DNA of 64,000 nucleotides from Arcobacteraceae bacterium (GCA_048268245.1 JBLWVX010000006.1:32001-96000); one strand, 5' to 3'; shown: positions 1 through 64,000, counted from the stretch's first letter. Notes: a model not told the origin generated them from the sequence alone. Numbers and translations: made by a program.

Positions 1-167
1 AGACCTTTTGCATGAGTAGCCATAAAGTTAACTTTTTCAGGAGTACTTAATGCTGCTGAATAAACTAAATCACCTTCATTTTCTCTATCTTCATCATCAA
101 GCATGATGACCATATTTCCTTTTTGGATTTCTTCAATTGCTTCTTTTACTCGTTGTATTGCGTTCAT
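1..167 (-). CDS. ribB: 3,4-dihydroxy-2-butanone-4-phosphate synthase (RibB/RibBA), 5' part, runs off the window
   Basis: Manual translation MNAIQRVKEAIEEIQKGNMVIMLDDEDRENEGDLVYSAALSTPEKVNFMATHAKG; DDEDRENEGD is the DHBP synthase signature. Confidence 0.93.
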   Translation of the reverse strand, partial: MNAIQRVKEAIEEIQKGNMVIMLDDEDRENEGDLVYSAALSTPEKVNFMATHAKG

Positions 168-241
168 ATCTCTTCTTTTCAATAATTTATTTAATATATA
201 ATATATTATATCAGAAATTTCAAAATTTTTTCTAAAACCTC

Positions 242-270
242 TTGACAAATGCTATAATTTCCACTATAAT
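242..270 (+). promoter_or_regulatory. Sigma70 promoter of the tRNA operon
   Basis: TTGACA (242-247), 17 bp spacer, TATAAT (265-270), 16 nt upstream of the first tRNA. Confidence 0.85.
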
Positions 271-286
271 TTCGGCACTTAAAAAA

Positions 287-361
287 TGGGGTATCGCCAA
301 GTGGTAAGGCAACGGTTTTTGGTATCGTTATTCGGGGGTTCGAATCCCTCTACCCCATCCA
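287..361 (+). tRNA. tRNA-Gln(TTG)
   Basis: TGGGGTATCGCCAAGTGGTAAGGC...anticodon TTG...GTTCGAATCC...CCCCATCCA cloverleaf with encoded CCA. Confidence 0.95.
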
Positions 362-385
362 TTTAAGTATCTTAAAATGTTAGTT

Positions 386-462
<77 letters not shown>

Positions 463-475
463 ATTTAGCCAAAGT

Positions 476-552
476 GTCAAGGTAGCTCAGCTGGCTAGAG
501 CGCTGGTCTCATAAGCCGGAGGTCGAGAGTTCAAGTCTCTCTCTTGACACCA
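476..552 (+). tRNA. tRNA with CAT anticodon (elongator Met; Ile2 not excluded)
   Basis: GTCAAGG/TCTTGAC acceptor stem, CTCATAA loop, GTTCAAGTC T arm, CCA end. Confidence 0.88.
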
Positions 553-589
553 TTATTCACATAGTGAATAATCTTTATAAATTTTGGAA

Positions 590-666
590 GCTGGTGTAGC
601 TCAGTTGGCTAGAGCAGCTGATTTGTAATCAGCAGGTCGGGGGTTCAAGTCCCTTCACCAGCTCCA
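590..666 (+). tRNA. tRNA-Thr(TGT)
   Basis: GCTGGTG/CACCAGC acceptor stem, TTTGTAA loop, CCA end. Confidence 0.95.
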
Positions 667-746
667 CTAAATTTCACAAAGTAATTTTTATAATAAATAC
701 AAACAATTATTCAAGAAGCGCGATTTTTTTCTATTATACTTTGTAC

Positions 747-772
747 ATATTTTGGGGAATTCCCCAAAATAT
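747..772. terminator. Probable bidirectional terminator
   Basis: Perfect 26-bp palindrome ATATTTTGGGGAATTCCCCAAAATAT between the convergent tRNA operon and lipoprotein genes. Confidence 0.7.
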
Positions 773-780
773 AACTTAGT

Positions 781-948
781 TTATTCAGTAGCTTTGTGTA
801 TTGCTTCTTTTGTTCCTTCATAAACATGTTTGCTTCCTTTTTTTGTAGCACTCCAAGCTTTTGAACTATCTTCTTTTACACCTTCCCAAGTTGCACAACC
901 TGAAAAAATAAAAATAGATGTAATTGTAATTAATAGAATTCTTTTCAT
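781..948 (-). CDS. Small lipoprotein, entericidin-like (55 aa; not in ORF track)
   Basis: MKRILLITITSIFIFSGCATWEGVKEDSSKAWSATKKGSKHVYEGTKEAIHKATE; lipobox FSGC; AAGGA RBS. Confidence 0.8.
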   Translation of the reverse strand: MKRILLITITSIFIFSGCATWEGVKEDSSKAWSATKKGSKHVYEGTKEAIHKATE

Positions 949-963
949 TTTTGTCCTTCTTTT

Positions 964-1308
964 CTATGGATTTGGGTTCTCAAAGAAAATATAGTTTGTA
1001 GAGTAATCAGAAAACTCAAAATATACTTTACTCTCATTTGTATCTTTTTTAAAGTTTAAATTCTGATCAAGTATGCCATATCCAAATCTATATGGTCTAT
1101 TGTTCTTTCCTTCTGTTGCAACAGCTGTTGAAAGTTTATCAATTTTTATGAATCTTTTTACTAGTTTTTCTCCTGCATAAACTTCAAGAACTCCATTTAC
1201 ACCTGTCCAGTTTTGAATATATCTATTGATTTTATTTTGCTTCTCTTCACAACCATTAAAAAATAAAGCAGTTGCTACTAATGAAGTGGTTATTAAAAAT
1301 TTCTTCAC
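964..1308 (-). CDS. Hypothetical lipoprotein
   Basis: 114 aa, signal peptide ending FNGC, GTG start with AGGA RBS. Confidence 0.75.
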   Translation of the reverse strand: MKKFLITTSLVATALFFNGCEEKQNKINRYIQNWTGVNGVLEVYAGEKLVKRFIKIDKLSTAVATEGKNNRPYRFGYGILDQNLNFKKDTNESKVYFEFSDYSTNYIFFENPNP

Positions 1309-1424
1309 TATATTTCCTTATTATGAGTTTTTTGAATTAAAAGTGTACTACAAAAGTACTAAAAGCAAGATTTGACTAGTTTAAGAATTAATAATTTTTA
1401 AAAGTAGGATTAGTTATTTATTTT

Positions 1425-1452
1425 ATATGAATAGAACTAAGTCTATTCATAT
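1425..1452 (-). terminator. glyS terminator hairpin
   Basis: ATATGAATAGA...TCTATTCATAT inverted repeat just after the glyS stop. Confidence 0.55.
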
Positions 1453-1456
1453 TTTC

Positions 1457-3472
1457 TTAGATAGTAATTTCTTTAATATCAGCAATTTTTCTAAATTCTT
1501 GGTAAACTTTACCTATGATATTTTTTCTATTTGTTTTGATAGCTTCATTTTCATGATTTACATATACATTATCAAAGAAGTTGTCTAATTGTGTTTTTAA
1601 GTCAAATAAAGCTTCTAATTGATCTTCATAACATGGATACTCTTTTGATACTACTGTTGTAAATGCTGATGATAATTCTTTTTCTGCATCATCTTCTAAT
1701 AAAGAGTCATTAACAGTTAATTCAGAGTTTACATCTATATCTTTGATAATATTTGCAACTCTTTTAAATGTTGCAGAATATTCTTTAAAGTTGTCACTTT
1801 GAACAATTGGATTTAATGCACAAAGTTTTTTAGAGATTTTTAATATATCAGTTTCTTGTGAACCTAGAACTGCTTTTAATACAGATGGGTTTACATCAAA
1901 AATTTTAAATAGTCTTTCATTGAAGAATTCAACTAATTGAGTTTTATCTAATCCTGGGTAATTAGATGCTAATGTATCAACGATTTTATTTAAATCAACT
2001 GATAATTCATGTTCCATTGCAATTTTTACAATACCTGCTGCTGCTCTTCTTAATCCAAATGGATCTTTTGAACCAGTTGGAATTTTACCAACACTAAATA
2101 ATCCCATTAAGTTATCAAGTTTATAAGCTAATGCTATTATTGATGAAAATTTATTTGATGGTAAGTTAGAGTCTTCACCATCTGGTAAGTATTGCTCTTT
2201 TAATGCTGTATATACAAGTTCATCTTCTCCTGCAAGTTTTGCATAGTAGTATCCCATTAGACCTTGAAGTTCAGTAAATTCAAATACCATTTCAGACATT
2301 AAGTCTGCTTTACTTAACATTACAGCTTTTTGAACAAGTTCTTTGTTCTCTACATTGAAAGTATCAGCTAAGAAAGAAGCAATTTTTGCTTCTCTTTCAC
2401 ACTTCTCATACATAGAACCTAAACCTTCCACAAATGTAAGCTTTTTAAGTCCTTCATTTGAAAGTCCATTATTAATATCATTTTTCCAGAAGAACATACC
2501 ATCTGCAAGTCTTGGTCTTAATACCTTTTCATTACCTTCAATAATGTAACCAAAGTCATTAGTTTTAGAGTTTGATACAACAATAAAGTTGTTTGTTAAT
2601 TTGTCATCTTTATAAACAGCAAAATATCTTTGGTGCTCTTTCATCGAAGTTACAATAACTTCCTCTGGTAATTCTAAAAACTCTTCATCAAATTTACCAA
2701 TTAAAGCAGTTGGATATTCTGTAATAGCAACAACTTCTTCAAGAAGCTCTTTATCTATTTCAATTTTAACACCATCTCTTTGTTCAATCTCTTTCATTTG
2801 ATCTAAGATGATTTTTCTTCTTTCATCTGGATATAGAATAACACCATTTTTATCAAGTTTACAGAAATAGTCCCCTGCAAAATCAAATGTGAAAGGTTCA
2901 TATGAAACCATTCTATGTGCGAAAGCAAAATTTGAAGATTTTACACCGTAAAGTTCACCCTCTACTACTTGTTCACCTAACATAATTGATAAAGATCTAA
3001 TTGGTCTAATAAAGCTATCAGTTCTTGAAGCCCATCTCATAGATTTTCCAAAGTTTAATGATGAAATAAATTCATTTACCATATCATTTAATAAGTCAGC
3101 AGAGTCAGTTCCTATTACTTCTTTTTTAAAGTATAAAACTTCCCCTCTTCCTTGATCAATTTTATCTAGCTCATCTACACTTACGCCACATTTTTTTGCA
3201 AAACCTAAAGCAGCACCTGTTGGTTCACCATCTTTAAAAGCTATTTTTACAGGAGCTCCAAACATTTCTTGTACTGAATCTTCTTGTTTTACTTGAAACT
3301 CTCTATGCCATAATACTAATCTTCTTGGTGTATAGAAGAATTCAAAATCACATAATAATCTATTCTTTTCTAAAATATCAGTCCATTTTTTTTCAATATT
3401 TGGTAGCTCTTTTAAAAATGGAATTGCTGGTAATTCTTCAACACCAATCTCTATTAATAATGGTTTATTCAT
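1457..3472 (-). CDS. glyS: Glycine--tRNA ligase beta subunit
   Basis: LLIEIGVEELP, TPRRL, RPRLADG and PTGSKDPFGLRR motifs; 671 aa. Confidence 0.97.
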   Translation of the reverse strand: MNKPLLIEIGVEELPAIPFLKELPNIEKKWTDILEKNRLLCDFEFFYTPRRLVLWHREFQVKQEDSVQEMFGAPVKIAFKDGEPTGAALGFAKKCGVSVDELDKIDQGRGEVLYFKKEVIGTDSADLLNDMVNEFISSLNFGKSMRWASRTDSFIRPIRSLSIMLGEQVVEGELYGVKSSNFAFAHRMVSYEPFTFDFAGDYFCKLDKNGVILYPDERRKIILDQMKEIEQRDGVKIEIDKELLEEVVAITEYPTALIGKFDEEFLELPEEVIVTSMKEHQRYFAVYKDDKLTNNFIVVSNSKTNDFGYIIEGNEKVLRPRLADGMFFWKNDINNGLSNEGLKKLTFVEGLGSMYEKCEREAKIASFLADTFNVENKELVQKAVMLSKADLMSEMVFEFTELQGLMGYYYAKLAGEDELVYTALKEQYLPDGEDSNLPSNKFSSIIALAYKLDNLMGLFSVGKIPTGSKDPFGLRRAAAGIVKIAMEHELSVDLNKIVDTLASNYPGLDKTQLVEFFNERLFKIFDVNPSVLKAVLGSQETDILKISKKLCALNPIVQSDNFKEYSATFKRVANIIKDIDVNSELTVNDSLLEDDAEKELSSAFTTVVSKEYPCYEDQLEALFDLKTQLDNFFDNVYVNHENEAIKTNRKNIIGKVYQEFRKIADIKEITI

Positions 3473-3620
3473 CTATTGTTTCCTTATTAGAAGTCTTGTC
3501 ATCTTTATTTTCTATTTTATCTTTGTATTTCTGTATTTGTTGTCTGTTAAAGTTGATTATGAATAATGCAACCATAATTACAAACATAATAAGAATTACG
3601 ATATCTAATATTTCTTTCAT
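3465..3620 (-). CDS. Small single-pass membrane protein (51 aa; not in ORF track)
   Basis: MKEILDIVILIMFVIMVALFIINFNRQQIQKYKDKIENKDDKTSNKETIDE; stop overlaps the glyS start by 8 nt. Confidence 0.65.
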   Translation of the reverse strand: MKEILDIVILIMFVIMVALFIINFNRQQIQKYKDKIENKDDKTSNKETIDE

Positions 3621-3824
3621 ATTTTTGCCTACTAATTGTTTATATAAAAGGTAATTATGTTATCTAATGTTTGCTTATTTTTTGGTTAGTGTAGAATTGT
3701 TAAAAGTATTATTTTGTAAAACAGATTGCTTATTGCAATCTATTTTACTAAGTGGTTAGGAAAGTCTTTTGTTGTTTCACAACAACATTGATCCATAATT
3801 TGTTGTAATTATTGTTTAGAAAAA

Positions 3825-4193
3825 CTACAAAATAGATTTATATATAACTCCATCTATTTCAAAAGAAGCTATTTCTTCTAGTTCTTGATTATTTTCAATA
3901 ATTGCTAAAATTTTTGAGTCAAACATATAGTTTTCTGCAACCTTTTGAATCTCTTTAGCTAATAACTTTTGAGCAATAATATATTTTGCGTTTAAAGCAT
4001 TTGCATATATTGCTTCTTTTATTGAGTCTACTTTAACAGCAATAATTAATTCATTTTCATAAGTATATTTAAGTAAATCTTCGTTGTAACCAAATGAAAG
4101 TGTAGTATTGCTTTTTGTATTTTTTATATCTTCTATTTTTTGAACTTTTGATAGTTCATCAAATGGTACTAATTTATCACCTATAAGTATCAT
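3825..4193 (-). CDS. Hypothetical protein
   Basis: 122-aa ORF tightly packed in the ribA-rsmG operon. Confidence 0.75.
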   Translation of the reverse strand: MILIGDKLVPFDELSKVQKIEDIKNTKSNTTLSFGYNEDLLKYTYENELIIAVKVDSIKEAIYANALNAKYIIAQKLLAKEIQKVAENYMFDSKILAIIENNQELEEIASFEIDGVIYKSIL

Positions 4194-4200
4194 GTTAATC

Positions 4201-4422
4201 CTATCTATTGTTTAAACACTCTTGTGAGCAGTAAAAATTACCATTACTTAAAATAGCTTCATTTTGAGAAACATAAGTTTTGCAAGTTGGACATTCTACC
4301 ATTTCATCAGAAATTTTTTCATTCTTTTTTGATTCAACTATATTTTTTTCTCTTCCTTTTTTAAAGAAGATTAAATAGACTAAAAAAAGCACTATTAATA
4401 TTGCTAAAATTTTAAAAATCAT
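4201..4422 (-). CDS. PP0621-like small membrane protein with Cys motif
   Basis: N-terminal TM segment, MVECPTCKTYV...YCSQEC. Confidence 0.75.
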   Translation of the reverse strand: MIFKILAILIVLFLVYLIFFKKGREKNIVESKKNEKISDEMVECPTCKTYVSQNEAILSNGNFYCSQECLNNR

Positions 4423-5009
4423 TATTTACCTTTTATATATAAGTAGTTTCTATCTTTTCTATTTACTACTTTATAGTTGTTGACTTTTGCTTCTTCTATT
4501 TCTTCTTGAACAAGTGAACCTTTATAAAATAGATAAGAGCTATCATCTTGTTTAATATTATCAGTAATATCTAAAAGTAAATTTGTATTTGTAACTGCTC
4601 TTGAAGTAATTAAATCAACTTTTATATCTTCTACTTTTTCTACTCTATTACAAATAACTGTTAAGTTTTCTAATTTTAAACTAGCTTTTACAAAATTTAA
4701 AAAAGACACTCTTTTAACTCTTGGTTCTATTAAATATGCTTTCATATCTCTTTTGGCCATAGCTAAAATAAGACCTGGATACCCTGCTCCTGTTCCAATA
4801 TCAGCAAAGCTTTCATGCTTATCAATAAAACTTAATGGATATACTGAATCTAGTATATTTTCATTTATATCATCAATAGCAAGACTTCCTGTTAGGTTAT
4901 GAACCTGTCCCCATTGTCTTAAAAGTTTAGTAAAAACTTCACAATCTTCATAAAATTTATCATCAAACTCTAAGTTGTTTGATTGGCATAATTGTTTTAA
5001 ATCTATCAA
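4422..5009 (-). CDS. rsmG: 16S rRNA m7G527 methyltransferase
   Basis: HNLT, DIGTGAGYPG and TSRAV motifs. Confidence 0.95.
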   Translation of the reverse strand: MIDLKQLCQSNNLEFDDKFYEDCEVFTKLLRQWGQVHNLTGSLAIDDINENILDSVYPLSFIDKHESFADIGTGAGYPGLILAMAKRDMKAYLIEPRVKRVSFLNFVKASLKLENLTVICNRVEKVEDIKVDLITSRAVTNTNLLLDITDNIKQDDSSYLFYKGSLVQEEIEEAKVNNYKVVNRKDRNYLYIKGK

Positions 5010-5581
5010 AGCATATGTCCCATTTGATCTTTTTTAGTTTTTAAATATTCTTTATTATATACATTAGATTTTGTAATTGCTGGAATTCTTTCAACTATTT
5101 CAACACCTAAGCTTTCTACATAGTCTATTTTTTTTGGATTATTTGTAATAAGTTTAATTTTCTTTACATTTAAATCATTAAATATATATTCAACTACAGA
5201 GTAGTCTCTATCATCTTCTCCAAAACCAAGTTCTAAGTTTGCTTCAATTGTATTTCTTCCTTGATCTTGTAGACAATAAGCATTTACTTTATTTAGTAAA
5301 CCTATATTTCTTCCTTCTTGTCTATGATAGATTATTAAACCACCTTGCTTTGCTATGAAATCTAAAGCTAAGTTAAGTTGGTTTTGACAATCACATTTTA
5401 AACTTCCTAGTGTATCTCCTGTAAGGCATTCAGAATGAACTCTTACATAAGGAGATTCTATATTTTCAAAGTCTTCACTCATTATTGCTAAATGTTCTTG
5501 ATTATCTTGTTTATATGCTTTTATTCTAAACTTTCCATGTTTTGTAGGTAGATTAGCTATATTTGATTGTATTATATTCAT
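5006..5581 (-). CDS. ribA: GTP cyclohydrolase II
   Basis: RVHSECLTGD, CDC, QEGRNIGL and TNNP motifs. Confidence 0.97.
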   Translation of the reverse strand: MNIIQSNIANLPTKHGKFRIKAYKQDNQEHLAIMSEDFENIESPYVRVHSECLTGDTLGSLKCDCQNQLNLALDFIAKQGGLIIYHRQEGRNIGLLNKVNAYCLQDQGRNTIEANLELGFGEDDRDYSVVEYIFNDLNVKKIKLITNNPKKIDYVESLGVEIVERIPAITKSNVYNKEYLKTKKDQMGHML

Positions 5582-5639
5582 TTATCTTTAAACCTTATAT
5601 TGTTAGAATTCGAGATTATAACCAAAAGAGGTAAATAGA

Positions 5640-6614
5640 ATGTTTAAACGATTTAGAAGACTAAGAATAAATGAAACTTTAAGAGGTTTAGTAGAAGAAA
5701 CAAAGCTTTCAACTGATGATTTTATATATCCATTATTTGTAAGAGAAGGCGAAGGAATTAAAACAGAAGTTTCATCAATGCCAGGTGTATTTCAAATGTC
5801 AATTGATGAGATTTTAAAAGAGTGTGAGTATTTAGTAAGTATTAATTTAAAATCAATTATATTATTTGCAATTCCAGATACTAAAGACTCTGTAGGAAGT
5901 GAGTGTTTATGTGATGAAAGTATTATTGCTAGAACAACAAGAGCAATCAAAGAGAAGTTCCCTGAAATGTTTATTGTTACTGATTTATGTTTTTGTGAAT
6001 ATACAGATCATGGACATTGTGGAATTTTAGACCCCAAAACTCAAACTGTAGATAATGATAAGACATTAGAAATATCAGCACAACAAGCAATAGTACATGC
6101 TAAAGCAGGAGTTGATATGATAGCACCATCTGGAATGATGGATGGAATTATAGAAACTTTAAGAACTGCATTAGATGAAAATGGATTTGAAAACTTACCA
6201 ATTATGTCTTACTCAACTAAATTTGCTAGTGCATACTATGGACCTTTTAGAGATGTTGCTGAATCAACACCTTCATTTGGAGATAGAAGAACTTATCAAA
6301 TGAATCCTGCTAATAGATTAGAAGCTATTGAAGAATCACTTGAAGATGAAAGACAAGGTGCAGATATACTTATGGTTAAACCAGCATTATCTTACATGGA
6401 TGTAATAAGAGATATTAGAAATAACTCTAATGCACCGCTTTGTGTATATAATGTAAGTGGTGAGTATGCAATGCTTAAACATGCAGGTGCTGCTGGCCTT
6501 ATTGATTATGAGAGAGTTATGATGGAAACACTTCTTTCTTTTAAAAGAGCAGGAGCAAACTTAATTATCACATATCATGCTAAAGAAGCTTGTGAATTAT
6601 TAAGAAATAAATAA
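5640..6614 (+). CDS. hemB: Porphobilinogen synthase
   Basis: DLCFCEYTDHGHCG, APSGMMDG, YGPFRD and YNVSGEY motifs. Confidence 0.98.
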   Translation: MFKRFRRLRINETLRGLVEETKLSTDDFIYPLFVREGEGIKTEVSSMPGVFQMSIDEILKECEYLVSINLKSIILFAIPDTKDSVGSECLCDESIIARTTRAIKEKFPEMFIVTDLCFCEYTDHGHCGILDPKTQTVDNDKTLEISAQQAIVHAKAGVDMIAPSGMMDGIIETLRTALDENGFENLPIMSYSTKFASAYYGPFRDVAESTPSFGDRRTYQMNPANRLEAIEESLEDERQGADILMVKPALSYMDVIRDIRNNSNAPLCVYNVSGEYAMLKHAGAAGLIDYERVMMETLLSFKRAGANLIITYHAKEACELLRNK

Positions 6615-6615
6615 T

Positions 6616-7830
6616 ATGGGAAATACTTATCAAGATGCAATAGAGAATTCTAATATAGTATCAAAAACAGATACAAATGGAATAATCACTTTTGTAAATG
6701 ATGAGTTTTGTAAAATATCAGGATATTCACATAAAGAGTTAGTGGGACAAAATCACAATATCGTGAGACATCCTGATGTCCCCTCTTCTAACTTTGTTAG
6801 TCTGTGGGAGACTATACTTTCAAAAAAGCCTTACAAAGCTACAGTTAAAAACCTAACTAAAAATGGAAAGACTGTTTATCTTAATACTACTATAACCCCT
6901 ATTTTAGATGAAAATGAAGAAATAAAAGAGTTTATAGCTATACGTTATGATGTAACTGCTGAGGTAGAATTAAAAAAAAGATTAGAAATAAAAGAAAAAG
7001 AGCTTGAAGCTTTAAATGCTACTTTAGAATTAAGAGTTGATGAACAAACAAAACAATTAAAAGATCTAAATGCAAATTTAGAAAATAGAGTTGAAAAAGA
7101 AGTAGCTAAAAATAAAGAGAAACAAAAGATACTTTTTTGGCAATCAAGAATGGCAAGTCTTGGTCAAATGTTGGGGAATATTGCACATCAGTGGAGGCAA
7201 CCATTAACTGAATTGTCTTTAGTGATGTTTAATATGAAAAAAGCTTCATTACAAAATGATGAAGAAAAAGTAAAAGAGTTATATTTAAATAGTAAGGACT
7301 TAATACAAAATATGTCAAATACTATAGAAGACTTTACAAACTTTTTTAATCCAAAGAAAGAAAAGAAAGCTTTTAATATTAAAGATGCCATATATGAGTC
7401 AATAAATATTTTAAATAAAACAATACAAAAAGAGAATATAAATATAAAAATAGATATTCAAAATCAGTGTAAAGTAATAGGTGTATCAAATGAGTTATCA
7501 CAAGTCATAATAAATCTAATACAAAATGCAAAAGATGCCTTTATAAATAAACATATAGAAAAAAAAGATATTAAACTGAAACTATATGAAAAAATATTTT
7601 TTGATAAAAATCATGCTGTTTTAGAGATATGTGACAATGCTTCGGGAATTTCAAAAGATAATATTGATAAAATATTTGAACCATACTTTACTACAAAACA
7701 TAAAAGCCAAGGAACTGGTCTTGGACTTTTTATGTCTAAAATGATTATTGAAAAAAGTTTAGATGGTTCAATAGAACATGAAAACTATAAAAATGGTTCA
7801 AAGTTTACAATTAAAATACCTATGGAATAA
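6616..7830 (+). CDS. Cytoplasmic PAS-domain sensor histidine kinase
   Basis: Aer/NifL-like PAS (NHNIVRHPD), H-box IAHQWRQPL, G-box GTGLGL; no TM segment. Confidence 0.9.
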   Translation: MGNTYQDAIENSNIVSKTDTNGIITFVNDEFCKISGYSHKELVGQNHNIVRHPDVPSSNFVSLWETILSKKPYKATVKNLTKNGKTVYLNTTITPILDENEEIKEFIAIRYDVTAEVELKKRLEIKEKELEALNATLELRVDEQTKQLKDLNANLENRVEKEVAKNKEKQKILFWQSRMASLGQMLGNIAHQWRQPLTELSLVMFNMKKASLQNDEEKVKELYLNSKDLIQNMSNTIEDFTNFFNPKKEKKAFNIKDAIYESINILNKTIQKENINIKIDIQNQCKVIGVSNELSQVIINLIQNAKDAFINKHIEKKDIKLKLYEKIFFDKNHAVLEICDNASGISKDNIDKIFEPYFTTKHKSQGTGLGLFMSKMIIEKSLDGSIEHENYKNGSKFTIKIPME

Positions 7831-7835
7831 TATAA

Positions 7836-8516
7836 ATGGATTATAATTTATTAAAAACACTTAAAATTCTTATTGTTGAAGATGAAGTTAATTTATCAAA
7901 ACTTTTAAAAGATGCTATATCAGATTTCTTCTTTTCTGTTATTACAGCAAAAGATGGAGAAGAAGGACTTAAAAAATTCAAAGCTAATAAGCCTGATATT
8001 GTTATAACAGATATTATGATGCCTACTTGTGATGGATTAGAAATGACACATAATATTAAAGAAATAGATGAGTTGTTACCTATTATTGTTCTAAGTGCTC
8101 ATTCAGATAAAGAAAAACTTTTAAAAGCTATTGATTTAGGAATTAATAAGTATTTTATTAAGCCTTTTGATCCTGATGATTTAATAGAACATATTAATAA
8201 AATAGCTCCTAGTTTAAATAAGAGAAGAAAAGTTAAATTAAAAGACTCATATGTTTTTGATAATAACTCTAGGTCTTTATACAAAAATGATAAATTAGTA
8301 AATCTTACTAAAAGAGAAAAAGAGTTTTTTTACATTTTATTAAAACAAAGCAATCAAGTAGTTAGTTCTCAAAAGATAAAAGATAGTTTATGGAATGAGC
8401 CTGTAAGTGATGAAAGACTTAGAACTTTTATAAAAAGACTAAGAATTAAAACATCAAAAGATATTATAGAAAATGCTTCAGGACAAGGTTATTTAATTTC
8501 TCCATTGTATATCTAA
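7836..8516 (+). CDS. OmpR-family response regulator
   Basis: REC domain (IVEDE, TDIMMP, KP) plus winged-helix (LTKRE, IKRLR, GQGY). Confidence 0.9.
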   Translation: MDYNLLKTLKILIVEDEVNLSKLLKDAISDFFFSVITAKDGEEGLKKFKANKPDIVITDIMMPTCDGLEMTHNIKEIDELLPIIVLSAHSDKEKLLKAIDLGINKYFIKPFDPDDLIEHINKIAPSLNKRRKVKLKDSYVFDNNSRSLYKNDKLVNLTKREKEFFYILLKQSNQVVSSQKIKDSLWNEPVSDERLRTFIKRLRIKTSKDIIENASGQGYLISPLYI

Positions 8517-9191
8517 CTCTTTTGATTTAATTAAACTTCTGTTTAAAGCTAGGCCTTCTTTTATATTTCCAATATTTGATGAGGTTAATAAAAAGTTTTG
8601 TAAATAGTATGTATTTTTATACCCTAGTTTTATTAGAGTATCAATCATTTTATTAATATCTTCTTCTTTTAACAGATAAGAGTTTATGGTAGTTCTTAGC
8701 TCAAAATCGAAATCTATTTTTAATAAAAACTTTATAGTTTCCATAAACTTATCATATAAATTTGTTTTTGTAATCTCATAAAACTTATCTTTATGAGCTT
8801 TAAAATCTATTGCCATATAATCAATAAGTTTTAACTCAATAAGTTTTTGTATTTGCTTTAAGTTTGTTGCATTAGTGTCAAGCTTTATTTTAAAGCCTAA
8901 TTTTTTTACTTCTGTGCAAAAATCAATTAGATTATGTTGTGTTGCTTCTCCTCCAGAAATCACTACTGCATCAAGCAGACCAACACGTTTCTTAAGAAAA
9001 TTTAACACATCATTTAAAGTATGATTTGCTGTTTTATTAAAAACAAGTTCATCATTATAACAGTACAAACATCTGAAATTACATCTATTTAACCAAACTA
9101 CGCAAGACAAATGTCCTGCGTAGTCTGTAGTTGTAAATTTTGTTAGACTATAAACATTTTTTAGATTCAATGAATTTAACTCTCTGTTCAT
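8493..9191 (-). CDS. nrdG: Anaerobic RNR activating enzyme (radical SAM); start uncertain (ATG 9191 or TTG 9170)
   Basis: CNFRCLYC radical SAM motif, ISGGE, KLDTN; adjacent to nrdD. Confidence 0.9.
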   Translation of the reverse strand: MNRELNSLNLKNVYSLTKFTTTDYAGHLSCVVWLNRCNFRCLYCYNDELVFNKTANHTLNDVLNFLKKRVGLLDAVVISGGEATQHNLIDFCTEVKKLGFKIKLDTNATNLKQIQKLIELKLIDYMAIDFKAHKDKFYEITKTNLYDKFMETIKFLLKIDFDFELRTTINSYLLKEEDINKMIDTLIKLGYKNTYYLQNFLLTSSNIGNIKEGLALNRSLIKSKELDIQWRN

Positions 9192-9312
9192 GTTCACCTT
9201 TTTTCCCAATATTAAAACTTTCAATAGGTCTGTGATAACCCATAACCCTTGTATATACTATACATTTACTTCTTTTGTGTGAATTTTTTTTAAGCACCTC
9301 TTGTTTTTGCAT
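9148..9312 (-). CDS. Stand-alone glycyl-radical domain of class III RNR (54 aa; not in ORF track)
   Basis: MQKQEVLKKNSHKRSKCIVYTRVMGYHRPIESFNIGKKGEHEQRVKFIESKKCL; RVMGY glycyl-radical motif; own AAGGAG RBS inside the nrdD 3' end. Confidence 0.88.
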   Translation of the reverse strand: MQKQEVLKKNSHKRSKCIVYTRVMGYHRPIESFNIGKKGEHEQRVKFIESKKCL

Positions 9313-11407
9313 TTTCTTTTAACTCCTTTTCAAAAATTTCATCGTCACATTTTGGACAATATTCATGTTCACCATTTATATACCCATGTTTATTACAAAC
9401 TGAAAATACAGGAGTAACTGTAATATATGGCAATCTAAAGTTTGTAATTACACTTTTAATAAATTTCCTACAAGCTTCAGTTGAAGAGATTTTTTCTCTC
9501 ATGTATAAATGAAGTACTGTACCACCTGTATATTTACATTGAAGTTCATCCTGTAACTCTAAGGCTTCATAAGGATCATCAGTAAAATCAACAGGTAATT
9601 GAGATGAATTTGTATAGTAGACATTTTTTCCTATACCTGCTTGAATAATATCTTTATATCTTTTTTTATCTTCCTTAGCAAATCTATACGTAGTACCCTC
9701 AGCAGGTGTTGCTTCAAGGTTATATAAATTTCCTGTTTCTTCTTGGTAAGCAACAATTTTTTTTCTCATAAAGTCTAGTATCTCTATACAAAAAGCATTT
9801 CCAAGCTCTGAAGATAAATCTGTTTCATTATCAAAATAGTTTTTTACCATTTCATTCATACCATTTATTCCTATGGTTGAGAAGTGATTATTAAAACCTT
9901 TTAAGTACCTTTGTGTATAAGGGAATAAACCTCTTTCATATAAGTCTTGTATAAAAACTCTTTTTTTCTCTAGGGTTGCTTTTGATAAATCCATTAATTC
10001 TTCTAATCTATTGATTAAAGCATTAATATCATTTTTATATAAATATCCTAACCTTGCCATATTGATAGTTACTACACCAATGCTTCCTGTCATCTCAGCA
10101 CTTCCAAATAGTCCTCCCCCACGTTTGAGTAGTTCTCTTAAGTCAAGTTGTAATCTACAACACATAGATCTTACATGACCTGGTTTATAAGCATTTTCAT
10201 TTTCTATTAAATTACCATTTTCATCTTTTGTGTATTGACTACCAATGAAATTTTGAAAATATGAAGAACCAATTTTTGCACTATTTTCAAAAAGTAGATC
10301 TGTATTTTCTCCATACCAGTCAAAATCTTCTGTAATATTTACTGTAGGTATTGGAAAAGTGAAAGGTTGTCCTGTTTTATCACCCTCTGTCATTACTTCG
10401 TAATATGCCTTGTTAATCATATTCATTTCTTTTTGAAAATCTTTATATGTTAACTCTTCAAAACATAAGTATCCTTTTTGTTTTACTGTATTAAGTAAAT
10501 CAGAATCATTTAGGTTTTTAAATAAGTGGTTTTGATTTCTTGTTGGAATTTGATCTTTTAAATCACCTGGAACAACCCAATCTATAGTAATATTTGTAAA
10601 AGGACTTTGTCCCCAACGTGCGGGAACATTTAAATTATAGATAAAACTTCTTATGTGTTTTTTTACTTCACTAAATTCAAGTTTGTCTTTAAAGACATAA
10701 GGAGCTAAATATGTATCAAATGAAGAAAAGGCTTGTGCTCCAGCCCATTCACTTTGAAGTATTCCTAAAAAGTTTGCCATTTGTCCTAAAGCTTCTCTAA
10801 AATGATTTGGAGCAGTACTTTCAACCCTTCCTCTAACACCATTAAAACCTTCATCAAGTAAAGCTCTTAAACTCCATCCCGCACAATATCCACTAAGACA
10901 ATCTAAGTCATGAATATGATAATCCGCATTTCTATGGGCATATCCTTCTTCTTTAGAGTAAATTTTGTCTAACCAGTAGTTAGCAATTACTTTACCAGCA
11001 CTATTATTAATAAGTCCAGCATGGGAATATCCAGTGTTTGAATTGGCATTAATTCTCCAATCTGTTCCATCAATATATTCTTGAATAGTCTGAGTTGAAT
11101 TTATATATGTAGTATCTTTATCAAGTTGTAAAACTTGTTCCCTTTGTATTTTATGTAGATGTCTATATAACATAAAAGACTTCATTACTTCAAAATATCT
11201 AGCTTTATACAACTCTTTTTCTATAATATCTTGGACATCTTCTACTGTTATAACTCTTTTTTCATTTATTAAATCCAGGATATTAAAAAAAATAGCTTGA
11301 TCATACTTTGTATTTACACTTTTAAATGCTTTTTTTATTACATCTTCTATCTTAAATGACTCAAATTTTTCTTTTTTCCCATCTCGTTTTAAAATTTCTT
11401 CTATCAT
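9290..11407 (-). CDS. nrdD: Anaerobic (class III) ribonucleoside-triphosphate reductase, catalytic barrel without glycyl-radical C-terminus
   Basis: N-terminal ATP cone (KRDG), GYCAGW, SMCCRL, EATPAE, YTGGT, C-terminal CxxH...CxxC zinc site. Confidence 0.93.
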   Translation of the reverse strand: MIEEILKRDGKKEKFESFKIEDVIKKAFKSVNTKYDQAIFFNILDLINEKRVITVEDVQDIIEKELYKARYFEVMKSFMLYRHLHKIQREQVLQLDKDTTYINSTQTIQEYIDGTDWRINANSNTGYSHAGLINNSAGKVIANYWLDKIYSKEEGYAHRNADYHIHDLDCLSGYCAGWSLRALLDEGFNGVRGRVESTAPNHFREALGQMANFLGILQSEWAGAQAFSSFDTYLAPYVFKDKLEFSEVKKHIRSFIYNLNVPARWGQSPFTNITIDWVVPGDLKDQIPTRNQNHLFKNLNDSDLLNTVKQKGYLCFEELTYKDFQKEMNMINKAYYEVMTEGDKTGQPFTFPIPTVNITEDFDWYGENTDLLFENSAKIGSSYFQNFIGSQYTKDENGNLIENENAYKPGHVRSMCCRLQLDLRELLKRGGGLFGSAEMTGSIGVVTINMARLGYLYKNDINALINRLEELMDLSKATLEKKRVFIQDLYERGLFPYTQRYLKGFNNHFSTIGINGMNEMVKNYFDNETDLSSELGNAFCIEILDFMRKKIVAYQEETGNLYNLEATPAEGTTYRFAKEDKKRYKDIIQAGIGKNVYYTNSSQLPVDFTDDPYEALELQDELQCKYTGGTVLHLYMREKISSTEACRKFIKSVITNFRLPYITVTPVFSVCNKHGYINGEHEYCPKCDDEIFEKELKENAKTRGA

Positions 11408-11607
11408 GTATCGTTCCTTGAAAATATTTGTTATTTTAAGGGATAATCTCTTAATTTGATATTATCAAAAAAGTCACAAAAGTGTCATTTTTAGGTGCTT
11501 TGAACTATTTAAAATATTCATAAATTAATATCTTTATTAAATTTAAGTTAATAATAATCCATAATTAAATAAAATGTTCCTTTTTATTAATTTACAGAGG
11601 AATTATT

Positions 11608-12534
11608 ATGAGACATTTCTTAACATTAGCAGACTATTCGAAAAAAGAGATTTTAGAAATTCTAGATTTAGCAAAACAAATCAAGGAAGAGACTAAAAGA
11701 AGAGAATTTAAAGACTATATGCCAAAACAAACTTTAGGTATGATTTTTGAAAAAAGTTCTACAAGAACTAGAGTTTCTTTTGAAACAGGAATCTACCAAT
11801 TAGGTGGTGTAGGATTATTTCTTTCATCAAATGATATTCAATTAGGTAGAGGTGAGCCAATGAGCGACACTTCAAGAGTAATATCTAGAATGGTTGATAT
11901 GGTAATGATTAGAACTTTTGAACAAAGTAAACTTGATGAGTTTGCAAAATATTCTAAAGTTCCTGTAATAAATGGACTTACAAATGAGTATCACCCTGTG
12001 CAACTTATGGCTGATTATATGACTATTCAAGAAGCAGGTCTTGATGAAAACTTAGTTGTTGCATATGTAGGTGATGGAAACAACTTAGCACACTCTTGGC
12101 TTAACTTAGCAGGAAAACTTGGTTTTGAACTTAGAATTGCAACACCAAAAGGTTATGAAGTAGATGAAAAGATTTTAGAAGAAGCATTAGAATTTGCAAA
12201 AGAATCAGGTGCAAAGATTACTATTGGTAATGATCCAAAAGAAGCATGTAAAGATGCGACAGTAATAACAACTGATACTTGGGTTTCTATGGGACAAGAG
12301 TCAGAGAAAGAGCAAAGAGTAAAAGAGTTTGATGGATACATTGTAGATGAAGCAATGATGCAATTAGGAGCTTCAAATGCAATTTTCTTACATTGTTTAC
12401 CAGCATACAGAGGTTATGAAGTAAGTGAAGAAGTTATTGAAGGTGATAGAAGTTTAGTTTTTGAAGAAGCTGAAAACAGATTACATGCTCAAAAAGGTGT
12501 AATGGTTTGGTTAGATAAACAAAGAAATGCCTAA
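11608..12534 (+). CDS. argF: Ornithine carbamoyltransferase
   Basis: STRTR, HPVQ and HCLP motifs. Confidence 0.97.
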
Positions 12535-13901
12535 TGATAGATTTTAGCAAATTTAAAAAGTATTCAAGACCTGGACCTAGATATACTTCATATCCTACGG
12601 CTCCTGAGTTTAGTGAGCAGTTTACACAAGATGATTTAAAAGAGTATTATTCTAATCAAAGTGATGAAAGAGCACTATCTTTATATATACATATGCCATT
12701 TTGTAGAAGTGCTTGTTATTTTTGTGGATGTAATACTATTTTTACATCTAAAGAGGATAAAAAAGTAAGATATATTCAGTACTTAAAAAAAGAACTTAAT
12801 ATCTTAAAGAATCACCTAAATACTAAAAGAGAAGTAACTCAAATGCACTTTGGAGGAGGAACTCCTACTTTTTTCTCTCCTTCTCAACTTGAAGAAGTAA
12901 TAAAAGCAGTAAAAGAGGTATTTCCAAATTTTTCAGTTGATGCAGAAGTTTCTTGTGAAGTGGATCCAAGATTTTTTACACAAGAGCACATGGATGTACT
13001 AAAAGCTGGTGGGTGTAATAGATTAAGTTTTGGAGTACAAGACTTAGATGAAACTGTTCAAAAAACGATTCATAGAATTCAACCTTTTGAATTAACACAA
13101 AATGTAATTAAAATTGCAAGAGAAGCTGGAATTCATTCTGTTAATACAGATTTAATTTATGGGCTTCCTCATCAAACAAGAAAAAGCTTTAAGAAAACTT
13201 TAGAAAAGATGATTACTTTAGATACTGATAGATTTGCAGTATTTAATTATGCACATGTTCCTTGGCTTATGAAAACTATGAGAAAGTTTGATGAAACAAC
13301 TTTCCCTCAACCTGAAGAAAAACTTGAAATGTTAAAAGATACAATTGATTTCTTTACATCAAATGGTTATAAAATGGTTGGTATGGATCACTTCGCAAAA
13401 CCTGAAGATGAACTATTTAAAGCTATTGAAAAAGGTGAATTACATAGAAATTTCCAAGGATATACAACAAAAGGTGGAGCTGATTTAATTGGAATTGGAT
13501 TAACATCTATTGGAAATGGAGTTGATTACTACTCTCAGAACTTTAAAGATATTCCATCTTATGAACAAGCTTTAGATAATGGTGATTTACCTGTATTTAA
13601 AGGTTATAGATTATCAGATGATGATCAATTAAGACAATTCGTAATTATGGAGCTTATGAGTAATTTCTCTTTAAATATCAAAAGAGTCGAAGAAGAGTTC
13701 AATGTTAATTTTAATGAGTATTTTAGTGATGCAATTGAAGCTTTACAAGAGTTTGTTCAAGCACAGCTTGTAGAAATCACTGATGAAAAAATTCAAGTAA
13801 GCCAAACAGGAACAATGTTAATTAGAAATATTTGTATGCCTTTTGATGCTTATTTAAATAAAATACCAGAAGATAAAAGAAGATTCTCAAAAACTATTTA
13901 G
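12534..13901 (+). CDS. hemN: Oxygen-independent coproporphyrinogen III oxidase
   Basis: GPRYTSYP, CRSACYFC, GGGTP and RNFQGY motifs. Confidence 0.97.
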   Translation: MIDFSKFKKYSRPGPRYTSYPTAPEFSEQFTQDDLKEYYSNQSDERALSLYIHMPFCRSACYFCGCNTIFTSKEDKKVRYIQYLKKELNILKNHLNTKREVTQMHFGGGTPTFFSPSQLEEVIKAVKEVFPNFSVDAEVSCEVDPRFFTQEHMDVLKAGGCNRLSFGVQDLDETVQKTIHRIQPFELTQNVIKIAREAGIHSVNTDLIYGLPHQTRKSFKKTLEKMITLDTDRFAVFNYAHVPWLMKTMRKFDETTFPQPEEKLEMLKDTIDFFTSNGYKMVGMDHFAKPEDELFKAIEKGELHRNFQGYTTKGGADLIGIGLTSIGNGVDYYSQNFKDIPSYEQALDNGDLPVFKGYRLSDDDQLRQFVIMELMSNFSLNIKRVEEEFNVNFNEYFSDAIEALQEFVQAQLVEITDEKIQVSQTGTMLIRNICMPFDAYLNKIPEDKRRFSKTI

Positions 13902-13909
13902 TTTTTGAA

Positions 13910-14650
13910 TCACTCATAAGGGTAGTCTGTAAAGACTCCCTTAACTCCTATTTTAAATAATTCATCTATAATTTTTTTATCATTTACTGTATAAACTAAA
14001 GTTTCAATCCCTTCTTTTCTTAGTTCTATAATAAGTTCTTCTTTTACTAACTCTTTATTTATATTATATGTTTGGGCATTTAAGTCTTTTAGATATGAAA
14101 GAATATTTTTTCTTTTTATATCTTCATCAAGTACAGCAATTGCATATTTTTTATTATACTTATTGATAAGTTTTAAATATTTGTGATTAAAAGATGAAAA
14201 AAGTACATATTTAGTACAATTATATTTCTCAATAAGATTTATTATAATATCAATTGCTTCATTTTTATTAGTATTTTTTGACATTTGTTTTATTTCTAGA
14301 TTAAAATAAATTTCTTTTTTTTTAGCAATTCCTAAAAACTCTTCAAGCGTTGAGATGTTAGTGCCTTTAATATCTAGTTTTTCTATTTCATTGTAATTGA
14401 AATCTTTTATATACCAAGGCTTTAAATCTTTATAATTTTGATACATGTGTATATCAGACATTCTTTCTAATGTTTCGTCATGATGAATAATTGGCGTATA
14501 ATCTTTAGTAAATTGAATATCAAGTTCAATAAAATCACTATTTTTAGAAGAGTTTATTAGTGCTTCTAATGAGTTTTCAACATAAAAGTTTCGGAAGCCT
14601 CTATGAGCAATTATTAAATTTTTATTTTTAAAGTTTTCTAAAAAGTTCAT
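13910..14650 (-). CDS. Glycerophosphodiester phosphodiesterase family protein
   Basis: IAHRG, EN, ELD, HHD, YTVN and TDYP motifs. Confidence 0.9.
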   Translation of the reverse strand: MNFLENFKNKNLIIAHRGFRNFYVENSLEALINSSKNSDFIELDIQFTKDYTPIIHHDETLERMSDIHMYQNYKDLKPWYIKDFNYNEIEKLDIKGTNISTLEEFLGIAKKKEIYFNLEIKQMSKNTNKNEAIDIIINLIEKYNCTKYVLFSSFNHKYLKLINKYNKKYAIAVLDEDIKRKNILSYLKDLNAQTYNINKELVKEELIIELRKEGIETLVYTVNDKKIIDELFKIGVKGVFTDYPYE

Positions 14651-14864
14651 GTAAAACTCCTAATATTTCTTATTTAGATTATCAAATATATAGTTAATTT
14701 TTTATGAGAATTATCAAAATTTTAGTTAAAAAAACACACTTCAATAAAGTATTATAAATGCGACGTTGGCGCTACTATTTATGTACTCTTAACACTATTT
14801 ATTGTATATTGCAAAGCTTATTATATTAAATATTATAAATTTTAAATCAAATAAGGTAATAGAA

Positions 14865-16166
14865 GTGTCAAAAATTAATAAATTTAATTATAACGCAATC
14901 GCAGACGATTGTGTTAAATGTGGTAAATGTAAACCTGTTTGTACTATTTTTAATATTAACCAAGATGAAACAACAAGTCCAAGAGGATTTATTGATTTAT
15001 TAGGTGCATATGAAGATGGTAATTTAGAACTTGATCAAAATGCAAAAGATATTTTTGAATCATGTTTTTTATGTACAAACTGTGTTGAGGCCTGTCCTAA
15101 TGATTTACCTACGGATATGGTGATTGAACAAGTAAGAAGTGATATTGCGAAAAAGTATGGTATTGCATGGTATAAAAGATTTTTCTTTTATCTTTTAAGA
15201 CATAGAAAAACAATGGACTTATTATCATCTTTAGGATGGATGTTCCAAACATGTGCTTTAAAAATAGATAAAGCAAAGCAGTCTGCACTTCCTAGATTCT
15301 CACTTCCAATCGTAAAGAAAGATAGAGCTTTACCTTTTGCAGATATGAGAAGTTTTTTGAGAAAATATCCAGAGAATATTTTTGCAAAGCATAAAAAACA
15401 AGAAGATAACAAAAAAGGAAAAGTTGCAATCTTTATTGGATGTATGAGTAACTATACTTATACAAATACAGGTGATTCTTTAGTTAAAATTTTAAAGAAA
15501 CTCGAACTTGATATATTTATACCAAAAAAACAAAAGTGTTGTGGTGCCCCTGCTTATTTTACAGGAGCCTTTGATACAGTTGATTATTTAACTAAATATA
15601 ATATTGAGTATTTTGAATCATGGATTGATGAAGTAGATGCTATTATTATCCCAGAAGCTACGTGTTCTGCTATGATTAATCAAGATTGGGAACATTATTT
15701 ACATGACCAACCTGAATGGAAAGCAAGAGCACAAAAAATATCTAAAAAAGTATTTATGGCTACTAAGTGGTTAGAAAACAATACAGAACTTAAATATATG
15801 CTTGCTAAATCTGACAAAAAAATGGAAGATGTTGTAACTTATCATGATCCTTGTCATGCTAAAAAAATGCAAGGTGTTTGGCAAGAACCAAGAACACTAT
15901 TAAAGCAAAATTATGTTTTAACTGAAATGAGTGATTCTAATAGATGTTGTGGATTTGGTGGAGTTACTATGCAAACTGAAAAGTATGAGTTTGCAAAAGC
16001 AGCAGGTGCTCCAAAAGCAGCAATGATTAAAGACACAAAAGCCAAAATAGTAAGTGCTGAATGTAGTGCATGTAGAATGCAAATAACAAACTCTTTACAT
16101 CAAGCAGATGTACAAGAAGTAGTATTTAAAAACCCTATTGAATTAATAGCTGAGGCATTGGACTAA
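14865..16166 (+). CDS. Fe-S oxidoreductase (GlcF-like; two 4Fe-4S motifs plus CCG domains); GTG start preferred over 14802
   Basis: CVKCGKCKPVC, CFLCTNCVEAC, CCG, YHDPCH and CSAC motifs; AAGG upstream of the GTG. Confidence 0.88.
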   Translation: MSKINKFNYNAIADDCVKCGKCKPVCTIFNINQDETTSPRGFIDLLGAYEDGNLELDQNAKDIFESCFLCTNCVEACPNDLPTDMVIEQVRSDIAKKYGIAWYKRFFFYLLRHRKTMDLLSSLGWMFQTCALKIDKAKQSALPRFSLPIVKKDRALPFADMRSFLRKYPENIFAKHKKQEDNKKGKVAIFIGCMSNYTYTNTGDSLVKILKKLELDIFIPKKQKCCGAPAYFTGAFDTVDYLTKYNIEYFESWIDEVDAIIIPEATCSAMINQDWEHYLHDQPEWKARAQKISKKVFMATKWLENNTELKYMLAKSDKKMEDVVTYHDPCHAKKMQGVWQEPRTLLKQNYVLTEMSDSNRCCGFGGVTMQTEKYEFAKAAGAPKAAMIKDTKAKIVSAECSACRMQITNSLHQADVQEVVFKNPIELIAEALD

Positions 16167-16168
16167 TA

Positions 16169-16990
16169 ATGCAAGAATGGCAAAATATCTACTCAAATTT
16201 TGATCCCATAGCATTTAATGTTGCGGGAATTTCTGTACACTGGTATGGAATAATGTATGCTCTTGCCCTACTTTCAGCTATTTTTGTAGCTAAGTGGTTT
16301 ATAAAAAAAGATAAACTTCCAATTTCAAATGATCTTTTTGATTCATATATTTGGTGGGTAGAAATAGGTGTTATTTTAGGAGCAAGATTAGGATACATTC
16401 TATTTTATGATCCTAATACTTCATATTACTTAACTAACCCATGGCAAATATTTAATCCTTTTACTAATGGAGAATTTGTTGGAATTGCTGGTATGAGTTA
16501 TCATGGAGCATTTATAGGATTTATTATTGCTTCATATTTATTTACAAGAAGAAATAAAGTTTCTTTTTGGTTTTTAGCTGATATTTCAGTTTTAGGTATC
16601 TCTGCAGCTTATGTTTTTGGAAGAATCGGAAACTTTGTAAATCAAGAATTAGTAGGAAGAGTTACTGATGTTTCTTGGGGTATTTATGTTGATGGCGTTT
16701 TAAGACATCCTTCTCAATTATATGAGGCATTTTTAGAGGGAATTGTTGTATTTGCTATTTTAGTTTATTTTAGAAAAAGAAAAACATTTGATGGACAATT
16801 AGCACTAATGTATGGAATTCTTTATTCTATTATGAGAATAATAGCAGAACTTTATAGACAACCAGATATTCAATTAGGCTTCATCTATAGCAATTGGCTT
16901 ACTATGGGGATGCTTATTTCAGGGTTATTTACACTGATTTGTATAGTTATTTATGTAGTTTTAAAAAGAGACAATTTAAGTATTAAATAA
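16169..16990 (+). CDS. lgt: Prolipoprotein diacylglyceryl transferase
   Basis: HWYG, GARLGY, GMSYHG, GRIGNF and HPSQLYE motifs. Confidence 0.97.
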   Translation: MQEWQNIYSNFDPIAFNVAGISVHWYGIMYALALLSAIFVAKWFIKKDKLPISNDLFDSYIWWVEIGVILGARLGYILFYDPNTSYYLTNPWQIFNPFTNGEFVGIAGMSYHGAFIGFIIASYLFTRRNKVSFWFLADISVLGISAAYVFGRIGNFVNQELVGRVTDVSWGIYVDGVLRHPSQLYEAFLEGIVVFAILVYFRKRKTFDGQLALMYGILYSIMRIIAELYRQPDIQLGFIYSNWLTMGMLISGLFTLICIVIYVVLKRDNLSIK

Positions 16991-17008
16991 AAATAGAAGA
17001 GAATAGTT

Positions 17009-17272
17009 TTAACTATTCTCTTCTATATAACCGCTTTCTATAGCTAGCTCATCTATTTTCTTCTTTAATAAATCCAATCTCCATCCATGTCTATTAGCAA
17101 AATTTTCTATTTCAGCTTCTCTTTGTTCTGGTGTACAAAATACAAATATTCTTTTTAAGAATGGTTTTGGAATTTGTATAGCTATTAATTGAAAATAGTT
17201 CTCTTTACAGCTTCTTGAACAAAAAGCTTTGCTCATAGCAATTTTCTTTTTGCAGTATGGACAATGCGACAT
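17009..17272 (-). CDS. Small Zn-ribbon protein (DUF2116-like)
   Basis: HCPYC...FCSRSC motif. Confidence 0.7.
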   Translation of the reverse strand: MSHCPYCKKKIAMSKAFCSRSCKENYFQLIAIQIPKPFLKRIFVFCTPEQREAEIENFANRHGWRLDLLKKKIDELAIESGYIEENS

Positions 17273-17469
17273 TATTTATTACCTTTTTGAATTAATTTGT
17301 AGAACTTTGCCTTGGTGACATCTTGTAAGAATTTGGGGTCAACTTCATGTAAAGCTATAATATCCACTTCCTTATCTTCCATAAGCCAGCCTTTTCCTGT
17401 ATCTTTAATGGTTTCTTCCTCGAAAAGTTTAATTAACTCTTCTTTCGATACTATAAGTTCTTCATGCAT
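17272..17469 (-). CDS. Hypothetical protein
   Basis: 65 aa, stop/start overlap with the downstream gene. Confidence 0.65.
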   Translation of the reverse strand: MHEELIVSKEELIKLFEEETIKDTGKGWLMEDKEVDIIALHEVDPKFLQDVTKAKFYKLIQKGNK

Positions 17470-17507
17470 ATTATAACTTTTTTATTAACGTTTGTAAATA
17501 GATAATC

Positions 17508-18209
17508 TTATTTTTTAAGATTATCTATAGTATAACCTTTGTTAGAATGATTTTTTACTATTTCATAATAAGTTTTTTGTCTAACTTTATTTACAATATT
17601 TCTCATAGTGTAAATAGACATATCTTTACCTTTCCAAACAACCTCTTTAATCATATCATAATCAACGATTTCGTTTCTTTTTGCAATTAAAAGTTTTAAG
17701 AAAGATTTTTCAAGTCTAGTAAATTCAATTAGAACTCCACCAGCTTTAAAGAATTGGTCTCTGTATTCATCAAAATAAATACCATGATCAAATTCTATTT
17801 TATCCCCTCTTTTTGTTTGGTTAAGACACATAATAACTGCAAGTTTAATATCTTTAGCTCTTAAAGGCTTAGATAAAAAAGTATATGCACCATTATTTAT
17901 AGCTGTAACTATGTTTTCATTTTCATCAGAATCTGAAATTACAATCTTTGGTAAAGTAGGTGCAACTTCTGATAACTCAGTACAAAGTTCAGAGAAAGAT
18001 ACACCTTCAATATTAGTATCAACAACAGCCATATCATAAGTACTTGAAGTAGCTAACTTTATAGCATCAACTAAATTTTTTGCAATTTTCAATTCTTTGA
18101 AATATTCATCAAATTCATTTTCTATAGTCTGATGTACATTTTCATCAGCACTAATAAAAAGTAACTTAGCGTTGTATAGTTTTCTTATATTTCTTACTGT
18201 CTTTAACAT
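17508..18209 (-). CDS. OmpR-like response regulator with atypical receiver
   Basis: REC-like domain (VVDTN, SKP) and winged-helix C-terminus (KGY). Confidence 0.8.
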   Translation of the reverse strand: MLKTVRNIRKLYNAKLLFISADENVHQTIENEFDEYFKELKIAKNLVDAIKLATSSTYDMAVVDTNIEGVSFSELCTELSEVAPTLPKIVISDSDENENIVTAINNGAYTFLSKPLRAKDIKLAVIMCLNQTKRGDKIEFDHGIYFDEYRDQFFKAGGVLIEFTRLEKSFLKLLIAKRNEIVDYDMIKEVVWKGKDMSIYTMRNIVNKVRQKTYYEIVKNHSNKGYTIDNLKK

Positions 18210-18313
18210 GTTATTACTCTTTATGTATTAATTTTCAACATAATAATAACAAATATTTCTTTATATGTCAAAATAAAAGTTATAAAATGTGTTAAATTAA
18301 GTAAGAATTAAGA

Positions 18314-20995
18314 TTATTTTAAGTCTTGCCACGACTCTCCTACGCATACTGACACTTTTAGAGGTATTTTTAATTTATAAATATTTTCCATAATTTTTTG
18401 TAAATCAGAAGTTATTTTTTCTATTTCCTCTTTTTTTATTTCAAAAATAAGTTCATCATGTATTTGTAATAACATTCTTATGTTTTCATTATTTCCATAT
18501 TTTTTAAATATTTCAAGCATTGATAGTTTAATTAAATCTGCTGCACTTCCTTGAAAAAGTGTATTTACAGACTCTCTTAAATATGCAGCTTTTTGCATTC
18601 CATTTGCTGAATTAAAATCAAATAGTCTCTTTCTTTTAATTAAAGTTTCTACAAAACCATTTTCATATGCAAAATCTTCTATTGATTTTAAATAGTTCTT
18701 TACATTTTTAAAAGCTTCAAAATATGACTCAATATATACTTTTGCTTCTTTTGATGAAATTCCTAATGTATCGCCAAGTTTTTTACTTCCCATTCCATAC
18801 AACAATCCAAAGTTAATTGATTTAGCAATTGATCTTTTTGCATCAGCCTCTTCTTCACCAAATATTTTAACAGCTGTTTGTCTGTGAATATCTAAGTTGT
18901 GATTAAAAGCTTCTACTAAAGCATCATCTTCACTAAAGTGTGCAAGAAGTCTTAGTTCAATTTGTGAATAGTCAATACCAACTAATCTATACCCATCTTG
19001 AGGAATAAAGGCTTTTCTTATTTGGTTTCCTACTTTACTTCTTACTGGAATATTTTGTAAATTAGGGTTTTTAGAACTTAATCTTCCTGTTGCTGTACCT
19101 GTTTGTAAAAATGAAGTATGAATTTTGCTTTCTTTATTTTCCAAAGCTAGTTTTAAAAGAGGTTCTAAATATGTAGATTGTAGTTTGTATGCTTCTCTAT
19201 ATTCTAGTAGTAAGGGAATAATATCATGTTGGTCTTCTAGTTTATGTAATACAACTTCATTTGTACTGTATCCTGATTTTGTTTTTTTAACAACAGGAAG
19301 ATCTAATGTTTCAAATAAGATTACTCCTAACTGTTTTGGTGAATTAATATTAAATTCACTCCCAGCAAGTTCATATATCTTAGTAGTTAAATCATTAATG
19401 TGAATACTATTTTTCTCTTTTAGTTCTTTTAGAACGTCTGAATCAATTTTAACACCATTACTTTCCATATTTGCTAGTACTTTTATGAAATCAAATTCAT
19501 ACTTAAAAGCGATATCTAAAAGTTTACTATTTTCTTCATCTTTAAATAACTCTAATTGTTTATTAAATAGTTTTAAAGTCATTAGTGCATCTTCTGCTGC
19601 ATAATTACAAGCTTCATTTATATTTACATTTGAGAAGTTTTCACCTTTTTTTACAACATCTTTATAAGCAATCATCTTATGGTCAAAATATTTATCTACT
19701 TGATAATCAAGTCCAATTTTTTCAGCAGTATTTAACATCCATGATAAAATCATAGTATCAGCATATAAATTTAATTCTATACCTAAATTTTCTTTTACAA
19801 TTACATAGTCATATTTGTAGTTTTGTAAAACAAGTTTAAAGTCATTTAGTTTTTCAATTGCTTTTTTTGAAGTTTCTAAACTTATTTGCTCCCCTACGCC
19901 TAAATAAAAATGTGAAATAGGTGCATAGTAAGCTTTGTTTGTTTCGTATGCAAAAGAAAAACCTACAATCTTTGCATTTTTTGCATCTACATCAGTAGTT
20001 TCTGTATCAAAAGCTACAATAGAGTCTTTTGGAATTGAGTTAATTACTTCAAAAAGTTTAGCTTCTGTATCTAATAAAATATATTTATAATTTACTTTTA
20101 CTTTTGCTTCAGGTATTTTAGTTTTATAATTTAAACCATTTTTATTTACCCTATCTATAATTCTATTCATGTCATATTCATTTAGAATATCTGCAATTTT
20201 TAAAATAGGATTTTCTTCTGGTAATGTAAACTCTTCTAAATTATCTATACAGTGACAATTGTGACTTAATGTAACTAATTGCTTAGAAACAAATGCCATT
20301 TCTTTTCCATCAGTAAGTAGAGTTTTCCATCTTTTCTTCTCGATATTTTCTAAGTTAGCATAAATATTATCTAAAGTTCCATACTCTTTTATTAAAGCTT
20401 CTGCTGTTTTAGCACCTACTCCTTTAACTCCAGGAACATTATCAGCACTATCCCCTAATAATGATTGATAGTCTGTAAATTGATTAGGTCTAACACCATA
20501 TTTTGCATAACAGTTTTCTTCGTTGATAACAACTTTTTTAATAGGATCAAAAAGATAAATAGAGTCATCTTCTATAAGTTGGTATAAATCTTTATCGTGA
20601 GATACAATTCTAACTTCTAAATCTTTTTGTTTTGCATCATGTGCAATAGATGCAATAATATCATCTGCTTCAAAACCTGTTCTAATTGCAGTTTTAAAGC
20701 CCATTTTTTCAATCCAATCAATTGCAACTGGAAGTTGTGCTAATAAGTCTTGGGGTACATCAGGTCTGTGAGACTTATATTCAGGGTATATTTCACTTCT
20801 AAAGGTATCGCCTTTAGCATCAAGAGCGAAAACTAAGTAGTCTGTTTGAAAATCTTTACCTATATTTGATATAAAATTCATAAAACCAGTTAATAATCCT
20901 GTTGGAAAACCAGTTTTTGATTTTAGAGGTGGCAAAGCATAATAAGATCTAAATAAAAATCCAAATGTATCAATAACAGTAATAGTTTTTTTCAT
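18314..20995 (-). CDS. polA: DNA polymerase I
   Basis: 5'-3' exonuclease (EADD, GDSADN), DTET exonuclease, DYSQIELR and QIHDEL motifs. Confidence 0.98.
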   Translation of the reverse strand: MKKTITVIDTFGFLFRSYYALPPLKSKTGFPTGLLTGFMNFISNIGKDFQTDYLVFALDAKGDTFRSEIYPEYKSHRPDVPQDLLAQLPVAIDWIEKMGFKTAIRTGFEADDIIASIAHDAKQKDLEVRIVSHDKDLYQLIEDDSIYLFDPIKKVVINEENCYAKYGVRPNQFTDYQSLLGDSADNVPGVKGVGAKTAEALIKEYGTLDNIYANLENIEKKRWKTLLTDGKEMAFVSKQLVTLSHNCHCIDNLEEFTLPEENPILKIADILNEYDMNRIIDRVNKNGLNYKTKIPEAKVKVNYKYILLDTEAKLFEVINSIPKDSIVAFDTETTDVDAKNAKIVGFSFAYETNKAYYAPISHFYLGVGEQISLETSKKAIEKLNDFKLVLQNYKYDYVIVKENLGIELNLYADTMILSWMLNTAEKIGLDYQVDKYFDHKMIAYKDVVKKGENFSNVNINEACNYAAEDALMTLKLFNKQLELFKDEENSKLLDIAFKYEFDFIKVLANMESNGVKIDSDVLKELKEKNSIHINDLTTKIYELAGSEFNINSPKQLGVILFETLDLPVVKKTKSGYSTNEVVLHKLEDQHDIIPLLLEYREAYKLQSTYLEPLLKLALENKESKIHTSFLQTGTATGRLSSKNPNLQNIPVRSKVGNQIRKAFIPQDGYRLVGIDYSQIELRLLAHFSEDDALVEAFNHNLDIHRQTAVKIFGEEEADAKRSIAKSINFGLLYGMGSKKLGDTLGISSKEAKVYIESYFEAFKNVKNYLKSIEDFAYENGFVETLIKRKRLFDFNSANGMQKAAYLRESVNTLFQGSAADLIKLSMLEIFKKYGNNENIRMLLQIHDELIFEIKKEEIEKITSDLQKIMENIYKLKIPLKVSVCVGESWQDLK

Positions 20996-21081
20996 TAATT
21001 TCTTCTTTCATAGTCGTATTTAAAGATAATATATTATAATATGTACACTAAAAATAAGGTTTTACAAGATAAGGAATTAAA

Positions 21082-21807
21082 ATGATTATTATACCTGCAA
21101 GATTAAACTCTAGTAGATTTGAAAATAAAATATTAGTTGATATTATGGGCTTACCAATGGTGATTAAAACAGCTAGACAAGTAAGTTCATTAGATACAGT
21201 TGTAATTGCAACTGATTCACAAGAAGTAATTGATCTTGCAAAAGAGCATGGTTTTGATGCTGTTATGACATCAAGTGAACATCAAAGTGGAACAGATAGA
21301 ATTAATGAGGCTGTAAATAAACTAAATTTAGATGAGAATGAAATTATAGTTAATGTTCAAGCAGATGAACCTTTTATAGAAACACAAGTTGTGGAGTCTG
21401 TTATAAATAGAGTAAAAGAGGTAATTGAAAATGATGAAGATGTTATGATTACTTCTTGTTATAAAAAGATTAGTTCTGAACTTGCAGATGATCCAAACCA
21501 TGTTAAAGTGGTATTAGATGAGTTGGGAAATGCAATATATTTCTCTAGAGCAAAAGTACCATACCATAGAGACCACTATGATAATTCAAGTTATTATGGT
21601 CATTTAGGTATTTATGGATTTACAAAAAAATCTTTAAACGCATTTTGTGAGTTAAATCCATCGAAATTAGAAGCTATTGAAAAGTTAGAACAATTAAGAG
21701 CAATAGATAATGGAAATAAAATTGCTATGGTTCAAGTGGAGTCTAAATCTTTTGGTATAGATACACAGGAAGATTTAAATAACGCACTTAAGATATTTGG
21801 TAAATAA
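21082..21807 (+). CDS. kdsB: 3-deoxy-manno-octulosonate cytidylyltransferase
   Basis: IIPAR, SGTDR, NVQADEP, YFSR and LEQLRA motifs. Confidence 0.96.
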   Translation: MIIIPARLNSSRFENKILVDIMGLPMVIKTARQVSSLDTVVIATDSQEVIDLAKEHGFDAVMTSSEHQSGTDRINEAVNKLNLDENEIIVNVQADEPFIETQVVESVINRVKEVIENDEDVMITSCYKKISSELADDPNHVKVVLDELGNAIYFSRAKVPYHRDHYDNSSYYGHLGIYGFTKKSLNAFCELNPSKLEAIEKLEQLRAIDNGNKIAMVQVESKSFGIDTQEDLNNALKIFGK

Positions 21808-21903
21808 TTTAAAATTCATAGTTTTATTCGAACCACAGCTATAAAAGTGATTTTAAAGCAATTTTATGTAAAACTATTAAAAGTAATAATATTAAGGTAA
21901 AAA

Positions 21904-23865
21904 ATGCATTTTAGTGTCTTGATAGCTGATAAGAATCTTGAAGATTATTTAGGATTTAATCAGCATATTAAAAAATATACTAATGATATAACAATTAACT
22001 ATTCTACAACTAGTAAAGAAGTTCTTTTTAATTTAGAGAATAAAAACTTACTTGTATTGAATACAAACATTAGTAAATATGAACAAATTACACAAAGATG
22101 TAAACAGTTAGATATAGCAATACTATTAATTTGTGAGAATGAAATATCTAGAAAAGAGTATGATTACTTATTAACACCTATTGATTATGATGAATTATAC
22201 TTCAAGCTTGAAAACTACAATAGTTTACATGTAAAAGATATTCAAATAAAAAAAGAACAAGAGCTTTCTAGTTCTATTATAAACAATATTAATAACCCTT
22301 TATTTTTAACAGATGGCAAAAATGTTATTTTCTCTAATCAATACTTTAATCAATTAACATCTTGTCAAAATGAAGATGAGATAAATACAAAGTATAAAAA
22401 AATCTCAAATATTTTTGAGAATGAACCTGAGTGTATGCAAAAAGGCGATGACAGTTGGTTAGAGAAAACGGAAAGAGAAGACAATAAAGTTTGTATTATT
22501 GATAAGGGTAAAAAAAAATATTTCACTATACAAAAAATTTTCCTTGCTCATAATCATACAAATATTATTCTTCTAAATGATATCTCTCATGAGATAAAGT
22601 ATAAAAATGATTTATATAATCTTCTTTATACTGATAATCTAACTTCTTTACCAAATAGAGCTAAATTAATTGATAGCTTACAACATAATAGACTAAATTT
22701 AGATGCCATTTCAATTTTTGATATTAATTCATTTAAAGAGATAAATGACTTCTTTGGTCATAGAATTGGGGATGATATATTAAAAGGTGTTGGTGAGTTA
22801 ATTTACAATTGTATTAAAGATTATAAGCAACTAAGTCTATACAAGTTTCCTGCTGATACTTATTGTATTACTAATACAAATTTAGAACAAGATAAGTTTT
22901 TAGAAATTGTTCAAAATATTTCAGAAGAAGTTTATAAAAAAGTGTTCTATTATGAACAATATGAAATTGATGTTAGAATTACAGCTGGTATTTCTTTTTC
23001 AAATAAAAACAATAAACTTATTACTGCAGATATTGCATTGCAAAGTGCAAAAAAAGACCATAAAGACTATTTAGTATTTTATGATGAATTAGATAAATTT
23101 CAAGAGTATGAAAATAATATGTTGTGGTCTAAAAAACTAAAAAACGCATTTAATAATGACAAGATTGTAGTATTTTATCAACCGCTTATAAATAATAAGA
23201 CAATGAAAGTTGATAAATATGAGTGTTTAGTTAGACTTATTGATGAAGACGGAAAGGTAATATCTCCATTTTTCTTCTTGGATATATCTAAAAAATCTAA
23301 CCAATATATAAAACTTACGAAAATTGTAATAGAAAAGTCTTTTAAAAAGTTTTCTGATTTACCTTTTGAGTTTTCTGTTAATATATCTTATGAAGATATT
23401 GTAGACTCAGAGTTTTTAGATTTTATAAAAGAAAAAATTAAAAAATATAATGTCTCAAATAAAGTTGTATTTGAAATACTTGAAGATGAGAATGTTAAAA
23501 ACTATGAGTTGTTAATTAACTTTGTTGATGAGATAAAATCTTTAGGATGTAAAGTAGCTATTGATGATTTTGGTAGTGGGTATTCTAATTTTGAGCATTT
23601 ATTAAAAATGAATGTTGATTATTTAAAAATAGATGCTTCATTGATTAAAAATATTGCAGTTGATGAAAACTCTTTTAAAATCACTAAAACTATAGTAGAA
23701 TTTGCTAAGAACTTAAATCTAAAAACTATTGCAGAGTTTGTTGAGAATAAAGAGATATTTGATATTACAAAAGAGTTGGGAACTGACTTTTCACAAGGTT
23801 ACTATTTTTCAGCTCCAATAGCAGAACCTAATTTGTATGAGTTTACAGGAGAGAACAATGAATAA
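21904..23865 (+). CDS. GGDEF(degenerate)-EAL c-di-GMP phosphodiesterase
   Basis: GGDEF replaced by PADTY; EAL domain ECLVR, DDFGSGYS, KID, EFVE, QGYY. Confidence 0.88.
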   Translation: MHFSVLIADKNLEDYLGFNQHIKKYTNDITINYSTTSKEVLFNLENKNLLVLNTNISKYEQITQRCKQLDIAILLICENEISRKEYDYLLTPIDYDELYFKLENYNSLHVKDIQIKKEQELSSSIINNINNPLFLTDGKNVIFSNQYFNQLTSCQNEDEINTKYKKISNIFENEPECMQKGDDSWLEKTEREDNKVCIIDKGKKKYFTIQKIFLAHNHTNIILLNDISHEIKYKNDLYNLLYTDNLTSLPNRAKLIDSLQHNRLNLDAISIFDINSFKEINDFFGHRIGDDILKGVGELIYNCIKDYKQLSLYKFPADTYCITNTNLEQDKFLEIVQNISEEVYKKVFYYEQYEIDVRITAGISFSNKNNKLITADIALQSAKKDHKDYLVFYDELDKFQEYENNMLWSKKLKNAFNNDKIVVFYQPLINNKTMKVDKYECLVRLIDEDGKVISPFFFLDISKKSNQYIKLTKIVIEKSFKKFSDLPFEFSVNISYEDIVDSEFLDFIKEKIKKYNVSNKVVFEILEDENVKNYELLINFVDEIKSLGCKVAIDDFGSGYSNFEHLLKMNVDYLKIDASLIKNIAVDENSFKITKTIVEFAKNLNLKTIAEFVENKEIFDITKELGTDFSQGYYFSAPIAEPNLYEFTGENNE

Positions 23866-25177
23866 AGAGATTTTAGAGAACATCTCTGTTTTATATGTAG
23901 AAGATGAAAATGATGTAAGAGAGTTTACAGCTAAACTTTTAGGTTCATTGGTAAAAAAAGTTTATGCAGCTGCAAATGGTTTAGAAGGTTTAGAAACTTT
24001 TAAAGAAAACTCATCTGATATTGATTTGATTGTATCTGATATTAATATGCCTAAAATGGATGGCCTTGAGATGTGTACACAAATCAAGGAAATAAGCAAA
24101 GAAATCCCAATTGTAATTACAAGTGCACATAACGACCCTAACTTTTTAAAAAGAGCTATAGATGTAGGTGTTAATACTTATGCTATGAAACCTATTGACT
24201 TATACCAGTTAGTTGAAAGTATGATAAAAGCAATTGAACCAATTTTGTTAAAAAGAGAGTTAGAGCAATTAAATATTTCATTAGAATCAAGAGTGGAACA
24301 AGAAGTTCAAAAATTAAAATCAATACTTGATGCACAAGATAACATAGTAATTGTTACAAATAATGATACTCTATCAAATGTAAATAAGAAATTCTTAGAG
24401 TTCTTTAAAGTAAGTAGTATTGAAGAATTTATCTCAAAAACAGCTAATATTTATGACTTATTCCAAGAAGAGTATGGTTTTATTACAAAAGATTTATTGC
24501 AAAAACAAGATTGCTGGATAAGTTATATTAAAAAACTTCCTGAAATAGATAGAGTTGTAAAAATAAAGAATTCAAACGATGAAGAAAGAATTTTTACTGT
24601 TAATATTGATAATTATGATGAAAAAGACAACTATTATGTATTGTCATTGACTGATATTACTGAATTAAAAGAGAAATCAAATCTTTTAGAGTATCAAGCA
24701 AGTCATGACTCTTTAACAGGTCTTAATAATAGAAATAAATTTAAAGAAATATATGGAAAAGAAATAAGAAGAGGTTTTAGATATAAGAATGATTTATCTT
24801 TAATAATTTTTGATTTAGACTTCTTTAAAAATATAAATGATACTTATGGCCATCAAATAGGTGACGAAGTATTAAAAGATATTTCACAAGTAGTTTTAGG
24901 AAATGTTAGAGAACATGATATTGTTGTTAGATGGGGTGGAGAAGAGTTTTTAATTTTACTTCCAGAAACTTCATTAGAAGGCTCTTTAAATGTTGCCCAA
25001 AAGATAAGAATGGCAATAGAAGATAAAGAGTTTAGTTCTAAGAATCTAAAATTAACTGCTAGTTTTGGTATTGCTTCTTTAAAAGATGGAGATGATGAAA
25101 GTACACTTCTTGAAAGAACTGATGAGGCTTTATATGAAGCTAAAAAATCAGGTAGAAATAAAGTAGTTGTAAACTAA
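23837..25177 (+). CDS. REC-PAS-GGDEF diguanylate cyclase (true start probably the Met of MNKEIL)
   Basis: YVEDE/DINMP receiver; RWGGEEF active site with REHD I-site. Confidence 0.9.
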   Translation: MSLQERTMNKEILENISVLYVEDENDVREFTAKLLGSLVKKVYAAANGLEGLETFKENSSDIDLIVSDINMPKMDGLEMCTQIKEISKEIPIVITSAHNDPNFLKRAIDVGVNTYAMKPIDLYQLVESMIKAIEPILLKRELEQLNISLESRVEQEVQKLKSILDAQDNIVIVTNNDTLSNVNKKFLEFFKVSSIEEFISKTANIYDLFQEEYGFITKDLLQKQDCWISYIKKLPEIDRVVKIKNSNDEERIFTVNIDNYDEKDNYYVLSLTDITELKEKSNLLEYQASHDSLTGLNNRNKFKEIYGKEIRRGFRYKNDLSLIIFDLDFFKNINDTYGHQIGDEVLKDISQVVLGNVREHDIVVRWGGEEFLILLPETSLEGSLNVAQKIRMAIEDKEFSSKNLKLTASFGIASLKDGDDESTLLERTDEALYEAKKSGRNKVVVN

Positions 25178-25190
25178 GAAGATTTTAACA

Positions 25191-25916
25191 TTAGAAGTTA
25201 AAATCTTCACCTAAGTAGTGTTCTCTTACTTTATCATCGTTTCTTATTTCTTCACTAGTACCACTTGAAAGAAGTGCTCCTGCTTTCATAACATATGCTC
25301 TATCACAAATCTGTAAAGTCTCTCTAACATTATGATCTGTAATTAAAACACCAATATTTATTTTTGTTAATTGTGAAATAATTTCTTGAATATCTTTTAC
25401 TGCAATTGGGTCAACCCCTGCAAAAGGTTCATCAAGTAATAAAAACTTTGGATGAGAAACTAGTGCTCTTGCAATTTCTGTTCTTCTTCTCTCCCCACCT
25501 GATAGTGATACACCTTTTCTTTGACGAATTGGTTCAATATTAAATATTTCAAGTAACTCTTCAACTCTTTTGTGTTGCTCTTCCTTATCATCAGTCACAA
25601 TTTGAGCTGCTAACATAAGATTGTCTTCTACAGATAAGTCTTTAAAAATAGATGATTCTTGAGGTAAGTAACCTATTCCTTTTAAAGCTCTTTTATGTAA
25701 AGGTAAATGAGTTATTTCTTTGTCATCAAAATATACATCACCTGAACTTGGTTTTACTAAACCACAAACAGTATAGAATGTTGTAGTTTTACCAGCACCA
25801 TTTGGACCTAATAATCCAATAATTTCTCCAGAGTTTACTTCTAAAGAAATACCATGTAAAATTTCAGTTTTTTTAATGGTTTTTGTTATATCTTTAATAT
25901 GTAGTTTATGATTCAA
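25191..25916 (-). CDS. lptB: LPS export ABC ATPase
   Basis: GPNGAGKT, YLPQESSIF, LSGGERRR, DEPFAGVDP and ITDHNVRE motifs. Confidence 0.96.
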   Translation of the reverse strand: MNHKLHIKDITKTIKKTEILHGISLEVNSGEIIGLLGPNGAGKTTTFYTVCGLVKPSSGDVYFDDKEITHLPLHKRALKGIGYLPQESSIFKDLSVEDNLMLAAQIVTDDKEEQHKRVEELLEIFNIEPIRQRKGVSLSGGERRRTEIARALVSHPKFLLLDEPFAGVDPIAVKDIQEIISQLTKINIGVLITDHNVRETLQICDRAYVMKAGALLSSGTSEEIRNDDKVREHYLGEDFNF

Positions 25917-26322
25917 TTGTATATAACCTTTTATTGTCTTTTTTATCTATATTTATTACTAAAACTTCGTAGCCATACTCATTTAGTATTTCTTGAAGTT
26001 TTTTATCTCCCCATTCAACAAAATGAATTCCACTTTTTTCAAACTCTTCTAGCATTCCTAGTGAGATAAACTCTTCTAGTGTTTTATTGTAAACATCATA
26101 ATGATATATTTTATCAGAGTAGATAGATTGTAATGAAAAGGTTGGAGAAGTTACTAAATCATCTAGTCCTAAGTTTTGTACGTAATTTTTAACAAGTGTA
26201 GTTTTACCACTTGCTAAATCACCTCTTAATATTATAATACAATCCTTATTATTTAAGATTGATTTTAAATAAGAGCATAATTCTTTTAGTTGGTTTTCTT
26301 TTAATTCAAACTCTTTAGTCAA
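25906..26322 (-). CDS. tsaE: tRNA threonylcarbamoyladenosine biosynthesis ATPase
   Basis: GDLASGKT, SPTF, HYDVY and VEW motifs. Confidence 0.93.
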   Translation of the reverse strand: MTKEFELKENQLKELCSYLKSILNNKDCIIILRGDLASGKTTLVKNYVQNLGLDDLVTSPTFSLQSIYSDKIYHYDVYNKTLEEFISLGMLEEFEKSGIHFVEWGDKKLQEILNEYGYEVLVINIDKKDNKRLYTIES

Positions 26323-26334
26323 TTTTTATTCCAC

Positions 26335-27318
26335 TTAATTTAATTGATTTGATATTTTAATAAGCTCTTCTAGCTTTTCTTTTGCTTTTCCACTTTTAAT
26401 TGTATCTTTAGCAATTTCAATACCTTCTTTTATATCTCTTGCTTTTTCATCTACTATTAAAGCAACAGCAGTATTTATAAGAACTATATCAAGTTTTGGT
26501 CCAATTATTTCATCAAATAAAATTGCTCTTGTTGTCATTGCATTTTCTTTTGCATCACCACCAACAATATACTCTTTTGGTGCTAGTTTTAAACCGAATT
26601 CTTCAGGATCAATTTCAAAGTCTTCAATTTTACCATTTATTAATGATGTAGCATAAGAAATATCAGAAATAGATACTTCATCCATTCCATCTTTTGAAGA
26701 AACAATTATTGATCTTTTTGTATCAAGCATATCTAAAGCATATGCAATTTTGTTTATATAAGTTTTGTCAAATACTCCTATAAGTTGCTTTGATACCGTT
26801 GCAGGGTTTGATAAAGGTCCTAAGATATTGAAAATAGTTCTATGTGGGATTGATTTTCTAATAGGCATGATATATTTCATAGCAGGATGATGATTTTGTG
26901 CAAACATAAAACAAAAGTTTGAATCTTCAAGCATTTTAGCTGAGTTTTCAAGTGACATTTCAAGATTTATACCTAAAGCCTCAAGCATATCAGCACTACC
27001 ACTTTTACTTGTAATACTTCTATTTCCATGTTTTGCTACATATGAACCACTAGCAGCTAATAATATTGATACAGTTGTAGAGATATTAAAAGAGTTTGAT
27101 TTATCTCCTCCTGTACCACAATTATCGATTAGTTTTTCTTTTATACTGTAGTGAACAGGAAGAGGAATCAAATGATCTCTCATAGCACTAGCAGCTCCTG
27201 CAATCTCTGCAGCAGTTTCGCCTCTTTCATAAAGTTCAATTAAATAATCTCTTACTTCTTCTTGTGGTAATCTATTTTCAAAAATATCATCAAATTTTAA
27301 TTTTGCACTATTAAACAT
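26335..27318 (-). CDS. trpD: Anthranilate phosphoribosyltransferase
   Basis: CGTGGD, FNIST, KHGNRS, SGSAD and FNILGP motifs. Confidence 0.96.
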   Translation of the reverse strand: MFNSAKLKFDDIFENRLPQEEVRDYLIELYERGETAAEIAGAASAMRDHLIPLPVHYSIKEKLIDNCGTGGDKSNSFNISTTVSILLAASGSYVAKHGNRSITSKSGSADMLEALGINLEMSLENSAKMLEDSNFCFMFAQNHHPAMKYIMPIRKSIPHRTIFNILGPLSNPATVSKQLIGVFDKTYINKIAYALDMLDTKRSIIVSSKDGMDEVSISDISYATSLINGKIEDFEIDPEEFGLKLAPKEYIVGGDAKENAMTTRAILFDEIIGPKLDIVLINTAVALIVDEKARDIKEGIEIAKDTIKSGKAKEKLEELIKISNQLN

Positions 27319-27320
27319 AT

Positions 27321-27572
27321 TTATCCTTCTATTTTCTTTACGTACTCTTCCATTTTAGATTTAGGTGTAGATTTTGATGTAGGTATTTGTAGAACTTCAA
27401 ATTTATCACTTCTTTCAAGATATTTAATCTCAATTAAATCCCCTACTTTTACCTCTTTTGCTTTTTTAACAGCTTGATTGTTAATAAAAACAACTTTATG
27501 TTCAAGCATATCTTCAGCAACTGCTCTTCTTTTTGTAATATTTACGGCGTTTAAAAATTTATCTATTCTCAT
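27321..27572 (-). CDS. S4-domain RNA-binding protein (YabO/Hsp15-like)
   Basis: MRIDKFL...KRR...KEVKVGD. Confidence 0.9.
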   Translation of the reverse strand: MRIDKFLNAVNITKRRAVAEDMLEHKVVFINNQAVKKAKEVKVGDLIEIKYLERSDKFEVLQIPTSKSTPKSKMEEYVKKIEG

Positions 27573-27718
27573 AAGAGAGATTATATCTAATTATTATTAA
27601 AAGTGCTTTTTATACACTAAATATTAAGTAAAGGTTAATAATATGTTTAAATTATTTTATAGTTATATTTAGATATAATATATGCTTAAAATTTATATGA
27701 AATCATAGGATAAATTAA

Positions 27719-28966
27719 ATGAGTAAAAAAGATGTTAAAAAAGTTGTATTAGCTTATAGTGGTGGGCTAGATACTTCTACTATTTTAAAATGGCTTCAAG
27801 ACGAGTATAATGCTGAAGTTATTACTTTTACTGCTGACTTAGGTCAAGGTGAAGAAGTTGAACCTGCAAGAGAAAAAGCTTTAGCTTGTGGAATTAAACC
27901 TGAAAATATTTTTATTTTAGATATCAAAGAAGAGTTTGTTAAAGATTACGTATTCCCAATGTTTAGAGCAAATGCAATTTATGAAGGTGAATATTTATTA
28001 GGTACGTCAATTGCTAGACCTTTAATTGCTAAAAAGCAAATTGAAATTGCAAATAAAATGGGTGCAGATGCAGTATCTCATGGTGCTACTGGAAAAGGAA
28101 ATGACCAAGTAAGATTTGAACTTGGATACTTAGGATTAAATCCTGATATTACTGTTATTGCTCCTTGGAGAGAATGGGATTTAAATTCAAGAGAAAAATT
28201 ATTAGCATATGCAAGAGAGCATGGAATTGAAATTGATAAGAAACACTTAGATGAAAATGGAAATCCAGCAATTTCTCCTTATTCTATGGATGCAAACTTA
28301 CTTCATATTTCTTATGAAGGTTTATCATTAGAAAATCCAAATGCAGAACCAGAAGAATCAATGTGGTTATGGACTAATTCCCCTGAAGAAGCACCAAATG
28401 AAGCTGAATATATTACAATTTCATATAAAAATGGTGATCCTATTGCTATTAATGGTGAAGAAATGTCACCTGCAACTATCTTAGAGACTTTAAATAAATA
28501 TGGAAATAAACACGGTATTGGAAGAATCGATATCGTTGAAAATAGATATGTTGGAATGAAAGCTAGAGGTTGTTATGAAACTCCAGGTGGAACTATCATG
28601 TTAAAAGCACATAGAGCAATTGAATCAATTACATTAGATAGAGAAGCTTCTCACTTAAAAGATGAACTAATGCCTAAATATGCTAAGTTAATTTACCAAG
28701 GATATTGGTTCTCTCCTGAAAGAGAAATGATGCAAGCAGCTATTGATAAAACACAAGAAAATGTAGAAGGTACAGTAAGATTAAAACTTTATAAAGGTAA
28801 TGTTATTGTAGTTGGAAGAGAATCAGAAAAATCTTTATTCTCAGAAGCACACTCTACATTTGAAGAAGATGAAGTATATAATCAAAAAGATGCAGAAGGA
28901 TTTATTAGACTTAATGCACTAAGATTTATAATTTCTGGTGAAAATAAAAAATACTATCATTTATAA
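27719..28966 (+). CDS. argG: Argininosuccinate synthase
   Basis: [22 protein letters not shown] and YETPG motifs. Confidence 0.98.
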
Positions 28967-28997
28967 AAATATAAATAAATAATATTTATATTGCTTA

Positions 28998-29032
28998 CAA
29001 AAAGGGCATTTTTTACAAATGCCCTTTTTTTA
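28998..29032 (+). terminator. Rho-independent terminator after argG
   Basis: AAAAAGGGCATTT...AAATGCCCTTTTTTT. Confidence 0.85.
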
Positions 29033-29137
29033 TTATCAATAAAACCTATACCCAAACTTTTTATAGTAGCTAAAATGTAACTTTTTTAGGATATAATATT
29101 ATATGTATTTATATAATTTAGAAAAAAGTGAAAATAA

Positions 29138-30232
29138 ATGAACTATTTAGAAGATCTTAAAAAAATAGTAAAAATCAATTCATATACTGCAAATAAAGAT
29201 GGTGTAGATGAAGTTGGCTTACAAATGACACAATGGCTTGAAAATATAGGCTACTCTACAACTAAATATAAAAGAGAACTTATTGGAGATCATCTTTTAT
29301 TTAAATCAAACAAAAAAAATGGAAAGAAAATATTATTATTAGGTCATAATGATACTGTGTTTCCAAAAAATTATTTTGAAGATTATACAGAAGATGAAAA
29401 ATGGATTTATGGTCCTGGTGTTTGCGATATGAAGGGTGGAAATATTGTAGCACTAGAAGCTCTTAGAAATCTTTATAAAAAATATGGTCAAATTAATAAT
29501 ATTGATTTTTTACTAGTAAGTGATGAAGAAACTGGAAGTGATGATTCTAAAGATGTTACTTCTAGTTTAGCAAAAAATTATGATTATTGTTTTGTTTTTG
29601 AAGCTGCAGGTAAAAATTTAGAAGTAGTAACTTCACGAAAAGGTGTTGGAAGATATATTGTTAAAATAGAAGGAAAAGCAGCTCATGCAGGTACTTCTTA
29701 TGAAAAAGGAATAAATGCAAACCTTGAAGGAGCAATTAAACTACAAAAATATAGTCAATTACTTGATTTAGATAAAGGTACTATTGTAAATGTAGGAAAA
29801 TGTGAAGGTGGAATAGGAATAAATACAGTATCTCCTTTTTTTGAAATGATGTTTGAATTTAGATTTGATAAAAAAAGTGAAAAACAAAGAGTAATGAGTT
29901 GTGTTGAGGAAATATCTAATACTAGTTTTGTTGAAGGTTCAATTTGTCATCTTGATGGAATAATTCAAAGAGATGTTATGGAAGAGAATCAAAAACAATT
30001 AGAGTATCTTAATTTTTTAGAAAAACTTACAAATCAAAAAATTCCTAAAGAACACAGAGGTGGAGTTAGTGATGCTAATATTGTTTCAAATTGTGGAACA
30101 ATTACTATTGATGGTTTCGGTCCTTATGGTGATGGGGATCACACTTTAAAAGAAAGAGCACTTAAGAGTTCTTTTGAACAACGAATACAAATGATGACAA
30201 AAATTTTAGATTATTATCAAAATAGCAATTAA
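29138..30232 (+). CDS. M20 metallopeptidase, carboxypeptidase G2-like
   Basis: GHNDT, GVCDMKGG, DEE, FE, AHAG, GGVSDAN and GDHT motifs; no signal peptide. Confidence 0.9.
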   Translation: MNYLEDLKKIVKINSYTANKDGVDEVGLQMTQWLENIGYSTTKYKRELIGDHLLFKSNKKNGKKILLLGHNDTVFPKNYFEDYTEDEKWIYGPGVCDMKGGNIVALEALRNLYKKYGQINNIDFLLVSDEETGSDDSKDVTSSLAKNYDYCFVFEAAGKNLEVVTSRKGVGRYIVKIEGKAAHAGTSYEKGINANLEGAIKLQKYSQLLDLDKGTIVNVGKCEGGIGINTVSPFFEMMFEFRFDKKSEKQRVMSCVEEISNTSFVEGSICHLDGIIQRDVMEENQKQLEYLNFLEKLTNQKIPKEHRGGVSDANIVSNCGTITIDGFGPYGDGDHTLKERALKSSFEQRIQMMTKILDYYQNSN

Positions 30233-30254
30233 AATTATTTATAGAAGGGATAGT

Positions 30255-31157
30255 ATGGGCAATAGACAAATTGGTATGTGGTTATATCAAAATGGTGGTG
30301 GAGATAAAATCCAAGAAAAATTAATTAAACAATTAAAACAAAGAGATATTGATGTACTTGCTAATATAAATTTAAGAGATGCAATTGCAAAAAATGGGCA
30401 TATCTTATACAAGGATATTAAACTTGATAAATTAGATTTGTTCTTTTCTTATAATGCAGGAGAGCAAACACAATATCAAATGTATTTGTATAAAGCATTA
30501 AATCATGTAATACCAATGATTAATTCTTATGATGCTTTTGAATTAACAGAAGATAAATTTCAAACATCTTTTCTTTTAAGGCACAACAAAATACAAACAG
30601 CTGATTATAAACTTTGTCATAGGGATGATACTCATCATCTTCAAGAAATAATGGAAAAGTGGACTAAGATGGTTTATAAACCAACTGATGGTTGGGGTGG
30701 AGTTGGTCTTACAAAAATAGAGAACCAAGAGACATTAGATATGTTAATTCCTTTTTTAAATCAGATGGATTTGAGATATTTTTATGTAGAAAAATTTATA
30801 GACTATGATAATACTGATTACAGAATTGATATTGTTGATGGACAGTTTGTTGGTTGTTATGGAAGAAAAGCAAGAGAAGGAAGCTGGAAAACAAATGTTA
30901 CTAGTGGAGGAAGTGTTTTTCCTAGAGAGGTAAATGATGAGGTAATCAATTTGGCACTAAAAGCTGTTAAAGTTACAGGACTTGATATTGCAGGAGTTGA
31001 TATTATTTATGATAGAAAAAAAGAAGAGTATATAGTTTTAGAAGTAAATGGAATTCCTGCTTTTGCAACACCAGAACAAGAAAAACTTGGACTTGATTTT
31101 AACGATAAAAAAATAGAATTAATAGCAAATTTAATTGATAAAAAAACAAAAAAATAA
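30255..31157 (+). CDS. RimK-like ATP-grasp ligase
   Basis: EDKF, YKPTDGWGGVG, EKFI, DYR, WKTNVTSGG, GVD and LEVN motifs. Confidence 0.9.
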   Translation: MGNRQIGMWLYQNGGGDKIQEKLIKQLKQRDIDVLANINLRDAIAKNGHILYKDIKLDKLDLFFSYNAGEQTQYQMYLYKALNHVIPMINSYDAFELTEDKFQTSFLLRHNKIQTADYKLCHRDDTHHLQEIMEKWTKMVYKPTDGWGGVGLTKIENQETLDMLIPFLNQMDLRYFYVEKFIDYDNTDYRIDIVDGQFVGCYGRKAREGSWKTNVTSGGSVFPREVNDEVINLALKAVKVTGLDIAGVDIIYDRKKEEYIVLEVNGIPAFATPEQEKLGLDFNDKKIELIANLIDKKTKK

Positions 31158-31169
31158 GGGGAGAAAATA

Positions 31170-32672
31170 ATGGAAAAATTACCAAAGTTAGGATTTTTAT
31201 ATCTTGATTATGTTTTAAGATTCTTTGATCATTCAAATTTCAAAGGTTGGCCTGATAAAATAGAAGAAGTTGTTTATCATTGGAAAAATGATAAAGAAAG
31301 GTTTATAAAAGAGGTTAAAAGTAAAAAGATTGATATCTTAATTGGTAATATTCCAGCAACTGCTTATGATACATTTGTAGAAATATCTAAAGAGTTACCT
31401 CATGTTAGGTTTGTTCCTTCACTACAAACACAATTTTCAAATAAATCAAAAGAAAATGTAACTTTATTTTGTGAAAAAAACAATCTTAGTATCCCTAAAA
31501 CAAAGATTTTTTATGATAAGAAAAAAGGTTTTGAATATTTAAAAAACAAAGCCTCTTATCCTCAAATTATAAAAAGATCTTATGGACCATCTAATTATGG
31601 TGGATATTATGTACATAAAGCTGATAATTATAATGAAGCAAAGAAATTATTAGAAAATAAGAAATATAATCCTATTTATACACAAAATGCAATTGATTTA
31701 AAATATTCAGGGGATTTAAGAGTTATGTTAATTGGACATAAACCTATTTGTGCTTTCTGGAGATTTTCTGGTGATGGAGAGTGGATTACAAACACTTCGC
31801 AGGGTGGTACAATGTCATATGAAAATGTACCGATGAATGCTTTAGAGTTAGCAGTAGAAGCTAGTAAAGCTGCTAAAGCTGAGTATTGGGCTTGTGATAT
31901 TGCCATTTGTGCTAAAACTGATAAACCATATATTTTAGAGTGTGCGACTGCATTTGCAGCCTTTCCTTATATTAGAGATTGGATTGGGCAATATTTAATG
32001 TGGGATTTTTCAAATGGAAGATTTGGAATGCCTCATGTTCCTTTATATTCGTGGGAAGAATTAGGAAAAATTGATTCATCTTTACTTAGAACTATGAGAC
32101 ACATTGGGTTTAGTAAATATAAACCTTCTTGTGATGGTACATGGTATATAAATGATCCTAAAGATAAATTTGATATGTCTTTAACAGAAAAATCAATTGA
32201 TTCAGATTTCCCTGCTTCAGTTAATCCTAAAGATTTACCAATTAAAAAAGAGTTAAATAAGCAAGCTTTAAAAGATGAGTTTGTTTTAGAAAGAATAAAT
32301 TTCAATTGTGCTTCTCTAACTGATATTATGACTCTTCATGGTATGGAAGAGGAGTTAGCATTAGAAATACAAGAATATTTAAAAGATAACATTGTGACAG
32401 ATGCAAGTGATTTATTAGAACTTGAATCAATAGACGAACAACTTTTAAAAACTTGGGATGAAAATCTTGATGATATGAGAATTGATATAAATACTGCAAA
32501 TGAAGAAACTCTTAAGAAAATTAAAGGAATTGGATCTAAATTAGCAAAAGTTATATTAGATTTTAGAAATACTTTTAATGATTTTAGTTCAATTGATGAG
32601 TTAAAACAAATTGATGGTATAGGAAAAAATAAATTAACTCAATTAAAGTCTAGATTAAAAATAGGAGAATAA
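31170..32672 (+). CDS. Divergent RimK-like ATP-grasp ligase fused to tandem ComEA-type HhH domains
   Basis: IIKRSYGPSNYGG, DLRV, WITNTSQGG, ACD, LEC; C-terminal IDINTA...IKGIG...IDGIG. Confidence 0.85.
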   Translation: MEKLPKLGFLYLDYVLRFFDHSNFKGWPDKIEEVVYHWKNDKERFIKEVKSKKIDILIGNIPATAYDTFVEISKELPHVRFVPSLQTQFSNKSKENVTLFCEKNNLSIPKTKIFYDKKKGFEYLKNKASYPQIIKRSYGPSNYGGYYVHKADNYNEAKKLLENKKYNPIYTQNAIDLKYSGDLRVMLIGHKPICAFWRFSGDGEWITNTSQGGTMSYENVPMNALELAVEASKAAKAEYWACDIAICAKTDKPYILECATAFAAFPYIRDWIGQYLMWDFSNGRFGMPHVPLYSWEELGKIDSSLLRTMRHIGFSKYKPSCDGTWYINDPKDKFDMSLTEKSIDSDFPASVNPKDLPIKKELNKQALKDEFVLERINFNCASLTDIMTLHGMEEELALEIQEYLKDNIVTDASDLLELESIDEQLLKTWDENLDDMRIDINTANEETLKKIKGIGSKLAKVILDFRNTFNDFSSIDELKQIDGIGKNKLTQLKSRLKIGE

Positions 32673-32673
32673 G

Positions 32674-35259
32674 TTGAAACAACTTTATAGATCATACGCC
32701 CAGTCAACAGAAATTTTTAAAGATTTAGAAAAGAAGTATCCAAAGTACATCAAGCTTGAATCAATTGGACAAACTTGGGAAAAAAGAGATATAAATTTAA
32801 TTACAATATCAAAAGATATAGAAACAGCTTCAACTAGACCTGCCTTATTTTATACAGGAACTATTCATGCTAGAGAATGGATTGGTCATGAATTAGCAAT
32901 TGAATTTGCAACTTATATTTTAGAAAATCATGATAATGACCCCATTCTTAAGTTCTATTTAGAACATGCAACAATTTATATGGTTCCTTGTGTTAATCCT
33001 GATGGTTATGAATATTCAAGAAATCATTTTTCTTTTTGGAGAAAAAACAGGCGTGTAAATGCTAATGGAACCTATGGAGTGGATTTAAATAGAAACTTTC
33101 CAATAGGTTTTGTAAAATCAACACTCACTACTTCAAATGTATATGGAGGTCCCGAGCCATTTAGTGAACCTGAAACTCAAGCTTTAAAAAAATTTGTTGA
33201 AAGTCATGAGAATATAACAATAGCCTTAGATTATCATTCTCAAGGAAATGTGTTTTTCCCTGCTCATGATTTTAGACATGAGGATACTTTTGATACAACA
33301 GATATGAATACTTTATGTGCAAATATGGCAGAAAAAATTAGAAAAATTTCAGGTCGAGAATATGGAATACATCAAGGGAAACCACCAGCTAAGCTTATTT
33401 CAGGAAGCGGTAGAGAATTTTATTATTCAAAAGGAATAATCTCTACTGTTGTTGAAGTTGGAACTAGAAATATAAGTGATTATTTAGATGATATGAGTGA
33501 ACATATTAGAGAACATATTCCTGCACTTTTAGCTGCTGTAGCAGAAGTACCAAACTATAGTGGAAACGGTCCTAAAAGAGTTAAATCTTTTGAAGTAATT
33601 GATATAGGTTCTTCCCATGTAGAACTAAAATGGAATTATGAAGATAAAGAAAATATATACTTCGAGATTTATAGAAGTTTAAAAAATAAGTCTTTTTGTA
33701 ATGATAGCAATTTAATAGTGAGAACCCAAAAATTAGAATTTAGTGATATTAATCTTTTTTCAAATAAAGATTATTATTATAATATTAGAGCTGTAAATAG
33801 TAAAACAGGTTTAAAATCACCTTTTTGCCCACAAATTAAAATTAGAACAAATCTTGAATATGATGAATTTAGTAGAACTTATTATGCTAGTAAAAATGAA
33901 ACAGGATATGTATCTGAAAATATTAATGATAATGCAAAACATTTTGGTGTTAACTCTTTGTTTGTTGGTGTTGATGAACATAAAGGTGTTTCTTATGCAG
34001 TTATCACTATTGATATAAAGTCTTTACCCTCAAATGCATTAATAAAACATGCAGAGTTTAATTTATATCCTATTAATAGAGTATCAACAACAATTGAAAA
34101 ATATGGTGAATGGAATGTTGCTATAGTTGATCAAACCCAAATGGGGGATATTACCGATTTTGATGATGTTGATAATATGAAAATTATTAAATATATTGGA
34201 AGACCAACTCAATCTCATCAATTAACACAAGGTATATGGAGAACTTGGGAATTCTCAGCTATGGAGTGTGAATTTCTAAAAAAGTATGTTCATAATAATA
34301 AAATAGTATTAAGAGTTGAAGGTCCAAAAGAACTTAGAATTGGAAGAACTAGACAAATGATGCAATGGGACATAGGTTATGGTAAATTTGGTTTTGGTCT
34401 TACGTATAGACCAAGCTTAGAATTAACATATACATTAAAACCTGAAATAACTGCTTTATACCCTACTTCTGTTAATACAATAAGTAAAAATGAGATAAAA
34501 GATGATGAGATAACAGCTGGTTTTGATGAAAATGGATTAAAAATTTATTCAACTTTTGAATTTAATTTATCATCATTACCACCTTATGATAAGAGCATGA
34601 TTACAAAAGCATATTTTGAGTTAAATTCAACAAAAATATATATTAAAGATGACATTAGATTTCATATTGAATTTGTCGATGATAATATTGAAAAAAATTA
34701 CGAAAGTATCACAAATAGAGAAGTTATACAAAATATTGGTTATGATGTTAGTGCAGCAGAGCTTAAGAATAATCAAACACAGTATTTCATGTTTGATACA
34801 TTTGCTGAAAAGACTTTAAATGAAAAGGTAAAAGATAAAGAAAGTATTTCTTTTGTCTTAAAACCTACTTCTTCAAAAAAATCAATCAAAAATAAAAAAG
34901 TATCTTGGGAAATTAAAAATATATCTTTATCACCAAAATTAATTATTGAACATATACCAAAAAGAAGAGATAGTTTAGCTCAAGTAAAAAATGCAAAGCT
35001 AATTGAAGAAAATGGAAAAGTGAAATTAACTTGGGAAAACCCTATTGATATTGATTTTGTAGGTGTAAAAGTTATAAAAAATCCATTTAGAGAGCCTTAT
35101 TCTTCTCAGGATGGTCAAAAGCTTTATGCAGGTAAAGATGATTATACTTATGATGATTTTGGAGCAATGGATATTGATAAGTATTATGCTATATTTACTT
35201 ATGATGATGTTCCAAATTATAGTAAGCCTATAATATTAAAATATAATGCAAATAAGTAA
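32674..35259 (+). CDS. M14 zinc carboxypeptidase with FN3-like and other beta-rich C-terminal domains
   Basis: HARE, NPDG, RKN, DLNRN, SEPE, DYHS and VE motifs; TTG start with GGAG RBS; no signal peptide. Confidence 0.9.
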   Translation: MKQLYRSYAQSTEIFKDLEKKYPKYIKLESIGQTWEKRDINLITISKDIETASTRPALFYTGTIHAREWIGHELAIEFATYILENHDNDPILKFYLEHATIYMVPCVNPDGYEYSRNHFSFWRKNRRVNANGTYGVDLNRNFPIGFVKSTLTTSNVYGGPEPFSEPETQALKKFVESHENITIALDYHSQGNVFFPAHDFRHEDTFDTTDMNTLCANMAEKIRKISGREYGIHQGKPPAKLISGSGREFYYSKGIISTVVEVGTRNISDYLDDMSEHIREHIPALLAAVAEVPNYSGNGPKRVKSFEVIDIGSSHVELKWNYEDKENIYFEIYRSLKNKSFCNDSNLIVRTQKLEFSDINLFSNKDYYYNIRAVNSKTGLKSPFCPQIKIRTNLEYDEFSRTYYASKNETGYVSENINDNAKHFGVNSLFVGVDEHKGVSYAVITIDIKSLPSNALIKHAEFNLYPINRVSTTIEKYGEWNVAIVDQTQMGDITDFDDVDNMKIIKYIGRPTQSHQLTQGIWRTWEFSAMECEFLKKYVHNNKIVLRVEGPKELRIGRTRQMMQWDIGYGKFGFGLTYRPSLELTYTLKPEITALYPTSVNTISKNEIKDDEITAGFDENGLKIYSTFEFNLSSLPPYDKSMITKAYFELNSTKIYIKDDIRFHIEFVDDNIEKNYESITNREVIQNIGYDVSAAELKNNQTQYFMFDTFAEKTLNEKVKDKESISFVLKPTSSKKSIKNKKVSWEIKNISLSPKLIIEHIPKRRDSLAQVKNAKLIEENGKVKLTWENPIDIDFVGVKVIKNPFREPYSSQDGQKLYAGKDDYTYDDFGAMDIDKYYAIFTYDDVPNYSKPIILKYNANK

Positions 35260-35276
35260 TACTTATTTGCATTTTT
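35245..35276 (+). terminator. Terminator of the ATP-grasp/peptidase operon
   Basis: AATGCAAATAAGT-AAT-ACTTATTTGCATT followed by T residues. Confidence 0.75.
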
Positions 35277-35319
35277 AAAAATCACAAGTTATAATAAACC
35301 TAAAAAATTAGGAAATAAT

Positions 35320-35820
35320 ATGATTTTGAAGTTTAAAGAATTTTATCCAAAAATAGATTCAACTGCTTGGGTAGCACCTAGTGCTGATATTATAGGTGAT
35401 GTTATTATCGGCGAAAACTCTTCTGTTTGGTTTCAATGTGTAATTAGATCAGATGTAAATAAAGTTAGGATTGGCAAAAATACTAATATTCAAGATTTAT
35501 CTATGATACATACAGATACTCACACATCAACTATAATTGGAGATAATGTAACAATAGGACATAAAGTTATGCTTCATGGTTGTAAAATTGAAAATAATTG
35601 TCTTATTGGAATGAGTGCTACTATTCTTGATGATGCAATAATTGGTGAAGGTTCTATTGTTGGAGCTAACTCTTTAGTGACATCAGGGAAAAAGTTTCCA
35701 CCTAAAAGTTTGATTATGGGAAGTCCGGCTAAAGTAGTAAAACAGCTAACTGACGAAGATGTAGAAGGCTTAATTAAACATGCAGGTCATTATGTAGATT
35801 ATAAAAATGATTATAGCTAA
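35320..35820 (+). CDS. Gamma carbonic anhydrase family (hexapeptide repeat) protein
   Basis: RSD, NIQD, IH, TIGH and LHGC motifs. Confidence 0.92.
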   Translation: MILKFKEFYPKIDSTAWVAPSADIIGDVIIGENSSVWFQCVIRSDVNKVRIGKNTNIQDLSMIHTDTHTSTIIGDNVTIGHKVMLHGCKIENNCLIGMSATILDDAIIGEGSIVGANSLVTSGKKFPPKSLIMGSPAKVVKQLTDEDVEGLIKHAGHYVDYKNDYS

Positions 35821-35842
35821 AAGAGTTTTCTTTTAGCTATAA
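35811..35842. terminator. Bidirectional terminator between the gamma-CA gene and dut
   Basis: TTATAGCTAAAAGA-GTTT-TCTTTTAGCTATAA. Confidence 0.7.
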
Positions 35843-35843
35843 A

Positions 35844-36767
35844 TTACTTACATTGTTTATAAGACTCTTCAAGTTTAGTGTATAAAATTTCAAAGCTTAC
35901 ATCTTCCATATTTTCAAGATGTGAAACCATAACTACATTATCTTCTTTTCCATTCCATTCTTTGATATATGTACCTTCTTTGTATCCATTGTCTTGTCTA
36001 AATTTATTTAAACAGTTTTTTCCAATATAAAGTTTTTGTAACCAAGTAAATGATAAACCTGATACCTTACAACATCTAAAAAACTGATCAATAAATCTTT
36101 CAACACCACTAAATGATGGCATATTATTAGTTTCAATTGCTAAAGCTATATAAGATAGTTTTTCTGCTTCTTTTACCATAAGTTTTACATCAACTTCTGA
36201 TACAGCTTCATATATACAATGTGTATTTACTAAAGATACAGCTTTTGGTACATTTGTTTCTTGTAATATATAAGACATTAAAAAGTGCCAAATATCAACT
36301 AATTCTACATGGATATTTTGCATATCTGGTTTTGCATTAATATTTTTCCAGTGTTTCCAAGGAGTAGAATCAATTAATTCAGCTACTTCCATATGGATAC
36401 ATCTAAGCCAGTTGATTTCTTTACCAAATTTGTTTCTTCCTAACTCCCAGTTTTTGCCATTTGTTGAATCATTTAGTTCTTTTTGTAATAAAAACATTTC
36501 TTCTAATTTGTGAGGAAATGAAGATGCTTCTTCTAACAATTCTGCTAAAGGTAAACACTCTTCTACTAAGTTATCTAATGTAGCATTATTTGGTAATTCT
36601 TTCTCACCTTTAAGTAAATGAATAATTAAAGAAATAGTATAAGGAACTTCATCTTTTTCTTCCCATTCTAAAACATCAGATGGTGTCACTCCAATGTATT
36701 GCACAAAATCTTCAATTGATAAAAATCCTAATGATTTTATGCTGTCTTTTAAGTCTTTGTATAACAA
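35844..36767 (-). CDS. dut: Dimeric all-alpha dUTPase with N-terminal HTH-like extension
   Basis: LQKELN, WKHWK, VELVDIWHFLMS, KNCLNKFRQDNGYKEGTY and EDN motifs of Campylobacter-type dUTPase. Confidence 0.9.
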   Translation of the reverse strand: MLYKDLKDSIKSLGFLSIEDFVQYIGVTPSDVLEWEEKDEVPYTISLIIHLLKGEKELPNNATLDNLVEECLPLAELLEEASSFPHKLEEMFLLQKELNDSTNGKNWELGRNKFGKEINWLRCIHMEVAELIDSTPWKHWKNINAKPDMQNIHVELVDIWHFLMSYILQETNVPKAVSLVNTHCIYEAVSEVDVKLMVKEAEKLSYIALAIETNNMPSFSGVERFIDQFFRCCKVSGLSFTWLQKLYIGKNCLNKFRQDNGYKEGTYIKEWNGKEDNVVMVSHLENMEDVSFEILYTKLEESYKQCK

Positions 36768-36884
36768 ACTTGTCTCCTAATAACATATAGTTGTATTTAT
36801 TTTCGTAATAGTATCTAAAATTCCATGAATAATAGATTTTATATAAAAAGTATAATGTAACGTTATTTATATGGTTATAAACAG

Positions 36885-37058
36885 TTACTTAAAGTTTTTT
36901 TGTTGATAAAAATTACATTCAAAACCACTTGAGTTCTTTACAACTCTGGAAGGTATAATTTTAGACTTAAAGCCATAAGCCTTACAACCATGGGGTCTGC
37001 CCTGCTCCCATGTAACAAAATAATTCACACACTTTTGACAAATAATTCTTTTTTCCAT
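36885..37058 (-). CDS. Small four-Cys protein (57 aa; not in ORF track)
   Basis: MEKRIICQKCVNYFVTWEQGRPHGCKAYGFKSKIIPSRVVKNSSGFECNFYQQKNFK. Confidence 0.8.
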   Translation of the reverse strand: MEKRIICQKCVNYFVTWEQGRPHGCKAYGFKSKIIPSRVVKNSSGFECNFYQQKNFK

Positions 37059-37141
37059 GTAAGTATTTTATCAAATGTTTACTATAATAAGATTAAAGTA
37101 AAAAATAACAAATTAATAAGTGAAAAAAAAGGCAAAAAATA

Positions 37142-38539
37142 ATGTTTACAAATATGAGCATCACTAAAAGACTTTGGGTTAATATGATTTTAACTCAAAT
37201 AGGATTTGCATTTATAAGTATAATGGCAATTTATATAGCATCCGATATTATAGCAATTATATCGATAAACATTGTTTTTGGGTTATTGATTTTTTATACA
37301 ACTACAGCAGCAAGAAATAGAATACTTGGTGGTATAAACAGATTTAAAAAGTATATGAATGAAATTGTAAGTTTTACTTTTATGAGATCAAATAGTGTTG
37401 AAAAAGCAAAATTTATCAAAAATGATGAAATTGGTCTTATTCTTCATGAAATGAATGACTACTATGACACTTTTGACAAGATGAGAAAAGAAGATATGAA
37501 AGTATTAGGAGAAATAATTTTAACTCTTAATAAAGTAGAACAAGGTATCTTTAAATGTAGAGTTAAGTCTGATTCTGAAAACTTTATGGTTAGTGCTTTA
37601 AGAAAATCTTTAAATCAAACACTTGATGTTTTAGAAAGAAATATGAATAATATTAAAGATACTACTACATCTTATGCAAATGATGACTTTACTAAAAAGA
37701 TTGATATACCATTTGACATTAGAGATAATATGCTTGAAGTAATGACTAGTATTAACGCTTTAGGTGATACCTTATCTGTACATGCTCAAACAAACCTAGA
37801 AAACGGACAAAGATTAGAGCAAAATGCATCAATCATGAGAAACTCTATGCATAACCTTTCAACAAAAGCAAATGAACAAGCAGCTTCTCTAGAACAAACT
37901 TCTGCTTCTTTAGAAGAAATCACTTCTATTACTAGAAATAATGCTGATAATGCTTCTAAAATGTCTAATTTAGGTAATACTGTTAGAAGTGCTGTTTCTA
38001 ATGGTAGAACATTAGCTTCTCAAACTGCTGAATCTATAGAGGAGATTAATACAAAAGTATCTTCTATTAATGAAGCTATTACTATTATTGACCAAATTGC
38101 ATTCCAAACAAATATCTTATCTTTAAATGCCGCGGTTGAAGCTGCTACTGCTGGTGAAGCTGGTAAAGGTTTTGCTGTTGTTGCTCAAGAAGTTAGAAAT
38201 CTAGCTTCAAGAAGTGCTGAAGCTGCTAAAGATATTAAAGATTTAGTTGAAGATGCAAATGAAAAAGCAAATGCAGGTAAAAAGATTTCAGATGAAATGA
38301 TTAATGGATATGAGACATTAAACAATCATATTAATGAGACTATTTCTATTATTGAAGATGTAAGTAACTCTTCAAAAGAACAAATGAGTGGAATTGAGCA
38401 GATTAATGATGCAGTAACAATGCTTGATAGAGTTACACAAGATAATGCGAATGAAGCGAATCATACAACAAGTATTTCAAATGAAGTATCACAAATGGCT
38501 AATTTATTAGTTGAAGATGCTAAGAGCAAAAAGTTTTAA
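37142..38539 (+). CDS. Methyl-accepting chemotaxis protein (CetA-like, TM hairpin with no periplasmic domain)
   Basis: [37 protein letters not shown]; two adjacent N-terminal TM helices. Confidence 0.93.
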
Positions 38540-38549
38540 AGGATTAAAA

Positions 38550-38957
38550 ATGGCAGCAGGACAAGAGACAATATTAGATGATTATGCATTTTTAGTAAGT
38601 GAAACAGATGCAAATGGAATAATAAGATTTGCGAACAATGATTTTTGTAGTATAGCAGAGTATTCAATAAATGAATTATTAGGACAACCACATAGTATAG
38701 TAAGACATAAAGATATGCCGAAAAAAGCATTTAAATCATTATGGGACACAGTACAAAGAGGAGAGATTTGGACAGGATATGTAAAGAATGCTACAAAATC
38801 AGGAGGGTATTATTGGGTATATGCAACAGTATATCCATTTGAGTCATGTGATGGATCTAAAGGTTACCTGTCTTGTAGAAGAAAAGCTTCTCCTAAAGAA
38901 ATCACAGCATCTGAAGAACTTTATGCTACCTGGAACAAAGAGGAAGGAAAATTTTAA
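38550..38957 (+). CDS. Stand-alone Aer-type PAS protein (CetB-like)
   Basis: LVSETD, HSIVRHKDMP, W..YVKN..K.G.YYWV motifs; AAGGA RBS before ATG 38550. Confidence 0.88.
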   Translation: MAAGQETILDDYAFLVSETDANGIIRFANNDFCSIAEYSINELLGQPHSIVRHKDMPKKAFKSLWDTVQRGEIWTGYVKNATKSGGYYWVYATVYPFESCDGSKGYLSCRRKASPKEITASEELYATWNKEEGKF

Positions 38958-39526
38958 ACCTCTACTCTACTTTGTATAGCTTTTGATAGAGATAAGATAT
39001 CTACATTCTCTAGACTAACACCTGTTGGAACACCTTGAGCTATTTTTGAAAACTGAATGTTCTTATCTTTTAACTTATCTTCTATAAATAAGATAAAAGC
39101 ATCATTTGCAATTGAAGGTGTTATAGCAAATAAAACCATTTGAACTTCATTTTCAACAACAAATCTATTTAAAGCATCAATAGCTTCTTGGTCTAATTCT
39201 TCAATTACAAAATATTTCCCATCAAACTGTTTAGAGTCTTCGATAATAAATATATCTTTCGCACTTTGAACAATACATAATTTTGTATTATCTCTTGAGT
39301 CATCTAAACAAAACTCACATATTTCATGTTCACTCATAGAGCCACATTTTACACATTTCGTTATATTTTTTAAAGCATTTTCAATACTATGAGCAATTTT
39401 AATACCGCAGTAATTGTCATTCATTACTACATGATATGCCAATCTTAGTGCAGACTTTTTACCAATAGTTGGTAGAGACTCAAAAGCCTCAACTAATTCA
39501 TAAAATTTTTCTAATCCTTTTTTCAT
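38954..39526 (-). CDS. recR: Recombination mediator RecR
   Basis: LPTIGKKSA.RLA, C4 zinc finger, IAQGVP. Confidence 0.95.
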   Translation of the reverse strand: MKKGLEKFYELVEAFESLPTIGKKSALRLAYHVVMNDNYCGIKIAHSIENALKNITKCVKCGSMSEHEICEFCLDDSRDNTKLCIVQSAKDIFIIEDSKQFDGKYFVIEELDQEAIDALNRFVVENEVQMVLFAITPSIANDAFILFIEDKLKDKNIQFSKIAQGVPTGVSLENVDILSLSKAIQSRVEV

Positions 39527-39612
39527 GGGTGGATTATATCTTATTTTTATAATATTTTAGATAAAATCGCGTAAATTAAACAAATATAAAAAATTATTTA
39601 GGAGATATTTAA

Positions 39613-40731
39613 TTGACTGAATTAGATTATTACGAAGTATTAGAAGTAAGTAGAGATGCACAAAAAAGTGAAATTAAAAAAGCTTACAGAAAAATGGCGA
39701 TGAAGTATCACCCAGATAAAAACCCTGATGATCATGAAGCTGAAGAAAAATTTAAATCAGTAAATGAAGCATACCAGGTTTTAAGTGATGAAGAAAAAAG
39801 ATCAATTTATGATAGATATGGTAAGCAAGGCTTAGAAGGTCATGGACAAGGTGGAGGTTTCTCTGGTGGTTTCGATGATTTAAGTTCTGTATTTGAAGAG
39901 ATGTTCGGTTCTGCATTTGGTGGAGGTGGCTCTAGAAGACAAAGAAAAACATACAATTATAATTTAGATATCGCAGTTGAAGTTAAACTAGAATTTAATG
40001 AAGCTGTATTTGGATGTAATAAAGAGATAGACTATACTTATAAAAGAGCATGTAAATCTTGTAAGGGTACAGGTGCAAAAGATGGAAAGCTATCTACTTG
40101 TAAAACTTGTGCTGGTCAAGGTCAAGTTCATACAAGACAAGGTTTTATGACTTTTGCTCAAACATGTCCAACTTGTCAAGGAACTGGTCAAGCACCTAGT
40201 GCTTCATGTAAGTCATGTAGTGGTACTGGATATGATGAAGTTAAAGACTCATTTAAAGTTGATATACCTGAGGGTGTAAATGATGGAATGAGAATTAGAG
40301 TTTCAAATAAGGGGAATATTGCACCAGATGGTTCAAGAGGTGACTTATATTTACAAGTAAATGTAAAAGAAGATTCTCACTTTGTTAGAAATGATGATGA
40401 TATTTATCTTGAAGCGCCTATTTTCTTCACACAAGTAGCTCTTGGAGATAAAATAAAAGTTCCAGGACTTAGAGGTGAATTAGAATTAGAAATACCAGCA
40501 GGAGCTAAAGATAAGCAACAGTTTAGATTTAGAGGTGAAGGTGTTAAGTCTGTTCAAGGATATGGACAAGGAGATTTAATCGTACAAATTAAGATTGAGT
40601 ATCCAAAAGCTTTAAATGCTGAGCAAAAAGAACTACTTGAAAAATTACAAGAGAGTTTTGGTGTTGAAAGTAAACCCCATGAGTCAAGCTTTGAAAATAT
40701 GTTTGACAAAGTTAAGAAGTGGTTTAGCTAA
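39613..40731 (+). CDS. dnaJ: Chaperone DnaJ
   Basis: J domain HPD, G/F-rich region, four CxxCxGxG repeats. Confidence 0.98.
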
Positions 40732-40805
40732 AATATAAAACACTTACTTTATTATAAACCTTGTTATAGTATAATAGATTATTATTACTATAATAAGGCT
40801 ATTTA

Positions 40806-43800
40806 ATGTATAAATACATTTTTTTATTTTTTATTTCTATAACTACCCTATTTTCTCACTATATTGAACTTTCTACTGTTTATGATAAAACTCTTATTTT
40901 TAACAAAGAAGAGTTAAATTATATAAAAAATCATCCAATAATTGATGTTGGAGTTGAAGAAGACTGGCCACCCTTTGATTTTGTAGAAAATAGTGTTTAT
41001 AAAGGAATAGCAAAAGATTATTTGGATCTAATTGAGAAAAAAAGTGGACTTAAATTTAGATATAACTATGGATATAGTTGGAGTGAACTATTAGATTTAG
41101 CAAAAAATAAGAAAATAGATTTATTACCTATTTTATTTAAAAATAAAAAAAGAGAAGAATTTCTAGAGTTTACACAAAAAAGTTATATAAATATAAGAGA
41201 TTATTTATATAGTACTAAAAAATTTGCTTCAATAGAAAAATTAAATGGAAAAAAAATAGCAATACCTAAAGGTTATGCCCAAGAGATCTTCATAAAAAAC
41301 AACTATCCTGATATTAAAATCTATTATGTTAAAGATATTTTAGAAGCAATGGATGCAGTAATTTTAAATAAAGCTGATGCTTTTATTTCTAATATTGCAT
41401 TAGTTCAGTATTTAATCAAAAAGCATAATATTAGTGGTATAAAAGCACAGTTTTTGATTAATAAGCAGAATAAACTTTATATGGCAACCCCAAAAGACTC
41501 TTTTATTTTAAAATCTATAATTGATAAATCATTAAATTTAATAAGCACTTCTGAAAAAAATTTAATTTATTCAAAATGGATAGAAAATAATAAACATATC
41601 CAAGTTAGCTTTTTTACAAATCAAGAAGAGAGTTTTATAAATAAAAATAAAAAAATATATATTGCAAATGAATTATGCTGGATTCCCTATGATTACTATG
41701 AAAATGGCAAACCAAAAGGATTTGTTGTTGACTATATAAAACTTTTATTTTCCAAAATAGGAATTGAGCCTATTTTTGTAACTGATAAGTGGTCTGCCTT
41801 AATGGAAAAGTTCAAAAATAAAGAGATAGACCTTCTTCCTGTAGTAGCACATAACAAAAAAAGAGAAGAGTTTTTATCTTATACAAAAGAGTATTTAAAG
41901 CAAGAATTTATTTTAATTACAAATAACTACACTAGTGATATTGTGAATATTGATGATTTAGATGGAAAAAAAGTGGCACTGGTAAAAGGTTGGACTTTAA
42001 CTTCGATTATTAAAAAATATTTTCCAAGTATTGAATTAATTGAAGTTGATACTTTAAAAGATGTTTTTGATGCTGTAAAAAATAACATTGCAAATGCAAC
42101 AATACAAAATAAGTTAATAGGAACTTACTATATAAATAAACACTATTCTTTAAATTTAAAAGCTGTTTCAGAAGTAAAATTAAAAGATTATAACAATAAG
42201 CTTTTTATGGGAGTAAATAAAGAGAAAGAAGAATTAGTAAATATTATAAACAAGTCAATGGACTTAATTTCTAAAAGTGAACTAGATGCTTTAAACGAAA
42301 AATGGTTAAGTATTTCCAAAGATATAAATTTTACTAGAGAAGAACAAGATTTTATAGATAATAAAATAGTTAATGTAGCATACACTGATAACTGGGCTCC
42401 AATAAGTTATGAAGAAAATGGTCAAGCATATGGTTTAGGTTTTGATTTTTGGGAATACATAGTAAAAAAGTCAAAATTAAAAGTAAATCTAAACTTCAAA
42501 AGTAATTTTACTGAAGCATTAGATGATATAAAAAACAAAAGAAATGATATCATCATAACAACTTCACAAACTAGTGATAGACAAAAGTATTCGATATTTA
42601 CTGATGTATACTTTAAAGCACCATTAGGAATAGCTACTTTACAAAATAGTAACTATATTCCAGATGGTTCATATTTACTTGATAAAAGAGTTGGTGTTGG
42701 AAAGAATTATACAGCTCATAAACTATTAAAAGAAGCCTACCCTAATATGAACTTTGTATTACTTAAAAATGTACAACATGGATTTGAACTTTTATCTAAT
42801 GGGAAAATAGATGCATTAGTTGAATCAATGCCTATTTTAGCTCATAATATAAGAAAATACGCATATAGTAATATAAAAATATCAGGAAGTATAGGAATTA
42901 ATTTTGATTTACAAATGATGATAAGAGATGATTATGAAGTTCTTCAATCAATCATAAATAAAGTTTTAAATACAATGACTCCTGATGAAAAAAGAAAAAT
43001 ATATGAAAAATGGTCAAAGTTAGAGCATACACAAGCATTTGATTATTCTGTTTTATGGAAATACTTTTTACCATTTTTTGTAATAATATTGATTATACTT
43101 TATAAAAATAGACAACTTTTAAATTATCAAAATAGTTTAAAGAAAACTCAAAAAGAACTTGAAAATACTGTAGAAAACTTTAGAGCTTTGATTAATCTTA
43201 CTATTGAAGGAATATTTATTATTAAAGGTAATAAGATTCTATTTTCAAATATAGAAGCTTTAATAATGTTTAATATAAATAAAAAATATTTACACAATAT
43301 AGACTTTAATTCACTTTTTAAATTTAATGATGAAAAAAGTTTAACAAACATAATAAGTGAGGCAAAAACGAAAACTTACGAATTAACAGCAGTAAAAAGA
43401 AACAATAAAACTTTTCCTATTTTACTTAAGTCAAAAACGATTCTTTTTAAAGGAGAGAATTGTGATATTATTTCTGTTATTGATATGAGTGAAATTAAAG
43501 ATAAAGAACAGCTTATTATTCAACAGTCAAAAATGGCAAGTTTAGGTGAGATGATTGGAAATATTGCACATCAATGGAGACAACCTTTGAGTTTTATTTC
43601 TACAGCAGCAACTGGTATGAAATTGCAAAAAGAGTTTGATCAACTTGATGATAAAACTTTTAATGACACAATTGATAATATCGCTCAAACAACAATGTTT
43701 TTATCACAAACTATTGATGACTTTCAAAACTATTTAAAAACAGATAAGACAAAGATGCAATTTAATCTGAGTTCTAGTATAGAAAAACTTTTAAATATTG

Positions 43801-44234
43801 TAAAAAGTTCATTTACAAATAACTTTATTGATATTGAACTTAGTTTGGATAAGCAAATTAATTTAAACTCTTTTGAAAACGAACTAAATCAAGCCTTATT
43901 AAATATAATCAATAATTCAAAAGATGCTTTAAAAGAAAAAGATTTTGATGATAGATTTATAAAAATAAATACCTTTAAAAAAGCAAACAGTGCTATTATA
44001 GAAATAATTGATAATGCAGGAGGTATTAATCCTGAAATAATTGATAGAATCTTTGAACCATACTTTACAACAAAACATAAAAGCCAAGGTACAGGCCTTG
44101 GACTATATATGACTCATAAAATTGTTAGTGAGAGTTTAAAGGGTGAAATTAAAGTTCAAAATTTATCTTATGTTTTCCAAGAAAGAAATTTTGATAAATG
44201 TACAAAAGTAACCATTATACTTCCACTTTCATAA
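40806..44234 (+). CDS. Sensor histidine kinase with three periplasmic binding-protein domains
   Basis: Repeated WPPF/WIPY/WAPI PBP domains, TM, PAS-like, IAHQWRQPL, GTGLGL. Confidence 0.9.
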   Translation: MYKYIFLFFISITTLFSHYIELSTVYDKTLIFNKEELNYIKNHPIIDVGVEEDWPPFDFVENSVYKGIAKDYLDLIEKKSGLKFRYNYGYSWSELLDLAKNKKIDLLPILFKNKKREEFLEFTQKSYINIRDYLYSTKKFASIEKLNGKKIAIPKGYAQEIFIKNNYPDIKIYYVKDILEAMDAVILNKADAFISNIALVQYLIKKHNISGIKAQFLINKQNKLYMATPKDSFILKSIIDKSLNLISTSEKNLIYSKWIENNKHIQVSFFTNQEESFINKNKKIYIANELCWIPYDYYENGKPKGFVVDYIKLLFSKIGIEPIFVTDKWSALMEKFKNKEIDLLPVVAHNKKREEFLSYTKEYLKQEFILITNNYTSDIVNIDDLDGKKVALVKGWTLTSIIKKYFPSIELIEVDTLKDVFDAVKNNIANATIQNKLIGTYYINKHYSLNLKAVSEVKLKDYNNKLFMGVNKEKEELVNIINKSMDLISKSELDALNEKWLSISKDINFTREEQDFIDNKIVNVAYTDNWAPISYEENGQAYGLGFDFWEYIVKKSKLKVNLNFKSNFTEALDDIKNKRNDIIITTSQTSDRQKYSIFTDVYFKAPLGIATLQNSNYIPDGSYLLDKRVGVGKNYTAHKLLKEAYPNMNFVLLKNVQHGFELLSNGKIDALVESMPILAHNIRKYAYSNIKISGSIGINFDLQMMIRDDYEVLQSIINKVLNTMTPDEKRKIYEKWSKLEHTQAFDYSVLWKYFLPFFVIILIILYKNRQLLNYQNSLKKTQKELENTVENFRALINLTIEGIFIIKGNKILFSNIEALIMFNINKKYLHNIDFNSLFKFNDEKSLTNIISEAKTKTYELTAVKRNNKTFPILLKSKTILFKGENCDIISVIDMSEIKDKEQLIIQQSKMASLGEMIGNIAHQWRQPLSFISTAATGMKLQKEFDQLDDKTFNDTIDNIAQTTMFLSQTIDDFQNYLKTDKTKMQFNLSSSIEKLLNIVKSSFTNNFIDIELSLDKQINLNSFENELNQALLNIINNSKDALKEKDFDDRFIKINTFKKANSAIIEIIDNAGGINPEIIDRIFEPYFTTKHKSQGTGLGLYMTHKIVSESLKGEIKVQNLSYVFQERNFDKCTKVTIILPLS

Positions 44235-44305
44235 GAGATTAAAAACTTATAGAATATAATGTTTGCCATTTTATTACGGTTATTAAAGACAAAAGGAAGC
44301 AATTT

Positions 44306-45523
44306 ATGGGTAAATCTTATTTAGAATCATATCCTGATGAAAATGGTTACTTTGGAAAATTTGGTGGGTCATTTATTCCTCCAATGTTAGAAAAACCATT
44401 TGCAGATATCACAAAAGCATATGAAGAGATTAAAAACTCTCCTGAATTTATTGAAGAGTTAAAATATGTTAGAAAGCATTTTCAAGGAAGACCAACTCCT
44501 ATAACTTATGCTAAAAATTTAACAGCACACTGTGGCGGAGCTAAGATTTATTTGAAAAGAGAGGATTTAAATCATTCAGGTGCACACAAATTAAATCATT
44601 GTATGGCAGAAGTTATCTTAGCTAAACATATGGGCTTCAAAAAAGTAATTGCAGAAACTGGTGCTGGGCAACATGGAGTAGCTTTAGCAACTGCTGCTGC
44701 TTATTTTGGCTTAGAGTGTGAAATACATATGGGTGAAGTTGATATTGCAAAAGAGCATCCAAATGTAGTTAGGATGAAAATTTTAGGTGCAAAAGTTGTT
44801 CCTGCAACTCATGGTTTAAAAACACTTAAAGAAGCAGTTGATTCTGCCTTTGAATCTTATGTATCTCAGGCTGATACTGCAATTTATTGTATTGGTTCTG
44901 TTGTAGGTCCACATCCTTTCCCAATGATGGTTAGAGATTTCCAAAGTATTATAGGAATAGAATCTCGTGAGCAATTCTTTGAACATGAAGATAATCTACC
45001 TAATAATGTAGTTGCTTGTGTTGGTGGTGGATCAAATGCTATGGGTATTTTTGCTGGTTTTATTGATGATAAAGAAGTAGAACTTTATGGAGTTGAACCA
45101 ATGGGTAGAGGTAAAGAACTTGGTGAACATGCAGCTACTTTAACATATGGTACTGAGGGTGTAATGCATGGATTTAACTCTGTTATGCTAAAAGATGAAA
45201 ATGGTGAACCTGCACCTGTATATTCAATTGGTTCGGGTATTGATTACCCATCAGTTGGTCCTGAACATGCATACTTAAAAGAAACTGGTAGAACTAAAAT
45301 AGGTCTTTGTAATGACAAAGAAGCTGTTGATGCTTTTTATAAATTATCTCAATTAGAAGGTATTATTCCCGCTTTAGAATCTGCACATGCAGTTGGATTT
45401 GCTATGAAGTTAGCTAAAGAGCTTCCTTCAAGTGAAACAATCTTAGTTAATCTTAGTGGTAGAGGTGACAAGGATATTGATTTTGTTATTGAAAACCACC
45501 CTATTCCAAACGCTAAATTCTAG
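44306..45523 (+). CDS. trpB: Tryptophan synthase beta chain
   Basis: [35 protein letters not shown] and LSGRGDKD motifs. Confidence 0.96.
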
Positions 45524-45528
45524 TATAT

Positions 45529-45558
45529 AAAAAAGGAAAATATTTTTTTCCTTTTTTA
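45529..45558 (+). terminator. trpB terminator
   Basis: AAAAAAGGAAAA...TTTTCCTTTTTT hairpin. Confidence 0.65.
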
Positions 45559-45702
45559 TTTTTTAATCTCATAAATATCTAAATATAAGTAATAATTTCT
45601 TCCTATTTATGATAAGCGTAATACCTATGTTTTTAATGTGGCTTAAAATATTGTTTTGTGCTATTAGTGGTTTAGTTATGATATTTATAAGGGTAACTTT
45701 AC

Positions 45703-46599
45703 TTATGAGTTTTTTCTTTCATGGCTTATAAGATATAAACCAGAGAAGATAACAATAATAGCTCCTATAATTGTTAGCATATCTGGGATATGTTTGAAAA
45801 TAAGCCAACCTAAAATTGAAGCACTTATAATCTCTAAATATTGAAATGAGGCTAAACTTGAAGCTTTAGAGTGATAGAAAGCTTTCGAAACTAATAATTG
45901 AACTATTGTTGTTATCACACCTAAAAGAAGTACCAACCACCAATCATTGAAATCTATTTGGTTAAAACCAAATGAATCAATATTTAAAAGCTCACAAACA
46001 ACTATAATAATACTTAAAAGAATAGTTGAAACTAAACCAATATAAAATTGCAAACTTTTACTATTTGTTTTAGTAGAAACCTGTCTTAAACTAATTAAAT
46101 ATAAGGCATAAAAAATAGCTGATACAATGGGAAAAATTGAAGCCATACCATAAGCAGACCAGTTTGGTCTTATAATAATTAAAGTACCAATAAGTCCAAT
46201 AATTACAGCAATTATATGATTTTTCTGAAGTTTTTCTTTAAGTATAATTACACTTAAGAGTGTAAGTACAAGAGGTTCTATAAAAAATAGTGCTATATTA
46301 TTTGCTAAAGGAAGATACTTTAATCCCCAAAATAGGAAAACAATTGAACAACTTATGTATATACTTACTAAGATATATTTTTTATTAAAAGTAGATATCT
46401 TATATTTTAAACTGTTAGATAATATTATAAGTATAATAGCTTGTATAAGAAATCTCAACCAAGCTATTTGTAAAGTAGTATAAGAACTTGACAACCATTT
46501 TGCAATAGCATCACTAAAAGGTAGAAGCAATACAGCTAATACCATAAATATAATACCTTTAAAATTTTCTTGATTTTGATTTGTGAAAGTTTTTTGCAT
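45703..46599 (-). CDS. DMT/EamA family transporter
   Basis: About 10 TM helices, LKEK, IIRP motifs. Confidence 0.9.
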   Translation of the reverse strand: MQKTFTNQNQENFKGIIFMVLAVLLLPFSDAIAKWLSSSYTTLQIAWLRFLIQAIILIILSNSLKYKISTFNKKYILVSIYISCSIVFLFWGLKYLPLANNIALFFIEPLVLTLLSVIILKEKLQKNHIIAVIIGLIGTLIIIRPNWSAYGMASIFPIVSAIFYALYLISLRQVSTKTNSKSLQFYIGLVSTILLSIIIVVCELLNIDSFGFNQIDFNDWWLVLLLGVITTIVQLLVSKAFYHSKASSLASFQYLEIISASILGWLIFKHIPDMLTIIGAIIVIFSGLYLISHERKNS

Positions 46600-46676
46600 T
46601 AGAGAATTATAACAAAATATAATTTTATTAAGCTTTTATTTTTATTTGATAAAATTAAGTAATACAAGGAATTAAT

Positions 46677-47279
46677 ATGAAACTAGAATATGCAGGATTA
46701 AAACCAATTATTAGTGAACATGGTATTACCTTTAAAGATGGTAAAGAAGATAAGTTTAAGTACTTAAAATACGCAGCAGAACTTTTAGAAGCTTTTGATC
46801 ATGAATATAAAAGAAAAACAAACTATACCCATGAGCTTAAAGAGCAAAGATTATCGTCTAATGAGATGTTAAAACTTATATTAAAATTTCATCCTAATAT
46901 CGAAAGTAGTATGCAAACTGAAATTAATTCATATTTAAAACACTTGGATGAAGAAGAAAATGATGTACAAAATAGAAGTTTATTAAATGAGCTTGAAAAA
47001 GAAGCTTTTATAAATAATCTAAAAATAATGAGAGAATATAAAATACAAAGAGCTAGAAATAAGATTTTTTATTTTCATTGTATTGAGACAATAGTTGAAC
47101 TTATTATTGAACATGAGATAAAACATATTGAAGTTCCTTTTAATGAAAGATTTTGGCATGTTCTACAAACTTTACAAGGTAAGCTTTCAGAACATAAAAT
47201 ATCAAGTGATATATCTACAACTAAAAATGACGAAGCATTAAAAGCCATTTTAAAAGTGGCAATCTTTCCTTCAAAATAG
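46677..47279 (+). CDS. Hypothetical protein
   Basis: 200-aa ORF with AAGGA RBS, followed by a hairpin at about 47273-47303. Confidence 0.75.
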   Translation: MKLEYAGLKPIISEHGITFKDGKEDKFKYLKYAAELLEAFDHEYKRKTNYTHELKEQRLSSNEMLKLILKFHPNIESSMQTEINSYLKHLDEEENDVQNRSLLNELEKEAFINNLKIMREYKIQRARNKIFYFHCIETIVELIIEHEIKHIEVPFNERFWHVLQTLQGKLSEHKISSDISTTKNDEALKAILKVAIFPSK

Positions 47280-47381
47280 TAAGTAAATAAAACTTACTAT
47301 TTTATCAACTAACAAATTACAAATACAAAAAATTAAATTATAAAGCTAAACTAACAATATATAATACAAAAAGGATTCAAT

Positions 47382-48149
47382 ATGAATACTATTTTATCAA
47401 TTGCTGGTAGTGATAGTGGTGGAGGTGCTGGAATACAAGCAGATATAAAAAGTTCCTTATATCACAATGGTTTTATGACAACTGCTATTACAACTATTAC
47501 AGCTCAAAATACCTTAGGTGTTCAAGGAGTAGTTCCTTTAAATCCTAGCTTTGTAAAACAACAAATAGACTCTGTAATAACAGACTTTGATGTAAAAGCT
47601 GTAAAAATAGGTATGTTAGGCTCACAAGATTTAATAGAAGTTGTAAAAGATTATATAAAGCATTTAAATATTCCAGTAGTTTTAGACCCTGTAGCAATAT
47701 CAAGAGCAAATTCAAAACTTTTAGATGATGATTGTATTGAGAGTTTAAAGCAACTTTTTTCACTCGCTACACTTATCACTCCAAATAGATATGAAGCTAA
47801 AGAGTTTTTTAAAGTTGAGCATATTGAAGATATTTTATCTTGCGATAATTATGATACTAACATTTTATTCAAAGATATTGAAGATAATGAAGACTTTGCA
47901 GTTGATGTATTAAAAACAAGTGATGGAAAACTTGAATATTTTCAAACTAAAAGAGCTAGTGATTTAAATACTCATGGTACAGGATGTTCATACAGTGCAG
48001 CAATTGCAACGCTATTGTCTTATGATGATGATTTAAAAGCTGTAATAAAAGAAGCAAAAGAGTATATATATGAAGCAATTGTAAATGCACCTAATTTAGG
48101 GAGTGGAAATGGACCTATAAAACATAATTTAAAAGGTTTAAAATGCTAA
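47382..48149 (+). CDS. thiD: Hydroxymethylpyrimidine/phosphomethylpyrimidine kinase
   Basis: IAGSDSGGGAGIQAD, AQNT, KIGML, DPV, TPN and HGTGC motifs. Confidence 0.95.
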   Translation: MNTILSIAGSDSGGGAGIQADIKSSLYHNGFMTTAITTITAQNTLGVQGVVPLNPSFVKQQIDSVITDFDVKAVKIGMLGSQDLIEVVKDYIKHLNIPVVLDPVAISRANSKLLDDDCIESLKQLFSLATLITPNRYEAKEFFKVEHIEDILSCDNYDTNILFKDIEDNEDFAVDVLKTSDGKLEYFQTKRASDLNTHGTGCSYSAAIATLLSYDDDLKAVIKEAKEYIYEAIVNAPNLGSGNGPIKHNLKGLKC

Positions 48150-48265
48150 AAGGTTTATACGTTATTAGTGATGATACACTAACTCCTGATGAAACTATTT
48201 ATGATGATATTAAAAAAGATTTAGTTGTAAATAAAGCTGCTTATTATACAAGTCTTTTTAAATAA
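48143..48265 (+). pseudogene. thiE: Remnant of thiamine-phosphate synthase (40 aa)
   Basis: MLKGLYVISDDTLTPDETIYDDIKKDLVVNKAAYYTSLFK; ThiE-type N-terminus overlapping the thiD stop, with the catalytic core absent. Confidence 0.65.
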
Positions 48266-48275
48266 AGGATTTATT

Positions 48276-49031
48276 ATGTCTAAAAATATATGGATAATTG
48301 GTGCTAGTAGTGGTATTGGCTATGAGCTTACAAAATTATATTTGCAAAATGGCTATACCGTAGTAGCAAGTTCAAGAAATGCAAAAGAGTCATACGAGTT
48401 AAATAGTTTAAAATCATCTTTTAAACAAACTTTATATTTAAAAGACGTGGATGTTCAAAGTAGTTCATCTATAAGTGAAGCTGCTTTATTTGTATGGAAG
48501 AAATTAAATTACCTTGATGTATGTATTTTTAATGCAGGAGTTTATGAAGTCTCACCACTAAATAGTTTAAATATAGATGAGTTTGAAAAAATGACAGATA
48601 TAAACTATCTTGGGGCTGTTAGACTTACAAATATTATCACAGCAAAGTTTGAAAATCAAGGTTTTGGAAAATTAGTTTTTAATGCTAGTTTATCTAGTTA
48701 TTTTGGTTTACCAAATGCAGGTGCTTATGGTGCTAGTAAAGCAGCACTTGTAAATTTTGCACAAGCTATTCAGCCAGAACTTCTAAAGAAAAATATTGAA
48801 CTTCAAATAATAAACCATGGCTTTGTAAAAACAAGACTTACAAATAAAAACAGTTTTGATATGCCTCAATTAATGAGTAGTAAAACAGCTGCAATTGAAA
48901 TCTTTCATAATCTAAACAAAGAGTATCAATTTGAAATAAAATTTCCATTTAAGCTTTCATTTTTCTTGTATTTATTAAATGTATTGCCATATAAAATCTC
49001 TTTAGCAATTACAAAAGGATTGTTAAAATGA
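48276..49031 (+). CDS. Short-chain dehydrogenase/reductase
   Basis: GASSGIG, NAG and YGASK motifs. Confidence 0.93.
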   Translation: MSKNIWIIGASSGIGYELTKLYLQNGYTVVASSRNAKESYELNSLKSSFKQTLYLKDVDVQSSSSISEAALFVWKKLNYLDVCIFNAGVYEVSPLNSLNIDEFEKMTDINYLGAVRLTNIITAKFENQGFGKLVFNASLSSYFGLPNAGAYGASKAALVNFAQAIQPELLKKNIELQIINHGFVKTRLTNKNSFDMPQLMSSKTAAIEIFHNLNKEYQFEIKFPFKLSFFLYLLNVLPYKISLAITKGLLK

Positions 49032-49459
49032 ATTATTCAAAATATATACAAAACTACGCTTTGTTTTTTGAGAATTTAAACAAAGATATATCTATACAAG
49101 AATATGAAAACATATTTAGTAAAGATATATATTTTGAAGACCCTTTTCAAAAAACAAAAGGAATAAACTCAATATATAATATTTTTGACCATATGTATAA
49201 ATCTTTAGATGAGCCAAGATTTATAGTAAAAGAGATAATTGAAAATGAGAATATTGCTTATTTACAATGGAACTTTATCTTTAAATACAAAAATAGTAAA
49301 AATATAGAAAGTTTTACAGGAGTTAGTAGAATTGAGTTGAATGAAGACTTAAAAGTTGTATCACATATTGATTATTGGGATGCAGCTTCAAATATCTATG
49401 AAAAAGTGCCAGTATTAAAGTCAATTTTACGTTTTATAAAAAATAAGATAAAAGCATGA
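49028..49459 (+). CDS. NTF2/SnoaL-like protein
   Basis: FEDPF...G and HIDYWD motifs. Confidence 0.88.
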   Translation: MNYSKYIQNYALFFENLNKDISIQEYENIFSKDIYFEDPFQKTKGINSIYNIFDHMYKSLDEPRFIVKEIIENENIAYLQWNFIFKYKNSKNIESFTGVSRIELNEDLKVVSHIDYWDAASNIYEKVPVLKSILRFIKNKIKA

Positions 49460-50690
49460 ATAATAAAAGGGTTCTAATATATGGTAGTTTAGCTATTCCA
49501 ATAGCAATATTAGGAATGCCTTTATATATTTATCTTCCTACATATTACGTTGAATCAATAGGATTAAATACAGCAACTGTAGGAATAACCCTATTTATTG
49601 CAAGAGTGTTAGATGTGATAGCTGATCCATTTATTGGAAGAGCTTGTGATAGATATTTTAGTAAAAAAAGTCTTATTTTGATTGGCTCATTGCTTTAACT
49701 TTTGGCTTTTATTTTCTAATAAACCCTTTTGAAAATTATCCTACTTTATCTTTGATTTTGTTTTCTGTTATTACTTATATTGCTTGGAGTTTATTAAATA
49801 TTCCTTATCTTGCATTAAATGCAGTATTAGGAAAGAGTAGTTTTGATAATTCCAAACTATCTTTTAGTAGAGAAATTTTTGCTATTGTAGGTGTATTGCT
49901 AGTTTTATTACTTCCTTTTTTATTAGGAGTTTCTGATGATTCACAAAAAAGTTTAGAGCTTATATTTTATTTACTTGTGTTTTTGCTACCTTGTATATTA
50001 GCTATTTTTCTATCACAAATAAAAGAGCCAACATTACAGTTGAATAATATTAGTTTTTTTAACTCTTTAAAGCTTTTTTACAATGAATTTAAAGAAGCTA
50101 AAAGACTATTTTTAGCATTTTTGATAAATAATCTAGCGAATGCAATTCCAGCAACACTCTTTTTGTTTTATGTACAGTATTATTTGCAAACACCAAAGTT
50201 TACAGGAGCTCTACTACTTTTATATTTTATAAGTGCAATTATTGCTGTTCCTTTTTGGCTTAATTTATCAAAAAAAATGACTAAAAAGAAAACATGGGTC
50301 ATATCTATGATAGTAGCTTCATTTTTCTTTTGTTTTACACCATTTATAAATGAGGGTGAATATATAAAATTTGCATTTATCACTTTTTTTACAGGTATAT
50401 GCTTGGGAGCTGATATGGCTTTGCCCTCTTCTATTCAAGCAGACTTAGCTCAAAGTTCAAAAAAAATAGGAAATGAAATATCAGGTACACTTTTTGGGTT
50501 TTGGGCTATGTTTACAAAATTAGCCTTAGCTTTAAGTGTGGCTATTACTTTTATATGTTTAGAGTTAGTCTCTTTTGACACTGCTAATCCAAGTAGTTTT
50601 TCATTAACTGTTTTAGCTTTACTTTACTCAATTTTACCAGTACTTCTTAAAATAGTAGCTATTACACTTCTCTTAAAATATAAAAAATAA
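49456..50690 (+). pseudogene. MFS (GPH/MelB-like) transporter split by a 1-nt frameshift near 49694-49696
   Basis: ORF1 (ARVLDVIADPFIG) ends at CTT TAA; the other frame reads LTFGFYFLINP and continues into ORF2 (IPYLAL...). Confidence 0.8.
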
Positions 50691-50777
50691 CAGTTTTTTA
50701 TAAAATGACAAAAAACAGCTATTAAAAGTAATTAATAGTTGTTATTATTACTTTACTAAAACATTTAGGTGTCAATT

Positions 50778-51296
50778 ATGAGTGTAAAATTATTTATTAT
50801 TTTAGCTATGTTCTCATTATTACATTCAAAGCCTTTAAAGTCAGTCCAATTTGTTGACCCTAAATTTTTTAGTGGAATTTGGTATGAGCATGCTCGTACA
50901 TTTAACAGTTTCCAACAAAACTGTGTAGCCTCAACTGTTGAGTACTCTTTAATAGATACTAACAAATATAAAGTATTCAACAGATGTTTTGAAAACGAAA
51001 TAGGTGGAAAATTAATTGAGTATTCAGGAACTGCAAAAGCCTTGAGTAATAACTCAATGTCTAGTATGAAAATGACCTATTTTTGGATTTTTTCAAAGAA
51101 ATACAATGTTATTTATCTAAACGATTATAAAACTGCAGTTGTTGCAGATGATGATTTAGAAAACTTATGGATTATGAGTAGAAAACCTACCATGCCAAAA
51201 AAAGAACAGAAGAAAATCATAAGTTTTTTAAGTGATTATATCGATGTAAATAGTCTAATTTATACAAAACAAGATAAAGAAGGAAGATACAAATGA
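50778..51296 (+). CDS. Lipocalin (Blc-like)
   Basis: G.WYE.AR, C...Y, LWIMSRKP motifs; signal peptide. Confidence 0.9.
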   Translation: MSVKLFIILAMFSLLHSKPLKSVQFVDPKFFSGIWYEHARTFNSFQQNCVASTVEYSLIDTNKYKVFNRCFENEIGGKLIEYSGTAKALSNNSMSSMKMTYFWIFSKKYNVIYLNDYKTAVVADDDLENLWIMSRKPTMPKKEQKKIISFLSDYIDVNSLIYTKQDKEGRYK

Positions 51297-52228
51297 AAAT
51301 AGCAGTACTAGGAGCAGGAATTAGTGGTTTAGGTAGTGCTTATCTTCTAAGCAAAAGACATCAAGTAGATTTATATGAAAAAGATAGCAGACTTGGTGGG
51401 CATGCAAGAACTACACTAGTTGAAGAAAATGGTAAAAAGTTTGGTGTTGATACAGGTTTTTTAGTTTTTAATCATGAAACATATCCTTTTTTAACAAAAC
51501 TTTTTGAAAAGCTTGATGTTAAAATAGAAAAAAGTGATATGAGTTTTGGTTTTTGGGATAAAGATGAAAATATAGCTTATAATGGAAACTCAATAGGTGG
51601 TCTATTTTTTCAGAAAAAAAACCTTTTTAATCTTTCTCATTATTCTATGATAAATGATATTATGAAGTTTAACAAAAAAGCCAATAATGATTTAGAAACT
51701 AATAGCAAAGATTTAGATAAAGATTTAGAAGGTGAATATGATGCAATCATTGCAGTTGAGATGTTTGAGGCCGTTGGGAAGGAGTATTTTGATATATTCT
51801 TCAAAAAATGTGAAGAGCTTTTAAAACCAAGTGGGGTTTTAGCTTTACAGATTATTACAATGCCTGATAATAGATATGAGTCTTATTCTAAAGGAACTGA
51901 TTTTATTCAAAAATATATCTTCCCAGGTGGTCACCTTCCAAGTGTATCAAGAATACTTAAAAGTACAAGTTCAAATACAAGATTAAATCTTTTACATATG
52001 GAAGAGTTTACAGAAGATTATGCAAAAACTTTAAATATTTGGTATGAAAATTTCAATGCAAGAATTAAAGAGATTAAAGCTTTAGGCTTTGATGATTACT
52101 TTATTAGAATGTGGAAAATGTATCTAAATTATTGTGAAGCAGCTTTTTTAACAAGAAATGTAAATCTAGTTCAAGTTGTATTTACAAGAGATCAAAATAT
52201 GCACCTAAATAAAGGTTTGGTTGCATGA
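51293..52228 (+). pseudogene. In-frame chimera: N-terminus of FAD-dependent oxidoreductase fused to C-terminus of CFA-type fatty acid methyltransferase
   Basis: GAGISGL, RLGGHA, VDTGFLVFN, then directly YDAIIAVEMFEAVG, FIQKYIFPGG, YAKTL..W, RMW..YL.YCE; junction near 51717-51721. Confidence 0.85.
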
Positions 52229-52761
52229 AAACAAAAAATCTATTAGTTGTACTATTTATTGTACTTCTTTTTACAGGATGTGGAGCTATGAAACTTGAAG
52301 ATTTTAATAATACAAGTCCTAAGTTTGTTGTAAAAGATTATTTCAATGGTGAACTTAAGGCATATGGTTTAGTAAAAGATAGAAGTGGTAAGATAATCAA
52401 ATCTTTTAAAGCAAAAATGATTGGCTCTTGGGATGAGAATGGAGTTGGAACCTTAGATGAGTATTTTGTTTATAATAATGGAGAAACACAAAGAAGAGTT
52501 TGGACTTTAATTCCTTCAAAAAATAAAAATGAGTATATTGGAACAGCCTCTGATATAATAGGTCAAGGTATACTTAAGTCAAATGGTAATACAGTAATGA
52601 TTGATTATACAATGGAAGTTCCATATAATGATTCTACTATTAATATAGATGTTAAAGATTGGTTACATTTACAAGAAGATGGTGTAATTATAAACCATTC
52701 AAAAATGAAAAAGTTTGGTTTTACTGTAGGTGAGTTAGTAATTACTATAATTAAACAATAA
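52225..52761 (+). CDS. DUF3833-like lipoprotein
   Basis: Lipobox FTGC; YF.G...A.G...DRSG, LDE.F.Y, R.W, KFG motifs. Confidence 0.8.
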   Translation: MKTKNLLVVLFIVLLFTGCGAMKLEDFNNTSPKFVVKDYFNGELKAYGLVKDRSGKIIKSFKAKMIGSWDENGVGTLDEYFVYNNGETQRRVWTLIPSKNKNEYIGTASDIIGQGILKSNGNTVMIDYTMEVPYNDSTINIDVKDWLHLQEDGVIINHSKMKKFGFTVGELVITIIKQ

Positions 52762-52770
52762 AGGTTAGTT

Positions 52771-53412
52771 ATGTTTGATTTATCAAAAATGAGACAAGAG
52801 TATATGACAAAGGGCTTAGATTTCAAAGATTTAGATGAGTGTCCTTTTAAACAGTTCGAGCTTTGGTTTAACCAAGCAATAGATGCAAAACTTATAGAGC
52901 CAAATGCTATGAGTTTAGCAACTGTTGGTAATGATATGAAACCATCAATTAGAACTGTTTTACTTAAAACTTTTGATACAGACGGTTTTGTCTTCTTTTC
53001 AAACTATAAAAGTAAAAAAGCAAAACAAATAGATGAAAATCCATATGCAGCTATTCACTTTGCTTGGTTAGGCTTAGAGCGACAAGTAAAGATGGAAGGT
53101 AGAATTGAAAAAATCAGTAAAACTGATTCTATGAAATATTTTTTATCAAGACCAAAAGGCAGTCAACTTGGAGCTTGGGTATCACATCAAAGTGAAGTTA
53201 TTAGTTCAAGAAGTTTACTTGAAGCAAAGTTTGATGAAATAAAAAATAAGTTTTCAAAAGGTGAAGTACCCTTCCCTTCTTTTTGGGGTGGTTATAAAGT
53301 AGTGCCCCAAACAATAGAGTTTTGGCAAGGTGGGAAAAATAGACTTCATGATAGATTTGAATATAAAAGAAATGAAGATAATACTTGGGAAATAAACAGA
53401 CTAGCACCATAA
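52771..53412 (+). CDS. pdxH: Pyridoxamine 5'-phosphate oxidase
   Basis: RTVLLK, YFLSRP, WGGY, EFWQG..RLHDR and RLAP motifs. Confidence 0.97.
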   Translation: MFDLSKMRQEYMTKGLDFKDLDECPFKQFELWFNQAIDAKLIEPNAMSLATVGNDMKPSIRTVLLKTFDTDGFVFFSNYKSKKAKQIDENPYAAIHFAWLGLERQVKMEGRIEKISKTDSMKYFLSRPKGSQLGAWVSHQSEVISSRSLLEAKFDEIKNKFSKGEVPFPSFWGGYKVVPQTIEFWQGGKNRLHDRFEYKRNEDNTWEINRLAP

Positions 53413-53421
53413 GGATAAATA

Positions 53422-54477
53422 ATGAGTTGTAAATGTAATGAAAATTTTTGTATTAAAAATGAAAAAGCAACAATACACTTTATAACAGTAGTTCCAGAGT
53501 TATTAAATAAGTGTAGAATAGTTCTAAAAGATATGAATAATTTAAGATTTAAAGAACATATTTGTAGTATTGACGTAAATGATGTTAGAACTTTTTTTGA
53601 GAATCAAATAGAGTTTTTTGATGAAAACTTTACACAATTTGAACAAAATGAGATAAAAATTTTTGTTGAAACATCAAATGAACTTTTATCTATTACTTCT
53701 GTATTAAAAGCGAAACCTTTAAATATTTATTTAAACTTTATAAAAGACAATAGTTTTTTTGAGATTCTAGAGAGTGAAAGTTTAACTACACATTTTCAGC
53801 CAATAATTGATATACAAACTAATAGTATTTATGCTTATGAGTGTTTAACAAGAGGTGTTCTACCAAATGGTGATTTGATGTATCCAAATGACCTTTTTGA
53901 AAAATCAAATAGAAATGATACAAACTTTAGGCTTGATAAACTTTGTCGTGAGTCTGCTCTCAAAACTGCTGCTGTAAAAAAAATAAACTCAAAAGTATTT
54001 ATAAACTTTTTACCTACAGCTATTTATGATCCCAATTTTTGTTTACAAAGTACTGTAAGATGGGCAAATCAACTTGAACTTGATCCTAGAAATATTGTTT
54101 TTGAAGTAGTAGAAACTGAAAATGTACAAGATAAAGTGCACTTAAAACAAATCTTAAACCACTATAGAGAACAAGGTTTTAAAATAGCTTTAGATGATGT
54201 TGGAGAGGGATACTCTTCTTTAAATATGATTATAGATATAAAACCTGATATTATAAAAGTAGATAGAAATATAATAGATGGAATTGATACAAACGAGTTA
54301 AAACAATCTGTTTATAGAGCATTAAAATCAATTTGCATTGATAATAATATACAAATATTAGCTGAGGGTGTTGAAACACAAGAGGAGCTAAGTATGGTTA
54401 AAAAACTAGGTGTTGATTTTGCACAAGGTTACTACTTTGCTAAGCCATACTCTGAGCCTATAAGAAGAATATTTTAA
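53422..54477 (+). CDS. EAL-domain protein
   Basis: FQPI, ECLTRG, FIN, EVVE, DDVGEGYS, AEGVE and QGY motifs. Confidence 0.9.
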   Translation: MSCKCNENFCIKNEKATIHFITVVPELLNKCRIVLKDMNNLRFKEHICSIDVNDVRTFFENQIEFFDENFTQFEQNEIKIFVETSNELLSITSVLKAKPLNIYLNFIKDNSFFEILESESLTTHFQPIIDIQTNSIYAYECLTRGVLPNGDLMYPNDLFEKSNRNDTNFRLDKLCRESALKTAAVKKINSKVFINFLPTAIYDPNFCLQSTVRWANQLELDPRNIVFEVVETENVQDKVHLKQILNHYREQGFKIALDDVGEGYSSLNMIIDIKPDIIKVDRNIIDGIDTNELKQSVYRALKSICIDNNIQILAEGVETQEELSMVKKLGVDFAQGYYFAKPYSEPIRRIF

Positions 54478-55457
54478 TGACAGTTTTTTTAATCTATCTA
54501 CATCAACTATTTGAAGATATTACTGTTTTTAAAAACAAAAAAGTAGTTTTAATAGAAGAGCCTTTATATGGAAAATATAGTTTTGATAGTGACAATAGAA
54601 AAAAGCTTCCAAAAGATATATTTATTCCAGCAGCTCTATCTTATGAAAATGATTATATAAATGAAGCAAAAGAGTATTGTAAAAAGTTTGATAACTTTGG
54701 AAACTATCAAGATGCTATTACAAAAGATACTAATCTTATATATCTTTTTCACTCAAATATTTCAAGTAGTTTAAATGTAGGTTTACTTAATTTAAACTAT
54801 GTAATTGAAAAAATAAAAAATGCACATGCCCCTTATAATGCCAAAGAAGGATTTATAAGACAGATTATTGGTTGGAGAGATTTTATGCTAAAAATCTATG
54901 AAGATGATGGCGTGAGACTGCGAAACTCTAATTTTTTTGAATTTAAAAACTCAATGCCAAAAGCAATTATAGAAGGTAAAAGTGGCATAGATATACTTGA
55001 TGATGTAATAAAAAAAGTAGATAAAACAGCATATGCTCATCATATAGAAAGACTTATGATTTTAGGTAATATCTTTTTATTATTAGAAATAAAACCAGAT
55101 GATGTTTATGAATACTTTATGCAAAACTATATAGATGCCTACGATTGGGTAATGGTTGGAAATGTGTATGGAATGAGTGGCTTTAGTGATGGAGGAAGTA
55201 TAACTACAAAACCATATATTGCAAGTTCGAACTATCTAATAAAGATGAGTGATTACTCAAAAAAAGATTCTTGGTGTAAAATAGTTGATGCTTTATACTG
55301 GAGATTTTTATATAAATACTCATATCTTTTCAAAGATAATCCACGAATGAAAATGCAAATATCACTTTTAAACAAAATGTCAGAAGAAAAATTACAAAAT
55401 CATTTAAAAACAGCGGAAGAATACTTAAAAACCATTTTTATGAATAAAAGTTCATAA
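54477..55457 (+). pseudogene. PhrB/CryB-type cryptochrome/photolyase-related protein, internally deleted (326 aa)
   Basis: HQLF, YSFDSDNRK, FG.YQDA, EGFIRQIIGWR, AHHIERLM and KPY motifs; much shorter than the roughly 500-aa family norm. Confidence 0.75.
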
Positions 55458-55493
55458 GCTATTCATATTTAATTCATTAGTTACAGCTATATT
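55451..55493 (+). promoter_or_regulatory. Promoter with three TTCAT direct repeats at 11-bp period (putative OmpR-family operator)
   Basis: TTCAT at 55451, 55462 and 55473; TATATT -10 at 55488. Confidence 0.65.
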
Positions 55494-55514
55494 TTCTATA
55501 ATAAAAGGAGATAT

Positions 55515-56594
55515 ATGCGAACTGCTTTAAAAGCTTTAAAAGCTAATAAACTTAAAACCTTACTAATATTATTTAGTTTAACCCTTAGTATTTGTTCTAT
55601 TTTTTTAATTAGTTCAATCTCAAATGGTGTTATTTATATGTACTCTTCTATGCTTAAAAATGATGGAGATATTATAATAACTCAAGCAAAGATTTCTGAT
55701 ACATTTTTTTCAAATGTAGATATAAATCTTATTAATAAAATAAAAGAGTTTGATGGAGTAAAAAAAGTATCAGCTGTCATTGTAGGGGCAAGTCCTGTTG
55801 AAGAGTTACCAATTGTGGCTGTATATGGTATAACAAAAAATAGATTTTCAAACTATACACTAATTAAAGGTTCATATCCAAAAGATAATGAAGTTTTAGT
55901 AGGAAAATCTATATATGATTCTTTAAAATATAAAAACAGTATTCAAATTTCAAAAGATACATACAAAATTTCTGGAGTATTTAAGAGTGAAATTGGTTTT
56001 GAAAATGGTGGAGTTGTATTAAATATAAATCAAGCTTCTAAAATCTTCAATAAATCAGCTTCATTTCTTTTAGTAAATACAAATATTCAAAAAGATATAG
56101 ATTTCATAATAAAAAATACACAAGACTTATCAAATGATATTGAAGTTAAATCTACAAATAGCTTTGTAGATAATTATAACCAATTTGAAATTATCAGAAC
56201 ATCTTCTAAACTTATTTCCTCTGTTGCTTTTTGTATGGGACTTTTAAGTGTTGTAAGTATTATGAGTATTACTGTAAATCAAAGAAAAAGTGAATTTGGG
56301 ATAAAAAAAGCTATTGGAATTTCTACAGGAAAAATTATTAATCAAATAGTTTTAGAAACAGCCATTTTGGGCTTTATTAGTTTTCTTTGTGCATTTTTTA
56401 TAGCAAATATATTTCTTCTGATGATTGAAAAATTTGAGCTATTTCATGGATATATAAATGCACATTTAAGTAGTACTTTAAGCCTTACACTATTTATCTG
56501 TTCAATTTTAATGGCTGTAATTGGCTCAATAATTCCTGCTTTAAATGTATCAAAAATTGATCCAATAATTTTAATGCAAGGAGATAAAATATGA
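55515..56594 (+). CDS. MacB/FtsX-like ABC permease
   Basis: N-terminal TM, periplasmic domain, QRKSEFGIKKAIG, three C-terminal TMs, IDP. Confidence 0.9.
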   Translation: MRTALKALKANKLKTLLILFSLTLSICSIFLISSISNGVIYMYSSMLKNDGDIIITQAKISDTFFSNVDINLINKIKEFDGVKKVSAVIVGASPVEELPIVAVYGITKNRFSNYTLIKGSYPKDNEVLVGKSIYDSLKYKNSIQISKDTYKISGVFKSEIGFENGGVVLNINQASKIFNKSASFLLVNTNIQKDIDFIIKNTQDLSNDIEVKSTNSFVDNYNQFEIIRTSSKLISSVAFCMGLLSVVSIMSITVNQRKSEFGIKKAIGISTGKIINQIVLETAILGFISFLCAFFIANIFLLMIEKFELFHGYINAHLSSTLSLTLFICSILMAVIGSIIPALNVSKIDPIILMQGDKI

Positions 56595-57217
56595 TAATAG
56601 AAGCAAAAAACTTGTCTCATGACTATAATGGAGACCTAGCCTTAAAAAATATAAATCTAAGTATAAAAAAAGGTGAGTTTATATCTATTATTGGTGAGAG
56701 TGGAAGTGGTAAGACTACCCTACTTTCAATTTTATCAACACTTTTAAAACAAAAAGATGGGGAACTATTTTTTGAAAATAAAAAATATAAAGATATTAAA
56801 AATATAGATAAATTTAGAAAAGATAACATTGGCTTTATTTTCCAATTTCATTATTTAATAAACTACCTTACAAATGCTGAAAATGTAAAGATTGCAAATG
56901 AAAAAGTCTTAGATAAAGATGTAATAGAACTTTTTAATTTATTAGATATTAGTGAGCTTCTAAATAAATTTCCAAATGAAATATCAGGAGGACAAAGACA
57001 AAGAGTAGCAATAGCAAGAGCACTTATAAATAAACCAAAAGTTCTTTTTGCTGATGAACCAACTGGCAATTTAGATTCAAAAAACTCTTTAAAAGTTTTT
57101 AAACTATTTCAACAGTTATCAAAAGAAGGAATCACAGTAATAGTTGCAACACATGATAAGAGTCTTGCACAATTAGCAAATAGAATAATTGAGGTTAAAG
57201 ATGGACAAATTCAATAG
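56591..57217 (+). CDS. ABC ATPase (LolD/MacB-like)
   Basis: GESGSGKT, GFIFQ, SGGQRQR, DEPTGNLD and ATHD motifs. Confidence 0.95.
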   Translation: MIIEAKNLSHDYNGDLALKNINLSIKKGEFISIIGESGSGKTTLLSILSTLLKQKDGELFFENKKYKDIKNIDKFRKDNIGFIFQFHYLINYLTNAENVKIANEKVLDKDVIELFNLLDISELLNKFPNEISGGQRQRVAIARALINKPKVLFADEPTGNLDSKNSLKVFKLFQQLSKEGITVIVATHDKSLAQLANRIIEVKDGQIQ

Positions 57218-58766
57218 TTTCATAAATCAAAATTTTAAAATCTCTTTGATTTTTCTTTTTTTAGGGATATTTTTTGGAATAATCTATTCCATTAATTTAT
57301 TAGGTTTCTCTATTAATTCTAATACTTTATTACCATCAAATATAAGATCATTACATATTTCATTGATGTTATATGGTTTTATTCCTTTAATGCTTTCTTA
57401 TTTACCATTTTTACTTATAAATAAAGATGGAATTAAAAGTGATAAAGGACTTAGATATTTAGAGCTTTACTCAATCTTTTGGTATATTTTCTTAGTTTTT
57501 ATGATAAATAGTTTAGTTTTAGGGAATACTAGAGGTTTAGCTTTTTATGACTTCCCTTATGAACTAAACTTTATCTTGGCTCTAAGCGGAGTTTTTTATG
57601 CTTTAGCTTTATATGAATACATAAAACTATATGAAGTTAAACCATTATGGATAAAAATATCACTTGCTATTGTAGTAATTGCACCTTTTAGCCTTTTGAT
57701 ATTAATGAACCCAGTGATTGGGCAAGTCGAAAGTACTATAAGTGGCCCACATGGTGATAATACTTTAGGTATGAGTTTTGCTTTAATTCCTATTTATTAT
57801 CTTATCATCAAACTTCTTCATAAAGATAATTTTAATGCAAAATGGCATATTTTTTGGATAATTCCATTTGTTTTTTATATTTTATCTGTACTTTATAGAA
57901 GTTTTATTGATTCATTAACATATGAGCAAGAATGGTTTTTACAATATTTAACACTTTTATATATACCTTTACTTTATAGATGGTTTAAAGATGCAAATAT
58001 ATCTAAAACTCCTAAATATGTTTTATTGATATCTATATTAGCCTTTTTGTTTGTGGATATTGAAGGAAATATTCTTTTTATTCCTGAGTTTAGATGGTTA
58101 TTTCATAGAAATGATTTGATTGTAGCTCATGCCCATGTTGCAATGGGAATCTCAATTTTATTTATGACTTTTGCAATTTTAGTAAATCATATAAATAGTT
58201 TAAAAGATATTAAATTTTACAACTATTATTTATTTGGAATTTTAGGAATTTTTTTAGTTTTAAGTATCTCTGGATTTATACAAGCAGGTGTTATTAAAGG
58301 TGATATAGAAATATTATGGAGTTTAAGAACTCTATTTGGAATAGTAGTATTTATATCTTTTTTTAAACTAATAAAACTAGATTTAAAACTAAATTCTTTA
58401 CAAAAATATAATCTATTTGGGGCTTTAAGTGATGGCTCAACCGGAATTATTTTAATTTTTCTTGGAAGTTATTTATATCCATTGTTAGGTTTTAAATTTA
58501 CAAATAGTTATGAATATATAGTATTTGTTTTTGTTTTTACTACAGGAGTAATGCACTATTTTGCTTTTACCTCTAAAAGCTCACAGTATGAGTTTACTTT
58601 ACTTACTGCACTAATTAGAGTTTTTGTTAGCTCAATGTTTTTTGCTTTATATTTAAATGGTAGTTTATCTTATGAAGCACTTTTTATTACAGTTTATGAT
58701 TTATCTTTTTCAATTCTGTTTTTCTTAATTTTTTGCAAAAGGGAGTTAAAATGTTACCAAAACTAG
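57201..58766 (+). CDS. Polytopic membrane protein resembling heme-copper oxidase subunit I (CcoN/NorB-like), divergent
   Basis: RSLH in helix II, GPHG, and FHRNDLIVAHAHVAMG in helix X; ATG 57201 with GAGG RBS. Confidence 0.6.
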   Translation: MDKFNSFINQNFKISLIFLFLGIFFGIIYSINLLGFSINSNTLLPSNIRSLHISLMLYGFIPLMLSYLPFLLINKDGIKSDKGLRYLELYSIFWYIFLVFMINSLVLGNTRGLAFYDFPYELNFILALSGVFYALALYEYIKLYEVKPLWIKISLAIVVIAPFSLLILMNPVIGQVESTISGPHGDNTLGMSFALIPIYYLIIKLLHKDNFNAKWHIFWIIPFVFYILSVLYRSFIDSLTYEQEWFLQYLTLLYIPLLYRWFKDANISKTPKYVLLISILAFLFVDIEGNILFIPEFRWLFHRNDLIVAHAHVAMGISILFMTFAILVNHINSLKDIKFYNYYLFGILGIFLVLSISGFIQAGVIKGDIEILWSLRTLFGIVVFISFFKLIKLDLKLNSLQKYNLFGALSDGSTGIILIFLGSYLYPLLGFKFTNSYEYIVFVFVFTTGVMHYFAFTSKSSQYEFTLLTALIRVFVSSMFFALYLNGSLSYEALFITVYDLSFSILFFLIFCKRELKCYQN

Positions 58767-59725
58767 CTTTACTAATATTTATATCTTTTGAACTATGCTT
58801 TTATTTATTGATTGCACAAACAGGAATTGTTGAGTATCTTTCATCTAATATCTTTGCTATTTCACCAATAGCTATTGGTGGGATTGTAGGTTCAATACTA
58901 GTTTATTTTATTAAGTTGTCTTCTAAAAATAAAATAGTTCTACTTTTGTTATTACAATTTTGTGTAAGCCTGGCATATCCAGATTTTTCAAAACTTTTAC
59001 TTTTCTTATTAGGTTTAAGTGTAGGAGGATTAGCTCCTTTAATAATTGAAAAAATAAAAGAGAGTTCAGTTATACAATTAGCAAGTGCTTTGGCTTTATC
59101 ATATGCTTTAGGAACTGCACTTTTTGTAATAGAACCTGCTAGTAGACAATTTATAGCACTTAGTTTTTCTTTAATATGCTTAATAAGTGTACTGCTACTT
59201 AAAAATACTGAGAGAAGTAAAAGTTTATCAAGCTACTCATACTCACTTTTTTCAATGGTTTTATGGGTTTTCTTAGACTCTGCATTATTTGAAACTCTAT
59301 CAAGAGACATATCTATTTCTATTTGGAGAGATGGCTTTACTTTAGAAATAATTGTTTTTCATATAGTAGGTGTTTTGGCTGCTTTTGCATTTAAATTTGA
59401 GAAATTTGAGAATGAGATATTAATAATCTTACTTTTTGCCTTAAGTTATCTTTTTTATTTTTTACAAGAAGCTGCAATATTAGCTTTAGTTTATCCTTTT
59501 GTGATTTCATTTTACAATGTGACTATTTTAAGAAGTATTATAAAAAAAGATTTTAAAACAATTTGTATTTACATGGTTTTTATAGGTTGGATAGCTTCAG
59601 GTGCTGGATTATTTGTAGCTTTAGAAAATCTAACTTTATATGTTCCAATAATATTTTTGATTTCAATAATAAAAATTTTAAGCACACATAATTTATCAAT
59701 AAAGGAGAAAAAATGTATAAATTAA
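58751..59725 (+). CDS. Hypothetical polytopic membrane protein (MFS-like)
   Basis: About 10-11 hydrophobic segments; GGAG RBS before ATG 58751. Confidence 0.7.
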   Translation: MLPKLALLIFISFELCFYLLIAQTGIVEYLSSNIFAISPIAIGGIVGSILVYFIKLSSKNKIVLLLLLQFCVSLAYPDFSKLLLFLLGLSVGGLAPLIIEKIKESSVIQLASALALSYALGTALFVIEPASRQFIALSFSLICLISVLLLKNTERSKSLSSYSYSLFSMVLWVFLDSALFETLSRDISISIWRDGFTLEIIVFHIVGVLAAFAFKFEKFENEILIILLFALSYLFYFLQEAAILALVYPFVISFYNVTILRSIIKKDFKTICIYMVFIGWIASGAGLFVALENLTLYVPIIFLISIIKILSTHNLSIKEKKCIN

Positions 59726-60243
59726 TATTTATGATTATTTGTATTTTAAGTACTTTAAATGCAAGTAATTTAGTTTTAAAAGAAGGAAAGATTGAAGCTC
59801 ATACTGAAGTTTTTGGTGATAGTAATATTGATCCTTACACTACAAATATAAGCTCTAATATAGAGTTTGATAATACTATTTCAAACATAAAAGGAGCTAT
59901 TTGGTTTGATAGTATCAAATTAATTAGTGATAATCTTGATAGAGATAAAAATATGCATGAGTTATTAAAGTCCGAGATAAATCCAAAAATTAGTTTTGAT
60001 TTTATAAGTATCAAAAAAATTGATGAACAAAACTATGAGATAGAAGGATACTTGTCTTTAAATAAAGTAAGTAGAAAAGTAAAGAGTATGACAAAAATAA
60101 AAAAAGAAAAAGAGGATATTATATTTGATGGGACATTTAATATAAATCTAACTGATTTTAATTTAGAACCACCTACACTATTGTTTTTAACTGTTAGAGA
60201 TAGAATTGATATTAAATATATATTAGATTTCAAGGCAATGTAA
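59713..60243 (+). CDS. YceI-family lipid/isoprenoid-binding periplasmic protein
   Basis: Signal peptide, RD..M...L....P.I.F, G.L.LN, DF.LEPP motifs. Confidence 0.85.
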   Translation: MYKLIFMIICILSTLNASNLVLKEGKIEAHTEVFGDSNIDPYTTNISSNIEFDNTISNIKGAIWFDSIKLISDNLDRDKNMHELLKSEINPKISFDFISIKKIDEQNYEIEGYLSLNKVSRKVKSMTKIKKEKEDIIFDGTFNINLTDFNLEPPTLLFLTVRDRIDIKYILDFKAM

Positions 60244-60244
60244 T

Positions 60245-60709
60245 ATGAAAAAATTTGCAATAATAGTCTCTATATTATTTGTTAGTTATTCCTTTTGTAA
60301 TACCTATGAAGTAAGTAAAAAAATTGACAAGTTCTCTTTGTTTAATCAGTTTGATAAAAAAGTCACAATTGATGAAAATATAAAATATATGCTTGTTTCT
60401 TTTGGGAAAAATAGCTCTGAGACAATAAATGATTTTATTGAGGAGAATCAAAGGGTCTTAACAAAGAATAATATAGTATTTATTGCAAATATCTCAAAAA
60501 TGCCTTCAATCATTATAAAAATGTTTGCTATTCCTAAAATGAGAAGTTTTAAACATAATATCTTACTAGTATATGATGAGAACAACAATAACTTCAAAGA
60601 AAAGCAAAACTATATAACATTATATAAGTTAGATAAATTAGTGGTTAAAAAGATTGACTTTTTAGAATCAAAAGAGGATTTACAAAGAGTTTTCAATGAA
60701 AATCGATGA
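60245..60709 (+). CDS. Hypothetical exported protein
   Basis: Signal peptide; FSL.NQFDK, IANISKMP...FAIPKM. Confidence 0.7.
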   Translation: MKKFAIIVSILFVSYSFCNTYEVSKKIDKFSLFNQFDKKVTIDENIKYMLVSFGKNSSETINDFIEENQRVLTKNNIVFIANISKMPSIIIKMFAIPKMRSFKHNILLVYDENNNNFKEKQNYITLYKLDKLVVKKIDFLESKEDLQRVFNENR

Positions 60710-61415
60710 TATAAATAATTTAAATATTTCAGTAAGAAAATCATGTTTAGATAAATTTAAAATACTTCATATAAGTGATTTACATATAAATAAAAAGACA
60801 AATATTTTATCAATAAAAAAGCTTATAAATTTATGTGAAAATATAGACTATGATATTTTGGTAATTACAGGAGATATTATAGACTGTAAAGCTATTGTTA
60901 TTAAAGATAAACTAACACTATTAAATAGCTTAAAAAATGCATATTATATAAGTGGGAATCATGATTTATTTTATGGATTAAAAGATTTAAAAGACATATT
61001 AAATGGGATAGTTTTCCTAGATAATAAAATCGAGTTTTTAGAGTTTAACAATAAAAAAATAGCACTTGCAGGTCTAGGTGATAGATTTTCTAAGTTTTTT
61101 AGAATTAAAAGAAATGAAAAATCTTTATTAGATTTATTAGTAAAATATGAAAACACCATTTTACTTGCTCATCAGCCAAAAGATTATACATATGCAGTAA
61201 ATAATGATATAGATATTTTTTTATGTGGACATACACATGGTGGGCAAATTTATCCTTTCCACTATATAGTAAAATTATTTCAACCTTTTTTATATGGACT
61301 TCACTATGTAAATAAAACAGCAATTTATGTAAACAAAGGAATTGGCACTTGGGGTATAGATTTCAGATATAAAGCAAACAGTGAAATAACTCTTTTAAAT
61401 CTGGTTTATAAGTAG
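60696..61415 (+). CDS. Metallophosphoesterase (YkuE-like)
   Basis: SDLH, TGD, GNHD, AH.P and GHTHGGQ motifs. Confidence 0.92.
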   Translation: MKIDDINNLNISVRKSCLDKFKILHISDLHINKKTNILSIKKLINLCENIDYDILVITGDIIDCKAIVIKDKLTLLNSLKNAYYISGNHDLFYGLKDLKDILNGIVFLDNKIEFLEFNNKKIALAGLGDRFSKFFRIKRNEKSLLDLLVKYENTILLAHQPKDYTYAVNNDIDIFLCGHTHGGQIYPFHYIVKLFQPFLYGLHYVNKTAIYVNKGIGTWGIDFRYKANSEITLLNLVYK

Positions 61416-61417
61416 TA

Positions 61418-61449
61418 TTCATTTTAAATTCATATTTTTATAATATAAT
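61418..61449 (+). promoter_or_regulatory. Promoter with TTCAT-N6-TTCAT direct repeat (putative autoregulatory site)
   Basis: TTCAT at 61418 and 61429; TATAAT at 61444. Confidence 0.6.
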
Positions 61450-61477
61450 TTTTATAACTTATAAGAATAGGATATTT

Positions 61478-62149
61478 ATGAAAGTTTTGATAATTGAAGA
61501 TGATATAAAAATTATAAACTTTTTAAAAAAAGGCTTAGAAGAAGAGTCATATAGTGTTGATTTTAGCTTAGATGGTGATGAAGGTTTCTATCTTGCTAGC
61601 GTAAATGAGTATGATGTAATTTTATTAGATATCATGCTTCCAATAAAAGATGGTATTGAAGTCTGCAAAAGTTTAAGAACTCAAAATATAAATACTCCTA
61701 TTATAATGCTTACAGCAAAAAATAGTACAGAAGATACTATAAGAGGGCTTGATATAGGTGCAAATGACTATCTTGCAAAACCTTTTTCATTTAATGAGCT
61801 TTTAGCAAGAATAAGAGTTCAATTAAGAGTTAAAAGTGAAAATCAAACAACAATTTTAAAAATTGATGACTTACAATTAGACTTATTAACAAAAACTGCA
61901 CAAAGAGCAAATCAAAAAATAGAACTAACAGCAAAAGAGTTTTCTCTACTTGAATACTTAGTTCGAAATAAAAATAAAGTTTTATCAGAAAGTGTTATTT
62001 TATCTTCATTAAGTAATATGGAAGATAGTAATATAAGCAACATAATAAATGTATATATTTATAGATTAAGAAATAAAATAGATAAACCTTTTGAAAAAAA
62101 GCTTATTAAAACAGTTCGAGGAATGGGGTTTAAAATAAGTGAAGACTAA
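61478..62149 (+). CDS. OmpR-family response regulator (CusR/CzcR-like)
   Basis: IEDD, LDIMLP, GANDYLAKPF, LTAKEF and TVRGMG motifs. Confidence 0.93.
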   Translation: MKVLIIEDDIKIINFLKKGLEEESYSVDFSLDGDEGFYLASVNEYDVILLDIMLPIKDGIEVCKSLRTQNINTPIIMLTAKNSTEDTIRGLDIGANDYLAKPFSFNELLARIRVQLRVKSENQTTILKIDDLQLDLLTKTAQRANQKIELTAKEFSLLEYLVRNKNKVLSESVILSSLSNMEDSNISNIINVYIYRLRNKIDKPFEKKLIKTVRGMGFKISED

Positions 62150-63500
62150 TATATCAATAAAGAAAAAACTTTTAATTTACAATATTCTTATTCAGTTTAT
62201 TATATTGATAATCTTATCTTTTTCAATATATAAAACACTTAAAATTTCTACTTTAGATAAAATGCAAACATCATTAAAAGTCATTATTTTAGATGTGGTA
62301 GATGATATTTTAGATTACAAATCAAATCTTCATTTTGATTTATATAATGAAGAAAAAGAGTATAACTTTTCTCCTTTATATATAAGACTTGTTGAAAATA
62401 ATAAAGAGAAAAAAGTTATAAATAGTACAAACTTTCCTTTGGAAATATCAATAAATGATAAAGAAAAAAAGAAAAATAGTGTCTTTTTTAATGAATTAGA
62501 TGATTATATTGTTGGGAATATCATATTTGATATAGACAAAAAAGAGTATATAGTTCAAGTTGTAACAGACTATAAAATACTTAACTCAACCCTTGAAAAT
62601 CTATTTTATATACTACTTTTTATAATACCTATAGTATTGATTTTTTCAATTACTGGGGGTTACTTTTTGATTTATAAATCCTTTAAACCAATTGAAGAGA
62701 TTTTAAGCAGCTTAAAACTTATCAATGCTTCTGACTTATCACAAAGAGTTAAAAAACTACATAGTAATGATGAAGTAGATTTATTGATTGATGAAATAAA
62801 TAACCTACTTCAAAGATTAGAGATTTCATTTAAAAAAATAAATCAATTCAGTAGTGATGCATCACATGAGTTAAAAACACCATTAACTATAATAAGAGGT
62901 GAGATAGAAATTGCCCTTAGAAAAGATAGAGAGAACCATGAATACAAAAATAGTTTAGAAGTGTGTTTAGATGAAGTACTTAGAATTCAAAATACTATAG
63001 ATGATTTACTTTTCTTAGCAAAAAATGATACAAACACTTCTGATAACTATACGGATATTTATTTAGATGAAATAACTTTAGAATCAGCATCTGAACTAAA
63101 ATCTTATGCATTATCTAAAGAAATAACACTAGAAACAAACATTAAAGATATGAGTCAAATTAAAGGTTACCCTTCTTTATTAAAAGTGGCTATTAAAAAC
63201 CTGATCAAAAATGCTATTGATTTTAGTTTTGAAAATAGTAAGGTTAAAATTAGTTGTTACAAGGAAAATGACCTAACTGTAATTAGTGTAGAAGACACTG
63301 GAATTGGTATTGCTAAAGAAGAACAAGATAGGATTTTTGAAGAGTTTTATAGAACAGATAAAAGCAGAAATAAAAATTCAGGTGGAACAGGACTTGGTAT
63401 GGCTATTTGTAATAAAATAGTAAAAAATCACAATGGAAGTATTAAATTAACTAGTGAAATAAATACAGGAACAATAGTTAAAATATATTTTAAGCGTTAA
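62139..63500 (+). CDS. HAMP sensor histidine kinase (CusS/CzcS-like)
   Basis: Two TMs, HAMP, SHELKTPL, N box, GTGLG. Confidence 0.93.
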   Translation: MKTNISIKKKLLIYNILIQFIILIILSFSIYKTLKISTLDKMQTSLKVIILDVVDDILDYKSNLHFDLYNEEKEYNFSPLYIRLVENNKEKKVINSTNFPLEISINDKEKKKNSVFFNELDDYIVGNIIFDIDKKEYIVQVVTDYKILNSTLENLFYILLFIIPIVLIFSITGGYFLIYKSFKPIEEILSSLKLINASDLSQRVKKLHSNDEVDLLIDEINNLLQRLEISFKKINQFSSDASHELKTPLTIIRGEIEIALRKDRENHEYKNSLEVCLDEVLRIQNTIDDLLFLAKNDTNTSDNYTDIYLDEITLESASELKSYALSKEITLETNIKDMSQIKGYPSLLKVAIKNLIKNAIDFSFENSKVKISCYKENDLTVISVEDTGIGIAKEEQDRIFEEFYRTDKSRNKNSGGTGLGMAICNKIVKNHNGSIKLTSEINTGTIVKIYFKR

Positions 63501-63503
63501 TTG

Positions 63504-64000
63504 ATGAATATAAAAGAAAAAGTAAAGTTTATTTTTTTAGTAATTGTTTTCTCAATAATAGTGATATTTGTGATTAATAGCTTAACTTTATATCAAGTTA
63601 AAGAAAATAATGAAACAAAAAGCAATATTTCTAATTTAGTTTATACTTAACATAAAATGAATAGTTTAGTAAAAGACTTACTAAATACAAAAACTATAAA
63701 TGAAATCAATAACATCAAAAAAGAGTTTGTTAGCTTTGAACAGCAATTTGAAAAGATACTAGATATATTTGAAAATGATACTACTAAGGACTTTATAGAT
63801 AACTTTATAAAAGATATTCATAAATATGATGAGATAAAAATGAACCTTGAAAAATATTTACAAAATGAAATATTTTCTATTGTAAATAAAAATACAAAGT
63901 TTTTAAATGAAACTAAAAATAATATAGATAGATTGTCTGAAAATTTTATTGATAAGTTTTACTATACAGTATTATTTATTTTAGTTCTTACTGTAGTGTT
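63504..64000 (+). pseudogene. Membrane sensor-like gene with in-frame TAA at 63648-63650, runs off the window
   Basis: MNIKEKVKFIFLVIVFSIIVIFVINSL...VYT*HKMNSLV...; the same frame stays open after the stop up to a second hydrophobic segment at the window end. Confidence 0.6.

Follow-up and report, generated by a model that had tools for sequence, protein, structure and literature searches.

Organization of the four-gene cassette

The window analysed here, a stretch of 64,000 nucleotides (one strand) from an Arcobacteraceae bacterium (GCA_048268245.1, JBLWVX010000006.1:32001-96000), harbours a cassette of four co-oriented ORFs (29138-35259) that are separated by gaps of 22, 12 and 1 nt and encode an M20 peptidase, a RimK-like ATP-grasp ligase (GraspA), an ATP-grasp protein with a helix-hairpin-helix tail (GraspHhH) and an M14 carboxypeptidase (Table 1). 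ORFs, gaps and family matches agree with the packed arrangement proposed in an initial annotation of this DNA, which had also placed the genes between the argG terminator and a terminator of their own. Indeed, hairpins flank the cassette on both sides, one downstream of argG (27719-28966; 638 bits against NF001770) and one over the M14 stop codon, beyond which the next gene, encoding a gamma carbonic anhydrase, starts at 35320. No Rfam family was found in the leader. In several Arcobacteraceae loci, inspection by eye showed GTTAC..GTAAC-like inverted repeats or half-sites some 60-70 nt 5' of the M20 start.

Each of the four ORFs opens with the first start codon that follows a stop, which leaves no room for a longer N-terminus, and reading these N-termini by eye revealed no hydrophobic signal-peptide stretch in any of them, as had been annotated. 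The annotated lack of an adjacent precursor peptide was likewise borne out by inspection of small ORFs near the cassette, which returned only two chance-like ORFs of 29-32 aa, both overlapping the argG terminator.

Table 1. Features of the cassette and its borders (positions counted from the first nucleotide of the window)
Feature	Position	Strand	Remarks
Terminator-like hairpin of argG	28999..29029	+	13-pair stem, then T run; 5' border of the cassette's own transcription unit
Promoter/leader region	29030..29137	+	TATAAT-like box and TGTAAC half-site read from sequence; lead only
M20 peptidase ORF	29138..30232	+	364 aa, ATG start
GraspA ORF	30255..31157	+	300 aa, ATG start
GraspHhH ORF	31170..32672	+	500 aa, ATG start
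GraspHhH core, residues 1-330	31170..32159	+	divergent, very slowly evolving ATP-grasp; Pfam RimK 56.8 bits
GraspHhH acidic linker start, residues 331-373	32160..32288	+	little conservation past ~residue 330
GraspHhH tandem ComEA-type helix-hairpin-helix, residues ~374-496	32289..32657	+	HHH_3 83.8 bits
M14 carboxypeptidase ORF	32674..35259	+	861 aa, TTG start
M14 catalytic domain, residues 1-295	32674..33558	+	M14A-like, no pro-domain or signal peptide
FN3-like domain 1, residues 296-395	33559..33858	+	weak: Pfam fn3 E 0.017, 15.8 bits, under cut-off
DNRLRE/CBM96-like domain 1, residues 396-598	33859..34467	+	NF033679 at E<=0.01 in 25/33 family members
DNRLRE/CBM96-like domain 2, residues 599-768	34468..34977	+	NF033679 at E<=0.01 in 19/33 family members
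M14 C-terminal conserved domain, residues 769-861, and stop codon	34978..35259	+	conserved W787, P790, D813, G814, Y843, D844, P847, N848
Hairpin over M14 stop codon	35245..35273	.	13-pair stem, ATTTTT after it on + strand; likely terminator

The four genes are co-conserved

A neighbourhood survey of homologues, suggested in the initial annotation, revealed strong co-conservation: 74 of 80 related genome loci have the complete set with order and orientation unchanged, and in the other six a contig end lies where the missing gene would be. This arrangement is far beyond chance. The 80 loci belong to Arcobacteraceae, Sulfurospirillaceae, Sulfurimonadaceae, Hydrogenimonadaceae, Sulfurovaceae and three Thermodesulfobacteriota bins, and a Photobacterium replicon also carries the four-gene set. 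Among 401 sampled Campylobacterota genomes, the GraspHhH core was detected in 38 and the M14 tail in 38, with both present in 37, one genome having the core alone and another the M14 tail alone; since M14 is kept on its own in the latter, it may have a ligase-independent substrate. In two genomes of one genus GraspHhH is located ~800 kb away from M20-GraspA-M14, yet has been retained, and trees of the GraspHhH core and of M14 recover the same three major groups.

No conserved fifth gene was found in the neighbourhoods of the cassette loci and the flanking genes vary by lineage, which fits a module needing just common metabolites or a universal target. Only in Arcobacteraceae does argG adjoin the cassette; the 80 loci include 33 argG ORFs. 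The carriers are environmental lineages, and the record titles of many name marine, sediment or vent samples. A literature search for the four-gene module returned no description, and canonical RimK/RimB, LysW/LysX/LysK and graspetide systems all fail to match, in keeping with the annotator's statement of knowing no characterised pathway of such a composition.

One canonical and one non-canonical ATP-grasp protein

GraspA matches the Pfam RimK domain (83.2 bits) and, among NCBIfam models, MptN (156 bits, cut-off 350), rimK_fam (137.7, cut-off 143.4), LysX (102, cut-off 275.6), CofF (71, cut-off 300) and RimK proper (61). It retains every canonical ATP-grasp residue checked: K142, E179, R190, N214, D249, E263 and N265 are kept in all 37 sequences, and at position 212 they have either R (32 sequences) or K (5 sequences). 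Both cassette ligases fall in the RimK/MptN/LysX/CofF clade, whose members handle glutamate-type substrates, which sustains the annotated assignment to RimK-family glutamate-type ligases. They are only about 24-25% identical to RimK (24% for GraspA and the canonical RimK of the same genome), and their N-terminal acceptor-side domains cannot be aligned with that of RimK, the site of its poly-Glu contacts (S7, R8, S14, R64 and S68), so RimK-like poly-Glu elongation is not implied.

GraspHhH is the slowest-evolving part of the cassette. In 78 sequences 121 of its 500 residues are invariant, clustered in the first ~320, and clustering at 50% identity left just five full-length representatives (63-84% identical), after which scores fall from ~460 to 68 bits. 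The protein keeps K135, Q172, R184, D243 and E257, but two canonical active-site residues are missing from all 35 sequences compared, which have I or L at position 206 and A at position 259. On this basis GraspHhH may act as a non-canonical enzyme or may be a partner without catalytic activity, and the pair of "initiating plus elongating" ligases put forward initially is unsupported as written. The region beyond the core (residues 331-430) has a net charge of -13, and in gammaproteobacterial representatives the linker is long and of low complexity. HHH_3 matches the tail in two stretches, the better at 437-496, with a weak PsbU-like match at 374-432, and there are PDB matches to ComEA HhH domains. 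The annotated ATP-grasp-HhH fusion is therefore present here but is not a family-wide trait, as no HhH domain was detected in the two GraspHhH forms of ~440-450 aa that were scanned and that stand for 25 of the 80 ORFs. Natural fusions of GraspA to the GraspHhH core also exist (P0391, 640 aa; P0392, 631 aa; P0394, 640 aa), in two diverged junction variants.

Two peptidases with predicted acidic specificity

The M20 protein matches Pfam Peptidase_M20 (64.7 bits) and M20_dimer (45.4 bits) and, under the cut-offs of both models, PRK07338 (193 bits) and PRK06133 (glutamate carboxypeptidase, 164 bits). Its closest solved structure is carboxypeptidase G2 (1cg2; E 2.4e-29, full length), and in the end-to-end HMMER alignment the two share their His, Asp, Glu-Glu, Glu and His motifs, every metal ligand being conserved. 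Of the 364 residues, 84 do not vary across 74 sequences. The M14 protein matches Pfam Peptidase_M14 at residues 14-265 (207.9 bits), its closest solved relatives being carboxypeptidases A4, A2, A1, O, B and T. H65, E68, R123, N139, R140, H188, R247 and E261 are invariant in 33 of 33 sequences, whereas the position of carboxypeptidase A Tyr248 varies (19 of the 33 have K, and the rest have H, R, S or others). Arg247 aligns with carboxypeptidase A Ile255, the S1' specificity position, where we take a basic residue to confer acidic specificity, as in carboxypeptidase O. Both enzymes thus look specific for acidic C-termini, consistent with the Glu-trimming role originally assigned to them.

The M14 tail domains 1 and 2 are homologous to each other (hhalign probability 96.1%, E 2.9e-9, 149 columns). 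With the whole protein, the NF033679 model reaches 36.1 bits against a cut-off of 34, its best stretch being 611-758; taken singly, the domains score 26.9 and 19.4 bits. An Atlas feature search with the tail returned CBM96 clusters at 0.91. PF00041 is precomputed on 4 of the 120 homologues listed. Profiles of the tail domains matched nothing in the PDB, and residues 769-861 gave no significant family match. The founding CBM96 is described as having a Lys/Arg groove with which it binds alginate, a polycarboxylate, internally along the chain, and DNRLRE domains as being present in alginate, hyaluronate and pectate lyases (PMC9971899).

Candidate functions

Glutamate-type add-and-trim chemistry in general is the probable activity of the cassette. 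More specifically, and with a probability of roughly 0.4, we favor a self-contained cytoplasmic module for long alpha-linked glutamate-type chains, polymer-like and either free or primer-bound, rather than for a short tag. In the following scheme, the identity of the residue (glutamate), the length of the chains, the division of labour and all catalytic activities are proposals. GraspA would be the catalytic ligase, and GraspHhH an ATP-binding, non-canonical paralogue residing with it in one complex as an acceptor-selecting, priming or regulatory subunit, which in many lineages would be tethered to nucleic acid by the HhH tail on its flexible acidic linker. M14 would grip the chain through its two CBM96-like domains and take acidic residues singly off the C-terminus, and the carboxypeptidase G2-like M20 enzyme would clear the M14-resistant remnant, that is, the last acyl-Glu or a dipeptide. 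GraspA's best curated matches, MptN and rimK_fam, are glutamate ligases and would suit such chains, and two exopeptidases that could jointly reduce a chain to monomers have a catabolic rather than a regulatory look. The co-conservation of the four genes with no conserved fifth, the natural GraspA-GraspHhH fusions, the agreement of the two trees, Arg247 of M14, the M20 alignment to carboxypeptidase G2 and the paired CBM96-like domains also speak for this reading. Conversely, the scores linking the tail to CBM96 are weak and the tail domains carry no basic net charge, and the extreme conservation of GraspHhH with its nucleic-acid-type tail would be explained by a conserved macromolecular partner no less readily than by a free polymer. 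We know of no natural cytoplasmic poly-alpha-glutamate polymer.

The main alternative, possible though less probable, is a reversible post-translational tag: the two ligases would together attach a short run of Glu to one specific, highly conserved and probably nucleic-acid-bound protein, either at its C-terminus or on a side chain, and M14 and M20 would erase it, by analogy to TTLL/CCP or RimK/RimB. The nearest characterised relatives, RimK and LysX, act on protein C-termini, the HhH tail on a flexible linker suggests docking to DNA or RNA, the very slow evolution of GraspHhH fits contact with a conserved macromolecule, and a universal target would be in line with a mobile cassette that brings no target gene of its own. 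Moreover, 41 ORFs of the host genome end in [DE]E, including those for RecA, RpoZ, RbfA, ClpS and RmuC. Yet RecA C-termini are acidic in six genomes with and five without the cassette alike, so RecA does not discriminate, and a target gene is linked in no lineage. Ribosomal protein S6, the RimK target, ends in ...AAKKAN in the host and is not acidic at its C-terminus, while a separate canonical RimK-RimB-like pair is present elsewhere in the same genome; canonical RimK was found in only 11 of 37 full-cassette genomes, the two being distributed independently. Nor would one expect a simple eraser to carry a 570-aa tail in which CBM-like domains stand in tandem, or to be joined by a second peptidase that finishes its work, and the short GraspHhH forms have no detectable HhH tail.

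We consider a role in small-molecule metabolism unlikely, in which a cofactor or metabolite would be glutamylated by the ligases, or a short acidic peptide (for example an osmolyte) made by them, and the product recycled by the peptidases. MptN as GraspA's top match and CofF point in this direction, as do the environmental carriers and the ability of carboxypeptidase G2-type M20 enzymes to strip Glu from N-acyl-Glu compounds such as folate, and mammalian RimK-like ligases (RIMKLA/B) are described as producing N-acetyl-aspartyl-glutamate. However, every curated score is far under its equivalog cut-off, a small molecule hardly accounts for an M14A-type carboxypeptidase of 861 aa that includes FN3- and CBM96-like domains, the HhH tail is left without a role, and a transporter or further biosynthetic gene is linked nowhere. 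Two ATP-grasp ligases also occur in microviridin-type clusters, and E. coli breaks down murein peptides with a cytoplasmic M14 (MpaA) and M20 (PepD) enzyme, but a graspetide-like RiPP or cell-wall peptide pathway is very improbable here: the 1-22 nt gaps hold no precursor-peptide ORF, neither a transporter nor a GNAT gene is linked, none of the chains among the 54 PDB matches of M14 is named a murein peptide amidase, and the ligases reach just 26 bits on the D-Ala-D-Ala ligase domain. Close to refuted is an amino-group carrier protein pathway, of which a RimK-family ligase with an M20 hydrolase (as in LysX and LysK) and the neighbouring argG are reminiscent: a search for LysW (TIGR01206) drew a blank in the 99.3%-complete host genome and detected the control genomes, LysX and the LysK-type model (48.8 bits versus 163) fall well short of their cut-offs, a kinase, reductase or aminotransferase gene is not linked, and argG adjoins the cassette in one family.

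Relation to known systems

RimK poly-alpha-L-glutamylates S6 and the retropepsin-like RimB removes the tail, so that RimABK of E. coli and Pseudomonas shares with the cassette an ATP-grasp ligase of one Pfam family and a dedicated peptidase removing added Glu; RimB is an aspartic endopeptidase, whereas the cassette has two metallo-exopeptidases and two divergent ligases. RimK is also described as making free poly-alpha-Glu and RimB as stimulating this synthesis (PMC11957791). The resemblance to TTLL/CCP (M14D) is one of analogy, not membership: both would combine an ATP-grasp writer bearing a charged or nucleic-acid-type docking domain with an acidic-specific M14 eraser, but no cassette protein has a TTL-family Pfam match at E<=0.01, the M14 domain is nearest to A/B/T-type carboxypeptidases, and no chain among its 54 PDB matches is named a cytosolic carboxypeptidase. 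In eukaryotes, TTLL glutamylases and cytosolic carboxypeptidases form the tubulin glutamylation writer/eraser pair. Compared to MptN, CofF and LysX, alpha-L-glutamate-type ligases acting on cofactors or LysW, the host organisms are not methanogens. The cassette M20 and M14 differ from carboxypeptidases G2 (Pseudomonas) and O/A (M14 aligning with A4, A1 and O, its catalytic residues conserved) in having no signal peptide or pro-domain, and M14 additionally in its long tail and variable Tyr248 position.

Cyanophycin synthetase, cyanophycinase and isoaspartyl dipeptidase constitute a cytoplasmic polyamide reserve system, in which ATP-grasp-based non-ribosomal polymerisation of amino acids is accompanied by an exo-acting depolymerase and by a dipeptidase that completes the degradation, both encoded by linked genes, a logic that the cassette may share. 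It differs in its peptidase families, its lack of a Mur-ligase-like domain and its score on cyanophycin synthetase models (46.6 bits versus a cut-off of 850), and its polymer is a putative one. Widely conserved and hitherto uncharacterised, the cytoplasmic four-gene module most likely assembles glutamate-like residues into chains on a substrate and takes these chains apart again.

A compact four-gene cassette without a precursor peptide

The cassette comprises four co-oriented ORFs separated by gaps of only 22, 12 and 1 nt and encodes an M20-family peptidase (M20, 364 aa), a RimK/MptN-clade ATP-grasp ligase (GraspA, 300 aa), a divergent second ATP-grasp protein with a helix-hairpin-helix tail (GraspHhH, 500 aa) and an M14-family carboxypeptidase (M14, 861 aa). 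None of the four ORFs can be extended upstream. Pfam and NCBIfam searches returned the same four family assignments as the initial annotation, and its claim that the proteins lack signal peptides agrees with our inspection of the N-termini by eye, none of which is signal-peptide-like. The cassette lies in a region of ~26-32% G+C within the AT-rich window, and the closest public locus, from Arcobacter sp. YIC-310, encodes proteins that are 98-100% identical.

Features of the cassette and its borders (window positions)
Feature	Position	Strand	Remark
argG terminator	28999-29029		5' border of cassette
M20 ORF	29138-30232	+	
GraspA ORF	30255-31157	+	
GraspHhH ORF	31170-32672	+	
M14 ORF	32674-35259	+	
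Hairpin	35245-35273		3' border of cassette

The absence of an adjacent precursor peptide, also claimed initially, held up: the only small ORFs nearby are two of 29-32 aa with TTG starts, both overlapping the argG terminator, and no graspetide precursor gene was found beside the ligases, where the gaps within the cassette span merely 1-22 nt. An Rfam search of the window matched four tRNAs only (clustered at 287-663) and found no riboswitch or leader, a search for phage relatives gave no match and neither did a PADLOC search for defence systems. On these grounds we rejected a RiPP, riboswitch-controlled, phage or defence system. By eye, GTTAC..GTAAC-like inverted repeats or TGTAAC half-sites are visible at 29060-29100 and ahead of the cassette in related loci; in several Arcobacteraceae they lie ~60-70 nt 5' of the M20 start, and they may be an operator. 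Four oyster metatranscriptome runs of a single study contain contigs nearly identical to parts of all four genes (28500-35800), which is a weak hint at expression, as none of these contigs spans two cassette genes and DNA carry-over is possible. One of them begins at 29136, 2 nt 5' of the M20 start codon.

The cassette is conserved as a unit in several lineages

A homologue scan of one genome per species with GraspHhH as query yielded 471 confirmed stretches carrying a GraspHhH relative. The complete set in the order M20-GraspA-GraspHhH-M14 on one strand was present in 74 of the best 80 of these 471 loci, and in the other six (L018, L050, L056, L058, L060 and L062) the contig stops at the position of the missing gene, so that the co-conservation implied by treating the four genes as one system is borne out. 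Carriers include Arcobacteraceae, Sulfurospirillaceae, Sulfurimonadaceae, Hydrogenimonadaceae, Sulfurovaceae and three Thermodesulfobacteriota bins. The flanking genes argG, gamma carbonic anhydrase and dUTPase recur in Arcobacteraceae only, with other neighbours elsewhere. A Photobacterium second replicon carries the full set with a divergent M20 gene, and M20 is likewise divergent in 6 of 21 metagenome loci.

We sampled 401 Campylobacterota genomes evenly, each at least 90% complete, and queried them with the GraspHhH core and the M14 tail; each was found in 38 genomes, and 37 contain both. Neither query matched any genome in the two largest sampled families (0/118 and 0/158). One of the two discordant genomes retains a GraspHhH remnant alone (99 residues, with stop codons). 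The other, an Arcobacteraceae genome (G352, L094:5720-10236), has M14 as its only cassette gene, flanked by argG and the carbonic anhydrase gene, the other three being gone; its 865-aa M14 gene is intact, a canonical RimK is present, and neither GraspA nor GraspHhH orthologues were found in the genome, nor an M20 gene in the L094 locus. The cassette is split in two genomes of one genus (G169 and G010), in which M20-GraspA-M14 remain together and GraspHhH lies ~800 kb away; in these genomes (L091:7020-12674 and L093:6336-12094) GraspHhH is located ~30 nt 3' of efp and just 5' of dnaE. In quick trees, the GraspHhH core and M14 each fall into three major groups that agree between the two trees, and in both trees the Thermodesulfobacteriota rows occupy two separate positions. 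We therefore conclude that the cassette behaves as a single accessory, transferable unit. A 413-kb contig of a Halarcobacter bin (CBDEWB010000017.1) carries the cassette twice (L009 and L014), the copies having near-identical identity values with one M20 match shorter, which may reflect duplication or an assembly repeat.

GraspA retains the ATP-grasp catalytic residues

GraspA matches the Pfam RimK domain (PF08443) with 83.2 bits against a cut-off of 21. Among curated models it scores best against MptN (156 bits), TIGR00768 of the RimK family (137.7 bits, just under the cut-off of 143.4) and LysX (102 bits), all of them ligases of glutamate-type substrates, and it reaches only 61 bits against RimK proper (PRK10446, cut-off 331). 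The catalytic residues that we checked (Lys, hinge Glu/Gln, Arg, the Arg of the W/F-R-x-N motif, Asp and the E-x-N motif) are all retained in 37/37 sequences, position 212 being R in 32 and K in 5. GraspA is only 24% identical to the canonical RimK of its own genome. GraspA comes in two types, ~75% and ~55% identical to the window copy, which stand in tandem at one locus; a second paralogue occurs in 4 of the 80 loci (L015:12226-13143, L044:4812-5762, L066:12820-13629 and L078:7059-7985), and GraspHhH is single-copy throughout.

GraspHhH is highly conserved and has an altered active site

GraspHhH matches the Pfam RimK domain with 56.8 bits (cut-off 21) and falls below TIGR00768 (64.8 versus 143.4) and PRK10446 (15.9 versus 331). 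Its first ~330 residues are the best-conserved part of the cassette: 121 of the 500 positions are invariant across 78 sequences, mostly within the first ~320 residues. When 1.84 billion representative proteins were searched exhaustively, only five full-length representatives at the 50%-identity cluster level were recovered (63-84% identity), after which scores drop from ~460 to 68 bits, a generic RimK-like level, and an Atlas feature search with the core likewise retrieved generic RimK-like clusters only.

The ATP- and Mg-binding residues K135, Q172, R184, D243 and E257 are retained, whereas in 35/35 sequences position 206 is Ile or Leu in place of the W/F-R-x-N Arg of RimK-type enzymes and position 259 is Ala in place of their E-x-N Asn. 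In RimK of Pseudomonas, N262 is this Asn and touches the glutamate at the end of the bound chain (PMC10092738). The replacements therefore suggest two possibilities for GraspHhH, a ligase whose nucleophile site is altered or an ATP-binding partner that is not itself catalytic. The N-terminal domains of GraspA and GraspHhH did not align with that of RimK, even by profile comparison, and since the poly-Glu contacts of RimK are located there, the acceptor is probably bound otherwise than RimK binds poly-Glu.

Beyond residue ~330 the tail of GraspHhH is variable. The length is 498-545 aa in 53 of the 80 ORFs and 440-459 aa in 25. A canonical HHH_3 domain was detected in the window's GraspHhH (two stretches) and in two scanned cluster representatives of ~500-650 aa; among the short forms scanned, no helix-hairpin-helix domain was detected in L046 and L063, and L045 gave an insignificant HHH_3 match. 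The unlinked form of the split genomes (473 aa) has an HHH_5 domain, and gammaproteobacterial representatives have long low-complexity linkers. The C-terminal Glu of GraspHhH ("KIGE") was considered as a self-acceptor and rejected, as the C-terminus is not conserved.

A natural fusion joins the two ligases

Our search for longer GraspA relatives recovered one cluster of four members, three of which (P0391, P0392 and P0394; 640, 631 and 640 aa) are fusion proteins found on several metagenome contigs. Each consists of GraspA (54% identity, 99% of the query), a ~17-residue linker and the GraspHhH core (61% identity, residues 3-316), without the helix-hairpin-helix tail. In two members the junction sequences differ and the frame is open in both. 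The two genes are separate in 21/21 related metagenome loci. This natural fusion is the best evidence here that GraspA and GraspHhH may act jointly; a predicted complex of GraspA with the GraspHhH core scored 0.00, which speaks neither for nor against interaction.

The peptidases retain their metal ligands and M14 carries a tandem-domain tail

M20 has both the catalytic and the dimerisation domain and aligns end to end with carboxypeptidase G2 (1cg2), whose His, Asp, Glu-Glu, Glu and His motifs are all matched, which covers the catalytic Glu along with all five metal ligands. Against the curated glutamate carboxypeptidase subfamily it scores 164 bits, under the cut-off of 349.

The catalytic domain of M14 occupies only the first ~295 of its 861 residues. 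Its nearest solved relatives are carboxypeptidases A4, A2, A1, O, B and T, and residues H65, E68, H188, R123, N139 and R140, aligned with carboxypeptidase A4, are invariant in 33/33 sequences, as is E261, the Glu270 equivalent, which lies past the end of the HMMER alignment and was assigned by eye. These residues supply the HxxE...H zinc ligands and the equivalents of Arg127, Asn144-Arg145 and Glu270 of an M14A-like site; the Tyr248 position is variable. Features of secreted zymogens (signal peptide, pro-domain) are absent, since the catalytic domain starts at or before residue 14 and the ORF is not extendable. The carboxypeptidase position Ile255 sets S1' specificity, Asp in carboxypeptidase B selecting basic and Arg in carboxypeptidase O acidic residues. 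In the HMMER alignment with carboxypeptidase A4, Ile255 pairs with Arg247 of M14, an Arg in 33/33 sequences, and M14 is therefore predicted to remove C-terminal Glu or Asp.

The M14 tail contains two segments, residues 396-598 and 599-768, with mutual homology (hhalign probability 96.1%, E 2.9e-9). Against the NCBI DNRLRE domain model NF033679 the protein as a whole reaches 36.1 bits, above the cut-off of 34, and the single domains score 26.9 and 19.4 bits, under it; matches with E at most 0.01 occur in 25/33 (residues 396-598) and 19/33 (residues 599-768) family members. An Atlas feature search with the tail retrieved CBM96 clusters (score 0.91). DNRLRE corresponds to CBM96, whose founding member binds an internal stretch of the alginate chain in a Lys/Arg-lined groove (PMC9971899), and DNRLRE domains are described there also in alginate, hyaluronate and pectate lyases (PMC9971899). 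The segments flanking the pair are FN3-like by a weak match. Profiles of the tail domains gave only chance-level matches to the PDB, their net charge shows no basic bias, and all 120 matches listed in a search with the tail belong to the same M14 family, with no other architecture. With FN3 and tandem chain-binding modules placed after a catalytic domain, M14 would have the layout of enzymes that act on long polymers.

The cassette differs from known glutamate ligase systems

The RimABK system has a RimB-type retropepsin beside the ligase and targets an S6 that ends in Glu-Glu, whereas the cassette contains no retropepsin and S6 of the same genome (contig C3, L081:1486-1839) ends in ...EAAKKAN. 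A separate canonical RimK (Pfam 215 bits, 308 aa) is encoded on another contig (C13, L082:785-2136), preceded by a 141-aa RimB-type, retropepsin-like ORF with a DTGA motif. E. coli RimK extends the acidic C-terminus of S6; the canonical RimK of this genome may act on another acceptor or synthesise free poly-Glu. A second, partial RimK (C51:12322-12756), truncated by the contig end, shares 83% identity with the first across 145 residues. Canonical RimK was found in 47/401 sampled genomes; among the 37 that carry the complete cassette, only 11 have it. This frequency led us to reject dependence of the cassette on canonical RimK and, together with the separate RimK and the non-acidic S6 end, its identity with the canonical RimK system.

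The carrier pathway of LysW, LysX and LysK was rejected as well: LysW (TIGR01206) was not found in this genome (99.3% complete) by a search that matched 4 of 14 control genomes, and the cassette misses the cut-offs of the LysX equivalog (GraspA, 102 versus 275.6 bits) and of LysK-type TIGR01902 (48.8 versus 163.1 bits). A 54-aa rubredoxin (C11:39528-39692, L099), small, metal-binding and ending in ...EDFEPLEE, has by analogy the general shape of a LysW-like carrier. In contrast to M14D cytosolic carboxypeptidases, none of which appears by name among the 54 PDB matches of M14, the cassette enzyme has no domain ahead of its catalytic one where M14D has an N-terminal beta-sandwich domain. Neither ligase has a TTL-family Pfam match (E at most 0.01), which sets them apart from TTL/TTLL enzymes, and cyanophycin synthetase differs in score (TIGR02068, 46.6 versus 850 bits) and in its Mur-ligase-like domain, which the cassette lacks.

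Possible products of the cassette

We propose that the cassette carries out glutamate-type add-and-trim chemistry in a general sense, to which we give a probability of roughly 70%. As to the product, we tentatively put a long chain, free or primer-bound, at somewhat below even odds, because the module is self-contained and mobile, because M14 bears tandem domains of a polycarboxylate-binding type and because the two exopeptidases jointly could reduce a chain to monomers. Somewhat less likely in our view is a short tail with a regulatory role on a conserved protein that is probably attached to nucleic acid, a reading favoured by the helix-hairpin-helix tail and the very slow evolution of GraspHhH. 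The genome offers many candidate acceptors ending in ...EE (RecA, RpoZ, RbfA, ClpS and RmuC among them), with 41 ORFs ending in [DE]E, 20 of which were scanned against Pfam. RecA C-termini are acidic in all of six cassette genomes and five cassette-free genomes, so that this comparison does not discriminate. Glutamylation of a small molecule instead of a protein or chain appears very improbable.

In its most complete form, which we hold to be quite unlikely, the long-chain reading would make the cassette the whole machinery for making and remobilising a cytoplasmic poly-alpha-glutamate-like acidic polyamide. A two-subunit ATP-grasp synthetase, tethered to the nucleoid via the helix-hairpin-helix tail in many lineages, would synthesise the acidic polymer, and its breakdown would fall to a chain-gripping M14 exo-depolymerase with M20 as finishing peptidase. 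For environmental bacteria the polymer would be a second cyanophycin-type reserve or a buffer of charge and osmotic pressure.

No published description of the four-gene set was found in the literature searched, a scope outside which lies the 2009 comparative genomics of amidoligases by Iyer and colleagues, the likeliest place for an earlier prediction of such neighbourhoods. The present analysis contributes the fusion of the two ligases, the degenerate GraspHhH active site and the homology of the tandem CBM96-like domains of M14; it further covers the independence of the cassette from RimK, from S6 and from LysW, genomes with a split cassette or with M14 only, and genome-wide co-occurrence counts. 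Each part comes from a well-known enzyme family, and the combination is a sharply delimited, slowly evolving module in hundreds of species. GraspHhH, degenerate yet ultra-conserved, is a candidate pseudo-enzyme or priming subunit of relevance to ATP-grasp enzymology. Tagging of protein and formation of a free chain are both directly testable with four soluble proteins, for which the natural ligase fusion is a ready-made construct. If the cassette tags protein, bacteria would have in it a counterpart to the tubulin glutamylation code, with metallo-carboxypeptidases as erasers; if it makes a free chain, the product would be a new cytoplasmic amino-acid polymer alongside cyanophycin.
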